Source of the DNA: a virus
Length of the DNA: 64,000 nucleotides
Direction: 5' to 3' (one strand)
Virus record (IMG/VR): IMGVR_UViG_3300014501_000002
Location: 32,001 to 96,000 of that record
Shown here: piece by piece, positions 1 through 64,000 of the stretch
Layout of the letters: every line of letters starts with the position of its first letter
How positions within the stretch are numbered: position 1 is the first letter of the stretch
The notes under the pieces: model-generated
The model's input: only the letters and a program-made list of their open reading frames with translations
Databases searched by the model: none
Told to the model about the DNA's origin: nothing
Made by a program: the position numbers and the translations under genes

Positions 1-1
1 C

Positions 2-505
2 TACCGCAACTTCGTCAAGGAAAGCTTCGCTGCAGAAAAAGAAGCGTCCAATGCACAAGTCGAAGGTTATAAGATGGACGGTCAAGATTTACTGACCGAC
101 GAAAAACCTAGAAAAGTTCACATCATCGAGACCCGAGAATTCATTAAGCGATTACGCGACAATGGCGTGAAATGCTTTACAGTTGACAACGGGATGGTCG
201 GGACAGTCGCTTTGTGGGCCGCACGCGGACAGGAAATGCTGTACTGCTGCTACCTACAGGTGCCCGCGATGTACGAATGGTCGATACTTCGATTGGATAA
301 GCACGATCTCCCCGCCGGTGAAAAATTCCGTGGTTGGCGTACGGTACTCGCGCAGCTGATCGTGAAGCAGATTCTGACCGAAGAGAAAGCGCATGCTATC
401 TTTGGAAGGCCACAGGGCGGCCCGGTGAGTAGCCGGTATCGGAAGTCATTGTGGAATTTCAGATGTGGTAAACGCGATCCAGAAGTAAAAGCAGTACTCG
501 CCTAG
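2..505 (+). CDS. Hypothetical phage protein, 5' truncated by window edge
   Basis: Frame of ORF 74..505 is open back to position 2 (YRNFVKESFAAE...). Confidence 0.7.
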   Translation, partial: YRNFVKESFAAEKEASNAQVEGYKMDGQDLLTDEKPRKVHIIETREFIKRLRDNGVKCFTVDNGMVGTVALWAARGQEMLYCCYLQVPAMYEWSILRLDKHDLPAGEKFRGWRTVLAQLIVKQILTEEKAHAIFGRPQGGPVSSRYRKSLWNFRCGKRDPEVKAVLA

Positions 506-570
506 TCGCACTTGTAACCCGACACGCGAGACGTTCAGGGAAGGTGTCCACGCCCTGATAAGAGGATGTT

Positions 571-1125
571 ATGTCCAATCAAGAACCAAAGGAAACAGAA
601 TCAGGGAAGGCGGCGCACGAACAGTCTGTCAAGCCTCGTTACACCGATGAGGATTCTAGGGATGTACTAATTCGCAGTTTGCTTGAGCGCGAAGCGCGGC
701 TGGCAAAGAAAGAAATCGCGGATGACGAAGCAATCCTAGCTCGCGGCAAACAGCGCGCCCTTAACACCAAGAATCGCAACGAGAAGACGTTCCTGAAGCA
801 ACAGCGTTGCACTCATTTGAAGGGTGGCAAGGTTAAGTCGAAGACCGGCATTAAGGATTATGCCCTTTTTCATCACACATATATCGATAAAACGCAAACC
901 ATCGGTTGTTTCATTTGCAAGATGCGGTGGAAACCAGGAGACACGAAGGAAGCGTTGTTACGTTCCGGTCGCCGGATTCGAAACCACACGAAGATCGGTT
1001 GGCTCGAAGCGAACGAATTATTCGGTCAATCTAGCAACACTCCTAGCATGTCGGAAATCCCGCAGACGTTCAACACTGTTGAAGACGTCAGCGACGATGA
1101 TCTCGAGCCTGCAGAAGCGCAGTAG
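571..1125 (+). CDS. Hypothetical protein with Cys/His putative zinc-binding domain; paralog of 55592..56059
   Basis: RBS GAGGA; motifs CTHLKGG, KDY, HTYIDK, CxxC, WLEA, SSNxPSxSExP shared with 55592..56059. Confidence 0.8.
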   Translation: MSNQEPKETESGKAAHEQSVKPRYTDEDSRDVLIRSLLEREARLAKKEIADDEAILARGKQRALNTKNRNEKTFLKQQRCTHLKGGKVKSKTGIKDYALFHHTYIDKTQTIGCFICKMRWKPGDTKEALLRSGRRIRNHTKIGWLEANELFGQSSNTPSMSEIPQTFNTVEDVSDDDLEPAEAQ

Positions 1126-1140
1126 ATCGTTCAAATACGA

Positions 1141-1169
1141 GGGGCGGCGTTACCGCCCCCATTTTTCTT
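1141..1169 (+). terminator. Intrinsic terminator
   Basis: GGGGCGG-cgtta-CCGCCCC hairpin followed by ATTTTTCTT just after stop at 1125. Confidence 0.8.
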
Positions 1170-1255
1170 AGAGGCTAAGTGAACCCGCAAGCTTCAAATT
1201 CCACTTTTAAAATTCATGACAAATCTAAGCTGCGGAATTTTTCTATGAGAGCTAT

Positions 1256-2092
1256 ATGTCCGGACCGTTAAATAGCTCGGTTCCAACAACGTCTCAAATC
1301 GTTGGTGGAGTTTTTAATGAAACTACTCCGGCTCCCATTGATAAACAAGCGTGCGCGCTCCAATTAGACAACGAAGGAAACCTTCTGGTCAATGCGCGAA
1401 ATCCGCTTCCCGTGGCCGGACCATTAATGGTTGAAGGTCTCGCCGCATCGAATACCCCTTTTATCGGAAATCCGGTACAGATGGGTTCGGTGTTTGGTGG
1501 CCTTGTCTCAGAAGTTGCGGCCGTTGGTGACGTTGTGGCGCTGCAGTGCGACCCGCTTGGATCTTTGTACGTGGACGCGACTGGGCGTGAGTACACATAT
1601 CGTGCTTGCCAGAGTGCGTTCGCACCATTGGCCGATCCAAGCGTTCCGTTTGTCGTCTTGCAAGGCTCAGCAACCAAAACTGTAAAAATTCGTCACGTGA
1701 AAGTCACGTGGGCATGCACGACCGGAAACGCCGCGCCGAACGTCATTCGACTTCGGCGGTACACTGTGATTAGCGGTGGCACGCCAAATTTCATGACTCC
1801 GGCGCCCCTCGATATTAATAATCCGACTGCAACTGCTGTGTGTGATCAATACTCTGTCCTGCCGACTACGGCAACCCCGTACAATGCGGGTTCAATCAGT
1901 TCTGAGTATATGCAGTGGACCACGAACTCCGCTGGTCTGGTTGGTCCTGTCGCAGTTCAATTGGATTTTGGAGTCGACAATTGTCAGGCTCTGACGCTTC
2001 ACGGCACGTCAGATTTTATCGGAATTGAAATCTCAGCCGTTGCGGCGGCTGGCTCGCTCATGACGGTTCGAATTACGTGGACCGAATCTTAA
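1256..2092 (+). CDS. Virion appendage/decoration protein, N-module family A copy 1
   Basis: N-terminus MSGPLNSSxPTTSQIxGGVFN...QACAxQxDxxGNLLV shared with the next two genes; beta-rich C-terminus. Confidence 0.7.
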   Translation: MSGPLNSSVPTTSQIVGGVFNETTPAPIDKQACALQLDNEGNLLVNARNPLPVAGPLMVEGLAASNTPFIGNPVQMGSVFGGLVSEVAAVGDVVALQCDPLGSLYVDATGREYTYRACQSAFAPLADPSVPFVVLQGSATKTVKIRHVKVTWACTTGNAAPNVIRLRRYTVISGGTPNFMTPAPLDINNPTATAVCDQYSVLPTTATPYNAGSISSEYMQWTTNSAGLVGPVAVQLDFGVDNCQALTLHGTSDFIGIEISAVAAAGSLMTVRITWTES

Positions 2093-2104
2093 GGATGGTA
2101 TAGT

Positions 2105-3475
2105 ATGTCTGGACCTTTAAATAGCTCGGCACCAACAACGTCCCAAATCGTCGGTGGCGTGTTTAACGCAACGACTCCGACTCCGGCTGATCGCCAAGCC
2201 TGCGCGTTCCAATTAGACAGCGAAGGAAATTTGCTTGTGCGCGTGGTCGGCGGTGGCGCCGGTGTCACAGAGCTCAATGGTTTAACGGGTAACCTGAACA
2301 TCACAGGCACGGGTATCACTGTTACGCCTGCAGGTACTAATATTGTGCTGTCCCTCCCAGCATCCGGCGTTACACCAACTTCTTACACAAATGCGAACAT
2401 TACGGTCAATGCCGCGGGCATTATCACCGCTGCGTCTAATGGATCAGCTGGCGGTGTAACGTCATTCATTGGACGTACGGGCGCGGTTGTCGCGGTCTCG
2501 GGAGACTACACCGTGGCACAGGTCACGGGCGCAGCACCGATTGCTTCGCCGACATTCACCGGCGTCCCAACCGGCCCGACCGCGGCCGCAGGAACCAATA
2601 CTACCCAACTGGCTACGACTGCTTTCGTGTTAGGCCAAAGTTTTATTACGGCGGCGACGGCCCCCGTTACTTCCGTTTTTGGACGCACCGGCGCTGTGCT
2701 TGCGGTAAGTGGAGATTACACGGTAGCTCAAGTCACTGGAGCCGCACCGATTGCTTCGCCGACATTCACTGGAACAGCAACCTTCGATTTGACATCTTCG
2801 AGCGTTGCAAACATTGCGACGTTTCAGCAACTGGGAAGTCAAAGCGGCTATGTGACTCTCAGTGCTCCGCTCGCATTTCAAACTGCCATCAGTTTTAACG
2901 ACAACACCAACGGTGCGGATTTCCTCGTATACCGTCCCGCAGGTACACAAGATTTATCGATTTTTTCCATCACAGCTGGAAACCAACTATATTTTGCCCA
3001 GGCGGGTGGGATTTATGTCGGTGCTGCGACGGGCGGCAGTGAGGGAGCAGGTACGGTCAACGTATCCAGCGGTTACTACGTCAATGGGGCAGCACTCGGT
3101 ACTTGGGTGAACTATACGCCCACTGTTACGGCGACCACGGGTACAATCACCACAGCCACTGCCACGGGGCGATATACTAAAATCGGAAAAACAGTTACCG
3201 TTGCAATCTCAGTGGATATCATAGCCTCTGGTTCAGGGGCAGGGAACGTATTAGCCAGTCTGCCATTCACCGCCGGGGCATCTTCGTCAACATTCCTTGT
3301 AGGGCGAGAGGCGGCAGTCACGGGGTTAGCCTTGATTGGTATCATAACCCCCAACACTACGGTCGCAAGTATTTTGTCCTTGTCACCTTCACCTAACAGC
3401 AACCTTTACGGCACCTATCCTGGTGTCAACGGATACGTGCTTCAAATTTCTGGAACATATGAATCGTCGACGTAA
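2105..3475 (+). CDS. Tail/head fibre protein, N-module family A copy 2
   Basis: Shared N module; fibre motifs YTNANITVNAAGIITAASNG, APIASPTFTGVPTGPTAAAGTNTTQLATTAFV, C-terminal GRYTKIGKTVTV domain. Confidence 0.8.
   Translation: MSGPLNSSAPTTSQIVGGVFNATTPTPADRQACAFQLDSEGNLLVRVVGGGAGVTELNGLTGNLNITGTGITVTPAGTNIVLSLPASGVTPTSYTNANITVNAAGIITAASNGSAGGVTSFIGRTGAVVAVSGDYTVAQVTGAAPIASPTFTGVPTGPTAAAGTNTTQLATTAFVLGQSFITAATAPVTSVFGRTGAVLAVSGDYTVAQVTGAAPIASPTFTGTATFDLTSSSVANIATFQQLGSQSGYVTLSAPLAFQTAISFNDNTNGADFLVYRPAGTQDLSIFSITAGNQLYFAQAGGIYVGAATGGSEGAGTVNVSSGYYVNGAALGTWVNYTPTVTATTGTITTATATGRYTKIGKTVTVAISVDIIASGSGAGNVLASLPFTAGASSSTFLVGREAAVTGLALIGIITPNTTVASILSLSPSPNSNLYGTYPGVNGYVLQISGTYESST
2452..2775 (+). 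repeat. Duplicated ~36 aa fibre repeat (VTSxxGRTGAVxAVSGDYTVAQVTGAAPIASPTFTG x2)
   Basis: Two near-identical peptide copies inside 2105..3475; boundaries approximate. Confidence 0.85.
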
Positions 3476-3514
3476 TCGGCGCAGTTGTGACAAAATTTTA
3501 GTGAGGATGGTAAC

Positions 3515-4069
3515 ATGTCTGGACCTTTAAATAGTTCGACGCCAACAACGTCTCAAATAATTGGTGGGGTTTTCAATCTGACGGCCCCAACCCCTGCGGA
3601 CAAACAAGCCTGCGCGCTCCAAGTCGATAGCGGGGGAAATTTGCTCGTACGGATGATCAGCAGTAGTGCGGCCGGAGCCCAGGTCGTTGCGAAATCATTC
3701 CTGACCGGACAGATTGCTGCGATACCACCTACAACCATTTACGCCATTCCAGCGGGTGCCGGTGGGATGTACGAACTTAAATACGCCGCGACCATTACGA
3801 CACCAGGCACGTCTGGGACGATTCTCGGTGGCACAAACGGTTTTCAGATTATATATACCAACGCCAACGGCGACTCGGTGGTAAAGACGAGCCTGCCTAC
3901 GACACCTAACGTGTCCGCGGGTGACTTAACAAGTACTCAAATTTCTGGTGAGGATGATGGGTACGCGGCCGGTGGAACTAACCTGCAATTCGCGATGGGC
4001 TTTACACCTGGCAGTCCGATCACAGGCGCGTATGATCTTGCAATTTTCGTAGTGTATTTCGGGGCGTAG
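3515..4069 (+). CDS. Virion appendage protein, N-module family A copy 3; C-domain paralogous to tip of 11118..13151
   Basis: Shared N module; TTIYAIP...GFQIIYTNANGDSVVKTS...TNLQFAMGFTPGSP.TGAYDLA aligns to the C-terminus of 11118..13151. Confidence 0.75.
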   Translation: MSGPLNSSTPTTSQIIGGVFNLTAPTPADKQACALQVDSGGNLLVRMISSSAAGAQVVAKSFLTGQIAAIPPTTIYAIPAGAGGMYELKYAATITTPGTSGTILGGTNGFQIIYTNANGDSVVKTSLPTTPNVSAGDLTSTQISGEDDGYAAGGTNLQFAMGFTPGSPITGAYDLAIFVVYFGA

Positions 4070-4072
4070 GCT

Positions 4073-4657
4073 ATGGCAAATACATACGTCGACCAAGCGT
4101 TGGTTATTTACGACCGAGCTACGGGAACATTTACTCCGTCGAACTCATTGGCACAAAGTGCTATACTAGGTGCTGTTGCCGTGTACGACGAAATAACCGG
4201 GATGCTCGGCCCCGGCGGACCACTCATCTTAGATATTGCCCGAGTTGCGACGGTGAGTTTGACAAGCGCCCAACTTCTTGCGCTATACGCTACGCCGGTG
4301 CAGATTCTTCCAGCCCCAGGCCCAGGTCTTTATAATTGGCCCATTGCTTATGCGATGGAATACATTTTCGGCGGGATTGCTTATTCATCGCCCGCACACA
4401 CCAACGATTGTTTCATCACGTATGGTAATCCCCCAGCCGCATCCACAAATGAATTAGTGATCTATGCATGGGCCAACGCAGCCTCGGGCATCATCGAGGC
4501 AACACAGTCATGCATATTCCAGGGCGTGTGTGGTAATGGACTTATCACGCTGTCGATTGCGGAAAATGCTCCGGTGATGTTCAGCGCGCCGAATGCTTTG
4601 ACGTTGGGGAATGGAACTTTGAATATATCAGTCTCTTACTCTACTTTAAAGGCATAG
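4073..4657 (+). CDS. Virion appendage protein, N-module family B copy 1
   Basis: YxDQAxxxYDxxTGTxxPS...LGAVAxYDxITGxLGP shared with 4664..5191. Confidence 0.65.
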   Translation: MANTYVDQALVIYDRATGTFTPSNSLAQSAILGAVAVYDEITGMLGPGGPLILDIARVATVSLTSAQLLALYATPVQILPAPGPGLYNWPIAYAMEYIFGGIAYSSPAHTNDCFITYGNPPAASTNELVIYAWANAASGIIEATQSCIFQGVCGNGLITLSIAENAPVMFSAPNALTLGNGTLNISVSYSTLKA

Positions 4658-4663
4658 GACAAA

Positions 4664-5191
4664 ATGTCAGATAACTATCAGGATCAAGCAGTGATGGTTT
4701 ACGATGAGACGACGGGCACGATTCAGCCGTCTCCCGTGCTCACTGTGTCGGAAGTTCTCGGGGCTGTCGCGGCATATGATGCGATCACAGGCATACTCGG
4801 CCCATCTTCCTTGCTCACTGTTTCAGGAGAGCTAGGAGCTATTGCTGCGTACGATCTAACCACAGGTATACTCGGTCCTTCTTCTGTAGTATTGGATCAA
4901 CTTTTTACGAGACAAGTTCAGACGATACGAGTCGACTGCGGGGTGATCGCAAGCGCAACACCGTCTTTGGTGATTCCGGTTCTTTGGCCTGTTGCTTTCG
5001 CGGATAACAATTACACGCTCACCGGTAGTGTCGTCATACTTGAGACTCCTCCGGCAGCAGCCGCAACAGAGATTATCTGTATCGGGAGTATAGAACTGGC
5101 AGTCAACGGCACTGGATTTTCATTCGTGGTTTGTAACGCTTCTTCTGGCGTTCATCACGTGATAGCTAACTTTTTCGCGATACACGATTAA
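4664..5191 (+). CDS. Virion appendage protein, N-module family B copy 2
   Basis: Shared N module with LGAxAAYDxxTGILGPSS duplicated; small beta-rich C-domain (WPVAFADNNYT...GFSFVV). Confidence 0.65.
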   Translation: MSDNYQDQAVMVYDETTGTIQPSPVLTVSEVLGAVAAYDAITGILGPSSLLTVSGELGAIAAYDLTTGILGPSSVVLDQLFTRQVQTIRVDCGVIASATPSLVIPVLWPVAFADNNYTLTGSVVILETPPAAAATEIICIGSIELAVNGTGFSFVVCNASSGVHHVIANFFAIHD

Positions 5192-5200
5192 GAAGGAACC

Positions 5201-6322
5201 ATGATTCAAACTCAAAGCACCGTTACGCTTCAACGAATTGTCAACATTGCGCAAGCATTCGCCGATATCGAGCCGGTGTTAAACGTGGCTGGGAGCGATG
5301 ATCACCCGGCGTTGTTTATTGCCACCGACGTCATGAACGCTATCTGCGGGGTTCCTTTCCCGCACAAGTGGAATGAATTCAACCTCCCTCCGTTTTATAC
5401 GAACTCGTTTCAGCAAGACTACGCGCTTATCTATCCCACCGGTCAACCCGCGGGTTATCCGGTATCAGGTTCTTCGGTGACCAATCTTGAATGGCTTGAG
5501 CGTGGCATCGCGATCGATATTAACAGCACGTCGTTTCCGAAAGCTTACCGCACCGTTGAAGTCGGTCGGCAGTTGCCACAAGCTACGGCATCAAATTGGA
5601 ATTATGGCAATGGTAGCGGGGGCGGTAACTACGGCGTCGGCAACGCAATATGCATCGCCAACTTTTTCCCGAACAACACTTTATATTACGGAACATGGGG
5701 CGCGCTGAACAACGGAACGCAGTCGATCGGAAACAATCCTATCCCTGGCTCCGCATACACACAGCCGCTCGGAACACAGAGCATGCCGTCGAACCCGATC
5801 TCACAGATTCAGGATGCGAACGGAAATCTTTTAGTGATCACCACGTACGGTATCGAAGGTGTAAGTGCTCCTCTCGCACCAGAGAATTCGGTCCCTGGCA
5901 CAACCTGTTCTGGAGTAGGCGCCACGACTGTATGGACTGTGGTCGATCCGTGGGGACAGGGTATTCGTGTCCAACCGGTACCTTATCAGACTGGACGCGT
6001 TTTTCAAATTCAGTTAACCGGGCAGGCGAAGCCGGTTCGTTTCACATCTCTCGCGCAGACGTTGTTCCCTTTGCCCGATCAGTTCGAGTCGAACTTCCGG
6101 GCCGGGTTTATCGCACAATGCTATCGGTACTCTGCGGACTCGAAGGTTCGTGGCAAATTTAAAGATGAGTGGGCGCTCTGGCTCGCCTCTTTAGTCGAAC
6201 TTCGCGCGAAGCAAGATCGTGAACTCGAAGAGAATGTGTTTGTCCCGGATCGTGGAATTATGTCCGGCGGTTCCCAACGGGGCGGCTTCTTCCGTGGCCC
6301 AGGCCGTCCGTTCAACTACTAA
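5201..6322 (+). CDS. Head-tail adaptor-like protein with central insertion
   Basis: Position before nozzle-like gene; N- and C-terminal parts align by eye with 6331..7050 (TLQxxxNxAxxF, PAxxIA, PxxxxWN, QDY, PxPDQ). Confidence 0.6.
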   Translation: MIQTQSTVTLQRIVNIAQAFADIEPVLNVAGSDDHPALFIATDVMNAICGVPFPHKWNEFNLPPFYTNSFQQDYALIYPTGQPAGYPVSGSSVTNLEWLERGIAIDINSTSFPKAYRTVEVGRQLPQATASNWNYGNGSGGGNYGVGNAICIANFFPNNTLYYGTWGALNNGTQSIGNNPIPGSAYTQPLGTQSMPSNPISQIQDANGNLLVITTYGIEGVSAPLAPENSVPGTTCSGVGATTVWTVVDPWGQGIRVQPVPYQTGRVFQIQLTGQAKPVRFTSLAQTLFPLPDQFESNFRAGFIAQCYRYSADSKVRGKFKDEWALWLASLVELRAKQDRELEENVFVPDRGIMSGGSQRGGFFRGPGRPFNY

Positions 6323-6330
6323 GGATTACA

Positions 6331-7050
6331 ATGTACACACTTCAGCAAACGATCAACTGGGCACGGACGTTCATCCAATACTCGCCTTTGACTGCGGGAA
6401 TAGGAAACGAACCCGCGATATCCATTGCGAACATGGTGTTGGATACAGTCACATCCGCGCCGATCACATGGCCGTGGAACCGCGCGGAATATACGGGGTT
6501 GACACTGACCGCCAATATACAGGACTACAACGTAGTTCCGATCACAGATTTCAATTTTCTTGAGGTGGTTAGTTTGAAGACTGTGGACGGTAAGTACTCG
6601 TACGAATTGAAGGATGTGTACAACACGAATATTCTCGGTGTGTCAGTCTCCGCACCGGCGCAACCCAAAGCGGTCGCGGTTAAGTTTTTTACTTATGGGG
6701 TAAGTGTCGCGCTTAGGTTCTTGAGCATTCCGGATCAGAATTACGCCGCGACCATAACGTATCAGAAGGTTATTACACCGTTCACTCTCCTGACGCAAGC
6801 ATGGCCCATTCCGGATCAGTACCTCGATATTTACAACAACCTTTTTCTTGCAGAAGCGTTTCAGTCGGTCGACGATGATCAGCAAGCTGCGCGGTATCGT
6901 ATGCGTGGCATCGCGGCATTGTTGTCGAAGGCGGAAGGCCTCAGCGAAATGCAGCGCAACGCATTCCTTGCTCAGTATCTCGCTCGTGAGAGTCAATCGC
7001 AAACTAATGTATCACGTACGCAACAGGGTCAGCAGGCCCGCGGAGTATAA
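6331..7050 (+). CDS. Head-tail adaptor-like protein (tail tubular A/P22 gp4-like position)
   Basis: WPWNR motif, size and position, TAATG coupling to the next gene. Confidence 0.6.
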   Translation: MYTLQQTINWARTFIQYSPLTAGIGNEPAISIANMVLDTVTSAPITWPWNRAEYTGLTLTANIQDYNVVPITDFNFLEVVSLKTVDGKYSYELKDVYNTNILGVSVSAPAQPKAVAVKFFTYGVSVALRFLSIPDQNYAATITYQKVITPFTLLTQAWPIPDQYLDIYNNLFLAEAFQSVDDDQQAARYRMRGIAALLSKAEGLSEMQRNAFLAQYLARESQSQTNVSRTQQGQQARGV

Positions 7051-10000
7051 TGCCTAATTTACTCGAGCAATCCGGAGCGCAACCACAGAAACAACCGAAG
7101 TTTGCGCCGCTTTTCATTGATAAAGCGTTTACCGGAATTTATACACAGCGCTCGGTGCTGCACGATCCTTCTGATTTAGCTACGTCGAGATTTTATGGCG
7201 GTCGTCCAGATGCTTTATGGCAGGGTTCGAACGTTGAACTAACGAATCGACTCACTTTGCAACGGCGCCCCGGCTTGTCGGAATTCTCTACAGTGACTTA
7301 TCCGACGCCTCCAGATCGCGGCTTCTCGTTCCAACTTCTCGACGGAACCATTCGCGTAATCATTGACACCGAATCCACCGGTGCTTTGAGCGTCACATCG
7401 GTTGCTACTTCTGTCGGCGGTAATGCGGTATATACCGGCACGTTCCCCGGAGGTGTGGGGAACACGTATGTCGGCATGAAGTTCACCGTTTCCGGATTCG
7501 TGGGTGCCGGTTCCGATTCAATATACACCGCCGTAGCTTCAACTGGCACAACCATCACTTTGAACAACCCGCACGCCACCGCGGAGACCGCAGCTGCGAG
7601 TATGGTGTCTTCAGGCGCCGTGTATTGGGATCAGCAGAACGGTTCGAAAACTTTGATATTCGCGAAAGGCACCGGCGCTGGACAGACTTATTTCGTTGCC
7701 GTCGCGGGCATTCTTTACATGGGCGATGGGGTCGAGACTTTTATCTATACGCCACTGAATCCGAACGCAATCGCATACGGATTCGGTTTGGTCGCGCCGG
7801 TCAATGGGCCGACGATTACCACCACAGAGTCAGCTGCTAGTGCGGTCGCATGGCAGGCGCACACATATTTTACCACGATGGGTTTGATCGTCGACTCTAA
7901 CGGAAACATTGAGCAATTATCCGGAGTCAACGCAGACGGAACTAACCCGACACTGCGATTCGGCACGAGTAGCAACGGACAACCTCCATGGAACCAAGCG
8001 ACCGGCGGAACAACTGCGGATGGTTCGGTCACATGGACCAACCAAGGCCCGATCGGCACGTGGGCTCCTAAGACGACATATCAGCCTGGTCAAGCCATCT
8101 ATGATCCGGGAACTAAGTGCGTGTTTATTCAGACGCACAATTTCGCGGCTACTTCTGGACCCTCGGCGCCACAGTGGAACCCAGCCCTTGTATCCACGGG
8201 CGCTCGCACGAGTGAACTGAACGCAGGCGGCGCAACCGCCGCGCGTTGGGGTAGCCTCGGACAATTGAACGTCACACCTACGTTGCTTAGATCGTGGACC
8301 GCCGGAGAGACGTACGGAACGTATGTCGAGCCGAGTACTGGAAACGATCCGAACGTATTGAATTGCGCGACGATTGAGCCCACACTTATTCTTCCTCCAC
8401 TTGCCGGGCAGAATGTTTACCTGCAAGGTGCGACTACCGGCGGCGTGACCGGAACCGGCGCGACTCCTCCTCCGTGGCAAACAGCTATCGGTCAGACGAC
8501 TACAGACGGCCAATTGACCTGGACAATGCTCGGTTCGGCGACATGGACTGCGCTCACTTCTTACACTGCATGGGTTTCTGGAGCAAACACCTTTTCGGTA
8601 ATTGAAGATACGAACGGCAACTTGCAAGTTTGCATGGCGAGTGGGATCAGCGGTCCTACTATCCCTGCAGCGTGGGGAACTACTTATGGTGCAACTACTT
8701 TGGATGGCTCCGGCACTTCTCAGATTACTTGGGTGTGCGTTGGTGCAGCAATTGCATGGGCTGCGAATACGATTTGGTATCTTCCGCTAGCTGGTTTCGT
8801 TCCTCCAAGCAAGAACCAACCTTACGGCAGCGCGTCTGTCATTGATACTCAGGGTGATCTTGAGTATGTGATTTCATCGGGTGAGTCAGGTTCTGTAACT
8901 CCGGCGTGGCAAGCGATCGGTTTCAATACGACTGATAACACGATTACGTGGTACAACTCGGGCGTCGCGCAGACCAACTCACTCGCGTGGACCCAAGGCT
9001 ACTCGTACGCATATTCATACTACAGTCGAACGACCACAGATTTCTACGACACCAATCCTCCTCCGGGACTCAACCTGATATATCCCGCGGGACTCGGCCA
9101 GCCAACTGGCTCCGAGACAGGTGCGATCAGCACTGCGTCACCCGCGACTGTAATCGGCGGCCCAAACACCGGCGCGATTAACACGGTTAGTGGGATCAGT
9201 TCACTTGATCCGGCCGTGGACACAATCATCATCTGGCGCTCGGCGGACGGCGGCGGATCGGACAACATGTTCTTCCTGACCGAGATTCCGAACCCTCTTC
9301 CGAACGGCGGACAACCCGTTGTGTGGCACTTCCAAGATTATCTCCCCGACGTAGCTATAGGAGTATTCCAAGGTTTGAACAACCTCATTCCGGCTCCGAT
9401 TGATGATGAGAATGATCCTCCTCCGAATAATTTCTTGCCGATGACGTATAACTTCCAACGTATTTGGGGAGCGTCCGGTAGCAGTGTGGTGTTCTCAGGC
9501 GGTCCTGATGTCATCACCGGAAACGCGAACTTCGCGTTCAACCCATCCGATACTTTCCCATACCTTGCGGACGTTATACGTATCGTAAAAACGTCTACGG
9601 GGCAGGTTGTGTTCTTGACTGACAGCATTGAGTTCTTGGCCGGGGGTCCGTTAACTGCGTCGTTCTACTCCGTGACACTCGGGCCGGGCATCGGACTTCG
9701 CTCATTCAATGCGCTCGATGTGTACGCAGGAGAAATTTATTTCGTATCATCTGACGGGCAATTCCGCGTAATCAATCCGTCTCTTAACATTTCTAACGCA
9801 GGATTCCCGATCGGAGATCAACTTGCCGTATTGAATACATCGAAAATTTATGTCGCGGTTCAACAGGCCGGTGTAGACAACGCAATTTACGTCGCGGATG
9901 GAAGTACTGGGTGGTGGCGTTGTAATCCACACCAAGTTCCCGGAAGCGCAAATGGTCCGGAGCCTATTTGGAGTCCGTTCGCGAATATCACCAACGGATG

Positions 10001-11114
10001 TCAGATGGTGCAGAGCATCGAAATTACTCCGGGCATCAAGAAGCTTCTCGTGGGTGGCGTCGGTGATAACGAGAATATATTATTCCGCGATTTGACTGTG
10101 TACACGGATGGGGTGGTAGTGTTAAACCCGTCGCCGATTAACTTGCTAACAACTTCTACATACGGTGTCCTGGCAGGTAGCACAATCACTAATTCCGGGA
10201 CAACTACCATCAATGGAGACTTAGGGTTGAGCCCGGGAAGCGCTGTCACGGGTGCTCCAGTAGTTACGGGCGCGACGAACATCGATAACCCAGCAGCGGT
10301 TCAGGCTCAGACGGATTTGGTCACGGCATACAATCAAGCCGCGGCTTTCCCAGGGGCTGTTACGATACCGACAGAATTAGGTGGGACGACTCTTCCACCC
10401 GGAGTTTATTCAAGTCTGTCTGGAACGTTCAGTATCACGACGGGGACGTTAACTCTCGATGCTGCAGGTAATCCAAACGCGTTCTGGATTTTTAAAACTG
10501 CGACTACGTTGGTGTTGGGCACGGGTACTTCGGTATCTTTGATAAATAAAGCGCAATCCCTTAACGTGTTCTGGCAAGTTGGTAGTTCCGCTACGATCGG
10601 GGTAGGCGCCGTGTTCCAAGGAACCATCCTTGCACTTACGTCTATTTCTGTAAATACCGGAGCGATACTGACTGGAAGATTGTTGGCTCAAACCGGTGCA
10701 GTGACATTGCTGGGTAACACTATCACCACGCCTAGCTCAACTGTTACCGGGCAGTACGACGCCTACTTTGTCATGGGTAGCATTATGCTCGCGCACCCAG
10801 GACAGATAGCCGTGCTCGGATTTATCGAAGGCGATTTCTCCGGAGTTGCGTATCAACCTCAAGTTGGTTTCTTACTGAACGAGATAGCGGGTTCGTTCGT
10901 GAACATGCCGCTTAAGCCTCAGTTCGATCCTCCGACAATTTACGGAGATACGATTGCGCCGACGTCATATTCTCCTAATCGGTATTATTTCGCTGCAACG
11001 GGTACACTCGCGCGCTGTCGTCACCTTCAGATTAAGGTCGATTTCGGAATTACCCCGAACGGTGACGAGCTTTATAACCTCACCATCTTTGGGCGGGTCT
11101 TCGTGGAAAATTAG
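7050..11114 (+). CDS. Tail nozzle/hub-like protein (tail tubular B/P22 gp10-like) with Trp-rich repeats and an inserted DUF3494 ice-binding-type domain
   Basis: N-terminal NVELTNRLTLQRRPG and C-terminal CRHLQIKVDFG...ELYNLTIFG resemble podoviral nozzle proteins; internal repeats and a DUF3494-like block. Confidence 0.7.
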   Translation: MPNLLEQSGAQPQKQPKFAPLFIDKAFTGIYTQRSVLHDPSDLATSRFYGGRPDALWQGSNVELTNRLTLQRRPGLSEFSTVTYPTPPDRGFSFQLLDGTIRVIIDTESTGALSVTSVATSVGGNAVYTGTFPGGVGNTYVGMKFTVSGFVGAGSDSIYTAVASTGTTITLNNPHATAETAAASMVSSGAVYWDQQNGSKTLIFAKGTGAGQTYFVAVAGILYMGDGVETFIYTPLNPNAIAYGFGLVAPVNGPTITTTESAASAVAWQAHTYFTTMGLIVDSNGNIEQLSGVNADGTNPTLRFGTSSNGQPPWNQATGGTTADGSVTWTNQGPIGTWAPKTTYQPGQAIYDPGTKCVFIQTHNFAATSGPSAPQWNPALVSTGARTSELNAGGATAARWGSLGQLNVTPTLLRSWTAGETYGTYVEPSTGNDPNVLNCATIEPTLILPPLAGQNVYLQGATTGGVTGTGATPPPWQTAIGQTTTDGQLTWTMLGSATWTALTSYTAWVSGANTFSVIEDTNGNLQVCMASGISGPTIPAAWGTTYGATTLDGSGTSQITWVCVGAAIAWAANTIWYLPLAGFVPPSKNQPYGSASVIDTQGDLEYVISSGESGSVTPAWQAIGFNTTDNTITWYNSGVAQTNSLAWTQGYSYAYSYYSRTTTDFYDTNPPPGLNLIYPAGLGQPTGSETGAISTASPATVIGGPNTGAINTVSGISSLDPAVDTIIIWRSADGGGSDNMFFLTEIPNPLPNGGQPVVWHFQDYLPDVAIGVFQGLNNLIPAPIDDENDPPPNNFLPMTYNFQRIWGASGSSVVFSGGPDVITGNANFAFNPSDTFPYLADVIRIVKTSTGQVVFLTDSIEFLAGGPLTASFYSVTLGPGIGLRSFNALDVYAGEIYFVSSDGQFRVINPSLNISNAGFPIGDQLAVLNTSKIYVAVQQAGVDNAIYVADGSTGWWRCNPHQVPGSANGPEPIWSPFANITNGCQMVQSIEITPGIKKLLVGGVGDNENILFRDLTVYTDGVVVLNPSPINLLTTSTYGVLAGSTITNSGTTTINGDLGLSPGSAVTGAPVVTGATNIDNPAAVQAQTDLVTAYNQAAAFPGAVTIPTELGGTTLPPGVYSSLSGTFSITTGTLTLDAAGNPNAFWIFKTATTLVLGTGTSVSLINKAQSLNVFWQVGSSATIGVGAVFQGTILALTSISVNTGAILTGRLLAQTGAVTLLGNTITTPSSTVTGQYDAYFVMGSIMLAHPGQIAVLGFIEGDFSGVAYQPQVGFLLNEIAGSFVNMPLKPQFDPPTIYGDTIAPTSYSPNRYYFAATGTLARCRHLQIKVDFGITPNGDELYNLTIFGRVFVEN
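7842..8962 (+). repeat. About five to six Trp-rich repeats (WxAxTxY...IxDxNGN...GxSG...PxW...GxTTxDGxxTW)
   Basis: Seen in the translation; resembles small aromatic carbohydrate-binding modules; boundaries approximate. Confidence 0.75.
10134..10735 (+). other. DUF3494 (PF11999) ice-binding-type beta-solenoid domain
   Basis: YGVLAGSTITNSGTTTINGDLGLSPG, AQTDLVTAYN, LGGTTLPPGVY, LTLDAAGNPNAFWIF, NVFWQVGSSATIG, FQGTILALTSIS, GRLLAQTGAVTL are the characteristic family motifs in order. Confidence 0.92.
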
Positions 11115-11117
11115 TCC

Positions 11118-13151
11118 ATGGCTAAAAAGAAAAGTGCGCCAAAATTCGAGTCCGCGCCGCAACAAACCGTCGCGCAAGAAGCTGGGCTGCCCGGTAATTT
11201 TCATCCGATAGATGTTCCGCCGATTATTCCCGGTCAACCTACCGGTGGGGCACCTCCTACGCCTGCAACCATGCAGCCGTATTTCAGTGGATCAATTCCC
11301 CCGGCATTCATGTTGCAGCCGGACCAGATTAATACACAGTACGGCGGCGGTAGCACTCCGTCCGCGCGACTCATGCCGGTTGGTGCGGGAGGGAATCCGC
11401 AGATCGTCGCCGCGGCACAATCAGTCGCAACGCAGATCGTCGGTTCGAGTGTTGGGCTGCAGATGCCTATCCAATACAACGTCACAACGAGCGCAGGTTT
11501 CTCGATTGTCACGTGGAAACCCGAGCCCGCAGGCTATGCACTCATGGGACCGCCGATCTTGATACCGGAGGCATTCGTTTCAAACGATCAAATACCACTC
11601 GCAAGTCAAACAGGCGCTGTCGTAACCCTGAATCCGGTCACGGCCGCAAGTCCCATTTCTATCGGTGATTTTGGATTTTTAACTTGTTACCTAAGCGGTG
11701 GCGCTATAGTTGTGTCAGTCGTGGATAATTTAGGGCAAACGTGGTTGCCTCTTTTCCCAGTCCAAACTCCCCCTGGCTCTAGCGGAACCATTTCTTTCCA
11801 AGTTTTTTATTTTCCTTTTACCAATGCGGTAGCTATCGGCGGCACGTTTACTATAACGGTCACGATGAGCGATACCTTCTCGCAGTTATTCGACGCCGAA
11901 TTTGTCAGCGTCAACGGACTTCTTGCCGTTGATCAGGTTGTGCAAGCAACCGGCTCCGCAGGAAATCCTACAGCGGGCTCCGTGACAATCACTCAAGGAG
12001 AGTGGGTGACGAGTTGGGTATGGGATAACAACGGCGCCGGAAGCGAACCACTTGTGGTTCCGCCGGGCTGGGCCGCAATCACTCCATTGGACCTCACGGT
12101 CAATGCACCGACTTCATTTGGTGGCGCGGGTATTATCGAGCCAGCTGGGACGTACACGGATGCGTGGAGCGGAATTCCAAGCCCTAATGTTTTCGGTTGG
12201 ACTGCAAGTATCGTAACGTTTGTGACAACCGGAAGTGCTGGCGGGCCGTCATCTGGAATTCCCACCTTTCGAGCCATAGAACCGTCTGATCTTCCTGGCA
12301 CGTCGGTCAATTTCGTGGTTAATAATTCGAATTCATTCATCACGGGTTCGATCGCAAATCATACGTTAACGTTGGCCTACGGCGGCACTCCGCTCCTCGT
12401 GACTCAGGGCGGCACCGGTGCAGATTTGTCCGCAACTGGTGGTGCGGGCGAAGTCGTGCAACAAACTTCACCAGGCGCGCCGTTCACAGTCGCGACACTT
12501 GCATTAAGCAGTCTCACGGGCATCCTAGCTTTGAACCAAGGCGGAACCGGATCAGACTTATCCGGAACCGGTGGCACGAATAAAGTGCTGCAGCAAAGCA
12601 CACTCGGTGGTGTGGTCACCGTCGCGCAATTAACTGTGTCACAAATCTCGGGTGCTGCGCCTCTCGCGTCCCCTACGTTCACGGGTACGGTGACGGCACC
12701 AACCCTTGCTTTAACAGGAAAAATTTCTAAGTATGATAACGTAGCTACGGTTCGAGGTGGTATCCCAGCCATCTTAGCGTCTTCTTTGCTTACAGCCCAA
12801 GCAGCGGCTATTACCGCTACGACGATTTACGCAGTTCCGGCCGCGGGAGTTGGCCTGTACCGCATCTCGTACGTCGCTACTATAACGACCGCGGGAACGA
12901 CTTCCGTTTTAGGTGGAGCGACCGGCTTTCAAGTTATATACACGAACGGTAATGGCGACACGGTGGTTAAGACAAGCAATCCCACGACACCAAACGTGTC
13001 ATCGGGTAACACAACGGGGACACAAATCTCCGGTGTGGTTCTTGCTTACGCCAAAGCTTCAACGAACTTGCAGTACGCTTTCGGTTACACGCCGGGCAGC
13101 CCAACAGCGGGCGCGTACGATTTAGCAGTTTACGTAGAATGGCTTGGGTGA
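11118..13151 (+). CDS. Tail fibre/needle-like protein
   Basis: Pro-rich N-terminus, PTFRAIEPSDLP, QGGTGxDLSxTGG repeats, APLASPTFTGT; C-domain shared with 3515..4069. Confidence 0.75.
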   Translation: MAKKKSAPKFESAPQQTVAQEAGLPGNFHPIDVPPIIPGQPTGGAPPTPATMQPYFSGSIPPAFMLQPDQINTQYGGGSTPSARLMPVGAGGNPQIVAAAQSVATQIVGSSVGLQMPIQYNVTTSAGFSIVTWKPEPAGYALMGPPILIPEAFVSNDQIPLASQTGAVVTLNPVTAASPISIGDFGFLTCYLSGGAIVVSVVDNLGQTWLPLFPVQTPPGSSGTISFQVFYFPFTNAVAIGGTFTITVTMSDTFSQLFDAEFVSVNGLLAVDQVVQATGSAGNPTAGSVTITQGEWVTSWVWDNNGAGSEPLVVPPGWAAITPLDLTVNAPTSFGGAGIIEPAGTYTDAWSGIPSPNVFGWTASIVTFVTTGSAGGPSSGIPTFRAIEPSDLPGTSVNFVVNNSNSFITGSIANHTLTLAYGGTPLLVTQGGTGADLSATGGAGEVVQQTSPGAPFTVATLALSSLTGILALNQGGTGSDLSGTGGTNKVLQQSTLGGVVTVAQLTVSQISGAAPLASPTFTGTVTAPTLALTGKISKYDNVATVRGGIPAILASSLLTAQAAAITATTIYAVPAAGVGLYRISYVATITTAGTTSVLGGATGFQVIYTNGNGDTVVKTSNPTTPNVSSGNTTGTQISGVVLAYAKASTNLQYAFGYTPGSPTAGAYDLAVYVEWLG

Positions 13152-13164
13152 TAAAATAGGACTT

Positions 13165-13740
13165 ATGACTTTTTACGCTTACCTTTATTTACGACAAAAC
13201 GGGACGCCCTATTATGTGGGTAAAGGCCGCGGTCGTCGCGCTTATAATTCATACATAGGTCATCGTCCGCCCAAAAACCGTTCTCGTATCGTCATCATGA
13301 ATCGTAGTAATGAGGCAGAGGCGTTCGTCACGGAAATAGAGTTGATTCGCAACTGGGGTAGAAAGGATTTGGGCACAGGTATTCTTTATAATCGCACGGA
13401 CGGAGGAGACGGCGCATCTGGATTCATTTCCTCTGAGGAACGAAATCAGAAAATACGAGAGTCAAAGCAAGGAAAGAATCGTCCGACATTTTCTAAAGAA
13501 TGGCGTGAAAATCTTTCCAAAGCCGCGATGGGTAATCAGCACCTTCTCGGGAAAACATGGGCGCTGTCAGCAGAAGCCCGTCGTCATCATAGCGAAGCCC
13601 TAAAAGGGAAACTAAAGACCGGAGCCGCTCTTATTGCCGCTCAGGCGAATGGGAAACTTGGCGGTGGGCATGCCCGCTGGCATTCAAGTAAGGGGATAGT
13701 AAATCCCAATTGTGAACTCTGCATGAAAGACCAAGGATAG
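13165..13740 (+). CDS. GIY-YIG homing endonuclease with NUMOD3-like motifs
   Basis: FYAYLYLRQNGTPYYVGKG, EIELI, ILYNRTDGGDG, SEExxxKI; ATG at 13165 with AGGA RBS preferred to TTG 13144. Confidence 0.8.
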   Translation: MTFYAYLYLRQNGTPYYVGKGRGRRAYNSYIGHRPPKNRSRIVIMNRSNEAEAFVTEIELIRNWGRKDLGTGILYNRTDGGDGASGFISSEERNQKIRESKQGKNRPTFSKEWRENLSKAAMGNQHLLGKTWALSAEARRHHSEALKGKLKTGAALIAAQANGKLGGGHARWHSSKGIVNPNCELCMKDQG

Positions 13741-13747
13741 AGGGAAT

Positions 13748-14158
13748 ATGATTAGCTTTGTACCAACAACGTTCGAAGACGTACCGCAGTTAGCTAGGTG
13801 GATACAAGCCGATCCCTGGCACACCATAAAGGACAGTACAGATTGGTGGATTCACGGTTACCTTACATTCAAATTGGCAGATGATAAGGGCACGGTCATC
13901 TTTGTCCGATTCGATCGCGAAAAAGATGTGCTTCGGTTGCATAGCCAGTTTGGACCGTTGTCCGAAGTTTCGGAACGTCGCGTGGCTTCTGCAATCATAC
14001 AAGGCATCCAGAATTTCATTCCATATGCGAAATTAGATGGCGCGACGGGAATTATCACGGAAAGCATATCGGTGAAATTGGTGAGTTTTTTGCAACAACA
14101 TTTGGGATTTAAACCTGTTTTGTCGACCGACGATTACGAGCTTGATTTTTCGGAGTAG
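13748..14158 (+). CDS. GNAT-like virion assembly protein (T7 gp13/P22 gp14 position)
   Basis: Size, position before ejection-like genes, C-terminal LQQHLGF typical of GNAT folds. Confidence 0.45.
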   Translation: MISFVPTTFEDVPQLARWIQADPWHTIKDSTDWWIHGYLTFKLADDKGTVIFVRFDREKDVLRLHSQFGPLSEVSERRVASAIIQGIQNFIPYAKLDGATGIITESISVKLVSFLQQHLGFKPVLSTDDYELDFSE

Positions 14159-14612
14159 ACCACTGGCAATTTTCAGGTGTGTAGTTTCCATCATTGTCTT
14201 TCCTATCTATAGTTTTGTCATTTGGGCGAACACCCATGTCATAAAGAAAGTTTTGGAAAGACCATCTCCAACGAGTGCACACTTTGATGCCCCTTCCTCC
14301 GTAATCGTGGTAACGAGGATGTTTCTTGTAGTAACAGCGTTCTCTCATGGCAAGCCAAGAATAGTACGTAGGCGATCGTTTTCCTCCTCTTTTGTGTCCA
14401 TGAGTTGAGTTTCTTATAGACGAAAGCTCTCTAGCTAGGCACCCGCAACTTCGTATTTTTCCGTTTCGCATTTTAGAACCGCAAGTTGTAATCGTAGTGC
14501 CACATTTGCAACGGCATCGCCATAGGGAGTTTCCGCCGGAATCTAAACCAGCGGCTTCTAGAACGGTTAATCGTCCGAATACTAGACCTTCGAGTTGTAA
14601 ACGGTTTGCCAT
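14109..14612 (-). CDS. HNH-type homing endonuclease, antisense to the virion operon
   Basis: FGRLTV, WRCRCKCG, YGGRGIKVC, TIDRKDNDGNYTPENCQW; ATG at 14612. Confidence 0.85.
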   Translation of the reverse strand: MANRLQLEGLVFGRLTVLEAAGLDSGGNSLWRCRCKCGTTITTCGSKMRNGKIRSCGCLARELSSIRNSTHGHKRGGKRSPTYYSWLAMRERCYYKKHPRYHDYGGRGIKVCTRWRWSFQNFLYDMGVRPNDKTIDRKDNDGNYTPENCQWSTPKNQARNRRSTKQV

Positions 14613-14618
14613 AAAGAA

Positions 14619-14648
14619 ATAGTAGCATTTCAAAGGTTTGTTTGTCAA
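14619..14648 (-). promoter_or_regulatory. Sigma70-type promoter for the antisense HNH gene
   Basis: TTGACA-18-TACTAT ending 6 nt before the ATG, consistent with a leaderless mRNA. Confidence 0.55.
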
Positions 14649-14668
14649 GGCTTTTTAGTGAGGCGAGT

Positions 14669-15418
14669 ATGAAGATTATCACGAGAGCAATCCTCGATAT
14701 GGAAACATTGGAGTGGGTATGCGAGGACTCTTATGAATATGAAGGTCTGGTTGTACAATGCTGCGGGCCAACAACGGCTGAGCAGAATATTGCTGGGCAG
14801 CAGGAGCAATTTTCTCAGCAAGTACAACAGAATTATGGTACGCTGTTTAAGCAACAGCAAGGTGTAAATCAAAACTTAAGTAACATTTTTACACCAATCG
14901 CTGAAGCTGGGCCAAACCAGAACGGTATGAGCGCCCAGCAGCTAGCTGCGGAAAACACGCAAGCTCTTGATACTACGGGAGCCAATTACGCGAACGCGGC
15001 TCGCGCCCTGAACGGACAAATAGCTGGACATGCATCGGATTCTGGGTCAACATCCGGGCCGGAGCAACAGCTTCAGGCGAACTTGGCAAGCACCGCGGCC
15101 GGGCAGTTATCAACCGAACAGTTGGGGATTACGCAGCGGAATGCCGATCTTGGACGTCAGAACTTCCAAGAAGCGACCGGTGGGTTGCAATCTTTATCAG
15201 GCGACTATAGTCCGAACGCGGCAGGTAGCGCCGCAAATACGGCAAGCAATCAAGCATTCGGTGACGCAAACACGATCGCGCAGCAAGAGGCGCAGGAAGA
15301 TCAAGCTATATCAGGCGCGGTCACCGGCGGGGTGATGGATGCGGCTACATTCGGTGCCGGGGCAATGGGTGGCGGTGGGTTTCAAGGCGGTCTTAACGCA
15401 TTAACCGGTCAAGCATAA
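14669..15418 (+). CDS. Internal virion/DNA ejection protein (small)
   Basis: Gln/Ala/Gly-rich, Gly-rich hydrophobic C-terminus; ATG 14669 with GAGG RBS. Confidence 0.55.
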   Translation: MKIITRAILDMETLEWVCEDSYEYEGLVVQCCGPTTAEQNIAGQQEQFSQQVQQNYGTLFKQQQGVNQNLSNIFTPIAEAGPNQNGMSAQQLAAENTQALDTTGANYANAARALNGQIAGHASDSGSTSGPEQQLQANLASTAAGQLSTEQLGITQRNADLGRQNFQEATGGLQSLSGDYSPNAAGSAANTASNQAFGDANTIAQQEAQEDQAISGAVTGGVMDAATFGAGAMGGGGFQGGLNALTGQA

Positions 15419-15429
15419 GGAGCAATAAA

Positions 15430-17688
15430 ATGGCATTAGTTCTTACCCCTGAACAACAGGCTAACCAGCAGCAGATGACGGCGGCAAATCAAGGTTCTGC
15501 ACCCGGCGCGGGCACGTTGGCCGGACCGGGAGGCACACCTCCAGCTGCGGCCGCTCCAGATACTGCGGCTCCCGATGCAGGACAAGGCGCCCTCGGTGCT
15601 CCGGATTCAACTCAGGAGCCCGTCAACGCGTCCAATCCAAAGTCGTTGTTCGCGCAGAAATTAGGCCGCGCTCTAGATAAACCAGAGAACTCAATTCCGC
15701 TGCAGGCGAATGGTAAGCCTCAGCCCGGCGGATGGGCGAAGTCGTTGCTCGGCGCCGCGCAAGGTGTGTTGTCCGGTCTCGGTGATGCTCCGCAAGGAAA
15801 GGCCCCAGTCGGCGGCGGAATCCTGAGTGGAATCACGGGCACGATTGCGAATCGCAATCAGCGTCTTGCTGCGCAGAAAGAGCAAGCTCAAAAGGCCCAG
15901 CACGAAAATGCCGAAGATCAACGCGCACAGGAAAAACAAGATGATGCGCATCAGAAGGCACAGCTGGATAATACCGAAGCGAATCTGCGCATGATCCACA
16001 CGCAGAATTTGAACCATCAAATCGGCGTCGTCGATCCAATGATTGCCGATGGAAACAAGACGCTCAAAATGTTGGAAGATCCCGATAGCGGACATCCTAC
16101 GCCGGTTCTCGCACGAGATGTCACGTACGCCGACCTACAGAAGGGTGTTGTCGACGGTAAGTGGAACCTGCATGATATGACGCCGTTCCCATCTGGTAAG
16201 AAGGCAATCGGCACGGACGCGAACGGTGAGCCGCAGTACGCGACTACGTACACGCTTGTGGATGCGCACGGTAAGGTCACGCCGAACGAAGATGAGATCA
16301 AGTACCTAAACGCCAATAAAGCGACCGACCAGCCCATTAAGCCGGGTCAGGAATTCGATTTCAGTTCATGGAATTCTCTGCATCAGAAGGCCGATGATAT
16401 CAAGGCTCAGACAGATGCGCGAAACAAGACGTTGATCAATAACAAATTGTCCGATGCGGACGATGCTTATAAATTAGAGAAGGTCGACTTTCCTCCGGTA
16501 TGGTCGAAGGCGCTGTCCGATCCTCGCGCGAAAGGCAAGGATGGTTTGCCTGATCCGATTAAAGCACGTAACCTGATCCTAAGCGACCCGGCATCGTTGA
16601 AGCAATTCCCGGACGTTGCAAAGCTTGTTCCCGAAGCTTACCCTGGATTCGACAAACTCGAGTCTCAGGCTCAGGAAGCAGGATTTAAGGCTACGGAAGA
16701 TGCTGCGAAGAAAGCGGCAGACAAGGCCGATGACATTCGTAATCTCATGACAGATGATATGAAAGCGAGTATTGCACAGCTTTCTCCGGATCGACAGAAG
16801 TTCCTTGGTCAGTATAACCCGGAAGAACAAGGCGCGATCGTATCTCTCGGCACGAGCCCCGGCGATGTAAACTTCCGCGATGTGTTCACACGTATGGCGA
16901 AGGGCCAGAAAGGTCTCACGCCACAAGACGCGGAAAACGCCATCAAGCAAGTTTACCCGCACTGGAGCATGGCTGCGTACGCGAACACTCAAAAGATGTA
17001 CAAGGACATCACGGGTGGCGGTCCGTTGTCCAAGCAGATCGCACAGTACAACAACGTTCTACAGCACGCATCCATCGCGCAAGATGCAATCACCGAAGCG
17101 ACCGGTCGCGCAAACAACCCGCGGTTCGTGAACACCGCTTTGAACCAACTCGAGAAACAGGGTTGGGGAGCCGAAGCCGGTAAATTGAATATCGCGCTCG
17201 GTACGGTCAAGGATGAATATGCGTTGTTGCAGTCCGGCGGATACAAACCGTCTGAACAAGAACAAGCAACTCTCGACGCAGCACTAAAGCCTACCGCTAC
17301 TGCTGGACAGATTTCCGGTGCATTGAAAGCCTTAGCCGACGTCGGAGCCGTTCGATTGAACCAGATCAACGATCAGTACAAGCGTAGCTCTGGTCGCAAC
17401 GTTCCCGGAATGTTGAATCAGGATTCGGTGGACGCCGCAAACCACCTCAACGTCAACCCGGCTACGAGAAAGGTTCTCGGACGCATGAACGTCGCGGGCG
17501 ATTTGTTCGGAAACGACGATGGACATCTAGCGTCGCAGGATTTAGAGCAGAAGAATACGCAGGCGCCTAATGCCGCAGCCGCCCCGACACAACCAGTTGC
17601 GGGAATTCCTCACAATGTCATTATCAACGGAAAGGTTGCAGGAGTCACGACAGATGGTGGTAAGACTTACAAGCCGGTCGCGCAATAA
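15430..17688 (+). CDS. Internal virion/DNA ejection protein
   Basis: 752 aa helical Ala/Gln/Lys-rich protein, AGGAG RBS, position after tail genes. Confidence 0.55.
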   Translation: MALVLTPEQQANQQQMTAANQGSAPGAGTLAGPGGTPPAAAAPDTAAPDAGQGALGAPDSTQEPVNASNPKSLFAQKLGRALDKPENSIPLQANGKPQPGGWAKSLLGAAQGVLSGLGDAPQGKAPVGGGILSGITGTIANRNQRLAAQKEQAQKAQHENAEDQRAQEKQDDAHQKAQLDNTEANLRMIHTQNLNHQIGVVDPMIADGNKTLKMLEDPDSGHPTPVLARDVTYADLQKGVVDGKWNLHDMTPFPSGKKAIGTDANGEPQYATTYTLVDAHGKVTPNEDEIKYLNANKATDQPIKPGQEFDFSSWNSLHQKADDIKAQTDARNKTLINNKLSDADDAYKLEKVDFPPVWSKALSDPRAKGKDGLPDPIKARNLILSDPASLKQFPDVAKLVPEAYPGFDKLESQAQEAGFKATEDAAKKAADKADDIRNLMTDDMKASIAQLSPDRQKFLGQYNPEEQGAIVSLGTSPGDVNFRDVFTRMAKGQKGLTPQDAENAIKQVYPHWSMAAYANTQKMYKDITGGGPLSKQIAQYNNVLQHASIAQDAITEATGRANNPRFVNTALNQLEKQGWGAEAGKLNIALGTVKDEYALLQSGGYKPSEQEQATLDAALKPTATAGQISGALKALADVGAVRLNQINDQYKRSSGRNVPGMLNQDSVDAANHLNVNPATRKVLGRMNVAGDLFGNDDGHLASQDLEQKNTQAPNAAAAPTQPVAGIPHNVIINGKVAGVTTDGGKTYKPVAQ

Positions 17689-17694
17689 TAGGAA

Positions 17695-19425
17695 ATGATT
17701 ATGGCAGACACCAACAATATCCCCGTCCCCACCGGTGCAACATTTGCGCCGGTAGAATCAGAAGCTGTTCCCGTTCCCCAAGGTGCGACATTTTCGCCGG
17801 TCACGCCTGTGTCCGATGTAAATCCCGGCACGATGTCTGCGCCTCCGAAGACAACCCCGGGCGGTCTTTTAGATACGGCGGCTCAGGCAGTAATCGATCC
17901 CATCGGCTCGGTGAGCAAAGCTTTGGATCATGTGACGTCGTCCATCGAGAATTATACGCAACAGGGACGTGCAGAACATCCGATCCTGTCCCGCATCGGT
18001 GACGCTACACGCGAAGCTAAAGAGTTGTTGACCGGCGGACAGTCGGCAGGTAAACCTCTCGGTACGTCAAGCGGCGTGACCAATAATCCCGTGACTATCG
18101 CGATGTCGACGGCTCCAGGTGCGGCTGAACTAGGCGCCGAGGCAGAACAAAGATTGACGCAAGGTTTGGAAGCGATTAAGTCAGCGCGGGTCGCGCGCAC
18201 TGCAACCGCGGCACAGGAAGCGGCTGCGAAGGTTGCAACCGTGAAACCCGTGGACCCGGCTCAGTTTGTGTATCGCGAGCCTTCCCCGGTGCCCCAACAC
18301 GGCGCGCCGGTACAGGTCGACAGCCCATTGGATAATGCAACGATCAATAAACTCCCCGGTGGAAAAGATTTGAGCGCGAATGCCATCGAGACTCTCAAAC
18401 AGCATGTCGGCGGCACACCTGGCGCGGAGATTGAGGCTGGAAGCAGCCCGAAGAACACGCTCATGAAGGCCGTCGAGCCTGTCCAGCAGACCATCAAAGA
18501 TACGGGTATCAAGATGAATGACCTGATACAGAATTCACCTCCGTTTCGATCCACCGTGAAGGACGACGGCACGTTGGTTGATGTGATGGACGAACTGAAG
18601 AACAACATACCCGCGAGCGATCGCGCGAAGCTGAGTCTAGATGTGGACGATGAATTGAAGAATGCAAACGACGCGATGATTTCGTTCGATCCGAACGAAG
18701 TGCTCGCGTATCGTCGGAAGCTCGGCAGTCAGATCGATTGGAACGATATCCCGCGCAACCCGCAGACTCCGGGAGAAGTGCAGAATGTCGCGAAGGTAAA
18801 AATTTACAAGGCATTGGGCGATAAGATTCACACCGAAGTCCCAGGCGCCGCGGAACTGGATAAAGTCTTCCAGCCGAACCTGGAATTGCAATCGCACCTC
18901 GACGCGAAGCTTGGACGCACAGTTAGTCGCGACCCAGTGGAAGCGAACGCACAACAGCGGTCCGAATTGCTCAAGGGCAAGGCGCAGCTGGAGAACAAGG
19001 CGCACAATGATATCGTTGCGAAGAACCGCGACCTCGCCGGGCTGTCAGAGAGCGACATAAAGCCGACCATCACCGGGGCGAATGTTCCTAAGACTCCGGT
19101 AGACGTGGCAGTCGACAAGGCTCTGGACCAGTTTAATGTACCCGTCACAGAGAAGCCCGCGTTGCGAGACATCCTTGATGTAAAGGCCGGGACTTATTAC
19201 GGCACGAACACCGATTGGGTAAACGCGAGAAATACTTTCGATAAACTGTCCCCGGCTGAGCGTGCGGCCCGATTCTCTAACCCCGAAGAGGTGCGATCGG
19301 TGCTACAGAAACAAGCTAAAAGGCAAGCTGTTAAGGCGATCCTTAAATATGGTAGTATCGGAGCGGCAGCCATCGGCACGGGTATCGACAGGTACATTCT
19401 GCACGCAGCGGCGACGGGAGAATAA
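17695..19425 (+). CDS. Internal virion/DNA ejection protein
   Basis: Helical; N-terminal PVPxGATFxPV twice; hydrophobic C-terminus; start may be 17701. Confidence 0.5.
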   Translation: MIMADTNNIPVPTGATFAPVESEAVPVPQGATFSPVTPVSDVNPGTMSAPPKTTPGGLLDTAAQAVIDPIGSVSKALDHVTSSIENYTQQGRAEHPILSRIGDATREAKELLTGGQSAGKPLGTSSGVTNNPVTIAMSTAPGAAELGAEAEQRLTQGLEAIKSARVARTATAAQEAAAKVATVKPVDPAQFVYREPSPVPQHGAPVQVDSPLDNATINKLPGGKDLSANAIETLKQHVGGTPGAEIEAGSSPKNTLMKAVEPVQQTIKDTGIKMNDLIQNSPPFRSTVKDDGTLVDVMDELKNNIPASDRAKLSLDVDDELKNANDAMISFDPNEVLAYRRKLGSQIDWNDIPRNPQTPGEVQNVAKVKIYKALGDKIHTEVPGAAELDKVFQPNLELQSHLDAKLGRTVSRDPVEANAQQRSELLKGKAQLENKAHNDIVAKNRDLAGLSESDIKPTITGANVPKTPVDVAVDKALDQFNVPVTEKPALRDILDVKAGTYYGTNTDWVNARNTFDKLSPAERAARFSNPEEVRSVLQKQAKRQAVKAILKYGSIGAAAIGTGIDRYILHAAATGE

Positions 19426-20085
19426 ATGTCATCCACGAATGTTATGCCTAAGAATGCCGATCCGATCGGGGACGTGGCTAAGGCGCTCGATAGCGTCGTA
19501 GGCGAAATCACTCAGTATCCCGAACAAGACGTCAAGCAGCATCCTATCCTGATCCACATCGCGAACACGTTGCGCGCGGCAACCGATATGCTGCGTAAGG
19601 AAACCGGCGCGGAGGGAACAAACCTCACGCAGAATCAAGTTTCGCCGGGCACGGACGAACAGGCGGCCAAGGGCGTTCAGAATTTGCCGGAGTTTGCGGC
19701 GGCGCACGGCGGCGACGAAGACCTCGCCGGTCTGTCCAAGGCCACGAAGCTTGTGGCGCTCGCGAAGAAATATCCGCAAGTCGCGGAGACGTTGAATATG
19801 GCGAAGGATCATCCGCTGCTCTCGAAGATCATCACCACGCCTCCGAAGCCGGAGCCTGCAGCGAAGTCTCCCGCAGCGAAACCGGCTGCGAAGAAAGATA
19901 AGACTGCGGCGAAGCCATCCGCTCCGGAAGCTAAGAACGAAGAGCAGCCCGAAGCCCCGCCTCCAGTCGAGGCAGGATTCGTGCGCGTGCAGGATAGTCG
20001 CGGCGGAATCCACGACATCCCCGAGCAGGCGATCGCTGCGGCGCAACAGCGCGATCCAGGTCTCAAGATCATGGGCGGTAAATAA
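19426..20085 (+). CDS. Hypothetical virion-associated protein with Pro/Ala/Lys linker
   Basis: Directly abuts both neighbouring genes. Confidence 0.55.
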   Translation: MSSTNVMPKNADPIGDVAKALDSVVGEITQYPEQDVKQHPILIHIANTLRAATDMLRKETGAEGTNLTQNQVSPGTDEQAAKGVQNLPEFAAAHGGDEDLAGLSKATKLVALAKKYPQVAETLNMAKDHPLLSKIITTPPKPEPAAKSPAAKPAAKKDKTAAKPSAPEAKNEEQPEAPPPVEAGFVRVQDSRGGIHDIPEQAIAAAQQRDPGLKIMGGK

Positions 20086-22148
20086 TGGCTGACGATAAGG
20101 ACTATCAACAGTCCGCGGAGTTTACGCCTACTCCGGAAGATACCAGAAGTTTCCAATCGTGGACGCCCACCGGCCCCACGCAAGTTGACGGAATGGTTTC
20201 ACCGGGGAACATTGATTTGACTGCGCGCCCGATCGTTCATCACTCGGACGGATCGTCCAGTTCTTTGTATTCGTCCAGCTTCAATGAGGACGGCCGCGAA
20301 ATCCTGGTCCCGCAAGTGAGCTCCGACGGCCACATGATGACCGAGCAAGAATCTCGAGATGAATACCATAAAACCGGAAAGCATCTCGGTATGTTCAAGA
20401 GCCCCGATGACGCGGATAAGTACGCGTCGATGCTTCATTTGAAACAGGGCGCGTTCCAGACATACAAGAACGGCGGGAAGTATAACCCATCCGTCGAGAC
20501 TTATGACGATTGGAAAGAGCCTAAAGATGGAGCTCCGGAAAGCAGCCGATTGGTGGGCGATCGAGCACTAGCCAGCACTCAAGCACAAGCCAAAGCTGAT
20601 CTTCCGCAACCGAAAACTCAATCCGCATTCGACTTCTCCGATCTAGGTGGGAAGAAAATTTCTGCGGGCGATGCGCTCAAAAAGAACGAAGCGGATGCCG
20701 CGGCAGATAACGAACTGTACGGCACAAATCCCCAGGCGTATAAAGTCAAGCATCCGATCGATTACCAAATTCGTAAAGCACACGACTTCATGTCGAATGC
20801 GATCACCGGTCTCGCGATGCACGATCAGGCCGCAAGCACGAAGGCATTGGCTGAAGCGCCTGTACGTAAAGTGGTCAGCGGCGCGATGGGTCTCGCGGGT
20901 GTGCCGACCGGCGAACAGGAAGGCGGGATACTGAAATCTACGTTACCAGTTAGGCCCGGTGGCGGTGAATTAGGCAACATTGAGCGCGGCCCGGATCGCC
21001 GCGTCGGCGGCGATGAGCTACCCGTGGAAGGCGAGCGTCGTCTCGGGCCACGTCGGCAAGTCACATATTCAGATGCGCAGAGTCGCGCGATCAAGAACGT
21101 AGATGCACAAATCGCCAAGCCTGGTATAACTCCTGAAGACCATTCTTCTTTGACTCGACAGAGACAGGAAATTCTCGATCACCCGGAAGACTTCGGTGTG
21201 GTCAGCGAGGCGCGGAAAGAGCCCAACGAGCCCGGCCTTGAGCAACAGATCAACGCGGTGCGCGGCCAGATCGGTCGTGGAAAGTCTCCGGAGTCCTTGG
21301 AGCCTGGCGCCCGGTACCTGTACCAGAAGTACGTGTCGCCTCTAGGCGGCGAAATTTCTAAATCGTACAAGCCGGTTGCCGGTTTGGACCCCGAAGAGGT
21401 AGAAGCGATCGGCGGAAAGACCATCGTTCCGCCTACGCCGCACCCCGATGTGATCAAAGACGGGTGGATCACGGACCAGGGATTCGTCGAGAACCCGCAC
21501 GGAACAAATCACAAACAGAATGCACCGGACAATGATACGCAAGCTGCGATTAAAAACGGCCACGTACGTGTCGCGACGCTGGGAACGAACGGAGAGAATC
21601 TCCATTTCGAAGCACACGACTACAGCAACCCTGTTACTCGCAAGCGCATCGCGGACGCGATTCAGCATGGGCCGCGTGCACAAAACATCAGTATGGAGTT
21701 CACGAAGTCTCAAGCTTATAAAAATGCAATGAGCATGAGCCCGGAAGATGCAATGAAATGGCTCGACTCACACGGCGGTGTCTCCGGAGTGACCGAAGAG
21801 GTTAAACCCGGCCCGGCTACCGACCCGCACGAGTATACGGAGTCTGCGAAGTACAACGGAGTGGAATACCGCGGTTTACAGAAACCAATCCTGGATGATA
21901 CCGGGAAAGTTTTGCATCCCGGTGTGGCAATGTTCCAAGACCCGAAATCGGGCACGTCCGTCGCGGTGCGATTGGATGAATGGACCCCGGCGAAGCTGCA
22001 CGAGCACGTAGAGGCGGCGCGCGAGCGTATGAAGGGTACGCCCAATGTTGTGAAGCCGACGTACGGCGTGGTACTGAAAAAGCTTGACAAGAAGCCGAAG
22101 ATTAAGCTAGACTCTGATGAGGCTGGAAGAAAAGCCCTTTACGAATAA
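20085..22148 (+). CDS. Large internal virion-like protein
   Basis: TAATG coupling; N-terminal GNIDLxxRP...DGREILVP...TGKHLGMF domain of a type I recall from large phage virion proteins. Confidence 0.5.
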   Translation: MADDKDYQQSAEFTPTPEDTRSFQSWTPTGPTQVDGMVSPGNIDLTARPIVHHSDGSSSSLYSSSFNEDGREILVPQVSSDGHMMTEQESRDEYHKTGKHLGMFKSPDDADKYASMLHLKQGAFQTYKNGGKYNPSVETYDDWKEPKDGAPESSRLVGDRALASTQAQAKADLPQPKTQSAFDFSDLGGKKISAGDALKKNEADAAADNELYGTNPQAYKVKHPIDYQIRKAHDFMSNAITGLAMHDQAASTKALAEAPVRKVVSGAMGLAGVPTGEQEGGILKSTLPVRPGGGELGNIERGPDRRVGGDELPVEGERRLGPRRQVTYSDAQSRAIKNVDAQIAKPGITPEDHSSLTRQRQEILDHPEDFGVVSEARKEPNEPGLEQQINAVRGQIGRGKSPESLEPGARYLYQKYVSPLGGEISKSYKPVAGLDPEEVEAIGGKTIVPPTPHPDVIKDGWITDQGFVENPHGTNHKQNAPDNDTQAAIKNGHVRVATLGTNGENLHFEAHDYSNPVTRKRIADAIQHGPRAQNISMEFTKSQAYKNAMSMSPEDAMKWLDSHGGVSGVTEEVKPGPATDPHEYTESAKYNGVEYRGLQKPILDDTGKVLHPGVAMFQDPKSGTSVAVRLDEWTPAKLHEHVEAARERMKGTPNVVKPTYGVVLKKLDKKPKIKLDSDEAGRKALYE
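22085..22114 (+). promoter_or_regulatory. Possible sigma70 promoter for 22158..22436
   Basis: TTGACA-18-TAGACT inside the 3' end of the upstream gene. Confidence 0.4.
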
Positions 22149-22157
22149 AGGAGGCTT

Positions 22158-22436
22158 ATGCTCTACAGAATCTATGCAGCAAATATTTTATTTGATGATG
22201 TGGCGGTCATTTTATGCGGCCGCGGCATTCGGTCGTTCTCGCTGATTAAGCAAGAGGGTTACTGGCGCGGCGTACCTGAAGCATCGATTGTAATCGATGT
22301 GTTCGATCAGGGTGGAGAACTTGAGAATCGGATATATGCGGCCGCAGAAGATATTCGTGCGCTCACCGGTCAAGAGATTGTGTACGTGATCGAATCCAAG
22401 GCACATGCGGTCCGATCGATAAAACAAAAGTCTTGA
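22158..22436 (+). CDS. Hypothetical protein
   Basis: AAGGAGG RBS, 92 aa. Confidence 0.7.
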   Translation: MLYRIYAANILFDDVAVILCGRGIRSFSLIKQEGYWRGVPEASIVIDVFDQGGELENRIYAAAEDIRALTGQEIVYVIESKAHAVRSIKQKS

Positions 22437-22493
22437 CATCAGTTTTGTAATTTCGGCTCCACCATTTCTCGGTAGCTAAAGAAAGGAGGACCA

Positions 22494-22643
22494 ATGAGTG
22501 AGAATAAGGGCGGGGACGTTCTAGCTCGCGGGAATGTGCGGTGCACATTTCAGCCAGCCGGTTCGAAAGTCTCGCAAAAGAAGTGGGATAAGATTTGGGA
22601 TATCTCCACGAAGAAAGCGCCTCGCAAAAACCGCAAGAGCTAA
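22494..22643 (+). CDS. Small basic hypothetical protein (49 aa, not in ORF track)
   Basis: AAGGAGG RBS; MSENKGGDVLARG...KKAPRKNRKS. Confidence 0.55.
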   Translation: MSENKGGDVLARGNVRCTFQPAGSKVSQKKWDKIWDISTKKAPRKNRKS

Positions 22644-22718
22644 CCTAAAATGATCGTATCTGGTGCCGGGTAACTGTCCCGCAGGCCCGGCACAATCCCT
22701 TGAACTGAGGAGGCTCAG

Positions 22719-23078
22719 ATGTCAAGTTTATTGGCAGTGAATTACGATGAGCGCCACAAGGCGTTCGCGGATTTCAAACAGGATATTGAAACACGGCTCG
22801 AAGCATGGCTCTTGGAACATCCTGTCCAGGAACAGAAATTGCTCACCACAGCCTTCGGGAAAAACATGATCGTGAAAGTGCTGCCGTCCAATTTCGCGTA
22901 TGGCGGGTGGATCGTGTACAAGAACGGGGAGATTATGGAGACGTTCACCGGCGAGAACGCATGGTCGGACGCGACCGCGTACGGAAACAGTCTATTGAAT
23001 CCAACTCTGCAAGAAGAAAATCGACAGCGAGACGAACAAGAAGAGAGGCGTCGGAGAGACGAAGGTTACATTTATTAA
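22719..23078 (+). CDS. Hypothetical protein
   Basis: GAGGAGG RBS, 119 aa. Confidence 0.7.
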   Translation: MSSLLAVNYDERHKAFADFKQDIETRLEAWLLEHPVQEQKLLTTAFGKNMIVKVLPSNFAYGGWIVYKNGEIMETFTGENAWSDATAYGNSLLNPTLQEENRQRDEQEERRRRDEGYIY

Positions 23079-23084
23079 GCTTAG

Positions 23085-23132
23085 GGTGCGGGCACAGTAG
23101 ATCCCAGAAATGGGCACGTGTCATCCCGCACC
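23085..23132 (+). repeat. Copy 1 of 40-nt structured element (other copy at 62780..62827 on - strand)
   Basis: CGGGCACAGTAGATCCCAGAAATGGGCACgtgtCATCCCG at 23089-23128 matches 37/40 to the reverse complement of 62784-62823. Confidence 0.85.
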
Positions 23133-23138
23133 ACAATT

Positions 23139-24053
23139 TTAAAGAACGGGCACACTCGATCCCAGAATATCAAACCCCAGCCCGGCCTTTTTGGCCCATT
23201 CCTTGCGCAGCGTAGTGTTCTGTGCAAGCTTAGAATACCGATCGGTGATATCTCGGTTGGCCGAGTGGCCGATCCAGAACTTCAGGATGTCCTCGGGTGT
23301 CCCGACTTCCCGGAGCCGCGTGGTGCGAAACCGGCGAAGGCTGTGATGTCCAGGCACGCCGTCCGCTTTCAGCGTCCGGTACGTATTATCACGTTTCATG
23401 TTGAATAGTTTGCCTGTCGGGCCACTTATCGCGCGCAGCGTATCACTGATCTCTGGGATGATATCCACCTCGCGCGTGCCTGCGGCCGTCTTCGGCGTCG
23501 CGCTTCGTCCGTCCTGTACCTGATCCCGGATAATCAGCTTGCCTTGCTCTGGGAGCCAGAACGACCCTTTGCCGTCGTCCAGGCCCGCCCGTAGCGCCAA
23601 GCATTCGCTGATTCTAAGCCCAGTACCAGCCAGAGTGATATACAGAGGCTTAAACAGCCCTTCCGCCTCGGAAATCGCCTCCTGGAGGGCTTCCCGGCCT
23701 ATGCTAGGCGATGATTGATCCGATGGATTCACTTCCGGAAGGTCGATAAAGTCTGCATTCCACGTACGCGGGTACAATTCGTTGCCATTCGCGTCCGTCG
23801 CGGAGGCTATAACCCCCTTTAAACAGTTCACGATACCACACACCGACGCCGGTTTTAGTTCCCCGGCGATCGAAGACACAAACTTCTTCATGCTTCCGTT
23901 ATCGAAGTTCGCCAAGTCTTCGGCGCCGCAGAGGGGAACGATCCATGTCCGGAGGTAACTCTGGTATCTTTGCAGGGTTCCCGGCTTGGGCGGCTTCCGG
24001 CGCCGAGACTCTAAGGCTTTGATGAATGCGACCGATTGTTCTTGGATGGTCAT
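23139..24053 (-). CDS. int: Tyrosine recombinase/integrase
   Basis: Catalytic residues TGLRISE (R), TPKT (K), HSLRR (HxxR), IGH, DRYS (Y); ATG 24053 with GGAGG RBS. Confidence 0.9.
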   Translation of the reverse strand: MTIQEQSVAFIKALESRRRKPPKPGTLQRYQSYLRTWIVPLCGAEDLANFDNGSMKKFVSSIAGELKPASVCGIVNCLKGVIASATDANGNELYPRTWNADFIDLPEVNPSDQSSPSIGREALQEAISEAEGLFKPLYITLAGTGLRISECLALRAGLDDGKGSFWLPEQGKLIIRDQVQDGRSATPKTAAGTREVDIIPEISDTLRAISGPTGKLFNMKRDNTYRTLKADGVPGHHSLRRFRTTRLREVGTPEDILKFWIGHSANRDITDRYSKLAQNTTLRKEWAKKAGLGFDILGSSVPVL

Positions 24054-24071
24054 TGTATCCTCCTGTAAACG

Positions 24072-24100
24072 AAGGTAGCATTGATTCACAGGCGGGTCAA
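24072..24100 (-). promoter_or_regulatory. Putative integrase promoter
   Basis: TTGACC-17-TACCTT. Confidence 0.55.
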
Positions 24101-24101
24101 G

Positions 24102-24320
24102 CTAATTTATTTTGATGTTCGGATTCGGACACAACTCTTGTTTCTGTTTAATTATTTCGAGCCATACGACGGCAGCTGTAGCCGGTACTAACCCGGATGG
24201 ATAGATGTCGCCCCTCTGGTATTCTTCGTCGTATTTTTTGTATAGCTTTGCACATTCTTCGCAACACTCCATATACCTCTTTTCCAACTCGTTCAATTTC
24301 CTCCGCTTCTTTTGGTCCAT
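24102..24320 (-). CDS. Hypothetical protein
   Basis: AGGAGG RBS, 72 aa. Confidence 0.65.
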   Translation of the reverse strand: MDQKKRRKLNELEKRYMECCEECAKLYKKYDEEYQRGDIYPSGLVPATAAVVWLEIIKQKQELCPNPNIKIN

Positions 24321-24328
24321 GACGCCTC

Positions 24329-24582
24329 CTAGAGATTAACGTGCCCGGTCGGACTGACCAGGTTGCGTCGGTCAGGGTGCTTCTTGCAAAAGATGATTTC
24401 GCGGCCCCATTTATCAGCGCGGCGTTGTCTTGCTTTCGAACCGTGATAGCGCTCATTACCGCATGCAGAACACCCCGAAGTTCGATGCCTCTGTATCCAC
24501 ATGGATGGCTTAATTGGTTTCTTATGCTTCGCGGCTTGAACGCGCAGTACGGGCGTCGTCGCACGCCAAAATCATCAATCAT
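24329..24582 (-). pseudogene. Apparently frameshifted paralog of 62862..63125
   Basis: Start frame MIDDFGVRRRPYCA; a second frame reads KHKKPIKPSMW...RTSGCSAC...LVSPTGH, matching the distal gene. Confidence 0.5.
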
Positions 24583-24725
24583 GACTTCTCCTTATACATC
24601 GCCTTATACATCGCCTTCTTGACTAGGTCGTCGAGAGTCTTGGCCGTATGCCACAAACCAGCTTCTCGTAGATCCAGGACCGCCTTTTGAATGCGGTGAA
24701 TCGAGTTAATCTGTTCTCGGGTCAT
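24579..24725 (-). CDS. Small hypothetical protein (48 aa) with 12-bp tandem duplication
   Basis: MTREQINSIHRIQKAV...KAMYKAMYKEKS; ATGA overlap with next start. Confidence 0.5.
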   Translation of the reverse strand: MTREQINSIHRIQKAVLDLREAGLWHTAKTLDDLVKKAMYKAMYKEKS

Positions 24726-24835
24726 CGGAGCACTCCCACGAAGACAAATCCCCAGCTAATCAGAGTCTTGAACAGGTAGAACACGACCAGTAGTTTCTTC
24801 GATTTCACAAAATGTGACCTCCTTCCATCATAGAT

Positions 24836-24864
24836 AGAATAACTCAGTCAAGGTGCAATGTCAA
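24836..24864 (-). promoter_or_regulatory. Sigma70-type promoter
   Basis: TTGACA-17-TATTCT, intergenic. Confidence 0.7.
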
Positions 24865-24870
24865 GTTCTT

Positions 24871-25125
24871 TTAGATACAAATGGAGTAAAACCCCACAGG
24901 CTCGGAACCGAGGATCAGGAACACTCCAGCATCAGTATGCACACGCAGGACATCGAGAATACCGGAAGATGAGATTGAAAGTCGGCGCACGTCCTCTGGG
25001 AAAGAAAACGTGTGCTCGTTCCACAACTTCGTTCGACCGGCGTTCCAATCGTCGAGAGTTACGTACCCTAGTTCATTCCCGCACGCGAACCACTTCAGAC
25101 CGCAGTAATCAATTGTGTTTGTCAT
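24871..25125 (-). CDS. Hypothetical protein
   Basis: AGGAGG RBS, 84 aa. Confidence 0.65.
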   Translation of the reverse strand: MTNTIDYCGLKWFACGNELGYVTLDDWNAGRTKLWNEHTFSFPEDVRRLSISSSGILDVLRVHTDAGVFLILGSEPVGFYSICI

Positions 25126-25185
25126 GTTCCCTCCTAACTACATCTAGAAATTTTAGGGCGGTGGGTCGCCGCCCTAGACAACTGT

Positions 25186-25611
25186 TTAGAATACTATTGT
25201 GAGTCCGACATGAGCGCCAGGATAGAACGGATTGTACATGTAGTACGCCCCATCTGGGCCTTCATCCACGTAAACGCCGTCAGAATATGCCCAACCTACG
25301 GGCCATTCCTCGAAGTCGAACTGAAATCCACCATAGTAGAATCCCCATCCGCCGTCAATGCCGAACGGTGAACATACGAACACATGGCCTCGACCGAAAT
25401 AGCGTCCGCGATAGTCGGCGTCAAAATGACGCCCATCGAAATGACCTCGTTCACGATCATGGTCTCCGCGAAATGCGCGATCGTCGCCTCTGTGCTGCTG
25501 TTGTGCGTGCTGACCCCCTCGTCGATTCCCGCCTCCGTGTTCCTGGCGTTGCGCATAAACTGGCGCGGCCAGCAATGCCAATGTTAGTACAAATAGTACG
25601 ATTGCTTTCAT
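25186..25611 (-). CDS. Secreted Gly/Arg/His-rich protein with aromatic C-terminal domain
   Basis: Signal peptide MKAIVLFVLTLALLAAPVYA; AAGGAG RBS. Confidence 0.75.
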   Translation of the reverse strand: MKAIVLFVLTLALLAAPVYAQRQEHGGGNRRGGQHAQQQHRGDDRAFRGDHDRERGHFDGRHFDADYRGRYFGRGHVFVCSPFGIDGGWGFYYGGFQFDFEEWPVGWAYSDGVYVDEGPDGAYYMYNPFYPGAHVGLTIVF

Positions 25612-25807
25612 TTGTTCTCCTTTGTGGTAGAAATTTTAGGGCGGCCCTACACTCGGCGCCGCCCAACCGGTTTAACGTCTGACCGGTACTCGACGCGGGC
25701 CTTTACGTTGATCAGCCTATGTGGTGCGGGCGGCATTACCCGGTCGACACCTCGCATAGCCAACGTCGTGCCCTTTTATCCTGAGCCCTCGATGAAGCAT
25801 CACCAGT

Positions 25808-25981
25808 TTACCCAGGTAAATTCGTATGAACCTTTCGGACCTTAATCTTGATATCGCTGTTCCGGACCGAGAATTCGTTGCCTCGACTGTCCTTGATGCG
25901 GGACAGGATCGCGCCCGACGCCAGTATACACACCGGCAGTCCTTGAAAGAACGCCACCTCCACGGTTCGTGTCCCGGTCAT
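25808..25981 (-). CDS. Small hypothetical protein (57 aa)
   Basis: MTGTRTVEVAFFQGLPVC...; ATGA overlap with 25978..26226. Confidence 0.5.
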   Translation of the reverse strand: MTGTRTVEVAFFQGLPVCILASGAILSRIKDSRGNEFSVRNSDIKIKVRKVHTNLPG

Positions 25982-26879
25982 TCGGCCTCCATCGGTGCAT
26001 TCAGTTCACGCCTCACGTCGGCCAGCCAATAGTGTGCAGCGCAAACATATGAGGGTTGCATATCATCGCACGGTGTGCCCTCGCAGTTGCCGCACATATA
26101 GCCGATGTAATCAGGCAAGAACTTTAAGCCTCGCCGCAATAGCTTTTCTGCGTTGCTCGTGTCTTTCGGAAAAGTGATCGGGCCGTTTTGGATAACCATA
26201 TCTTTGTATCGAATCACCTTAGTCATGGTTTCTCCAATGTGTGCACGCCTAAAACTTCTCTACAATACTTCAGAAGCATCGTTCGGCATTCCTCTTCAGT
26301 ACTGTAAGGTCCGTTTTCATCCGCCCACGTCTCTTCATAAAACCACCATGTACTGTCGGGATGTGAATGTACTGGGTCCGGAGGTTTCACGGAGTCGCAA
26401 TCGTTTCTTTTTAATTCACTCATAATTTTCCACCTCCATTACGGCGCTGGTTATAATTAACCGGCCGTCGGCTTTGTCGTGATAGGGCTCGCAGTTCAGG
26501 ATCGCTGGGTAACCCAGTTGAATCTCCGGTATCTCAAGCAGCGCTCCGTTGTCGCCGCGCACGTATCCGGACTTTTCGGTCTCCGTGACGCGCGCCCACC
26601 GAAGATGCTCGGAGTCGATTTCGTAAATGCTTCCTGTACGAGTCTTGAATCGAATCATAGATCGCTCCTCAACACGCTGGCATCTATGTAGATATATCGC
26701 ACCGGCACATGTTGGATTAGCATGGGCTCGAAGCCATCGATGTGTAACACGCGCCAGTTTGACCGATAGATGTGCCCCATTTGAATATCCGGTATCTCAA
26801 ACAGCATTGCCTCGCGTCCAACCACGTATGTACGATATGGTGCGCCTGTTACAGTCGGTTGCGTAAGATGAATCGTCAT
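25978..26879 (-). CDS. Four coupled small hypothetical genes (25978..26226, 26223..26423, 26416..26658, 26655..26879)
   Basis: Overlapping stop/start junctions, all on the - strand. Confidence 0.65.
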
Positions 26880-27217
26880 ACGAATTTCCTCCCGTAAAAC
26901 TTGATGATGACTTGTTCCATGCGCGCTTTGCCTGCTGGATTCGCGGAATGTACACGCACGCCGCCGCTCGGCCAGAATTGCGGATGTTGCTTCAGGAACA
27001 GGACGACATCGTAGCCGGACAGTTGGCCGTCTTCGTAAATCTTACCTAGGTAGCCGCCTAGGGTCATCTGACCTTCGGACAGGTCGTGGTCTAGCGACGC
27101 CACAGTCACCACTCCGGTACGGAATATGGAGACCGCTTCCTCCGCGGTCTTGGCCCAGTACCAATCCGGTCTGCCAAAATCCACCGGGTCACGGATGTCA
27201 TCCAACCAAAGTTTCAT
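26876..27217 (-). CDS. Cyclic-phosphate-processing receiver (cREC)-like protein
   Basis: LWLDDIR, SLDHDL, GYDVV, VHSANPAG motifs of this stand-alone receiver-like family. Confidence 0.8.
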   Translation of the reverse strand: MKLWLDDIRDPVDFGRPDWYWAKTAEEAVSIFRTGVVTVASLDHDLSEGQMTLGGYLGKIYEDGQLSGYDVVLFLKQHPQFWPSGGVRVHSANPAGKARMEQVIIKFYGRKFV

Positions 27218-27592
27218 CGTTTTCCTCCATGTGAATCGTCAGGATTCGTCTACGAGATTCATTATCCACGAGCGCGTTGAAGATGTCAAGCCATTTTTTC
27301 ATGTGTTTATTTGCCTCGTACATGTTGTGCACCTTCGGTTCGTCAAAAGTCGAGGTCCACGGCTCACCGACGCATTCTTCCGTGTGGAACCGGACGTCGA
27401 ACTTCACAGAGTTTTCCGAATTGCAGTAAAAAGACGATTCAAGGCATCGGCGTGATTTTGTGCGTCGTCCTTTAAACCGTATTTTATGCTACTCACAAAT
27501 CCACCTGATCCGATCACCACCCACGTGCTGCCTTCCCCGCAATTCGGACAACCTAGATGTTCATGCTGAACTTCGTATTTACCAGAGGTCAT
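27198..27592 (-). CDS. Two small hypothetical genes (27198..27407, 27404..27592)
   Basis: Overlapping junctions; second has CPNC. Confidence 0.55.
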
Positions 27593-27977
27593 GGAACGCT
27601 CCTTGTTTAGCTTTATCCATCATGCAATCCTGAAAAGCTACGCCGTGATCACCATCGGGCAACGGTTGCTCTACGTTCTCTTCGACCCACACGTGGCACA
27701 TTTCGTGGATCAGGCTCTCCTGCGTCGTAACCGTCGCGAGATTCGTCACCGTGTCGATCTGAATTACATAGCGCTGGTCTATGACGCTGGTCAGCCCCAT
27801 TGCTTTCCGCGACGTTAAATCGTCCCACTTAACGATTGTGTTCTGTGGCAGACTGTCCCCGAAGTACCGGATATTGTACCAAGCGTACCACGGTTGCAGC
27901 GCCAGGCGTTCCGGGCGGGCGTACAGTGCGGCGCCCATGAGAACGGACAGTATCGCGAGCATCCGAAGCATCTTCAT
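27579..27977 (-). CDS. SprT-like zincin metalloprotease with signal peptide
   Basis: YNxxYF, HEMCH, HGxxF; N-terminal MKMLRMLAILSVLMGAALYA. Confidence 0.75.
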   Translation of the reverse strand: MKMLRMLAILSVLMGAALYARPERLALQPWYAWYNIRYFGDSLPQNTIVKWDDLTSRKAMGLTSVIDQRYVIQIDTVTNLATVTTQESLIHEMCHVWVEENVEQPLPDGDHGVAFQDCMMDKAKQGAFHDLW

Positions 27978-28225
27978 ACGGACCAGTTGTACTTGATCAC
28001 AGGAACCGGAACCGCCACGGATTCCGCGACGCTAAATACCCCGTATTCCTCATGCCGGTTTAAAATGAACGCATTCGTGTATTTGCACGGATAGGATTCT
28101 AAGTGCTCCCGAGCCTCGACTGCGGACCTAAAATTTCCTAGGGTGCGGAATCTATTGCACAAAATTTCGTTGTTCGGATCGTAAATAATTAACGCAAATT
28201 GCTTGATTGCTCCATTGTCTCTCAT
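27974..28225 (-). CDS. Hypothetical protein
   Basis: GGAGG RBS, ATGA coupling. Confidence 0.6.
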   Translation of the reverse strand: MRDNGAIKQFALIIYDPNNEILCNRFRTLGNFRSAVEAREHLESYPCKYTNAFILNRHEEYGVFSVAESVAVPVPVIKYNWSV

Positions 28226-28234
28226 GGTTCCTCC

Positions 28235-28597
28235 TTAGAGTAAATTGTCGTACGCGCCGATTCGAATCAACCGACGTTTGTTCGCTTCGAAAGTCTCATC
28301 ATGATGCACATGCAACCCGGCCGCCAGATGGAGCATTTCATGCTGCAGGACGATGAACACGATCCTCCGGCCGCAGTTCCATACCGCCTTGCTGAACGTG
28401 ATCTTATAGTACAGCAACGCGTGCGCCTGATCAGCCATGCGTGCACACTCTCCGGACTGGCCGTAACCCATTCGATCCACTCCGAAGGTTACGTTCTTCG
28501 GTAGCGAGTCCGAGAAGCACATCCGATTGATCTGTGCGTACCGCCGTTGCACATCCTTAACTGTTACTCGGCGTACTCGCTTCCGTGGTTTGACCAT
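28235..28597 (-). CDS. SprT-like zincin metalloprotease, cytoplasmic
   Basis: INxxCF, HEMLH, HxxxF. Confidence 0.7.
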   Translation of the reverse strand: MVKPRKRVRRVTVKDVQRRYAQINRMCFSDSLPKNVTFGVDRMGYGQSGECARMADQAHALLYYKITFSKAVWNCGRRIVFIVLQHEMLHLAAGLHVHHDETFEANKRRLIRIGAYDNLL

Positions 28598-28787
28598 GTT
28601 CCTCCTTGTCTTCGGGCCAGATTTGGGGAATCAGGAGCCGCGTAATGTCTCGGCCGTCGTCACTTGTGAGTAGCGGCGCCGCGTACACGTTCTCTTTCAG
28701 GATCATGCCGCCGCGCTTGAACCGCTCTGGATACGCGTCCCAATTGTCTCCGTACCGCTCTTTCATTCTGTCGCCGATGTTGTCCAT
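28557..28787 (-). pseudogene. Internally deleted Thg1-like (tRNA-His guanylyltransferase) relic
   Basis: N-terminal IGDRMK joined directly to C-terminal NWxxYPxxFKRG; catalytic core absent; GGAGG RBS. Confidence 0.55.
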
Positions 28788-28797
28788 GATGCCTCCT

Positions 28798-29874
28798 TTA
28801 AATATTTGTGTCGAGCAGTGCGAGCAGTGCCACTTTCTCGTAATCTTGATATACGCTAAAGGCCGCACTGTCTCCTAATTTGAAAAGTGTCGTTGGTTCC
28901 TTGATTTGCTTGATCCCACCGTCTTCCACTGCCTTTAAAAATTTCTCCACGTAGCTCGTATTCTTGATATCGAATATCCGGGTGTAGTTCATCGTCGCGA
29001 ACTCCCGGAACCAACCGCTACACAGATTCGTACATATACGCATAAGCGCCCAATCGAATGCATCTTGCGAGTTGGAAATCTTCCCGCCCGCGAAAAGCAT
29101 CGGGATGATGCACCGTTCAAGAGCAATCACGTACGCCTCTTCGAGCACGCCTCGGCATTGGTCATCGATCGGTAACGCGAAGAACTTTTCCTTCGAACAT
29201 TTAACTGAGCCCTCGGGCTCGCCGTCCTTCTTGTAATACGTGAACATTGGGCGGGTTCGGTACGCCATGACCTGATGGATTTCATCGTGCACGAAAGTCT
29301 TGTTGGACACATTGTCGTTGAAGAATTCACCGGCCACTTTATTGAGACTCGGAGTCTTCAACTTCCCTTCGCACAATTCAGTCTCACCTTCTCGGATTTT
29401 GGTGATTAACGGGAGGCGGTCCACAAGTTGATATGGGCGGGCACCGGGATATCCACCAAGGTGTTCGTGCATGAGCATCAGGTCTTGAATGTGTTTCTTC
29501 CACGCGCGCGGGTAATGCCGGTGCGCTTTCTTGATCGAATACAGCACTTCCAACGGCGCGTAGATCATTTTGATCGGGGCACCATGCGCTCTGAACAAAT
29601 AGCGTGTGAATGGGTTTGTTTCCGCGACGTAACTCATGTACATTCTGCCGGATTCAGACTGGTGAAGCATTTCAAATTCAACAGTCACATTATTGGCATG
29701 CTCGAATCCTTGCCATTTGTACTCGGCGATTTGTTTTAGCGCGAGCCCGTTGCCGTCCGCGTAGTCGTTCATTTCCGCCTCGGTGCAGATTACGTCTAGG
29801 TCGGCGGGCACCCGAAACGGTTGCCTTAGACTGAACATAACCTGCGCCAGAGCGGTGCTACCGATTACGAGCAT
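28798..29874 (-). CDS. Putative Pol-beta-superfamily nucleotidyltransferase with His-rich helical C-domain
   Basis: N-terminal hhGS...DLD; IKKAH, KHxxD, HDEIH, EEAYVIALER. Confidence 0.55.
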   Translation of the reverse strand: MLVIGSTALAQVMFSLRQPFRVPADLDVICTEAEMNDYADGNGLALKQIAEYKWQGFEHANNVTVEFEMLHQSESGRMYMSYVAETNPFTRYLFRAHGAPIKMIYAPLEVLYSIKKAHRHYPRAWKKHIQDLMLMHEHLGGYPGARPYQLVDRLPLITKIREGETELCEGKLKTPSLNKVAGEFFNDNVSNKTFVHDEIHQVMAYRTRPMFTYYKKDGEPEGSVKCSKEKFFALPIDDQCRGVLEEAYVIALERCIIPMLFAGGKISNSQDAFDWALMRICTNLCSGWFREFATMNYTRIFDIKNTSYVEKFLKAVEDGGIKQIKEPTTLFKLGDSAAFSVYQDYEKVALLALLDTNI

Positions 29875-30443
29875 TAATAGCTCGGCTTGTACGACGAATT
29901 GTACGAATATTCCGTCGCCGTCCCGATTTCGGACTCCTTAAGGTCTTCCTCGTCGATATTGATGTTGAACGGAAGTCCGGCCGCGAGAGCGTCCCGGTTG
30001 AGCGCATAGATCAGTTCGGCCGTGGGCTCGCTGGTAACGTCGTTGTTCCGAAAATCGGCCAGGATTTTATCCAGCCGCTTGTACGCCTCGATGATTGTGA
30101 GTTTCTTGGGTGCCATGTATTCCTCCTTTGGTTTCGATAGAATTTTATTCAAGTTCCCGAGAAAAGTCAACATGTAAGATGGTGCGTCGTGCATCGTTGA
30201 CAAATTCGGCATAGACTCTTTCAGTTCGGTCATGGTGAGTTGCCGGTAGCCGATCAACTTGGACAGGTAGTCCTTGTCAACCAATTCTATGCCGTCCGGA
30301 GCGATGATTATCGGCACACTGAATGTCATGTTCAGTATCTTACCTGCCTTCTTTAGTCTCTCGGCGGCTTCGGACGTCTTGACTACCAGGATATCTCCCG
30401 GCGCCAACTTAAGCTGTTTTACTTCGTGAGTAGTCACGGTCAT
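29874..30443 (-). CDS. Hypothetical protein, possibly a fusion of two small genes
   Basis: Coupled ORF; internal AGGAGG + ATG (MAPKKL) near 30116. Confidence 0.55.
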   Translation of the reverse strand: MTVTTHEVKQLKLAPGDILVVKTSEAAERLKKAGKILNMTFSVPIIIAPDGIELVDKDYLSKLIGYRQLTMTELKESMPNLSTMHDAPSYMLTFLGNLNKILSKPKEEYMAPKKLTIIEAYKRLDKILADFRNNDVTSEPTAELIYALNRDALAAGLPFNINIDEEDLKESEIGTATEYSYNSSYKPSY

Positions 30444-30667
30444 AGCCCTTCCTTTTCCACGCGTCGTTGTACTTCCTTAATGTGTTCACATTTCATGCGT
30501 GGATGAAACATCTTGTGCGTACAGTCGCACCGGAACGTGAGCCCAGTACCCCGACGGCTGGCCGTCACTAGATGACGGCTTAGGGGATTCGATCGGGATT
30601 CGGTCTCCGCGTAAAGCACGATCCCCGATTTGGCATCCTTCGCTCTCTTGAACCGATAAATTTTCAT
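30440..30667 (-). CDS. SWIM zinc-finger protein
   Basis: CxC-x9-CxH (CDCTHKMFHPRMKCEH). Confidence 0.7.
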   Translation of the reverse strand: MKIYRFKRAKDAKSGIVLYAETESRSNPLSRHLVTASRRGTGLTFRCDCTHKMFHPRMKCEHIKEVQRRVEKEGL

Positions 30668-30683
30668 GTGCCCTCCATCACCG

Positions 30684-30712
30684 AGTCTATGTTAATTTCG
30701 AACCCTTGTCAA
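30684..30712 (-). promoter_or_regulatory. Sigma70-type promoter
   Basis: TTGACA-17-TAGACT. Confidence 0.7.
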
Positions 30713-31308
30713 GCTTTTTCTTCATCTCTCGTTATTTCGGCCCCGACATACCTGCCGCCGATTTCAGTCGTCGAAGACAAATATTCTACGCTCCCGGCGA
30801 CCGCAGCTTCTGTTCGCGCTTCAATCTCATCATACGACATGCCGTCCGGATCAACCCATTTTCCATCTGTGGTCGACACAAACTTGAATATGCCGTGCGG
30901 GTCCGTATCCCATCCACCGCGATTTAAGTATTCCACGGCGATTTCCTCAACCTGGCCGAGGTAGTTCGTCGGGCACGTGTGTTCATTATAGTGGTATCGT
31001 TGATGTTCGGCATACTCTTCTAGGCTATCTTTCTGGCAATGCCTGTATTTCCACGCGTTCAGTGTGAGTCGGATTCTTGGAACCGTATCAGACATAAGAA
31101 CCACCGTGACTGGTGTCTCTACTTCGCCGCTCGGAGACACTGTCATTTCTACGAACGCGCCCAACCGTTTTCCTCGGACGTACACGTGACATTGATTGCA
31201 GGCCCAGGGACCGAAAGCGGAGTTGGCCGGTATCTGGTCGATCTGGAATTCTCCATCCTTGCAGTTCGGGCATTGCGCATACAGCTTCACAATCGGTCGC
31301 GTGACCAT
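30709..31308 (-). CDS. Zinc-ribbon hypothetical protein
   Basis: CPNC...CNQC; YNEHTCPTN. Confidence 0.65.
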   Translation of the reverse strand: MVTRPIVKLYAQCPNCKDGEFQIDQIPANSAFGPWACNQCHVYVRGKRLGAFVEMTVSPSGEVETPVTVVLMSDTVPRIRLTLNAWKYRHCQKDSLEEYAEHQRYHYNEHTCPTNYLGQVEEIAVEYLNRGGWDTDPHGIFKFVSTTDGKWVDPDGMSYDEIEARTEAAVAGSVEYLSSTTEIGGRYVGAEITRDEEKA

Positions 31309-31687
31309 CAGTATTTCCTCACGCGCAAAAGAGCATGAAGTTCCTTTAAGAGCTCAGCACGACCGGCTTCCATAGCTCGGTCGAGAAGCACCGCGATTTC
31401 TTCGGTGACCTTGACAGTAACCGTGTTGTTACTTTCGGGAGAGTATGTATACGTGCACTGCCAGTCATTCAATTCTGGACCCGCTTTGTAAATTTGGAAC
31501 GTCATAATTCCTCCACTTCGATCACTTCGAATTTGTTTCCTGATTCTTCGATGTCATACCACGTGCGTAAGCAACGGGTGCACACATTGTCGGACAGCGA
31601 ATGCCTGTACGTCGTGATCTTCTTACCGTCCGCGGTATACGTTAGTTTACGCGCGCACGGACTTTCGAATCTAAGTTCTCCAGTCAT
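31308..31687 (-). CDS. Two small hypothetical genes (31308..31505, 31502..31687)
   Basis: Coupled junctions. Confidence 0.6.
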
Positions 31688-32022
31688 TATTCCACCTTTC
31701 CGAGTGTCCGGGAATACTCTTTATATTTTTCGATCTTATCCCACTTAGCGTTCTTAATCTTCACCAATTCTATAGGGCTCACAGACGGGATCTCTCCGCA
31801 AAATGTTAGAAAATCGATTATCGCGAGAAGATCGTTGATTTCGCCACGCAGCCGCTGCGCATTGGTCTTCCTCATTTCATCCGTCATCGCTCGGCCCGCA
31901 TTGATTACGTTCGTCGCCTGGGATTCCTCGGCGCCGAATTGAATCTGTTTCAGGGCACGCTGTGCAACTTCGGTGCACTCTTCGGCAAGCTTCGTGAGTA
32001 AGAACTGTGCGTGATCAAGCAT
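31687..32022 (-). CDS. MazG-like all-alpha NTP pyrophosphatase
   Basis: KLAEECTEV and EINDL acidic motifs (EExxE...ExxD). Confidence 0.65.
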   Translation of the reverse strand: MLDHAQFLLTKLAEECTEVAQRALKQIQFGAEESQATNVINAGRAMTDEMRKTNAQRLRGEINDLLAIIDFLTFCGEIPSVSPIELVKIKNAKWDKIEKYKEYSRTLGKVE

Positions 32023-32140
32023 TATTTAATCTCCTTGTCGCGGGCCTTCACGATTGTAAGGCACGGTTTGCAGTACACGAAACGGCCGTACTTAACCTTC
32101 TCGCCTTCGATGATTTTGGTACAGCGTGCGCAGCCCTGGT

Positions 32141-32362
32141 TCATTGGCGGCTTTCCAGGTCGACATACGTGGTGGGTATGTGGTACGACGATCCCGTTTT
32201 GTCCCAGCCACCACGAATCTCACCGCTCTGCTGGTCGATGATTTCCACGTAATGTTGCTTCGGACGACCGACTTTCTTTGCGGCCATCCACAACTCGTTC
32301 GCGCGTGGATTCTTGCGCTTGGTGTGATCCTTGGACTTCCCTACTCTGATATCGGTTGTCAT
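32141..32362 (-). CDS. Hypothetical protein
   Basis: TAATG coupling to pentapeptide gene. Confidence 0.55.
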   Translation of the reverse strand: MTTDIRVGKSKDHTKRKNPRANELWMAAKKVGRPKQHYVEIIDQQSGEIRGGWDKTGSSYHIPTTYVDLESRQ

Positions 32363-32979
32363 TAGTATCTCTCTGCCTCAAGACGAGTAATGAAGAAATG
32401 AATGCCTCCGCCGCATTCTTCCCAGCGATTCTCATCCCACTGACCGCACTTTACAATCTGTCCCTTTCGATATTCAGTAAATCCGTCATGTTTAGAGATT
32501 CCGACTTCTCCACCGAAGACCTGAAGTACCTGAACGTATTCAGCCCGGCATTTTCGACTTGTAGAATTAGACCTTCGAGCCTTTTGAGGAACTAAAACTT
32601 TCACGATGATATCATTCCGACATTTCTTCCATCCCACCAAGTTGCCCTCTGGAAGCAGAGTTGTAACGGCTGCCGCGTATTCAAAGTTTTTGGCGAATTG
32701 CAAGTTGGCGAATTGCAAGTTGGCGAATTGCAAGTTGGCGAATTGCAAGTCGGCGAATTGCAAGTTGGCGAATTGCAAGTCGGCGGATCGCAAGTTGGCG
32801 AATCGCAAGTCGGCGGATCGCAAGTCGGCGGATCGCAAGTCGGCGGATCGCAAGTCGGCGGATCGCAAGTCGGCGGATCGCAAGTCTATTTTTGCCTTAA
32901 TCGCTTCTAATACTAATTCTTTTACTGTGCTGACTGCAGCTGAGAATAGTACGTCTCCAAATATATTTTTAAGATCCAT
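32362..32979 (-). CDS. Pentapeptide repeat protein with Cys-containing C-domain (DUF5758-like)
   Basis: (S/F)A(D/N)L(R/Q) repeats; GWKK, RKCRAE, ECGGGIHFF. Confidence 0.85.
   Translation of the reverse strand: MDLKNIFGDVLFSAAVSTVKELVLEAIKAKIDLRSADLRSADLRSADLRSADLRSADLRFANLRSADLQFANLQFADLQFANLQFANLQFANLQFAKNFEYAAAVTTLLPEGNLVGWKKCRNDIIVKVLVPQKARRSNSTSRKCRAEYVQVLQVFGGEVGISKHDGFTEYRKGQIVKCGQWDENRWEECGGGIHFFITRLEAERY
32691..32886. repeat. Tandem 15-bp repeat, about 13 units
   Basis: GGCGAATTGCAAGTT grading to GGCGGATCGCAAGTC. Confidence 0.95.
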
Positions 32980-33116
32980 TAGGTGTCCTCCTAGAATTTT
33001 GTGGTGGCGAAGGTTGTGCCCGTAACAGGTCCAATTGGGTCTAAAGGCCCAATGAATCTACAGCGGCGTCTTCGCCCGTCCGAGTGCTACTCGGCGACTC
33101 CCACAACTGAATAGTC

Positions 33117-34583
33117 TCAAATTTCTTTCTTCTTGTCAAGCAAATTATCGGCGCGCTCCTGCTTCGCTACGAGCATCTGAACTTGTCGCTCGGACAGCGA
33201 ACCCTCCATGACTAGATGCTTGTACATGACTTGCTCAGTCTGACCGCGCCGGTGAATGCGATCTTCCATTTGCGTTACGTCACCGGGGACAAAAGATCGC
33301 TCCGGGAAGATCATTAATTTGCTAGCCGTCATGGTGAATCCTACGCCTCCCGCGCCGATCGTACAAACCAGGACCGTGAATCCCGGATCGGTTTGAAACC
33401 AATCAACAATCGCCTGCCTGGTTTTCGCGGGAACCTCGCCGGTGATCAGCAGAGACTTGCTTCCGAACGCGTCGGCGATTTTCTGCGCAACTTCTTTGTG
33501 GTAGCAGGCTATAACAATCTTGTTATATTCTTCCAAATCCGATTCCGCTATTTCTATGCACGGGTCGACCATCACTAGCCCGACTTCCAACATCTTCGTG
33601 CTGAATCCACCGAAATCGGTCTCCAGAAGTAATTCCTCGCGGCCCTTGGCGTACGCGTCGTACTCCTTCATCTGCTTGTCCAGAACCTTGCGCAGCGCCT
33701 TGCCCGGTTGGATGGGCACGATCATCCGCCGCTTCGGCTTAAGCTGCGGCATGATATCGGCCTTGAGGCGCCGGATCATGAACTTTGCGCGCATGTACTC
33801 CTGCAACTCTTGCTCGTTTTCACAGCCATCCCACATCCATCCGACGTGCGTCTCTTTGCGCTGCCCGTTGACAAATTCGAAACCGGTGATTTCCTGCAGG
33901 CTGCAATAACGCTTCGCGTAAGTGAACCAGTCCGCGCCTAGGCCGGTCGGGTCCATGACCTGAATCAGGTTCCACAATTCCTTTGGCTTGCCGTTCAGCG
34001 TAGGCGTGCCGGTAAGGCAGAGTTGTCGCTTGCAGGGGATTGGCGACACGCGCTCTACGATCTTCTTGGTGGAACTGTCTCGGCGGATGCCGCCCCACGT
34101 CTCGCGCGTGCGATCCGCTTTCTTGGACTTCAGCTTGTGCACTTCGTCGATAATCATCAAGTCCCACGGCTGCGCGCGCAACGGGGCTCGGTAGGCCTTC
34201 AAAATTTCATAATTTACTATACATACGTCGGTCCCAGGAAACGTTCCGTGAATGCCTTCCGCTATACCGACACTGAGGCCTTTGATGTCCCACTTGAGAA
34301 ATTCGCGACGCCAGTGCGGTTTTAGGAAGCCGGGGCAGATGATCAGGACGCGACGAATGTCTAGGAGCAGGTTGCATAGGCCGATCGCCTGGATCGTTTT
34401 CCCGGAGCCTGGGTCATCGCCGTTGAGGGAGTTTTGACGCAGCGAAGAGTATTCAATTCCGGCTATTTGATATGGGTCGTACGAGAGCCCGGACGGGCAA
34501 GGAACAACAAGGTCAGAGGTGAGCGCGCGACTTGGATCGCGGCGAGCAGCGGCGAGGCCGCGGATGTGCTTCAAACGAATCAA
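33117..34583 (-). CDS. SNF2-family helicase (SMARCAL1/HARP-like)
   Basis: DDPGSGKT, DEVH, LTGTP, MIRRLK, QMEDRIHRRGQ. Confidence 0.9.
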   Translation of the reverse strand: MIRLKHIRGLAAARRDPSRALTSDLVVPCPSGLSYDPYQIAGIEYSSLRQNSLNGDDPGSGKTIQAIGLCNLLLDIRRVLIICPGFLKPHWRREFLKWDIKGLSVGIAEGIHGTFPGTDVCIVNYEILKAYRAPLRAQPWDLMIIDEVHKLKSKKADRTRETWGGIRRDSSTKKIVERVSPIPCKRQLCLTGTPTLNGKPKELWNLIQVMDPTGLGADWFTYAKRYCSLQEITGFEFVNGQRKETHVGWMWDGCENEQELQEYMRAKFMIRRLKADIMPQLKPKRRMIVPIQPGKALRKVLDKQMKEYDAYAKGREELLLETDFGGFSTKMLEVGLVMVDPCIEIAESDLEEYNKIVIACYHKEVAQKIADAFGSKSLLITGEVPAKTRQAIVDWFQTDPGFTVLVCTIGAGGVGFTMTASKLMIFPERSFVPGDVTQMEDRIHRRGQTEQVMYKHLVMEGSLSERQVQMLVAKQERADNLLDKKKEI

Positions 34584-35957
34584 CGGCGTTTTCTCTTCCT
34601 GAATTTCTGTATCGCTCTATGAAGCACCGGGTCGGTGAAGCTTAAGTAGTCATGCCATTCGCCAATCACGGCATCAGTCCACGTGCTTTCGATCAGGAAG
34701 ATGCGGCCACGGTCTAGGATGTATTGTTGCAGTTCAGTTAGTTTCATAGCCAGCCTAGCGTAGTCGCGAGATTCGCGCATTGGGTGCAGTCCTTCGCTTC
34801 GCCCGAGTGGTTCAGGTCGTTGTGCAGTTTCGTGATTGCTTGCTCGCGAGTCTCGCTCATGCCTGCGGACCCCAAGCTTCCTGTTTAGCTTTCTCAAGAA
34901 GTTCCTCAAGCTCGACGATTTTATCGATCGCCTGCATGAATGCCTCAGTCGTGTACCAGTTCTCGAAAAGAGTGCGGTTCTCATGGCTTCCAGAATCGCG
35001 GCCTAGCTCGACAGCCTCGGACTTCCCCGGTCGCAGTCTCCGATGACGTGCGTAATAAAGATTGTTCACAACTTCGAATCGTGCAGTGTAGTTGGCCATT
35101 ATTTTACCTCCTGAGAGTATCCGCGAAACACATCTTGGATCGCCGGTTCGAATTTTCCCTTCCGGTTTTTCCAGACGTACACGCCCTGTGCCTCTAAATA
35201 CTTCAGCGCGTGGCGACATCGGTAACACAAGCCACATCGAGTACACTGATACTCTATCAGACATCCGCAGCTTTGTCTAGCGTTCATTATCTTCGGCCCA
35301 TATGGTTATCCGGGCGATGTCACTCGACGGAATGAATGTGACCGCCGCACTCGCGCCTTGGTCGACCCAGAACCCGTGTTTGCGCATGCTCTTCACGGTG
35401 CTCGCGGTATGGTCGATGGGTAGGTCCACGGGAATGCTGACCGGGAACCCGTCGTCGTAGTGGTCGCGCAGATATACAATCGCCCGGACCCGCTTGGGCC
35501 TATGTGCCAGGATTAAGGCCTCCATCCGCGAGCTTAACTTTCGGGTAGGACAGTTCCGGGCGCACTTCTGTCCTTTACAAACTAGCGCGTGCGCCTCGTA
35601 CATCACAATCTCGGCATGAACTTGTTTTTTGTCCGCCTCCAATCCTCTCTTCTTGGACTCCAATGCGCGTTTCTTGATCAGGTCTCTTCGACGTCGCGCA
35701 GCGTTCATTTAGGCCTCCTCGTGACAACTACATTCACATCCCATCCTCTTGCGGTCTCTGCATCCGCAGTTTTGGCAGGCGATCTTGCCAGGCGTGTCTA
35801 TCATCGTACTTGTGCTCGATTTCGCAACATCCTTTTCTGTGAACCGATACGGTTGAACAATCCAATTGCCGCCGCAACTACAATCTAAATCCAGTTCTCG
35901 CTGGCGTTCAGACTCTATTGCGTCACAGTCTTCGCAAATAAATGGGTCGGGGATCAT
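34580..35957 (-). CDS. Run of small hypothetical genes (about 34580..34748, 34745..34860, 34857..35098, 35099..35287, 35277..35708, 35709..35957), several Cys-rich
   Basis: Abutting ORFs; starts adjusted from ORF track to avoid long overlaps. Confidence 0.55.
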
Positions 35958-36550
35958 ATGCTTCTCCTAAGCCGAATACGCTTCGGCAATCTCTCATCTT
36001 GCAAACCGTTTCCTACTTCGTCTGATGCCGCTAAATTGGTAATCTCATCGATCATTCCGAGACTGAACATGACGGATGATAACGAGCCGAACGATACATT
36101 CTCACCGGCCTCAATCTTTGTTAACGTCTGTCTAGTTATTCCGGCTCGTTCAGATAATAACTTCATAGGAATGCCCCGACGTTTTCTAGCGTTTCCAATT
36201 TGCTCTCCAACTAGGCGTAAAGCACGCTGAACAGGAATTGGAAGAGGCGCCCTTGGACCCATTCTAGGATTTCCCCCAATCCCGCCCTGCCTCAGATTAT
36301 AGCATTTCTCGTTGCCCAGAGTATCTTTGATGATTTTTCTTTCGTGTTCGTATGCCTCTTCTTTAAGCTGATAAGTTTTAACCGTACTTTTCTTAAACGC
36401 CTGAGCGCCATACCGGCGAATCGCTTTACGTAGCGCTGAACCGGACCCTAAATAATTGTCATCCACCTGAGAAGTTTTGTGGACCCCGTAATAAAACTCG
36501 TCGGTTATAAGGTTTGTTGTCATATAGACTTCGTAGAAAAAATTTAGCAT
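35954..36550 (-). CDS. GIY-YIG (Seg-like) nuclease domain fused to XRE/HipB-like helix-turn-helix
   Basis: VYMTTN...YYGVH...YLGSG...YNL..GG then ARKRRG...LSERAGITRQTLTKIEAG...LPKRIR. Confidence 0.75.
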   Translation of the reverse strand: MLNFFYEVYMTTNLITDEFYYGVHKTSQVDDNYLGSGSALRKAIRRYGAQAFKKSTVKTYQLKEEAYEHERKIIKDTLGNEKCYNLRQGGIGGNPRMGPRAPLPIPVQRALRLVGEQIGNARKRRGIPMKLLSERAGITRQTLTKIEAGENVSFGSLSSVMFSLGMIDEITNLAASDEVGNGLQDERLPKRIRLRRSI

Positions 36551-36686
36551 ATCTTATTCCTTATCCACATCCACGTGAGTTGCGCCTGCATAACCAATCC
36601 TTGCCAGGACGCAGCGATCATCGGCCAGTTGTCCGTCCTCAAAATACCGTGCTGAGGACACAGAAAAAATTCGAAAAGTTGATTCA

Positions 36687-36893
36687 TTAGCACATCCATC
36701 CATTCGAAAGCTTCTTCATGACTTCCATGAGCCCGTCGAGTTCCCTAGCGATCAACATCGCCGTATCGTAACCGATTTCCTCAAGCGTTAGTTCGTCCTG
36801 AATCTTTGTCATCCTATAAACAGATTTCGTCGTAAACCGAAACCAACCTAAATTATCGACGTACAAATCCGCAATAAGCGTCTCATCTGTCAT
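36687..36893 (-). CDS. Hypothetical protein
   Basis: ATGA coupling to ligase. Confidence 0.55.
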   Translation of the reverse strand: MTDETLIADLYVDNLGWFRFTTKSVYRMTKIQDELTLEEIGYDTAMLIARELDGLMEVMKKLSNGWMC

Positions 36894-38044
36894 TCACCCT
36901 CCGTCCGAAAGGTTTGGTCATCGCCTCGCGGCTTAATGCTTTTCCAGATTAGCACAGACGGATCTTTCTTGTCAAGCATTGCGAAAAGAACTGATCGCAA
37001 TTCGACCGGCTGTTCGGACACGAATTTCGCGAATTTAGCTCGGTACTCTCGATCTTGCAATTCCTCCGTCGGCAAATTCGTGACCCAGCGGTACGGGCGT
37101 TTGTCGTAGGCATTAATGGACCGCTGTAAAATATCGTCGTGCTCTTGAGTAAGCTTGTTTGCCCATGATGATAACCATCGTTTGAAATTCTCCGGCGCCG
37201 TGACAAACTCATCTAAACTCTTTCCTTCGGACAGCAACTCCCACACGCTGCGCGCGTTCATGCCGGTCACGATCTTGTGCAGCCGGACGTAGTCGGCCAT
37301 CTTAATTTTGACCTTGAGCGGCGGACATAGCGGAAGGTTGTACGTTACGACGTAACCCTCCTCATTCGGGATGTTGTCCTGCATGCAGTCGTGGATGTTG
37401 CGACCCTCGATTCGCTGGGCCACGCGGAAACCATCGCGCTCTCCGATATGCTTCACGATGTGGTGCGGCCGCTCCTGCCCGGTCGCGCGGTCGATCATTC
37501 CGATCAGGACCAGGCCTTCGTACGGATACTGCACGACGATCCGATTCTCGTTGTAGATGATTTCGAACAGCCACGTGTAATCGTCTCCGCGAGGCAAGAA
37601 TGCGTATTCTGCCCCTCCTACGCGACCTTGCACGCGGTCGGTCAGCCACTTCGTCGCCCATACAGCTTGCGGACTCGTGAAGCTGCCGCGCGTGGCAACG
37701 CCGTACTGGTCGTCGAACTGCCACAGAATGCCGAGACTACCGTCAAGCTTCTCAAGGATTGTTGGCGTCGTCTTCGGGAGATTTATTTCAAGCGTATCCG
37801 GAACGCTTAAGGTGTTCAGGTTATGAAATTTAGGAAAAGGGCGTGAAATGATATTGTCATCATCGTCGACAATTAGTCCGCGGCAATATGCAAGAGTGCC
37901 GTCACGCCAGTCTCCTTCGAATTGAGCATGCTGTGTGTAGTTGTAGATTCTCAAAGGGAGCGTTGGGTGTCGTTGCGCGCCCACAAGATGATTGTGCGCG
38001 TGCTTCACAAGGAGATCGGTGTCCAAGAGGTCGTAAAGCTTCAC
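36890..38044 (-). CDS. T4 Rnl1-like RNA ligase
   Basis: IYNY, CRGLI, RPFPKF, EKLDGSL (motif I), ATRGSF, FEII, EGYVV, KVKIK...Y. Confidence 0.9.
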   Translation of the reverse strand: MKLYDLLDTDLLVKHAHNHLVGAQRHPTLPLRIYNYTQHAQFEGDWRDGTLAYCRGLIVDDDDNIISRPFPKFHNLNTLSVPDTLEINLPKTTPTILEKLDGSLGILWQFDDQYGVATRGSFTSPQAVWATKWLTDRVQGRVGGAEYAFLPRGDDYTWLFEIIYNENRIVVQYPYEGLVLIGMIDRATGQERPHHIVKHIGERDGFRVAQRIEGRNIHDCMQDNIPNEEGYVVTYNLPLCPPLKVKIKMADYVRLHKIVTGMNARSVWELLSEGKSLDEFVTAPENFKRWLSSWANKLTQEHDDILQRSINAYDKRPYRWVTNLPTEELQDREYRAKFAKFVSEQPVELRSVLFAMLDKKDPSVLIWKSIKPRGDDQTFRTEGE

Positions 38045-38199
38045 GGCCGCGTCCAGAAATTCACGATCTTAGTCACACCCGGCTGCAGCGGACCCCAATC
38101 GAATACGGGTGGATGTATCGTGAAAAAGATGGCTAGCGTCGCCACAATCACCACAGTCAGGATCACGTAAAGTATACTAAGCCATTTGATCAAAGCCAT
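38041..38199 (-). CDS. Small single-TM membrane protein
   Basis: AGGAGG RBS before MALIKWLSILYVILTVVIVATLAIFF. Confidence 0.55.
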   Translation of the reverse strand: MALIKWLSILYVILTVVIVATLAIFFTIHPPVFDWGPLQPGVTKIVNFWTRP

Positions 38200-38201
38200 G
38201 T

Positions 38202-38396
38202 TTACCTCCTTCTGTTTATTCGATTTTCCATATCCTCGACGCACGCCGGGCAGCTTCGAAAGAAATGGTCCGAGTCTAATTCGCGGTGATTATGCTTCGC
38301 CGGTTCGATGGACGTCAGTACGGTGTCTATGATCCGCCACGCGGATAACGCCGCGCCCAGCACAATTAGGATAACAATTTGGTCGTCGCGTGTCAA
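38202..38396 (-). CDS. Small membrane protein, probable TTG start
   Basis: AAGGA RBS before TTG; hydrophobic IVILIVLGAALSAW. Confidence 0.45.
   Translation of the reverse strand: MTRDDQIVILIVLGAALSAWRIIDTVLTSIEPAKHNHRELDSDHFFRSCPACVEDMENRINRRR
38368..38396 (-). promoter_or_regulatory. Possible sigma70 promoter
   Basis: TTGACA-17-TATCCT. Confidence 0.45.
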
Positions 38397-38397
38397 G

Positions 38398-38628
38398 TTA
38401 TTCCTTGTGTGTCGTAGTTTGAGCCTCAAGAAAATCGGCGATCTGCCGGAGGCAACCTTCGTCGAATATAGCTTGCGACGCCTGGAATGTATACTTACGC
38501 CACGGCGCGTACCAATAGACTCCACCGAGGTCTGCACCGCCGGGTGACGCCTGGACGGTCCAGCGCTTTGTTTTCCCGGACGGGCTAGTGCCCGCGTCCG
38601 TGAATTTGATGAATGTCTTTTCGGTCAT
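38398..38628 (-). CDS. Hypothetical phage protein
   Basis: GGAGG RBS; SGKTxxW...LGxVxWYAPWRKY. Confidence 0.65.
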   Translation of the reverse strand: MTEKTFIKFTDAGTSPSGKTKRWTVQASPGGADLGGVYWYAPWRKYTFQASQAIFDEGCLRQIADFLEAQTTTHKE

Positions 38629-38686
38629 TTCTTTCCTCCACAAACGAATTTAAATACTTTATCGGTCAAGTATCCCAAATGGTAAG

Positions 38687-39094
38687 CTACGGTTTAGGAT
38701 ACACGATCAGGATACGTTTGTCAACCTGTGTTCTTGCGAACCGTACGGTGGACCAGGTTCCGGACCGAATCACTTCATACGGTAGTGCGGGCGCCGCGAT
38801 CAGAACTTGGGACTGATTCACGATCTTCCGGTTGCGTACCAGGAAATCGTCTTCCGGCTCGACGCGATCCCACAACGCGTACGCGCGGAGCCGGGGAATT
38901 TTTCCGGGGAACACCCACTGCTTGTATCCGATCTTCGTCGACATTATTGCCGCGGTCTGGTCTGCACCGATGCAATCTCCGTGCAAGAACCAATTCGGCG
39001 TCCACGCTGTATAAAACTTGAACAGAAGGTTACGCACACCCTCGGTTTGTTTCGCGGTCGTGCCGCGCTGTGTACCGGTGAATCCAACGTTCAT
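38687..39094 (-). CDS. SLOG-superfamily (DprA/YpsA-like) nucleotide-binding protein
   Basis: VGFTGT, HGDCIGAD, RNxxIV, SGTWST. Confidence 0.75.
   Translation of the reverse strand: MNVGFTGTQRGTTAKQTEGVRNLLFKFYTAWTPNWFLHGDCIGADQTAAIMSTKIGYKQWVFPGKIPRLRAYALWDRVEPEDDFLVRNRKIVNQSQVLIAAPALPYEVIRSGTWSTVRFARTQVDKRILIVYPKP
38696..38724 (-). promoter_or_regulatory. Sigma70-type promoter
   Basis: TTGACA-17-TATCCT. Confidence 0.55.
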
Positions 39095-39558
39095 GAATTT
39101 ATCCGGTTAACCCATCCGATAACGAATCCCCGCTCTGATGGCTTCTCTGCTCCGATCGCAAATGCGCGACGAACAAATTCAGTCCTATACTTGAGCAATA
39201 AAGTAACAGGCTCTGCGCTGTTGACCGCCGCGAGAGTCTCCTCACCGAAAACTCCGTCCGCAGTTATGTCAAGAGCGGTTTGGATCGCTTCGATCGCGGT
39301 ACGGACACCAAACAGGACGCCCAAATCGAAAAGCTTCGACGCGATGGATTGGCTTTCAATTTGGCTATAAAATGGTTTCCAGTAACTTTGAACGTAATAA
39401 TTCTCGGCCTGTTCCACGGTCAACGCGCGCATGTCTTGGCCGGGCATGTCCGCTTGCGTGATACCCATATTCGTGACGCCGCCCGGATCATTGGGGTTAT
39501 TAACGTACCCGCCTTCGTGCACGAGTGTTAAAGCTATCGCTATTTTCGGATCGGCCAT
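39091..39558 (-). CDS. Glycosyl hydrolase family 108 endolysin
   Basis: HEGGYVNNPNDPGGVTNMGIT, DGxxGxxT, GWVNR. Confidence 0.9.
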   Translation of the reverse strand: MADPKIAIALTLVHEGGYVNNPNDPGGVTNMGITQADMPGQDMRALTVEQAENYYVQSYWKPFYSQIESQSIASKLFDLGVLFGVRTAIEAIQTALDITADGVFGEETLAAVNSAEPVTLLLKYRTEFVRRAFAIGAEKPSERGFVIGWVNRINS

Positions 39559-39559
39559 G

Positions 39560-40201
39560 TTACTCTCCTGTGTTTAGTTCGTACGTCGATAATTCTGCGA
39601 CGCACGTGAACTTCGTATCGTAAAACGGTGTTGCGAATGAATGGTTTATATGGTAGTGCCCGAACACCCATTCCTTCGGTTGGTGCGCATCCAACATACA
39701 CTGCAGCGCTTGCGCGGTCCGGCTGTACTGGCAATCGCCTTTTGCCGCGAAGTACGTGCCATCAAGGCCGTGTAGAAGCACCGCGGCCGCTTTCGATGGC
39801 GCCTCGTGACTCAGCACATAATCTGGTTTGGTCGAGGTGTAGAGTTGAATCGCCTTGTCTAGTTCTGCGTAGCTCAATTCCTCATCATTCCACCAGCTTA
39901 CGCCTTCGACACGAATCGCACGGTCGATAGACCAGGCCCCCGCGAGATAGAACAATCGGTCGGCGGGCAAGTATCCGTAATCTCCGAGATAATTCGGATT
40001 CGCACGACACTTTTCTGGATTGTCGTGATTGCCGCGGAACCAATGATGATTTTGCGTCATTTCATGTAATCCCACGCCGGGGAAACCAATTCCCATATCC
40101 CCAACTTGAAATGTGCGTACACCCTCATACTTCTGCCGCAGCATCTTCTGATACTGCTGAGTCTTACCGTGAACGTCACCGATCACTACTATTCTTGCCA
40201 T
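39560..40201 (-). CDS. Calcineurin-like metallophosphoesterase
   Basis: GDVHG, VGD, GNHD, SH, FGHYH; ATG at 40201 with GGAGG RBS. Confidence 0.88.
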   Translation of the reverse strand: MARIVVIGDVHGKTQQYQKMLRQKYEGVRTFQVGDMGIGFPGVGLHEMTQNHHWFRGNHDNPEKCRANPNYLGDYGYLPADRLFYLAGAWSIDRAIRVEGVSWWNDEELSYAELDKAIQLYTSTKPDYVLSHEAPSKAAAVLLHGLDGTYFAAKGDCQYSRTAQALQCMLDAHQPKEWVFGHYHINHSFATPFYDTKFTCVAELSTYELNTGE

Positions 40202-40495
40202 GTTAAAACCTCCCGCAGGGCTGTCCATACACCCCACCTGTTCTTTCACAATATTCTTCGGTTTCGCCGCAAAACGGACAATGTTTCTTCATTGCGTTAC
40301 GCCGATTCAACTCTTCTTGTAATTCTTGTTCCGTAAAATCCTTAAGTTCTTTTTCCATGTTCAGATTCTCCAGTGTTTATTTACTTTTCGTGCCATGAAT
40401 TCTCTCCCTCCACCATTTACTCAAACGTCGCGCAATTTCCACAATAACCAGCCATAATATCGCGGCCCAAAACATTATCTCTGTGCTCACTGGAT

Positions 40496-42065
40496 TCACG
40501 GCCGGGTACCGGGTTGAACGAGTCCGGCGTTGATGCGACGGCTCACATCGGTTTGACGTTGCGCATGCCTACGCTTCGCGTGAAATCTAAAGCGTATAAT
40601 GTCCGCGGCCTTATCGACGCATCGAGTGATGTCGGGTTGGTTCTTGTCACCCTTAATCTCTGCTCGCAAGCTGACGAGGTCAAAGAACAGGTTCGTTAGA
40701 TGCAGCAATTCCAAGGTCAGAGGATGACGATGCGGCCGAAACCTCTGTTTTGCAACGGATGCGGCGCCTAACACGCCCTTGCGTGTGGTCTGCGATGCTA
40801 GCACCGGAGATTCGTCTTCGAAGTACGGGTCGCCTTCCTTGTCATGCGTTGCATAGACTGGTGTGCAAATCTTCGTCGAGTAATGTCGGTCGCCACAGAT
40901 GGCGCACTTATACATCTTGCCGAGTTGTGGATTGCGGTCGGTGTAAGACTTCGCGCGACGGTCGTTGATAAATTTCGCGATCTGAGCCTGTAACGCTTTC
41001 TGTTTCGGATCGACACTATCCAGCATGTTTATTTTAATCATATGCCTCCTTATGGTTTGATCAGCATGCCCTTCAACATTTTACGGTCGTACTCGTTTAA
41101 CCGGAGAACATTCACATCATCGTACACGGTTTGTTTGAACGCGCTCCCAGCAAGTTTATTAACCCGTTCGTAGTAGGTTGTTCCGTCTGCACACACATGA
41201 TCCGATGGGCGACCGGTGTATTCTGCCCGGCAATGAAAACAAACGAACGGGGACGGTTCAAACAGCATTGACGCGTGCTTTTTCTTCCTGCGCAACCTGA
41301 TATAACAACGCGTCGTACTGCGCGAGCAAGAAGCGTGTATCGTCGCCTGTGACCGCCAGCTTACTGTTTAGGTTGTTGCGAATCCCGGAAATGATTTGCT
41401 CCGGAGTCCGGTCCGCTAGCTTCTGCTTGTTGCTCTTGTTAACCGCGTTCTCGGCGGCCTTTCCTACATTATGTCCCATGTATCCTCCTTTGTTTACAAT
41501 TAAAGATGCCTTTCTCTAGCAACGGCGAACGGCCACAAGACCAAATTCCCATCAAAATCAAAATGTGATGGGTAACCCTCGACTGCCAAACGATCCTGTA
41601 ACTTTTTCAATTCGATCATTCCGACTCGTTTCTCTCGTGCTAGCTCAGCCTTATGGGCATCGACGGCGGCTTTCTTTACTGGATTGCACGGCGAGCCTCG
41701 GTGAAAATCGTTCTCATGACAGAACTCACAAAATTCATGATTTCCCATGTATCCTCCTTTTATTTCTCGTATGCTGGGTCGAGCGGATGACGTTCAAAAC
41801 CATGACGCCGCAGCTTCGTTGCACAATCTCGACACTTCTTGATTTCCGTGATGGCTGTTTCTCGGAAAATATAAGTGTTGCTGGTAAGTGGTATCGGCAC
41901 CTTACTAACCGACCCGTGCGGACACTTAATGAAAATTACCGAAAGAAAACCTGGGTCGGACGCTGGCGGCGCGAGTGTCGCCGCCCCTAATTCTAGAAAC
42001 TCTTGCATGTCCTTAATCGCGCTTATTGCGCTAGACGTAATGCCGTACACATGACTGAACGCCAT
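40496..42065 (-). CDS. Five hypothetical genes (40496..41041, 41050..41295, 41258..41479, 41500..41748, 41760..42065), several with CxxC
   Basis: Most have GGAGG RBS; co-oriented. Confidence 0.6.
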
Positions 42066-42073
42066 TTGCCCTC

Positions 42074-42748
42074 CTATTCTTTCGGCCGAATTCCGTGAAA
42101 TATATCGCTCAGTCTGAGGCCACCCTCATAACACCCGCTAATGTCCGCGGATGGCGATCGACCATTATTCAACGAATCATACCCGGTTGTCAAGAACAAA
42201 ACGCGACCTTGTTGCGGATCAGGTTCGAATGGCACAACCATCTTACCACGTTCTTCCAGCGTAATCAAGTTAACTAATTCGATGTAATCGATGAATTCTT
42301 TCTGCCGAGCGCTGATCTTCTCGTGCTTTAACCCGTACGCGCGCTGCACATCGGCCTTGCTGATCAAATCAATGCGGGGCACCTTCTCGCGTACCACGGG
42401 GCGCCATATATGCCCTAGGTTGTCCGACGCGGGAAAGCCGGGCTCGCACCGCGCGACGATGCCTTTCTTCTTTTTGAACGCCCATAAAGCTTGCCCGATC
42501 TTCGTCAGTTCTACAGCCTCATGGTAAGTGGTCCATTTCCTGCACTTACAGTGCACCGGCATCCGATAGTACTCCGGAATTTTCTTCAGTTCTTCGAGAT
42601 AGGGTTTCTCCTCCTTCTCATCTTTGCGCGCGTTCTTGACGCAAATGTAGCGCTCGTTTGGCATCATATCGTCTTCGAGCACTTGACCGCGGTTCCGTAA
42701 CGGGTTGCAAGTGTGAACCTTGACCGAAAAATATACGACATGGCCCAT
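42074..42748 (-). CDS. Hypothetical protein (start uncertain)
   Basis: 224 aa ORF on the coding strand. Confidence 0.6.
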   Translation of the reverse strand: MGHVVYFSVKVHTCNPLRNRGQVLEDDMMPNERYICVKNARKDEKEEKPYLEELKKIPEYYRMPVHCKCRKWTTYHEAVELTKIGQALWAFKKKKGIVARCEPGFPASDNLGHIWRPVVREKVPRIDLISKADVQRAYGLKHEKISARQKEFIDYIELVNLITLEERGKMVVPFEPDPQQGRVLFLTTGYDSLNNGRSPSADISGCYEGGLRLSDIFHGIRPKE

Positions 42749-42755
42749 CGGAGTC

Positions 42756-43199
42756 CTACCTTTCGGAGCTATCTTCCTCTCCTAATATAGGTTCTGATCT
42801 AGGCACGCTTTTCGGGCGCCCTTTAGGCTTTCCAAGTGGGCCGGAACCGTTGGCGCGCTGCCCTTGCGAAACCCTTTTTATAGAACGGATCAGGGACCGA
42901 ACCGCAACAATGGAAAGCGGTAAATCCTCCGCGATCTGGCCTTCTGTGTAATGTTTGCGGTAATAAAGTTGAATCACGCGCATCCACCGACCTGCGCGAG
43001 CCCGTTGCTTAGGATTATGCGCCAGCTTCGGAAACGATTTGAGCAGTATTTCACGAATGCTCGTATCACTCTTCGTCCACTCCGGATCTTCACGTTCGCT
43101 TTGACGAACGATGATGATCTGATGCCCTGAAGTGAATACGTCATTGTGATCGATTTTCCGACGCAATCTTCCAGCGATCCCTCGCGGGCTATTATTCAT
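42756..43199 (-). CDS. Sigma70 region-4-like HTH transcription regulator
   Basis: RVIQLYYRKHYTEGQIAEDLPLSIVAVRSLIRSIK. Confidence 0.6.
   Translation of the reverse strand: MNNSPRGIAGRLRRKIDHNDVFTSGHQIIIVRQSEREDPEWTKSDTSIREILLKSFPKLAHNPKQRARAGRWMRVIQLYYRKHYTEGQIAEDLPLSIVAVRSLIRSIKRVSQGQRANGSGPLGKPKGRPKSVPRSEPILGEEDSSER
42777..42811 (-). promoter_or_regulatory. Copy 1 of 35-bp direct repeat, candidate phage promoter
   Basis: 33/35 identical to 63920..63954. Confidence 0.6.
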
Positions 43200-43526
43200 T
43201 TATACTCCGGGTTTAAGTTCTTCGATATCCTGACACACGTCCGATGTATCGTCTAATTCTGTGTTGACACCGGCGCGACCGTCACCACGTGAATGATCAA
43301 GTTCTCGGTCAAACTGATGGCTCTGGAAATGAACTAGCTTATCGGCTTCGTCCGTTGTTGGATTGTACCGGCGACCGATCGTCTTCAATTGATCCTGCCG
43401 TTCGTGAATCAGTGTATCATCACCGTACGCCGAACGTCCGCTGCAAATATAGCGAAAATTCGGTGAGACCGCCCCGTCGATCTCGATAAAATTAGGGCAC
43501 TTCTCGACTTCACATTGTATTTTCAT
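43200..43526 (-). CDS. Hypothetical protein
   Basis: TAATG coupling. Confidence 0.6.
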   Translation of the reverse strand: MKIQCEVEKCPNFIEIDGAVSPNFRYICSGRSAYGDDTLIHERQDQLKTIGRRYNPTTDEADKLVHFQSHQFDRELDHSRGDGRAGVNTELDDTSDVCQDIEELKPGV

Positions 43527-44731
43527 TACTCTTCCTCCGGTCCATCATCGTCTGCGAATAGCTCGTCCAATTCGCTACTGTCAGACTTTTTAAAATTTAA
43601 ATCTCTGTAATTCTTATCGTTCAACACGAATGCTTGGAAGTACGGATCACGTGTGTCGTCATGCGGGTACTTTACCCCGAACGTATCGTCCCACGTATTC
43701 GTGGCCCACGCATTCACGATCCCTTGAATCTGCCGCCCGGCAACGCGGCCCGCGACCGCTGCCTCTTCGGCTGTGATGAGCGCGGCATTGAACTGCACAC
43801 GGCAACACGTCAGCGATGATTCTTGTACCTTGACGGCGTTGGTCTCTAACCACTCGAACTTACGCGCCTGGGACAACTTTGTGTTCTCTAACGCACCTTT
43901 GGCGTTGCGGCCTTGTGCCTTATCCATCTCCGTGATGAAATAGTCATTCACGACGAGGTAAATGAAGTCGTCGCCTTCTGCAGCTACGACGGCCTCCGAT
44001 CCCGCCTTAAACACGCCCGCATCCTCCAGAAGCATCACGCTCTTGCCCTTGGAGAAGTTGCTGTTCGCTTTCTTGAACCACAAAAACGCGACCGTGCGAA
44101 TGTTCGAGAGCCACGAGTACCGACGCAACTGCATGTCGTACCGCGACATCCCCTGCGCCTCATGGAAATCTTTGGCGCCGGTCTTGATGTCGACAATCAA
44201 CGGGCGAAAAATCCCGAACTCCGGCTTCCATTCCATCTTCGGAAGCATCGGATGATTCGGTTGCACGTAGCACACGATGTCCAGCTTCCCCGCGTCTTCA
44301 ATTTCACCGTACGTCTGGTCGCCGGGGTAAACTTCCTTCGCATACTCGCGCTGAAAAATCGATTGGGCGCCCATGGGGATCGGGAACACCGGCTGCTTGA
44401 TCATGTATAGCCGCATCATATCGCGACCGCAGCGGTCCAAGTTCTCCCAAGTCTTCTCAGTCTTGGTGAACTTCAACTCCTTGTCGTCTTTATGCACGGC
44501 CCACTTCGCGATGAACGTCTCTAGGCCTCGTGTGCCGTTGTTCTCGTGGTAGAACTGAATGGCCTCTTCAAGCGCGCGGCCGAACTTGAACGCGGCTTTA
44601 TTATCCTTCTCGCGCCAGCCTAGCACACGTCGGAGATAATATTTCGACGGCGACTGGTCGAAGTCATTACCCGCGCTGTACGAGTGTTTCCGCCACGGAA
44701 TTCCGCGGGTTGTTATGTAAAGGAAGGGCAT
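43526..44731 (-). CDS. PD-(D/E)XK exonuclease (RecB/Cas4-like phage family)
   Basis: HSYS, GKLD, IVDIKTG, QLRRY. Confidence 0.8.
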   Translation of the reverse strand: MPFLYITTRGIPWRKHSYSAGNDFDQSPSKYYLRRVLGWREKDNKAAFKFGRALEEAIQFYHENNGTRGLETFIAKWAVHKDDKELKFTKTEKTWENLDRCGRDMMRLYMIKQPVFPIPMGAQSIFQREYAKEVYPGDQTYGEIEDAGKLDIVCYVQPNHPMLPKMEWKPEFGIFRPLIVDIKTGAKDFHEAQGMSRYDMQLRRYSWLSNIRTVAFLWFKKANSNFSKGKSVMLLEDAGVFKAGSEAVVAAEGDDFIYLVVNDYFITEMDKAQGRNAKGALENTKLSQARKFEWLETNAVKVQESSLTCCRVQFNAALITAEEAAVAGRVAGRQIQGIVNAWATNTWDDTFGVKYPHDDTRDPYFQAFVLNDKNYRDLNFKKSDSSELDELFADDDGPEEE

Positions 44732-45246
44732 GATCTCTCCAAGTTTGCTACCAGCATTTTCAATTCACGCAGAGTAGCATTATTTTTGATCGTATTAGCT
44801 CTATGACTTATTACCCAACAGTTTTCTTTGTTGTACCCTTTCGTTGAATCAATTCTGTCGACAGACGGACTGTTAAAGCTGGTTTTCTTGTTCGTAACCC
44901 GAATTTTGATTCCTAATAAAGGACAGTTTTTCGGCACAATTAAATCTATCGGATGAAGAGAGAAGTCGATTCCTAGCTCCTTCGCTCGATTCCTAGCTGA
45001 GTCCCACAACATCCAAGCTTTCGTGCCCCACAAACCGTGTTTGAAACCTTTCGGTTTGCAATATTTGCATGCTGAGACTCGGCCGGATCGAATCATATAG
45101 CCGCGATTGCTCACGGTCATCCCACAATCGCACAACACTCTATACCACACCTCCGAATGACCGCCAGAGATTCGATCTTTCGCCCGGGAGACAACAGTTA
45201 GTTTCCCAAACTTTCTCCCGATAATGGGTATTAATGGACGCCCCAT
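44713..45246 (-). CDS. HNH-type homing endonuclease
   Basis: FGKLTV, CDCG, CPLLG, SVDRIDSTKGYxxxN...N. Confidence 0.8.
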   Translation of the reverse strand: MGRPLIPIIGRKFGKLTVVSRAKDRISGGHSEVWYRVLCDCGMTVSNRGYMIRSGRVSACKYCKPKGFKHGLWGTKAWMLWDSARNRAKELGIDFSLHPIDLIVPKNCPLLGIKIRVTNKKTSFNSPSVDRIDSTKGYNKENCWVISHRANTIKNNATLRELKMLVANLERSCPSFT

Positions 45247-45645
45247 TATTCACACCTCGGGTCAGTGAATGTGAACGTGCCGTCAATTCTATACTTCTCA
45301 AAATCCAGGTCAGTCTCTTTGTCGCCATCTGTAGCCGCGACCCACTCGTAAAACAAATCGGTCATGTCGATGTCAACCAGGATGAAGTAGTCGTGCCCAC
45401 TGTTGTCGCTGTGAATTGCGTAGCGTTGCGGCTCGTTAGTCTTCGTCTTCATCGTTCTCCTCCGCAATACCGAATCCGTCGTGCATCCACTCTTCTTCAA
45501 AATCACTGATGTGGAACCCATCTGCAATCCGGTTCGCCTCGTCCAATTCTTCTTGACAACTGACGCAGATGTTGTACCCGTCCTCGACATAATCAGCGAA
45601 GGCGGTTTCATCCAAAAAGAAATTACAGATATCGCAGCGGTTCAT
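45246..45645 (-). CDS. Two small acidic hypothetical genes (about 45246..45452 and 45436..45645)
   Basis: GGAG RBS sites; overlaps with neighbours. Confidence 0.55.
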
Positions 45646-46148
45646 GGTTTCTCCTTTGATTCTTTGAGTTTTCTTAGAGCCGGGCCTATAAACTCCATCA
45701 TTTCGTCATATGAAAGATGGTCTAATTTTACTCTGTTGCACCTAATGCAACTGGGCACGACGTTGTGAGCCGCATAAGGAGTGCGGGGATCTACTTTATC
45801 GAGAGAATATCCCTTTAATCCCAGTGGTCCTAAACAATAATGGCAGCTATTGAGCCCGATAAGGTTAGAATAAAAATTTAAACTCCACAGCGGGTCTGAT
45901 TTAGGCGTACACGCTTTCTTTAAAAAGAATTTTAATCTCCCGTGCCTAAAAGAAATAGTCTTTTGAAGATTAGATCGATAAGATGCGTGAGTGATGTAAT
46001 AGTTTTTAGAATACAAACGTAAGTCGTCTCGATGTTGAATACGATACTTTCCTTCGCACACTTTACACCATCCTTTCCGCTTTTTAAGAACGGAAGGTGT
46101 AGTATTGCTCCTTGTGAGAGCCTTCTTGCACTTATAGCATTTCATCAT
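45642..46148 (-). CDS. HNH-type homing endonuclease
   Basis: CHYC, SLDKVD, NVVPSCIRCN; AT-rich. Confidence 0.75.
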   Translation of the reverse strand: MMKCYKCKKALTRSNTTPSVLKKRKGWCKVCEGKYRIQHRDDLRLYSKNYYITHASYRSNLQKTISFRHGRLKFFLKKACTPKSDPLWSLNFYSNLIGLNSCHYCLGPLGLKGYSLDKVDPRTPYAAHNVVPSCIRCNRVKLDHLSYDEMMEFIGPALRKLKESKEKP

Positions 46149-48528
46149 TTAAAAACTCCAAAATGAACTGCGACGGTTGGTTAGTGTACGATATGTGAAG
46201 AAAATCCGCCGCTCTCGTACACCCGACAAAAAATATTCTTTCTTCCTCCATCAATTCTCCCTCTTTATGGGGCATCATACCCTGATCGCATCCTATTAAA
46301 AATACGTTGGAAAATTCGCGACCTTTTGAGCCGTGCACCGTACTGAGCGTCAACCCCTTGGCCGACTTCCGGCCATGGGTTCTTTTTCTAAGATAATTCG
46401 TAAACTCGTGAATTGTTCCCTTACCCGCCGCCATGCGAACCAGGTCATTTAGGTTCTCAATCGGGTTTGAATCCTTGGTAGCGGAGTTGCGATACAAATA
46501 GACTAGGTTGTGCTGGTCGATTAGATTCTGCAACACGACATTCGCAGGCAACTGACTCCCTGAGTCTTTCGCTAATGCCAGCAGCTTACGAACCTCATTC
46601 AACTCGAAATAGTCCTTCTTCCCCAGGATCTTATATTTGATGCCTTTCATAGCGCAAACTTTCTGGAATTCGAACAGCTGTCGATTGGTCCGAGCGATCA
46701 CAGCGCTGTTGGCTGGGTCGCTGATCTGCGCGAGCACCCAATACGCTTCCTCGTGTGAATCGCTGTACTTCTTGAACACCGGATCGACGCCCTCCTCATT
46801 ATCGGTAATCATGTGCGACGCGATGCCGTTGTCCACCGGCAGAATCTTCTTAAAGAATTCCACAAGGCGCTTCGTGCTGCGGTAGTTCTGCCCAAGGTAC
46901 AAAGATTTCGCGCCACTGAACTTCTTAGAAAATCCGGACATATTCCCTGGCTGAGCACTGCGCCATTCGTAAATACAATTCCCGACCGGGATGCCGTCCG
47001 CTACGTAAGTATGATCCTTTTCTACATCTAAAGAATAAACAAGCCCAGAATACATTTCTCTACTTACATCATTAATAATCGCGCTATCGTAAGAAATTTC
47101 AGTTGGTACACGCATCAGCGCTGGTATAATATTTGCAGCGACTGTTTTAAAGTAACCGTGAAATTTTGTTAAGTGCTTCTTATGCGGCCATGATACCAAT
47201 GGGTGTTCGAATAACAAACGATGGTGCGATAAGCAATAGCGGCCCCCATCGGGGTTTGCTTCTCTGAAAATCTGATTAATCTGTTCTTGAGTTTTTTTAG
47301 AATTATTATATTTATTATGAAAAGAGCATTCAGGGATGCCGTACCTCAAAGAGTAAACCTCTTCCCAAAATTCTGCTTCGGCTTGGGATGAAAGGACACG
47401 AAGAATCCACATCTTATTTGCCCCTTCTTGATATCCTCTATGAGACAACTGATTTGATCCGCTAACTCTTCGAAATCTACTAGTGCCCAATCTAAAACCT
47501 ACATCTTTCTTCCACATGAGATACACAAAATAGTTTCTTCCTTTATTTAATGCATCTTTATCAAATTTCACCCACATAAAATGATTGGGTGTGACCCTCG
47601 TCGTCTTCTTTCCAGAGTGAATCCGCAACATCCATCCTCTATAATACCTAACCGCCCGTTTAAATCTGCGGCCTGATCCAAGACGAATTCTTTTACCTTT
47701 TGAGTCCCAAGAGACAAGCCTATCGGTACACGAACATATGTCTTCAATAGGAACACTTTTTACAATTGCGGGGCTCCGACCACATTTTTCCTTAACTAAA
47801 ACACTCACTTCAGTCTCGGGCGGCTGACATTGATTTTCGTCTCCTACGACGAAGATATTGCCGTCGAAGATCAGTTGCAAAAGACGGAACTGAACGACGT
47901 CTGTATCCTGGCACTCATCTACCGAAATGTACTTTCGCTTCCACCGGTCACGCACGTCCTCGTTGAATTCTAACAGAAGCACGGTCTCTCGAATCACACT
48001 ATCGAAATCCAGCCAGCCTTGTTCGCGGCACTCCTTCTCGTAGTCTTCGTACGCGAGCGCGTAGAAAAATTCTTGATTGCTCGCTTGAGCCTTAGCCTGA
48101 TGGGGCTCCACGTTCGTACGTTTCCAGGTTGAGATTTTCTCCATCAAAGTACGAAAGTTACTGATGGCTGGGTACCGCTTGACCAGGTCGAACACCAAAG
48201 TGTAATCCTCCATCCCGACCGGGATCACGGTGTCGCACAGCTTAAATGGCAGTTGATCTCGCTCCTTTTTCAGTAGCTCCATGGCGAAGCTATGGAATGT
48301 GCGGAACACAGCGTCCGCGTCCAGCAAGCCGACTTTGCGCGCCATTGTTTCCGCCGCCGCAGAAGTGAACGTCAGGTTCAGGATGTCCTTCGACTGTATG
48401 CCCTTAGTGAGCATCCCAAGGTACCGCTGCACCAGCGTAGAGGTCTTCCCCGAGCCTGGACCGGCGATGACAACATGGACTCCTTCGACGGCGTCCAGGC
48501 ATGCCTGTTGTTCATCGTTGAACTTCAC
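46132..48528 (-). CDS. UvrD/PcrA-like SF1 helicase containing an intein
   Basis: AGPGSGKT, TFHS, VDECQD, VGDENQ|intein|CIYEWR, NYRS, STVHGSKGREF, EERIFFVGCTRA. Confidence 0.92.
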   Translation of the reverse strand: MKFNDEQQACLDAVEGVHVVIAGPGSGKTSTLVQRYLGMLTKGIQSKDILNLTFTSAAAETMARKVGLLDADAVFRTFHSFAMELLKKERDQLPFKLCDTVIPVGMEDYTLVFDLVKRYPAISNFRTLMEKISTWKRTNVEPHQAKAQASNQEFFYALAYEDYEKECREQGWLDFDSVIRETVLLLEFNEDVRDRWKRKYISVDECQDTDVVQFRLLQLIFDGNIFVVGDENQCQPPETEVSVLVKEKCGRSPAIVKSVPIEDICSCTDRLVSWDSKGKRIRLGSGRRFKRAVRYYRGWMLRIHSGKKTTRVTPNHFMWVKFDKDALNKGRNYFVYLMWKKDVGFRLGTSRFRRVSGSNQLSHRGYQEGANKMWILRVLSSQAEAEFWEEVYSLRYGIPECSFHNKYNNSKKTQEQINQIFREANPDGGRYCLSHHRLLFEHPLVSWPHKKHLTKFHGYFKTVAANIIPALMRVPTEISYDSAIINDVSREMYSGLVYSLDVEKDHTYVADGIPVGNCIYEWRSAQPGNMSGFSKKFSGAKSLYLGQNYRSTKRLVEFFKKILPVDNGIASHMITDNEEGVDPVFKKYSDSHEEAYWVLAQISDPANSAVIARTNRQLFEFQKVCAMKGIKYKILGKKDYFELNEVRKLLALAKDSGSQLPANVVLQNLIDQHNLVYLYRNSATKDSNPIENLNDLVRMAAGKGTIHEFTNYLRKRTHGRKSAKGLTLSTVHGSKGREFSNVFLIGCDQGMMPHKEGELMEEERIFFVGCTRAADFLHISYTNQPSQFILEFLNDEML
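46978..47829 (-). mobile_element. Intein (284 aa) in helicase motif III
   Basis: Begins CQPPET, block B VTPNH, block F VYSLDV...HTYVADG, ends VGN before +1 Cys; AT-rich. Confidence 0.9.
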
Positions 48529-49952
48529 GCTTTAACCCCTAACTTCTGGTCGATCAGTGCTACAAGGCCCGGTTGACCTAGCTCCGCAAGCTTCTCATCC
48601 ATGTAGCCCAGGAAAATCTCCCACTGGTTCACGGTCAGATGCTTAACTTCTTGCGTCTGCGGGAACATCAGACTCACGAACGCTTTGATTTTGTACTCTA
48701 CGCCGCCGATGCCTTCGCTGCCCTTCATGCCGCCTTTAGGCAGAATATCGTTGGTGTACGCGAACAGTCGATTCTTGAATTCCTTCATCTGCACATCTTT
48801 CGGTAAATCTTTGATCACTAGGGGTGGTCCACCCGCCACCATTGTAACAGATGCGGCTGGGGCAACCACTGTCGGGAGGGTGAAGGTTGCCACTTCGGGA
48901 TAAAACACCGGCTCAGTCGGCGCCGCCGCTTTCTTGGCCTTGAGTGCGTCCGTGCGTTTCTTTGCTTTTGCAGCCGCAAGCGCAGCTTCCATTTGAATGA
49001 TTTCGTCGTCCTCTGCAGAAACTTCTTTCAGCTTCGGCAAACTACGTTTCAATGCTTCACACGCCTCAAGTTGTGCAGGAGTGAAATCAACCTTTCCGAC
49101 GTTCAGGGCGGGAGTCATATCGCATGGAACATTATCCGACTCTTCGATCTTCAAACCCGGTGTTTCAAGAACAACCGCTGTACTGCGGCGACGCCGTTTC
49201 TTCTTGACGGGTTCTTCACTATGGAGGTCGGCAATCTTCTCCTCGATTCGGGTAATGACGGGCGCAAAGGTCGCGGGAACGTGTTCTTCGACAACCGGTG
49301 CAGCTTTCGCGGCAGCTTCGGCGGCAAAGAAGGCGGCAGCTTTTGCTTCTAGCGCATCGATTGGGGCAGCAATTTGAGTTTGGGTAATTGCTCCCATGAC
49401 TTGCTCTGTGATATCCCTGCCCGGCGCTTCGTTCGGATGTGCAGTCGGGATGTGGATGATGTTCTTCAACGGCTCGGACACCGTACTGACTGTTTGGCTC
49501 CCGCCGGTAACTTCGGATTCGTCGAGCAAGCCGCCGCCCACGAACTGCAACGTGAGGCGCCGGGATGCGCGTGTCTGTGCGGTCATTATCGCATCGGAAA
49601 TCGCGCGGCCATGCTTGTCCCGCGTGAACGCGGAACCCACGGCGACGTCAGTTCGACCGGACTTATCATGCCCCTTGGCCGTAAACATGATAAATCCGTC
49701 GCCAACGGTCTCCTTCATTTCATCCACACTGATGCCGTGGTTTGAGCGCATGACGTCAGTAAAGCCACGGCGAGCATAAAGAACAAGATTCTTACCGTTA
49801 CCTTCAGAATTCTCCAACCAAATAAACTGCAGCAAATTCAGTTCAGGAGGAACGCCGTAATGCTCACAAGCATCGTAGTAATATCGGCGCTTCTCGTCTT
49901 CTGTCATGAGGTCTAACCCGTGCATCGGGGAAAACTTTTTCTTATCCGGCAT
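48525..49952 (-). CDS. Putative single-strand annealing protein (RecT/Red-beta-like)
   Basis: LVLYA..., GRTD..VG, AIMTAQTRASRRLTL...LLDESE; low-complexity linker; near exonuclease and helicase. Confidence 0.55.
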   Translation of the reverse strand: MPDKKKFSPMHGLDLMTEDEKRRYYYDACEHYGVPPELNLLQFIWLENSEGNGKNLVLYARRGFTDVMRSNHGISVDEMKETVGDGFIMFTAKGHDKSGRTDVAVGSAFTRDKHGRAISDAIMTAQTRASRRLTLQFVGGGLLDESEVTGGSQTVSTVSEPLKNIIHIPTAHPNEAPGRDITEQVMGAITQTQIAAPIDALEAKAAAFFAAEAAAKAAPVVEEHVPATFAPVITRIEEKIADLHSEEPVKKKRRRRSTAVVLETPGLKIEESDNVPCDMTPALNVGKVDFTPAQLEACEALKRSLPKLKEVSAEDDEIIQMEAALAAAKAKKRTDALKAKKAAAPTEPVFYPEVATFTLPTVVAPAASVTMVAGGPPLVIKDLPKDVQMKEFKNRLFAYTNDILPKGGMKGSEGIGGVEYKIKAFVSLMFPQTQEVKHLTVNQWEIFLGYMDEKLAELGQPGLVALIDQKLGVKA

Positions 49953-49967
49953 ATTGCCTCCAATTGG

Positions 49968-49996
49968 ATAGTATCAAAAGTACTAGTACTTGTCAA
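49968..49996 (-). promoter_or_regulatory. Sigma70 promoter with palindromic operator in the spacer
   Basis: TTGACA-17-TACTAT; perfect 14-bp palindrome AAGTACTAGTACTT at 49978-49991. Confidence 0.7.
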
Positions 49997-50484
49997 ACTT
50001 TATTTCTGGCGTATGCCGCTATCGCTTCCAACTTTTCTGGGTTATCTTTAACGTATCCGAGGCACAAATTACAACTGTGACAAATGATTCCTCTAAATTT
50101 ATTATCCTTGTGGTCTACGCAAAACTCTCCGTATGAACTTCCCGGATCGGTGCCACCACATGACTCGCATGTCCCATCAAATTTGTCTAGCGCGTCGGAG
50201 GCCCGTTTTATTTCGAACTCAGAAACCCCAAGTTTTCGCAGTCTATCTAGTTTTCTTTTAAGACCGCAAGCAGCGCACGTAGTTTTACCGGGGCGAGCCG
50301 AAACGATCAAATGATTTAGACACATATTGTTTTTGCGCGCTCTCGCCCTGGTTACCTTTGTGTAATCTACACAATTCTGGCATTCGGTTCTTCCAAGTAG
50401 CGCTTTATTTCTCCAATGCCGAATACATCTCCCTGTTCTCTTCGCCGCTATGATTCTCTTTCGTTTATATTTTGCATTACTCAT
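49993..50484 (-). CDS. Endonuclease VII-like homing endonuclease
   Basis: CESC...VDH...RGIICHSCN..LG; N-terminal Cys/His repeats. Confidence 0.8.
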   Translation of the reverse strand: MSNAKYKRKRIIAAKRTGRCIRHWRNKALLGRTECQNCVDYTKVTRARARKNNMCLNHLIVSARPGKTTCAACGLKRKLDRLRKLGVSEFEIKRASDALDKFDGTCESCGGTDPGSSYGEFCVDHKDNKFRGIICHSCNLCLGYVKDNPEKLEAIAAYARNKV

Positions 50485-50487
50485 TAT

Positions 50488-52689
50488 TCACCCTTTTTTA
50501 TAAAATTTAGACTCAAATCCGTCGCCCTTTAAAGGAAGACCGGGAGCCCAATCTATATTTTGTTTCATAACCCACTCCATAACTCGAACGCCGGGAACAA
50601 ATGAGTCGTCATCCTTTTCAGCAATCCCCTCGTCGTGAACATGAGCGACAAGTTTTAATCCACGCTCATTTTCTAAAATAAGAAGAATGTGTGCAAGAAC
50701 ATCGCGAGCTATGCCCTGAACAATGTTCTCGAATACCTTACCTCCGTGTGAAGTAATCGGCCCCCATTGCTTCGTTTTTTGATCTTGTCCAGAATAAACT
50801 AGAGTCGGTTTATAAACATCAACAGTATTTTCGCCTGCCTCATCTCTTGTCTTCCAGGGCATCATTGTCGGCTGGATGCTCGAATCAAGATAATGCAGAA
50901 AACGACCGCTCGGAAGCTGAATTCTAAGAATAGGATCGCGACCCTGAATCGTTATCTTATCAATCTTAATACAATCATTGGGACCACAATAACGAACAAC
51001 TCTTGAAGTTCCTTCTTCCATAACTTCAGCAATCAATTTTTCTAATAGAAACCACATTTCAACTACTTCTTTATAGCTCTCACGAAACACACGCACCACT
51101 TCGTGCGCTGTCTCACGCTCCATGTCAACCCCCATCGATTCGCTATAACCCCACAACCCGAACTTCGTGGGTACCCCGTCCTTCGTACCCATATCGCCGC
51201 CGCCGAGCCTGTAAACAGCGCCGAGCACCCCAGGCTTCGCAACCTGTCGATGACGCTTCGCTGCGGCCTTGATCGCCGGGTCTTTTGATTTGATGTCGCG
51301 CGCCAACGTCTCGTACGGGATTTGCGTCATCTTGACCGCGAAGTCCAAATACGGGTCGCGACCTTTGTGGAATACGTCGAGCAACGGCCCGCAATTCGCG
51401 ACCCACGCGGCGACTCGTGTTTCGATCGCGTTTAAGTCCGATACGCAAAATTCCTTACTGTCCGTCGCAACGAACACCGTACGGATTATCGACTTCACGA
51501 CGGACAACACCGTGCCGGGCGACGGCAGACTCATGTCTCCCGCGGGATCGCGGAACCATGCCTCAAGCGAATCGTAATCTTCCGCGTAGATTATCGCGCG
51601 AGCCCATGCGACGTTTTCCTCGTCTTCGAACCGTTCTTCCGGGCGGGCCATGTTATGAAACTGCAGCGAGTTGCTCGACCACCGGCCGCAACGGGGGCTG
51701 CCCATGTAGTTGAACAGATTACGCAGCCGTTGATCCGGCCCGAGTTGACGTAAAATGGTCTCCATCTTCTTGTACGAAGTGGACGACGCCATCTTTCGGT
51801 TCGATAAAACTTCGATGCACAACGGCGTAAGTTCAGTATTGTACTTCAGTTCTGCGGCGACGTGCTCTTTCGCGAGCGACGTCGGCTCATACCCGCGGTC
51901 ATTCGCCCAAGCAAGCATCTGCGAGTTTGAGTTTGCATTCTCGAGCCCGGTCAGTTCATTTTGAATTTCGATAGCCTTAGCTTTCGCGATCGATGCAAGC
52001 TTGTACGCTTTCTGCACAAACCCCAAGTCCACGGGAATGCCGCGGTCGTTGATCGTCTGGTCCATGATCCAGATCGCCCGCTCGCGCGGCGGAAGCGGCG
52101 CAACGCCTAACAATTCGAGGCGCCGGAGAACCTCTCGTTCTGCAACCACGTCCTGTCCGCAATACGCGCAAAACTTCTCCCACAAGGGCATATCGGTGGT
52201 ATGATCGCGCCAGAAGTAGGTTCGCTCCTGCCCCTTCTTTTTCTTCATGGGCGTCGGCTTGCAGAACGTTTTAATCAGTTCTTTGCCTTCTTTGTCTTTT
52301 GCAAAATCGTGCGGGAGCCCAAGAATATCTGAAACTTCATCCAGGTTTGCAGGTAGAGACAGGTACCGCGCGCTGGCTTGTGGGTCTTGGAAGCGATGCG
52401 CCGGGATCGTCACGCCTAACACGTACATGAAGATGTATCGCTCAAACGCGCTGTTGAACGCGACGATATCAATCTCCGGGTCGTTCAGATACTCGCGCAG
52501 TTCCGCGGGCATCTCTTCCCACATCGGAAACCACATCTGAATCTTTCCTTCGTCTATCGCCCACCCAAGCATGAGCGCACGCGTAGATAGATGTGTGGCG
52601 TAGATGTAGATACCTACACCATTCGGTCCGCCGAGCTCCACTTCGCAGCGGGTTTCAAAGTCTATGTACAATCGTCGACGTCGGCGCAT
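50488..52689 (-). CDS. Family A DNA polymerase with 3'-5' exonuclease (SPO2-like phage type)
   Basis: IDFET, AFNSAFER, GRWSS, DLNAIE (motif A), RQVAK...Y (motif B), ENIVQ, HVHDE (motif C). Confidence 0.92.
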   Translation of the reverse strand: MRRRRRLYIDFETRCEVELGGPNGVGIYIYATHLSTRALMLGWAIDEGKIQMWFPMWEEMPAELREYLNDPEIDIVAFNSAFERYIFMYVLGVTIPAHRFQDPQASARYLSLPANLDEVSDILGLPHDFAKDKEGKELIKTFCKPTPMKKKKGQERTYFWRDHTTDMPLWEKFCAYCGQDVVAEREVLRRLELLGVAPLPPRERAIWIMDQTINDRGIPVDLGFVQKAYKLASIAKAKAIEIQNELTGLENANSNSQMLAWANDRGYEPTSLAKEHVAAELKYNTELTPLCIEVLSNRKMASSTSYKKMETILRQLGPDQRLRNLFNYMGSPRCGRWSSNSLQFHNMARPEERFEDEENVAWARAIIYAEDYDSLEAWFRDPAGDMSLPSPGTVLSVVKSIIRTVFVATDSKEFCVSDLNAIETRVAAWVANCGPLLDVFHKGRDPYLDFAVKMTQIPYETLARDIKSKDPAIKAAAKRHRQVAKPGVLGAVYRLGGGDMGTKDGVPTKFGLWGYSESMGVDMERETAHEVVRVFRESYKEVVEMWFLLEKLIAEVMEEGTSRVVRYCGPNDCIKIDKITIQGRDPILRIQLPSGRFLHYLDSSIQPTMMPWKTRDEAGENTVDVYKPTLVYSGQDQKTKQWGPITSHGGKVFENIVQGIARDVLAHILLILENERGLKLVAHVHDEGIAEKDDDSFVPGVRVMEWVMKQNIDWAPGLPLKGDGFESKFYKKG

Positions 52690-54752
52690 TAGTCGTTGTC
52701 CTCATCGATCGATTCAAGTAACCGTACAATCTTCGGATCGCCCTTTGTGCCCGCGCCTTCGATCCGGATCACACCATTCTTTACCATACCGAAATACGCC
52801 TGACTCCACAACGTCGTGCCGTGTCGATCCGCGTGCATTTCACGCTTAAGATCGCGCTCCAGAAGAATGCCCTCATGACGCGCGAGAAGATTCTTCAACT
52901 CCATCTGAATGCCGCCCTCCTTCGTCGTCGCTTCGTACGTGCACAACCATTTCTTGACCGCACGTTCGTAGTCGACCAGAGCGAGGCCACGTTCGATGCA
53001 TTCCAAATCAATCTCTTCGAGCCCCATGTCGATCGCGATACCTAACGCGAATTTCTCCGCGCGAATTTCTTCACGGTTACCAAGATCGCCGCGCGCGTTT
53101 AACGGGGAACTATTTTCAATCTCAAATGTTCCTTGAAGAATGGCCTTATCGATCAGCTTTTGAGTCTCCCTCGCTCCCTCAAGCGTATTGACATGAATGT
53201 ATGGTGAACGTTCTTTCAACGTCCTAGGCTGGAACAAGAAGAAAAATCGATCGTCAAGGCCGGATGATTTTCCGGACAGCTTTGCCCAATGCGGCAGGAA
53301 GTTTTTATCCGTGCAGCATGCGATCAGCGTTACGCAATACGTGTTCGGCTCGAACGAGAAACTTTCCTTGCGCGACTTGATCACATTCTGGAATTTACCG
53401 GATTCGTACATTGCCAACAACCGGGAGTTTAACGTGCTGCCGTCAATGCCCGCCTTGTTCGTCAGCGTCGACAATTCATCATAATATAGAATTCCGTTCT
53501 TACATTGCAGCCGGGACATCTGCATACCGAAGCCTTCCGGCGAACCGATTTCCCACACCAATGACTTTCCGTTCGCGTTATCCATCGCGTCGTTCGCGTG
53601 CGCGACCATGCCAACATTTTGAAAATACTCAATGGCCGATTCAGCGGACGCTGATTTCATCATTTCGCCGCGCTTTCCGATCATGACCATGAATATTGAC
53701 GGGATGAGCATCTTGCCTTTAACTTGGACGCGCATAGCGACGCAATTCAGCAGTATCGCAAGCGCGGGCATGAACATGAACTCTTCCTGGCGACTGTTTA
53801 CGTCGCAGAATGGTTTGACGAGGCCCTTGTAAATGGACGTGCCAGCCATAACCCACTTAGGGAAGGTGGGATAGGGCGGCAGGGTGATTACAGGCGCCTC
53901 TAGAGGCTCCGTGACGGTCTCTTGGATCGGTTTTGATGGTTGCACCGCATATGGGGTGCTAACGGGCTGTAAACCGCCCGGAACGCCACCGAACAGCACG
54001 GATTCGTCCTTCCCGACGGGGTACCGGCTAATGGACGCCGCGATCACCCGGACGTCGTTGTCCGTCATAGGCGGAACACAGCGCGCGGCATTGATTTCGT
54101 GCAGATGTTCCTCAATGTCTTCGCGGCGAAGGCCTGCATTCCGAAGCCTACCCGCGATGCTCGCCAACGTGCTATTCCGCTTGCCATCGGGGATTGGACC
54201 GCCATCATCTTCAACGGCCTTCTTTTTCTCGACGCGCTGCGTTTTGATCCACTCAATCAGAAACGCCGGAGCGTCCGTGATAGGAGCAGTGCATACGACT
54301 TCGTACGGTACTCCCGTTTTTTGGTGAATCGATCCTGCGGCAACTACGTACTCGTGATGGACGCGAACAGAGAAGTCTCCATTCTTAACGAACGGCTGCG
54401 CGACGTTGCCCAAGGCTATAGACTCAGGGGTTTGTTTCCAGTAATAGTGCCCGCGCCCCGGCGAACTGCGGACGCGATACGTGAGAGGAATCTTTTGGCC
54501 GGTTTCTACTTCGATGCGCGACACAACCGACGGATCGTCGATTTCAAAAAACCATGTTCCACCGATCTGTGCTTTCGCGACCGCCGCGCAACCGGCATCG
54601 GGTGTCTCAATGCTCCATCGCGAAATAGTTTCCATATCGGTCGTAGCCAGGGTCGGCCAGTCTGAGTCCAACGCAATCTTCGAACGCGGTTTCAGCCGAA
54701 TAACTGGCGCACCTTTTGCGATAGTCGCCGTGGCCCGCTCAAGAAAATTCAT
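52689..54752 (-). CDS. Bifunctional primase-polymerase with PriCT-1 and DUF3987-like P-loop domain
   Basis: EID, GRGHYY, YVVAAGSIH; GKRNSTL...LR; GxxGxxKS, DE, SGLDDRF; ATG at 54752. Confidence 0.8.
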   Translation of the reverse strand: MNFLERATATIAKGAPVIRLKPRSKIALDSDWPTLATTDMETISRWSIETPDAGCAAVAKAQIGGTWFFEIDDPSVVSRIEVETGQKIPLTYRVRSSPGRGHYYWKQTPESIALGNVAQPFVKNGDFSVRVHHEYVVAAGSIHQKTGVPYEVVCTAPITDAPAFLIEWIKTQRVEKKKAVEDDGGPIPDGKRNSTLASIAGRLRNAGLRREDIEEHLHEINAARCVPPMTDNDVRVIAASISRYPVGKDESVLFGGVPGGLQPVSTPYAVQPSKPIQETVTEPLEAPVITLPPYPTFPKWVMAGTSIYKGLVKPFCDVNSRQEEFMFMPALAILLNCVAMRVQVKGKMLIPSIFMVMIGKRGEMMKSASAESAIEYFQNVGMVAHANDAMDNANGKSLVWEIGSPEGFGMQMSRLQCKNGILYYDELSTLTNKAGIDGSTLNSRLLAMYESGKFQNVIKSRKESFSFEPNTYCVTLIACCTDKNFLPHWAKLSGKSSGLDDRFFFLFQPRTLKERSPYIHVNTLEGARETQKLIDKAILQGTFEIENSSPLNARGDLGNREEIRAEKFALGIAIDMGLEEIDLECIERGLALVDYERAVKKWLCTYEATTKEGGIQMELKNLLARHEGILLERDLKREMHADRHGTTLWSQAYFGMVKNGVIRIEGAGTKGDPKIVRLLESIDEDND

Positions 54753-55414
54753 TTGGGTACCCTCAACAAATCGCAATATTTACAACCGAGTTTCAAAATA
54801 CCTGGTTTAACATGATGATTAGCGTGCACTCCTAATCCTGATATTCTTGCGCAATGCCCGCTTTTGGCATTTGTTCTTCCTCCGACTCCGATGCATAAAA
54901 GTCGCGCACGAGCTAGAAGTCCGCTTTCCACATTTTTACGACCCTGAATAGGCCCAGATATGCGGCCCGCAACTCTGCCTCCAGATGCGGAAATTTTAGT
55001 AAGGTGGCCGGACTCTACATTTTTACGTCCTCCCTTGCGCCCATTTTCTTTACTCAGATTGGGGTACAACTCTTGAGTTCTAAAACCTCCGAGAGATGCT
55101 AAAGACCCCGCATCAGGTACGCCGTTCAGAGGCAATTGAATATTTCTCAGCGGATGCTTAGATTCTTTGTACCCACTCTGCAATATGTGCTGCTGTTCTT
55201 TTACATACAGATGCCATCTAAAAAGATCGTCGGGCTCATTAGCTTGCTGCCCGATTCTAAACGCCTCAATAAGGCCGTAGCCCGAATATTTTCCCTTGCC
55301 ATTCAGGTAGTGTTTTTGCGCCCATCTTTCTGATAATTTTTGCGTCGTGCTACCGCCTTTAACACATTCTCCAGTTGATAGATTCACAACGTCGTATACA
55401 ATTCCGATTTTCAC
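54749..55414 (-). CDS. Homing-endonuclease-like protein (divergent GIY-YIG) with GRKNVESG repeats
   Basis: GIVY...VKGGST, repeated GGR/NVESG motifs, C-terminal H..HH...CxxC; AT-rich. Confidence 0.55.
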   Translation of the reverse strand: MKIGIVYDVVNLSTGECVKGGSTTQKLSERWAQKHYLNGKGKYSGYGLIEAFRIGQQANEPDDLFRWHLYVKEQQHILQSGYKESKHPLRNIQLPLNGVPDAGSLASLGGFRTQELYPNLSKENGRKGGRKNVESGHLTKISASGGRVAGRISGPIQGRKNVESGLLARARLLCIGVGGRTNAKSGHCARISGLGVHANHHVKPGILKLGCKYCDLLRVPK

Positions 55415-55426
55415 CGAGGCCGCCTT

Positions 55427-55591
55427 TTACTCAAAGTATTTATGAATTTCGTGAATCCAATGGTCCGCATGCAAACCACTCAACAGCTTACTATGCGTGA
55501 CTCGCCATGTCAACCATAAAATAAAGAACGACGCCTCAAAGCCGAAGCCGGTCCACAGACCGTACCACATGTAACTGAGAATCAGTCTCAT
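55427..55591 (-). CDS. Small membrane protein (54 aa)
   Basis: MRLILSYMWYGLWTGFGFEASFFILWLTW...; abuts upstream stop. Confidence 0.5.
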   Translation of the reverse strand: MRLILSYMWYGLWTGFGFEASFFILWLTWRVTHSKLLSGLHADHWIHEIHKYFE

Positions 55592-56059
55592 TTACGTCTT
55601 ACTCGGTGACGAATATCCCTGAGTTTCATCCCACGACGCCAATTCTGCCCGAAGAACGGAAAGTTCTCCGACGTACGGAGGAGTTTCAGATGACGACGGG
55701 CGGTTCGACGATAAATCATGCATCTTAATCGCTTCGAGCCAGTCTGCGGATTCTGGAGTCCATATCTTGCCACAGTTACCACAACGTATCCTCACACTTT
55801 TATCGATGTAAGTGTGCTGCATGACGTTGTAATCTTTAAAGCCACAGTATGCCCCGCCCTTCAAATGCGTGCACCGATCTTGTCTTTTAATAATATGGTC
55901 GCGGATGGCCTGGTGCTCAAGCCCACTACGTTTATAATATTTCGGAACATAGTTCTTGATCGAGGCTAGAAGGAGTTGGTACTTATGATCTTCCCTAAGC
56001 CTGCGAAGAAGTATTCGAAATTGGGTTTTGATTATCGCTAGGTACCGTCGCAAGATCAT
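55592..56059 (-). CDS. Paralog of 571..1125 (Cys/His domain)
   Basis: RCTHLKGG, KDY, HTYIDK, CGNC, WLEA, SSNRPSSSETP. Confidence 0.75.
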   Translation of the reverse strand: MILRRYLAIIKTQFRILLRRLREDHKYQLLLASIKNYVPKYYKRSGLEHQAIRDHIIKRQDRCTHLKGGAYCGFKDYNVMQHTYIDKSVRIRCGNCGKIWTPESADWLEAIKMHDLSSNRPSSSETPPYVGELSVLRAELASWDETQGYSSPSKT

Positions 56060-56271
56060 AATGTTCTCCAGTGGTACAGCTTTCGCAGACTACGTAATCC
56101 GCCCAATCATGCGCTAATGTTTCCCGTTCGCATTTCGCACAGTGCAAGATTTTCATAGTGCGTCCCAATTAAAAGCCCATGCAAGAATCATATAAAACCC
56201 AGCAAACAAGCCGAGCGCTGGCACCCATAGTGGGAGATTGATACTCCCCACGCCTGAAGGCGGGGGATTCT

Positions 56272-57381
56272 TCAGGCTACGCATGGGCTTAATCTCCCTA
56301 CGTTGACGCCTGACGGCTCTATCCGAGCCGAAATATTTACCGACGCTATGAAGTCTGCGTTGGCTTCAAAACCGCAATCCAAGCATTTGAACTCCGCTTG
56401 CGTTGGTCTGTTCTTTGCATCTTTGTATCCGCAGCACGGGCACGTTTGACTTGTGAACCTCGGGTCTACCGCGACGATACGTCTTCCAGCCTCTTCCGCT
56501 TTGAAGACGAGCATTCGCAGCCACGTTCCCCATGATGCATCCAGAATCTGTTTGCTACAGTTGCCCTGAACCATTCCGGCGATGTTTAGATTCTCCACGC
56601 CGATGGTGCCGTACTTCCGAATCAACGCCGTAGTTTGCTTGTGAAGAAAATCATTCCGCTTGTTCGCAATACGCTCGTGCAGTTTCCGAAGCAGCGCAAC
56701 TGCCTTCCGTCTGCGATGCGAACCGCGCTTGCGGCGGGCGACTCTGCGCTGTGAACGTCGCAACTCGGCTTGAGCATTCTCGTAGAAGCGGGGGTTCTTG
56801 ATAGGCGAGCTACCGTCGCTGAATGTGGCGTACTGAACCACGCCAACATCAATGCCAACCCGCGCATCACTGTGCGGCAAATGCACAGGAGAAAACTCTA
56901 CAGCAAGGCATGCGTACCAATTCTGCCCGCTGCGTTTGACTACCAGCGACTTGACAGCCGAGCCTTCGGGCAAGGGACGGGAGAGCCGCAACTTCACAGC
57001 ACCAATCTTGGAGATTTGCAAATACCGTCCCGCGAGTTTGAATCCAGTGTTGTTGAAGGCAAAGGAATCAAATCGGTCTTTGCCTTTGAATCGTGGGAAT
57101 CCTGCTTTTTGCCCGTGCTTGATGCGACGGAAGAATCCTTGAAACGCTCGGTCTAATTTCTTAATCACGTTCTGCAAAATGTGAACGTGGACGCCTTGGT
57201 ACTCAGGGAAAGCCGCTCGTACTTCGGTGACTTCTCGCATTTGTGCAAACTGACCGATACGCCGCATCTTGCGTTGTTCAAGAGCGCAGTTGTACAAAAA
57301 TCGGCAGGAATCCAGCAGGGTCTGCAACGCAGCCTGCTGCTTGCGAGTTGGCACCAACCGATACTTGAATGTCTTTATCAT
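56272..57381 (-). CDS. tnpB: TnpB RNA-guided endonuclease
   Basis: KTFKYRL HTH, GFPRFK, RuvC GIDVG / VENL / NAD, CPCC...CLDC; ATG 57381 coupled to tnpA relic. Confidence 0.93.
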   Translation of the reverse strand: MIKTFKYRLVPTRKQQAALQTLLDSCRFLYNCALEQRKMRRIGQFAQMREVTEVRAAFPEYQGVHVHILQNVIKKLDRAFQGFFRRIKHGQKAGFPRFKGKDRFDSFAFNNTGFKLAGRYLQISKIGAVKLRLSRPLPEGSAVKSLVVKRSGQNWYACLAVEFSPVHLPHSDARVGIDVGVVQYATFSDGSSPIKNPRFYENAQAELRRSQRRVARRKRGSHRRRKAVALLRKLHERIANKRNDFLHKQTTALIRKYGTIGVENLNIAGMVQGNCSKQILDASWGTWLRMLVFKAEEAGRRIVAVDPRFTSQTCPCCGYKDAKNRPTQAEFKCLDCGFEANADFIASVNISARIEPSGVNVGRLSPCVA

Positions 57382-57533
57382 CAGACGTTCTTTTGATTCT
57401 CCACATACTGCTTGATTACCAGTCGCTTCGCTATAGCACCTTCCAGAACCTTGCGGCGATACTTCGGACACCACACAACGTGGTACTTGCTGCTGTAAAC
57501 CACGTTGTTATTCGACTTGTATCCTTGGAGCAT
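57381..57533 (-). pseudogene. tnpA: Internally deleted tnpA (Y1 transposase), 50 aa
   Basis: YKSNNNVVYSSKYHVVWCPKYRRKVL joined to VIKQYVENQK; HUH motif missing. Confidence 0.85.
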
Positions 57534-57689
57534 GACACATTAGACCATAGCCCGCTGTCTAATGCAATAGTTTTCTTTGAGCGGACTACTAATCGCTTAC
57601 CCCATCCCTGAAGGGAGGGGCTTGCGCTCACTCTTGGTCATCATGACATAACACAGAATACGAACTAGCCGTTTCATAGTGGCCTCCAG

Positions 57690-57725
57690 ATAAAGAAAGT
57701 GGCCCTGTCCGACGCCGGGCCACTC
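57690..57725 (-). terminator. Intrinsic terminator after SSB-like gene
   Basis: AGTGGCCC...GGGCCACT hairpin then TTCTTT on the - strand. Confidence 0.65.
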
Positions 57726-57758
57726 TGATCGCCGCGCTTAAACGGACGGCGTATTGTT

Positions 57759-58355
57759 CTAGAACGATTTGTCAAGGACGACATCAGGCGCAGGCGCCAC
57801 GGGTGGCGCAACCTGTGCTTGTCCCTGAATCCCAGCCGCGAGAACAGCCTGGCCTTGCGGGCTGGCCGGAGTGCTCATTTGACCGCGGTTGTCCTTCTTG
57901 TCCTTGAGCCGGACGAAGTCTGCCGGGATCGCAAGGGGTGTCAGTGTAGCCGGGTACGGCAGGATGCCCTTCACGTTCGCGTACATCTTCGTGCCGTCCT
58001 TACTCGGTTCCAGGACGATGAAAAGTTGATTATTGCGACCGATCAACTGTTCAACGTCGTACGGACCGGCGGGTGGCGGTGTGCCGAGAATGCCCCGGAT
58101 AGCTTTGTATAGGTCTGACTTCTCGTTAGTGGTTTGGTTCATTTCCGACATCACGCGGAACGGCTTTCCTTCGGAGTCAGTCGCGTAACCGGTGCCGTCA
58201 AGCTTGCCGAGAACCCACACGAACCGGACCTTCATTTTGTCGCCGAACTGCGTCTTAATCAAGCCGAGGTCGGCCGTGTCGACTAGGACGCCGTTGTAGG
58301 CTCCAGATGCTGGCTTCTCAAATTCCTTCTTGTTGTCATTGACTATTAACGCCAT
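57759..58355 (-). CDS. Putative single-stranded DNA-binding protein
   Basis: GxY...DLG, EKSxL, YANV pattern; low-complexity tail ending in F; replication module. Confidence 0.6.
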   Translation of the reverse strand: MALIVNDNKKEFEKPASGAYNGVLVDTADLGLIKTQFGDKMKVRFVWVLGKLDGTGYATDSEGKPFRVMSEMNQTTNEKSDLYKAIRGILGTPPPAGPYDVEQLIGRNNQLFIVLEPSKDGTKMYANVKGILPYPATLTPLAIPADFVRLKDKKDNRGQMSTPASPQGQAVLAAGIQGQAQVAPPVAPAPDVVLDKSF

Positions 58356-58397
58356 TTGTTTCTCCTTGGGCTATGCCCGTTTCTGAGTTTAAGGCTA

Positions 58398-58595
58398 CTA
58401 CGATTCGCGGCTTATTGCGTGTACCGCAAACATCTTGGACTGCAACAACAACTTCAAAGCAGAATCTCGAAAATCCGTGTCTTCAACGAATCGCACAATG
58501 TCGATCGCGAGAGAAGCATATTTATCTGCAAGTTCACTGACACGATTTAATTGCTCTTGTCTTAAAGTTCGCGATTGAAAATCTGAATAATCCAT
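58398..58595 (-). CDS. Acb2/Tad1-like helical hairpin, candidate cyclic-nucleotide sponge
   Basis: RxLxQEQ...EL...SALxxLxQxxMxAVxAI pattern; 65 aa; GGAGG RBS. Confidence 0.5.
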   Translation of the reverse strand: MDYSDFQSRTLRQEQLNRVSELADKYASLAIDIVRFVEDTDFRDSALKLLLQSKMFAVHAISRES

Positions 58596-58603
58596 AATTC
58601 CTC

Positions 58604-59332
58604 CTATGAGTACCAAAGCTTCTCAACTGGAACATCTTCGACAAACGACACATCGAACTCGTTATGGCTGGTCTCGAGTTTGACGTCGGACTTCTTCACG
58701 ACCTTGTACCAGAACTTCGTGCCCTTCTTATCATCGTACCAACCGTACTTTCGAGTCTTCGCGAGCCCGTTGTTCTCGAAGCCCACGTGAGCCTTGAGTA
58801 TGACCGTCGGCTCCTTTGCGCGCGCGACAACGACGTCGATGTCGTACATTGTGACTATTTTCAACGTGGTCTGAACGTCAGCTAGCGCTGAGTGAGGGAA
58901 AAGGTTCAAGAAGCCGTGGTCGGCTGCCATGTACGTCAGCGTCTTGGACTCCACACCGGGTAAATCCGTACGGGAGTCGATCCACAGCTTCTCGGGAATA
59001 ATTATGCCGTGACGTGATGCCCACGATCCTAGCATGCGCTTATCGAACCGAATCACATTTTGTCCTACAACAGCGTCCGCCTGGCCCATCATATCGATTA
59101 CTGTCTCCAATGCGTCCTTCGAATCATACCCGTACTTATCCACTGCGGACTGTGTTATCCCTGTGAGGGTCGTGATGTATGGGCACACAGGAACGTCCGA
59201 CTTGACCAAGAAGCCTGACGACTCAAGACATTTCTTTTGACCGGTGGTGTAAAGGATCGCACCGATTTCGATCGGCCGGTCATTCTGGATATCCAAGCCG
59301 GTTGTTTCCATGTCGAATCCAAGCAAAATCAT
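58604..59332 (-). CDS. DEDDh 3'-5' exonuclease (DnaQ-like)
   Basis: DMETTG, LTGI, NVIRFD, HSALAD. Confidence 0.88.
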   Translation of the reverse strand: MILLGFDMETTGLDIQNDRPIEIGAILYTTGQKKCLESSGFLVKSDVPVCPYITTLTGITQSAVDKYGYDSKDALETVIDMMGQADAVVGQNVIRFDKRMLGSWASRHGIIIPEKLWIDSRTDLPGVESKTLTYMAADHGFLNLFPHSALADVQTTLKIVTMYDIDVVVARAKEPTVILKAHVGFENNGLAKTRKYGWYDDKKGTKFWYKVVKKSDVKLETSHNEFDVSFVEDVPVEKLWYS

Positions 59333-59340
59333 AATGGCTC

Positions 59341-59667
59341 CTAGCTTACGTTTGTCTTCTCAACCACGGCTTTATTAACGTCTCCGGTCAGTGCTATAGT
59401 CTCGGTAGTTATGTGTGAGATCATAGACATTGGAACAAAGTACTGCGTATCAGGGACAAATTTTGAGTCGTCGATTCGCTCCTTATCTTTGTAGATAAAC
59501 ATGCCGTGAATACCGCGGCAATAAAACCCCATCTTCTGATCAGTTTGTAACTTGAGGCCATCCAAGTTATCGACGTGTATAACGTACTCGTCGATTACTT
59601 CCGCCGGGAAATCGGGCGGCCTCATGAGCGGCACGATATGCCCGGTGAACCGTACGATATAGTCCAT
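59341..59667 (-). CDS. Hypothetical protein
   Basis: TAATG coupling. Confidence 0.6.
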   Translation of the reverse strand: MDYIVRFTGHIVPLMRPPDFPAEVIDEYVIHVDNLDGLKLQTDQKMGFYCRGIHGMFIYKDKERIDDSKFVPDTQYFVPMSMISHITTETIALTGDVNKAVVEKTNVS

Positions 59668-60185
59668 TAGAGTCTCTTCCTAAGATATATGACGACTTTT
59701 TCAATCTCTTCTAAGGACGCATTAGTTTTGATTCTATTTGCTTTATCAGACATCACTTCAATATTTCCAATCACGTAGCCTTTACTGGGTACTATTCGGT
59801 CGAGTGATGGAGAATTATCGGTCTTATCTCCAGTTCCTATTTGAAGAGGAATTCCTAACACCGGACAAAATGTAGGAATGACAATATCCTCTTTCGTAAT
59901 ATTGAATGGTACGTTATGCTTTAACGATCGAGTCCTAGCTCTAGAGAGCATAAAACATCTTGGATCTCGTAAATACTGCTGACGTTGAATTTTACTGTAG
60001 CGAACCGGATCAGCGGCCCGGTATCGAACAGACTTTTCGTTATAGCAAGCCCTACACCTAAGATCTCCTGACGGGCATGACGGCATGCTTGGTCGCCGCA
60101 CTTTTAAAATTCCGTGCTTCGGACAAAGATCGGGCTCCTTCAATTCCTTCTTCTTTCTGGGCTTCAAATCCATCCCGCGCGCCAT
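59667..60185 (-). CDS. HNH-type homing endonuclease
   Basis: CPVLG, SPSLDRIVPSKGYVIGN...ANRIK; related to 44713..45246. Confidence 0.8.
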   Translation of the reverse strand: MARGMDLKPRKKKELKEPDLCPKHGILKVRRPSMPSCPSGDLRCRACYNEKSVRYRAADPVRYSKIQRQQYLRDPRCFMLSRARTRSLKHNVPFNITKEDIVIPTFCPVLGIPLQIGTGDKTDNSPSLDRIVPSKGYVIGNIEVMSDKANRIKTNASLEEIEKVVIYLRKRL

Positions 60186-61058
60186 TTAAAGCCTCTTCCC
60201 ACGAGCATGCACCGTAATATCTATACGCCCGTCCTCTTGCAACTTACAAACGGATAGACCGCGGACGCCTGGGGTCATCCTCATTTTAGCCGCATATCCT
60301 CCGTGGTATTTTAAATAAGAGGGCGAAATCAAGACTACACAAGACCGCTCAAAAGACCGCCCCGTCTTCTGGTCTACGTCCATTGTGTACACTACGTCGG
60401 CAAGAGCCGCGTGTAAATGCCCCGTCCACAAAATATCGATACGAGGAGCCCAAGATAGCTCTTTACGGGCCGCGTTCCGTTGCGCACCAGGAGTCTGCGC
60501 ACCACCCGCGCCGTGGTGAGTTAATAGACGGAAATTATTACCTCTCCATCTCAAATTTGCGAGAACGTAATCTCCAAAGTGAGGAACCTTAAGAATATCC
60601 GCGATCCGCCGACTAGTCGACGTTTGCGTATGCTTATAGGTCCGGTCTTCATGGTTGCCCGCGAGTTTGAACCAAAGCTTGTGCTGCACGATCGCGAGCT
60701 TTTTCGACGCCGCGTAAACCTGTTCCTCATTCGACATGGGCGTATGGCCCATCTTGAAATCGGTGATGTTCTCGGTTACATCGCCACCATCCCACGAGAA
60801 AACGTTCGGTGTATCCGCGATCCAATTCAGGTGCCGATCGAGAAGTTCCCCATCGTGTTGCGGGCTACCTATGTGTACGTCGAACAGAGGCGCCAATTCG
60901 GGAGACTCAATATCGTCCGGAATAGTGATGTCCAATTCTGGAAAATCGCTAACAGGCTTGAAACGACGGAACGCCTTTGGGCGAAATGTTTTTTGCAACG
61001 CATCAATTTCTGACTGCCACTCAGACTCAAACGGTTCGTACCGTGTGTTCAAAGTCAT
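60186..61058 (-). CDS. Calcineurin-like metallophosphoesterase
   Basis: DVHIG, GGD, GNHE, HHG, GHLH. Confidence 0.85.
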   Translation of the reverse strand: MTLNTRYEPFESEWQSEIDALQKTFRPKAFRRFKPVSDFPELDITIPDDIESPELAPLFDVHIGSPQHDGELLDRHLNWIADTPNVFSWDGGDVTENITDFKMGHTPMSNEEQVYAASKKLAIVQHKLWFKLAGNHEDRTYKHTQTSTSRRIADILKVPHFGDYVLANLRWRGNNFRLLTHHGAGGAQTPGAQRNAARKELSWAPRIDILWTGHLHAALADVVYTMDVDQKTGRSFERSCVVLISPSYLKYHGGYAAKMRMTPGVRGLSVCKLQEDGRIDITVHARGKRL

Positions 61059-61066
61059 GCTGCCTC

Positions 61067-61631
61067 CTAGGCGAGTTTCTTTTTCAATATCCTTTTAAAT
61101 GCTGGGTCGCGGATTGTCGACATCGCGATAACGTACGAAGACACATTCTCAAGATGATACAACTCTGCTTCATCGATATCGTAACCCAGTTCATTAATCA
61201 TCGCACGTAGGGCGGGGCTCTTGATAAGTATAGTTGCCCGGAAAAGAGCCCGCGCCTGCTTTAATGTCATCGACATACTAGCCCTTGACCACCTGAAGCT
61301 TTGTGGGCTTACCACTCTTGATGGCCTTCGTAGCTTCCTCCGCTTGTTTCGCGGCGTTCGCGGCAATCTTCACGGCCTGGGAATCGCCTGATTCGACTTC
61401 GACGATCTTCTTTGGCACGATGAGATTGTGTTTTCCACCGGAAATACCCGCGACTTCACATTCATCCGAACAATACACGAAGTTACGACCATCGCCAGTT
61501 TGAACGACGCGGCTTGCTCCGAGCCACACGTTGTCCTTAAGGGCTTGCTGATGTTCCTTCATGTTGAACGTCGCGGTCTTGTCGCAAGTGTTGCACGTGA
61601 TTGTACGTACAGATATGTCAATAATGCTCAA
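61067..61631 (-). CDS. Two hypothetical genes (about 61067..61276 and 61278..61631)
   Basis: Co-oriented ORFs; second has CxxC...CSxxC. Confidence 0.6.
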
Positions 61632-61643
61632 GGTAGTTCTCCT

Positions 61644-62207
61644 TTAAAGTTGATTCGTTAGTTCGTAAAATCTACTTAAAAACATCGCCTTCGCTACATC
61701 CGGCAACCAGCACCGAATCTTGACGTCCGCTGCCGTTTGATCGGCTCCCCATTTTTGATCCCACTCCATCGGCGGCATTAATTGATTTTTCTCCGCGTAC
61801 AACATTGCAGTATCTGCGATCGTAACGCTTTCCGGTTGCGTTGAATCTATGCGGAACTTCCGACAGATCGCGGCCATTATCTTTTCTTCGACTTGCATAT
61901 ACGCGGGACCGACGTCTGTAAAATGCTTGAGCGGTCGGTTCAGATCGGCTATGTAGCTCTCGCTCGCATCGTGCAAGAGCGCCCACAATGCATCTATTTC
62001 TGGTACTAAGTAGCTTGCATGCCATGAGTGTTCCGCGACGGAATAAAATCTGCGAACGTGTCCGGTGAACCGGCACATAAGACTTAGGGAATGCGCGATG
62101 TCCGTAACCAGGATTTCATGTTGTCTCGGGTCCAAGATATGAAACATGCCGCCCGACACCGTTTGAATCCATGCCTTCGAGACGTCAACTCCTGCAACCG
62201 GCGTCAT
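61644..62207 (-). CDS. HD-domain 5'-deoxynucleotidase (YfbR/YfdR-like)
   Basis: DIAHSLS..CRFTGH, YSVAEH, LLHDASE.Y..D..RPLK. Confidence 0.85.
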   Translation of the reverse strand: MTPVAGVDVSKAWIQTVSGGMFHILDPRQHEILVTDIAHSLSLMCRFTGHVRRFYSVAEHSWHASYLVPEIDALWALLHDASESYIADLNRPLKHFTDVGPAYMQVEEKIMAAICRKFRIDSTQPESVTIADTAMLYAEKNQLMPPMEWDQKWGADQTAADVKIRCWLPDVAKAMFLSRFYELTNQL

Positions 62208-62761
62208 CGGCGTGCCCTTTCGAATTCCGTGATGAGTACAGCTTGTTGCTCAACCAAGGAGACCTCACCGGTGTATGCTTTGATGAAGTAACTCCACGCA
62301 TAGTCGTCAAGTTCGGTCTCTGACGGGTGATAGCGGTCGCGATCCGTAGAAACGTATGGAGTGCCGTCTTCGTTCAGACGAGAGACATTCACAGACACGC
62401 CGCGCCGTTGCCTGACATACCGAACTTCGTTCAGGAAACGAACATCAGTGATTACAGCTATATCTGGCTTTTCGATTTCCAGTTGCGCGTCGATTTGCTT
62501 CACCCAATAATCCGCGTCTTCACCACGTCGTTTCATGCCGACGTTTTGTAACAGGGCCGGATCTTTTTCGGTCATACCATGTTGCTCGCGGCATTCGCGA
62601 TACAGCGCGTCAGCGAACTTATACAACTTGACATTGAGTGGTTTGTGCCTACCGTAGAGCCCGGCGAGGCGAGCGTTCTGCTTCTGATAGTATTCGACGA
62701 CCGCTTCACCGGCGGTATCCTTCCCGTGGCGAGCTTTGTTTCCAAAACCCAAAATTAACAT
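62204..62761 (-). CDS. Deoxynucleoside monophosphate kinase
   Basis: GxxxxGKDT, FADAL, LQxxG...R, TDVRFxNE, HPSE. Confidence 0.85.
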   Translation of the reverse strand: MLILGFGNKARHGKDTAGEAVVEYYQKQNARLAGLYGRHKPLNVKLYKFADALYRECREQHGMTEKDPALLQNVGMKRRGEDADYWVKQIDAQLEIEKPDIAVITDVRFLNEVRYVRQRRGVSVNVSRLNEDGTPYVSTDRDRYHPSETELDDYAWSYFIKAYTGEVSLVEQQAVLITEFERARR

Positions 62762-62779
62762 TGGCGCTCCTTAAAATTT

Positions 62780-62827
62780 AATCCGGGATGTAATGTGCCC
62801 ATTTCTGGGATCTACTGTGCCCGGATT
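62780..62827 (-). repeat. Copy 2 of 40-nt structured element
   Basis: On - strand AATCCGGG CACAGTAGAT CCCA GAAA TGGG CACATTACAT CCCGGATT, just 5' of the kinase RBS. Confidence 0.85.
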
Positions 62828-62861
62828 CTTTTAAAATCGTCTATTCAGCGGTCGTACCATT

Positions 62862-63125
62862 TTATTCTCCTAAGATATGCCCAGTTGGGCTGATCAGTTT
62901 GTAACCGATGCTTCGATTAAACAACTCAATCCCACGCATGCTATTGCCGTAAAATTTAGATCGACTCACGATTATTGCTTTGTACGCTTGCTTCAAATCA
63001 CGTTTAATTCTGTGTGGCCTCAGTTTGCCGTTCAGTTTTACCTTCTCACACCGGCTACATCCCTGCGTCCGATTTCCACTTCGCCACTTCGACGGCTTGA
63101 TCGGCCGCGCATGATATTTACACAT
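62862..63125 (-). CDS. Small basic Cys/His protein
   Basis: MCKYHARPIKPSKW...GCSRC; ATG at 63125 avoids overlap with the upstream gene. Confidence 0.5.
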   Translation of the reverse strand: MCKYHARPIKPSKWRSGNRTQGCSRCEKVKLNGKLRPHRIKRDLKQAYKAIIVSRSKFYGNSMRGIELFNRSIGYKLISPTGHILGE

Positions 63126-63147
63126 CCGCGCGTACGGTTCTGGTATC

Positions 63148-63918
63148 CTAGAACAAATGGCCGACGTAAGCGCCTGCGGCGAATCCGGCAACGAATCCGT
63201 ATTCGAGACCGCGGATGAACGCATGTTTAGTCTTGGCTTTCTCGACGTTGACGTCTTTGACGTGACTCTTTTTCTCATCTTTGAGCTCCGTGTTCAAGTT
63301 TCCAATCAGCGTAGTCTGCGTCGTGATGATTGACGCATCGTTGCTTAACTCGATTTGTAGCGCGGCCTTGTCGGCGGTCAGTTCCGGAATCACTTCTAGC
63401 TGCACCACGGTCGCTACGGCCGCGGCCTCGGTCACGGCAAATTGCTGGCCGGTCACCGGGTCGATCACACCATTCGGCGTCACAGCGCCGTTCGAGAGCC
63501 CGAGAATCGTCTCCCAACGCGATGCAAGCGCAGACGGCGGGAGGGTCCGGTCTATTTTCTGTTGCGCGATGGTGGTTACCGTGCGCTGCGCGATCTGCTT
63601 ATTGATCATCGCGGTTTGTGTTGCGACCGTCTCCTGTAATGCCGCGAGTTGTGCGGCGGTCGCTTTAGTTGTAGCGTCATCCGTTTTTACGACCGCGGCG
63701 GCTGCCTGCGCGGTACGTGAATCGTGCCTGTCCCATGCGGAGATGCCCTTAGAGTAGGTAAAGAACCCGGTGATCGCCAGGATACCCACAATGATGATCT
63801 TCTCATGGGCCTTGATTATGGTTTCCCAGTTCGTCACCCAGGTTGGCAGTGCAATTTTTACCTGGGTACTGAGAGCGCCTATCGTGGCCGGGGGTGCTGT
63901 GCTTGTCGTCGTCATCAT
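63148..63918 (-). CDS. Membrane-anchored coiled-coil protein, possible spanin-like lysis accessory
   Basis: N-terminal TM IIIVGILAITGFF, Ala/Thr coiled-coil, C-terminal hydrophobic GFVAGFAAGAYVG. Confidence 0.45.
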   Translation of the reverse strand: MMTTTSTAPPATIGALSTQVKIALPTWVTNWETIIKAHEKIIIVGILAITGFFTYSKGISAWDRHDSRTAQAAAAVVKTDDATTKATAAQLAALQETVATQTAMINKQIAQRTVTTIAQQKIDRTLPPSALASRWETILGLSNGAVTPNGVIDPVTGQQFAVTEAAAVATVVQLEVIPELTADKAALQIELSNDASIITTQTTLIGNLNTELKDEKKSHVKDVNVEKAKTKHAFIRGLEYGFVAGFAAGAYVGHLF

Positions 63919-63919
63919 T

Positions 63920-63954
63920 CTCTCCTAATATGGGTTCCGATCTAGGCACGCTTT
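63920..63954 (-). promoter_or_regulatory. Copy 2 of 35-bp direct repeat, includes RBS of 63148..63918
   Basis: AAAGCGTGCCTAGATCGGAACCCATATTAGGAGAG on the - strand. Confidence 0.6.
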
Positions 63955-64000
63955 AATGCGGCTTTTGCGGCCCGTTTAAGTGCTTTGCGATGTTCTTTTG

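Follow-up and report, generated by a model that had tools for sequence, protein, structure and literature searches.

A predicted tail nozzle protein of a virus with DNA found in permafrost and peat metagenomes contains a complete DUF3494 domain, which is spliced in frame into the short linker between the β-propeller and the C-terminal platform. Among microbial ice-binding folds, DUF3494 is the most common. We propose that the domain acts as an externally displayed accessory adhesion module for binding to surfaces or host polymers, a reading to which we assign a probability of about 0.5. The DUF3494 fold and the presence of accessory domains in nozzles were already known; no published nozzle with a DUF3494 domain was found.

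The window, i.e. the whole stretch of DNA that was analysed, comprises 64,000 nucleotides and corresponds to bases 32001-96000 of its source record. This record has a length of 111,514 bp, is rated complete by CheckV and is flanked by 88-bp direct terminal repeats. The stretch occurs in at least ten permafrost or peat metagenome runs, each of which contains 50% or more of its words. The features relevant to this analysis are the following.

6331..7050, + strand: adaptor-like protein of 239 aa (ORF list; ESM Atlas features); its stop codon overlaps the nozzle start codon
7050..11114, + strand: predicted tail nozzle / tail hub gene (P0001), 1354 aa (at least 384 metagenomic homologues; fold matches)
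7050..8966, + strand: N-terminal part of the nozzle, aa 1-639 (consensus and invariant columns; BLAST HSPs of homologues are broken or shifted in this part)
8967..10109, + strand: β-propeller core, aa 640-1020 (57-75% identity among homologues)
10110..10754, + strand: inserted DUF3494 / IBP-1 β-solenoid cassette, aa 1021-1235 (Pfam, PDB search, fold, homologue alignment)
10755..11114, + strand: conserved C-terminal β domain, 119 aa (aligns with the C-terminal ends of known nozzles)

The carrier protein resembles podoviral tail nozzles in fold

PF11999 aside, hmmscan assigned P0001 to no Pfam or PHROG family. The protein lies outside the Pfam and PHROG models of tail tubular protein B and nozzles, and its relation to them is one of fold only. 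An AlphaFold2 model was calculated for aa 620-1354 (pLDDT 73). The flanks spanning the insert (model residues 162-735) matched P22 gp10 with a Z score of 16.4 over 308 residues, and further flank matches were obtained with Sf6 gp8, Pan3, crAss001 gp44, GP4, Pa223, SU10 gp17 and T7 gp12. A colinear, insert-less homologue of 1126 aa (P0007; model pLDDT 84.5, pTM 0.69) gave the following structural alignments.

Pa223 tail: Z 27.2, 445 of 512 residues, chain residues 2-513
crAss001 muzzle (gp44): Z 26.1, 550 residues
P22 gp10: Z 24.4, 426 of 471 residues, chain residues 2-472
SU10 gp17: Z 24.1, 440 residues
T7 gp12: Z ~19, ~446 of 793 residues, chain residues 2-791

By these near end-to-end alignments the P0007 model consists of a central β-propeller and a platform to which both the N- and the C-terminus contribute. 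The same architecture is found in T7 gp12, P22 gp10, Sf6 gp8, SU10 gp17, phicrAss001 gp44, Pa223, VP1 and Pan3. Identity in the structural alignments was 9-15%, and the known nozzles have no detectable sequence similarity to P0001. WD40-type propellers aligned with P0007 from residue ~58-74 to residue ~1000, but only ~280 residues were matched across this distance, which argues for a large insertion within the propeller that comprises the Trp-rich variable region. In this respect, too, the family resembles the nozzles of SU10 and crAss001, which likewise carry a large insertion inside the propeller. Within the N-terminal part of P0001, aa ~1-110 are conserved and form the N-terminal portion of the platform and the propeller entry; they are followed by a length-variable, Trp-rich β region. 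Taken as structural models, the matches identify P0001 as the predicted hexameric-type nozzle or tail hub of a 111.5-kb podovirus-like phage. A first-pass annotation made from the sequence alone had called the protein nozzle-like, and the folds of its flanks and of the insert-less homologue P0007 bear this out.

The portal of the source genome is of the SU10 type (PF23899, 9e-24). The 239-aa ORF directly upstream of the nozzle scored 0.97-0.98 against SU10_adaptor clusters (PF24175) in the ESM Atlas, and all ten best matches belonged to that family. Neither hmmscan against Pfam and PHROG nor phmmer against the PDB yielded a significant match for this ORF, and its assignment as an SU10-type adaptor is a lead. 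Pfam and PHROG scans returned no family for the large neighbouring ORFs (373, 239, 677, 752, 576 and 687 aa).

The only nozzle homologue from a cultured phage is gp19 of Tunturiibacter phage Tunturi_3 (PP885686), with 34% identity over 49% of the query. This protein of 1136 aa has no insert and is annotated as 'head decoration protein'; the only PHROG match found for it is a local one of 60 aa (aa 254-312) to a head-decoration family. Tunturi_3 has podovirus morphology, a genome of 97.6 kb with 51% GC, and was isolated from Arctic tundra soil on a host of the Acidobacteriota (PMC11924767). Among these phages, virion morphology is known from this distant relative. The host of the source phage probably belongs to the Acidobacteriota, as judged from the 34%-identical Tunturi_3 nozzle and one MAG label.

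A complete DUF3494 domain replaces a short linker

A Pfam profile search of P0001 with PF11999 (Ice_binding) resulted in an E-value of 1.8e-55 and 188.3 bits, compared to a curated cut-off of 28.7 bits. The envelope extends from aa 1040 to 1226 (nt 10167-10727) and covers profile positions 1-208 of 208, so that the completeness of the domain claimed in the first-pass annotation is confirmed. In the PDB, phmmer matched 25 DUF3494 ice-binding or antifreeze structures, among which EfcIBP (6EIO) ranked first (2e-41). Model residues 405-615 aligned with DUF3494 structures at Z 20-23. In VIA-align the insert gave Z 22.8 and an rmsd of 2.7 over 194 residues with 6EIO, and Z 22.2 with 7BWY. A helix at model residues 462-480 lies among β coils, and the predicted structure is a β-solenoid braced by one long α-helix.

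EfcIBP and AnpIBP (7BWX/7BWY), which are described as ice binders in the literature, share with the insert a full-length PF11999 match, the absence of a cap and a high content of Thr and Ser. They also have the same discontinuous β-solenoid with a long flanking helix. Superposition of the insert on these two proteins gave Z scores of 22-23 and an rmsd of 2.5-2.8 over ~190 residues at 38-43% identity. Thr and Ser together constitute 27% of the insert, charged residues 3.7%. In contrast to EfcIBP and AnpIBP, which are free-standing and secreted, the domain in P0001 is internal (aa 1021-1235 of 1354), lacks a signal peptide and is tethered within a predicted virion protein. Exposure of the domain would therefore come from display on the virion and not from secretion or a surface anchor.

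Homologues of the nozzle were collected with aa 640-1030 as query, which retrieved at least 384 metagenomic proteins of 1050-1490 aa. In 112 of the 116 classifiable homologues, the residues equivalent to aa 1020 and 1236 are only 3-8 residues apart, mostly 4. Because they nearly adjoin, aa 1021-1235 of P0001 take the place of a short linker, and in terms of the alignment the DUF3494 block is a clean domain insertion. PF11999 was found in only 3 of the best 120 homologues, P0001 included, and ~96% of the homologous nozzles have no insert of any kind. An in-frame insertion in a core tail protein had been suggested before, with variability among homologues as a point to check, and the alignment of homologues supports both. 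The flanking peptides LTVYTDG and QYDAYFVMG had been named correctly. The original borders of 10134-10735 were right within ~25 nt, but the block is slightly wider, extending from 10110 to 10754 according to the homologue alignment.

A patchy distribution with a majority of insert-less homologues might be expected if the insert were a product of chimeric assembly, or a recently gained, functionless domain heading for loss. Both junctions, however, were bridged at 100% identity, with 0 mismatches, by Logan contigs from four permafrost or peat runs other than the likely source, which rules out an assembly chimera. Recent horizontal acquisition was rejected since the GC content of the insert (0.515) is similar to that of the flanks (0.531). 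Furthermore, the PF11999 match remains intact and full-length even where the domains of different lineages share only 54% identity, and the ratio of nonsynonymous to synonymous changes reported below is low. An artefact or a neutral passenger is thus extremely improbable. Holes in Logan coverage at 10516-10611 and 10180-10275 are gaps in short contigs and are meaningless.

The nozzle family accommodates other inserts as well. Homologue P0040 has an unrelated 215-aa insert at the same site; it belongs to no Pfam family, and its best ESM Atlas score of only 0.76 was uninformative. In P0298 and P0302-P0304 a DUF3494 domain with 35-38% identity to that of P0001 occupies a second nozzle site between positions 75 and 84, near the entry of the chain into the propeller. 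At the sequence level this second site represents an independent second capture.

The splice point coincides with the exit from the propeller

The insert is located between the last propeller strand and the 119-aa C-terminal β domain. This domain aligned to the chain ends of P22 gp10 (to residue 472), T7 gp12 (to 791) and SU10 gp17 (to 1005), regions that, by the modelled fold, are the C-terminal platform parts of these nozzles. The splice point is the position where the chain exits from the β-propeller to the C-terminal platform, within the 4-residue linker. At this position P0001 carries its DUF3494 domain, whereas T7 gp12 has an external jelly-roll fibre dock. The nozzle chain of SU10 uses blade 1 as both entry to and exit from the propeller. 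This blade also bears the loop that docks the short fibres, and together with blades 2 and 3 it is remote from the tail axis (PMC9509320). Residues of the model with pLDDT below 50 (398-424 and 607-615, i.e. aa ~1017-1043 and 1226-1234) are read as flexible tethers on either side of the domain. One published account of the DUF3494 fold describes the first and last coils as adjacent (PMC11645318); the ends of the domain would therefore be close together, which suits insertion into a loop.

The splice point corresponds to the fibre dock of T7 gp12 and, in SU10 gp17, to the fibre-dock region at blade 1. From this topology we infer that six solenoids would stand on the outer side of the tail, pointing away from the DNA channel. 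Accessory domains are known from other nozzles, namely Ig-like domains in SU10 (PMC9509320) and Ig-like plus crass domains in crAss001, and these inserted domains alter the surface properties of the nozzles. A search for a solved or described nozzle with DUF3494 found none. The propeller-to-platform exit of podovirus nozzles may represent a display site for swappable accessory domains.

The same topology could also mean that the solenoid has a structural role, in which a fibre, a spike or a neighbouring subunit would dock on it or be braced by it. The insertion point is topologically equivalent to the docks of T7 gp12 and SU10, and several large, unannotated tail-region genes follow downstream of the nozzle. 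The closest relatives, however, which share 77-85% identity in the flanks, do without the insert, and the cassette moves independently of the flanks. Moreover, DUF3494 occurs at a different nozzle site and in other small proteins, and its fold is unrelated to the jelly-roll docks. We therefore regard a docking or bracing function as highly unlikely.

The insert is patchily distributed among nozzles and under purifying selection

A tree of the nozzle flanks was calculated with the insert columns excluded. Each of three full-length carriers was placed beside insert-less relatives of 77-85% identity, and three changes are needed on this tree to explain the distribution. The AU test rejected monophyly of the carriers (p 0.00024, delta lnL 348). 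A tree of 126 DUF3494 domains gave a different picture for the inserts themselves. All seven nozzle inserts at the P0001 site (P0001, L007, P0008, L010, P0116 and the fragments P0122 and P0125) formed exactly one clade. Five of them are on a branch with 95% SH-aLRT; P0116 and P0125 join at 75%, a junction marked as one at which long branches meet. Because the inserts form one clade but are borne by nozzles from separate parts of the nozzle tree, the two phylogenies point to one capture at this site, followed either by recombinational transfer or by repeated precise loss. Together with the second site, DUF3494 appears to have been captured at least twice within one nozzle family and then traded among lineages.

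Selection was estimated by comparison with the nozzle on contig L007, which is 91% identical. For the insert, dN was 0.034 and dS 0.57, giving a dN/dS of 0.059. Nearly the same ratios were obtained for the propeller core (0.056) and for the C-terminal domain (0.059). Judged by these ratios, the insert is kept by purifying selection that matches in strength the selection acting on the nozzle core. A DUF3494 domain is thus strongly maintained on the predicted outside of a phage infection machine.

DUF3494 is not confined to nozzles in these viruses. A further protein of the same genome, 383 aa long and encoded outside the window, contains a DUF3494 domain of 39% identity. The cassette is also present in other small proteins, e.g. 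a 354-aa protein on viral contig L011, whose neighbouring genes had no PHROG match.

Adhesion is favoured over ice binding as the function of the domain

DUF3494 domains have been described in substrate-binding as well as in ice-binding proteins. The location of the insert in the adsorption apparatus, its behaviour as a cassette resembling receptor modules and the occurrence of an alternative insert at the same site favour a general adhesin. A general binding role is also supported by the free-standing relatives of the domain (52-68% identity), which are surface proteins containing Big domains, LPXTG motifs, T9SS signals or subtilase fusions. According to this model, the flat, Thr/Ser-rich and nearly uncharged solenoid would act as an accessory adhesion module on the nozzle. 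It would keep the tail attached to an extended surface, for which the envelope polysaccharide or slime layer of the host is the most probable candidate, and would thereby raise adsorption before the primary fibres engage. The patchy distribution of the insert would then reflect the module swapping that is typical of adsorption hardware. Counting against adhesion, no demonstration of a ligand other than ice was found for a PF11999 domain in the literature consulted for this domain.

Further observations count against this model. The closest solved structures are described as ice binders, and permafrost and peat are the source of the phage. The outward exposure of the domain is derived from topology. 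The insert is dispensable for infection, because ~96% of the homologous nozzles manage without one.

Alternatively, the virion might bind ice, with the six solenoids adsorbing to ice crystal planes. Particles could in this way be retained at the boundary between ice and water, or in the liquid veins in which hosts accumulate, or the growth and recrystallisation of ice could be blocked around the tail during freeze-thaw. Such a function would fit the permafrost and peat origin of the DNA, the Arctic tundra origin of the nearest cultured relative and the strong purifying selection on the insert. The best matches in sequence and fold, EfcIBP and AnpIBP, are cap-less ice binders, and in their subgroup the b face bears Thr/Ser in two rows (PMC7783341). 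The Thr/Ser-rich, weakly charged composition of the insert is compatible with ice binding but not diagnostic of it.

Several points speak against ice. Activity is not readable from a DUF3494 sequence, and an attempt to read an ice-binding face from the sequence was rejected because the ice-binding sites of DUF3494 proteins are not conserved motifs. Actinomadura, Frankia and Amycolatopsis, ordinary soil actinomycetes, are among the genera from which close free-standing relatives are named, so that possession of the DUF3494 fold is in itself no sign of ice binding. The insert is missing from most related nozzles, and the same site accepts the unrelated domain of P0040. Bulk ice is beyond the reach of six tethered copies per particle, and only adhesion or a local effect on ice would be plausible. 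On balance, we consider virion-borne ice binding possible but unlikely.

A broader version of this proposal combines the six nozzle solenoids with the second DUF3494 protein of the genome into a virion that itself binds ice, the domain being traded among soil phages as a module for environmental persistence and not for host range. This combination is unlikely. If it were true, phages of permafrost and peat could adhere to ice or resist freeze-thaw damage. Besides adhesion, ice binding and docking or bracing, the remaining probability falls to other roles.

Searches for precedents included databases and literature. A tblastn search of the 215-aa domain against 50,697 GenBank phage records (low-complexity filter on) returned nothing at an E-value of 1e-3; a homologue in Synechococcus phage S-SKS1 is mentioned in the literature. 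In agreement with the first-pass annotation, which knew of no virion-integrated case, no published description of a DUF3494 domain built into a virion protein was found in the searchable full-text literature on DUF3494 or ice binding in combination with phage, virus or tail. Rahlff et al. (2024, PMC11515562) found PF11999 'ice-binding-like' genes on viral contigs from the Arctic and classed them as auxiliary metabolic genes (AMGs). Those genes were interpreted as host-protecting AMGs on marine vOTUs, whereas the domain described here is part of a structural tail protein.

One domain of 215 aa, with natural relatives that carry it and others that lack it, provides a compact and testable system. 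It bears on the question whether the DUF3494 fold serves generally for adhesion to surfaces or truly binds ice, and on structural ice adaptations in viruses of freezing soils.

Insertion sites in related nozzles

The linker at the propeller-to-platform exit, which holds DUF3494 in the 1354-aa tail nozzle protein P0001 and another insert in its metagenomic homologue P0040, behaves as a display hot spot. A second insertion site, also occupied by DUF3494, was found in four further homologues.

P0040 (not in the window), aa ~1047-1261: unrelated insert of 215 aa in exactly the same linker as the DUF3494 of P0001
P0298, P0302, P0303 and P0304, aa ~87-298: divergent DUF3494 at the second site

The P0040 insert is rich in Thr, Ser and Ala; it matched no Pfam family and gave no informative match in the ESM Atlas. 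The second site falls between the equivalents of P0001 aa 75 and 84, and the domains located there share 35-38% identity with the P0001 copy. The four nozzles carrying them are 1409-1440 aa long.

A homologue of the P0001 nozzle is also encoded by a cultured relative.

L006:15001-18411: gp19 of Tunturiibacter phage Tunturi_3 (PP885686), labeled 'head decoration protein' in GenBank

The sole PHROG match found for gp19 was a local one of 60 aa (aa 254-312) to a head-decoration family, and the GenBank label looks like a mis-annotation.

DUF3494 outside the nozzle

The same phage encodes a second DUF3494 protein, and small proteins containing the domain (about 310-355 aa) are encoded on viral contigs.

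G000:C1:5448-6599 (= L003:5448-6599), + strand, outside the window: second DUF3494 protein of the phage, 383 aa
L011:5701-6774 (IMGVR_UViG_3300046698_000387): small DUF3494 protein P0127, with P0123 and P0124 being similar

In the 383-aa protein, the Pfam match to PF11999 (3e-33) spans aa 87-275 and is bordered on either side by Gly/Ser linkers; a signal peptide was not obvious. Its DUF3494 shows an identity of only 39% to the nozzle copy and forms a very long branch in the tree of 126 DUF3494 domains. P0127, P0123 and P0124 are composed of a conserved N-terminal module of ~60 aa, a Gly-rich linker and a DUF3494 that is 62-68% identical to the nozzle copy. A PHROG scan of the genes neighboring those of the small proteins gave no family.

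Other genes of the phage

G000:C1:11620-18126 (L003), upstream of the window: nucleotide-sugar genes
G000:C1:27247-29347 (= L004:7247-9347), downstream of the portal: region of an HNH endonuclease ORF (phrog_5046, 5e-19)
Window 2105-3475, + strand: 456-aa protein

Besides a GDP-mannose 4,6-dehydratase, which matched PF16363 at 6e-137, the nucleotide-sugar region encodes a fused epimerase/dehydratase and an aminotransferase of the DegT type. The HNH endonuclease ORF directly follows a 414-aa ORF without family. In the PHROG scan, the 456-aa protein, encoded five genes upstream of the nozzle, aligned weakly and locally with several tail fibre families, among them phrog_9625 (4.5e-15) and phrog_454. 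At window ~23000-24000 the + strand virion module gives way to a long - strand block, where the GC skew flips as well.
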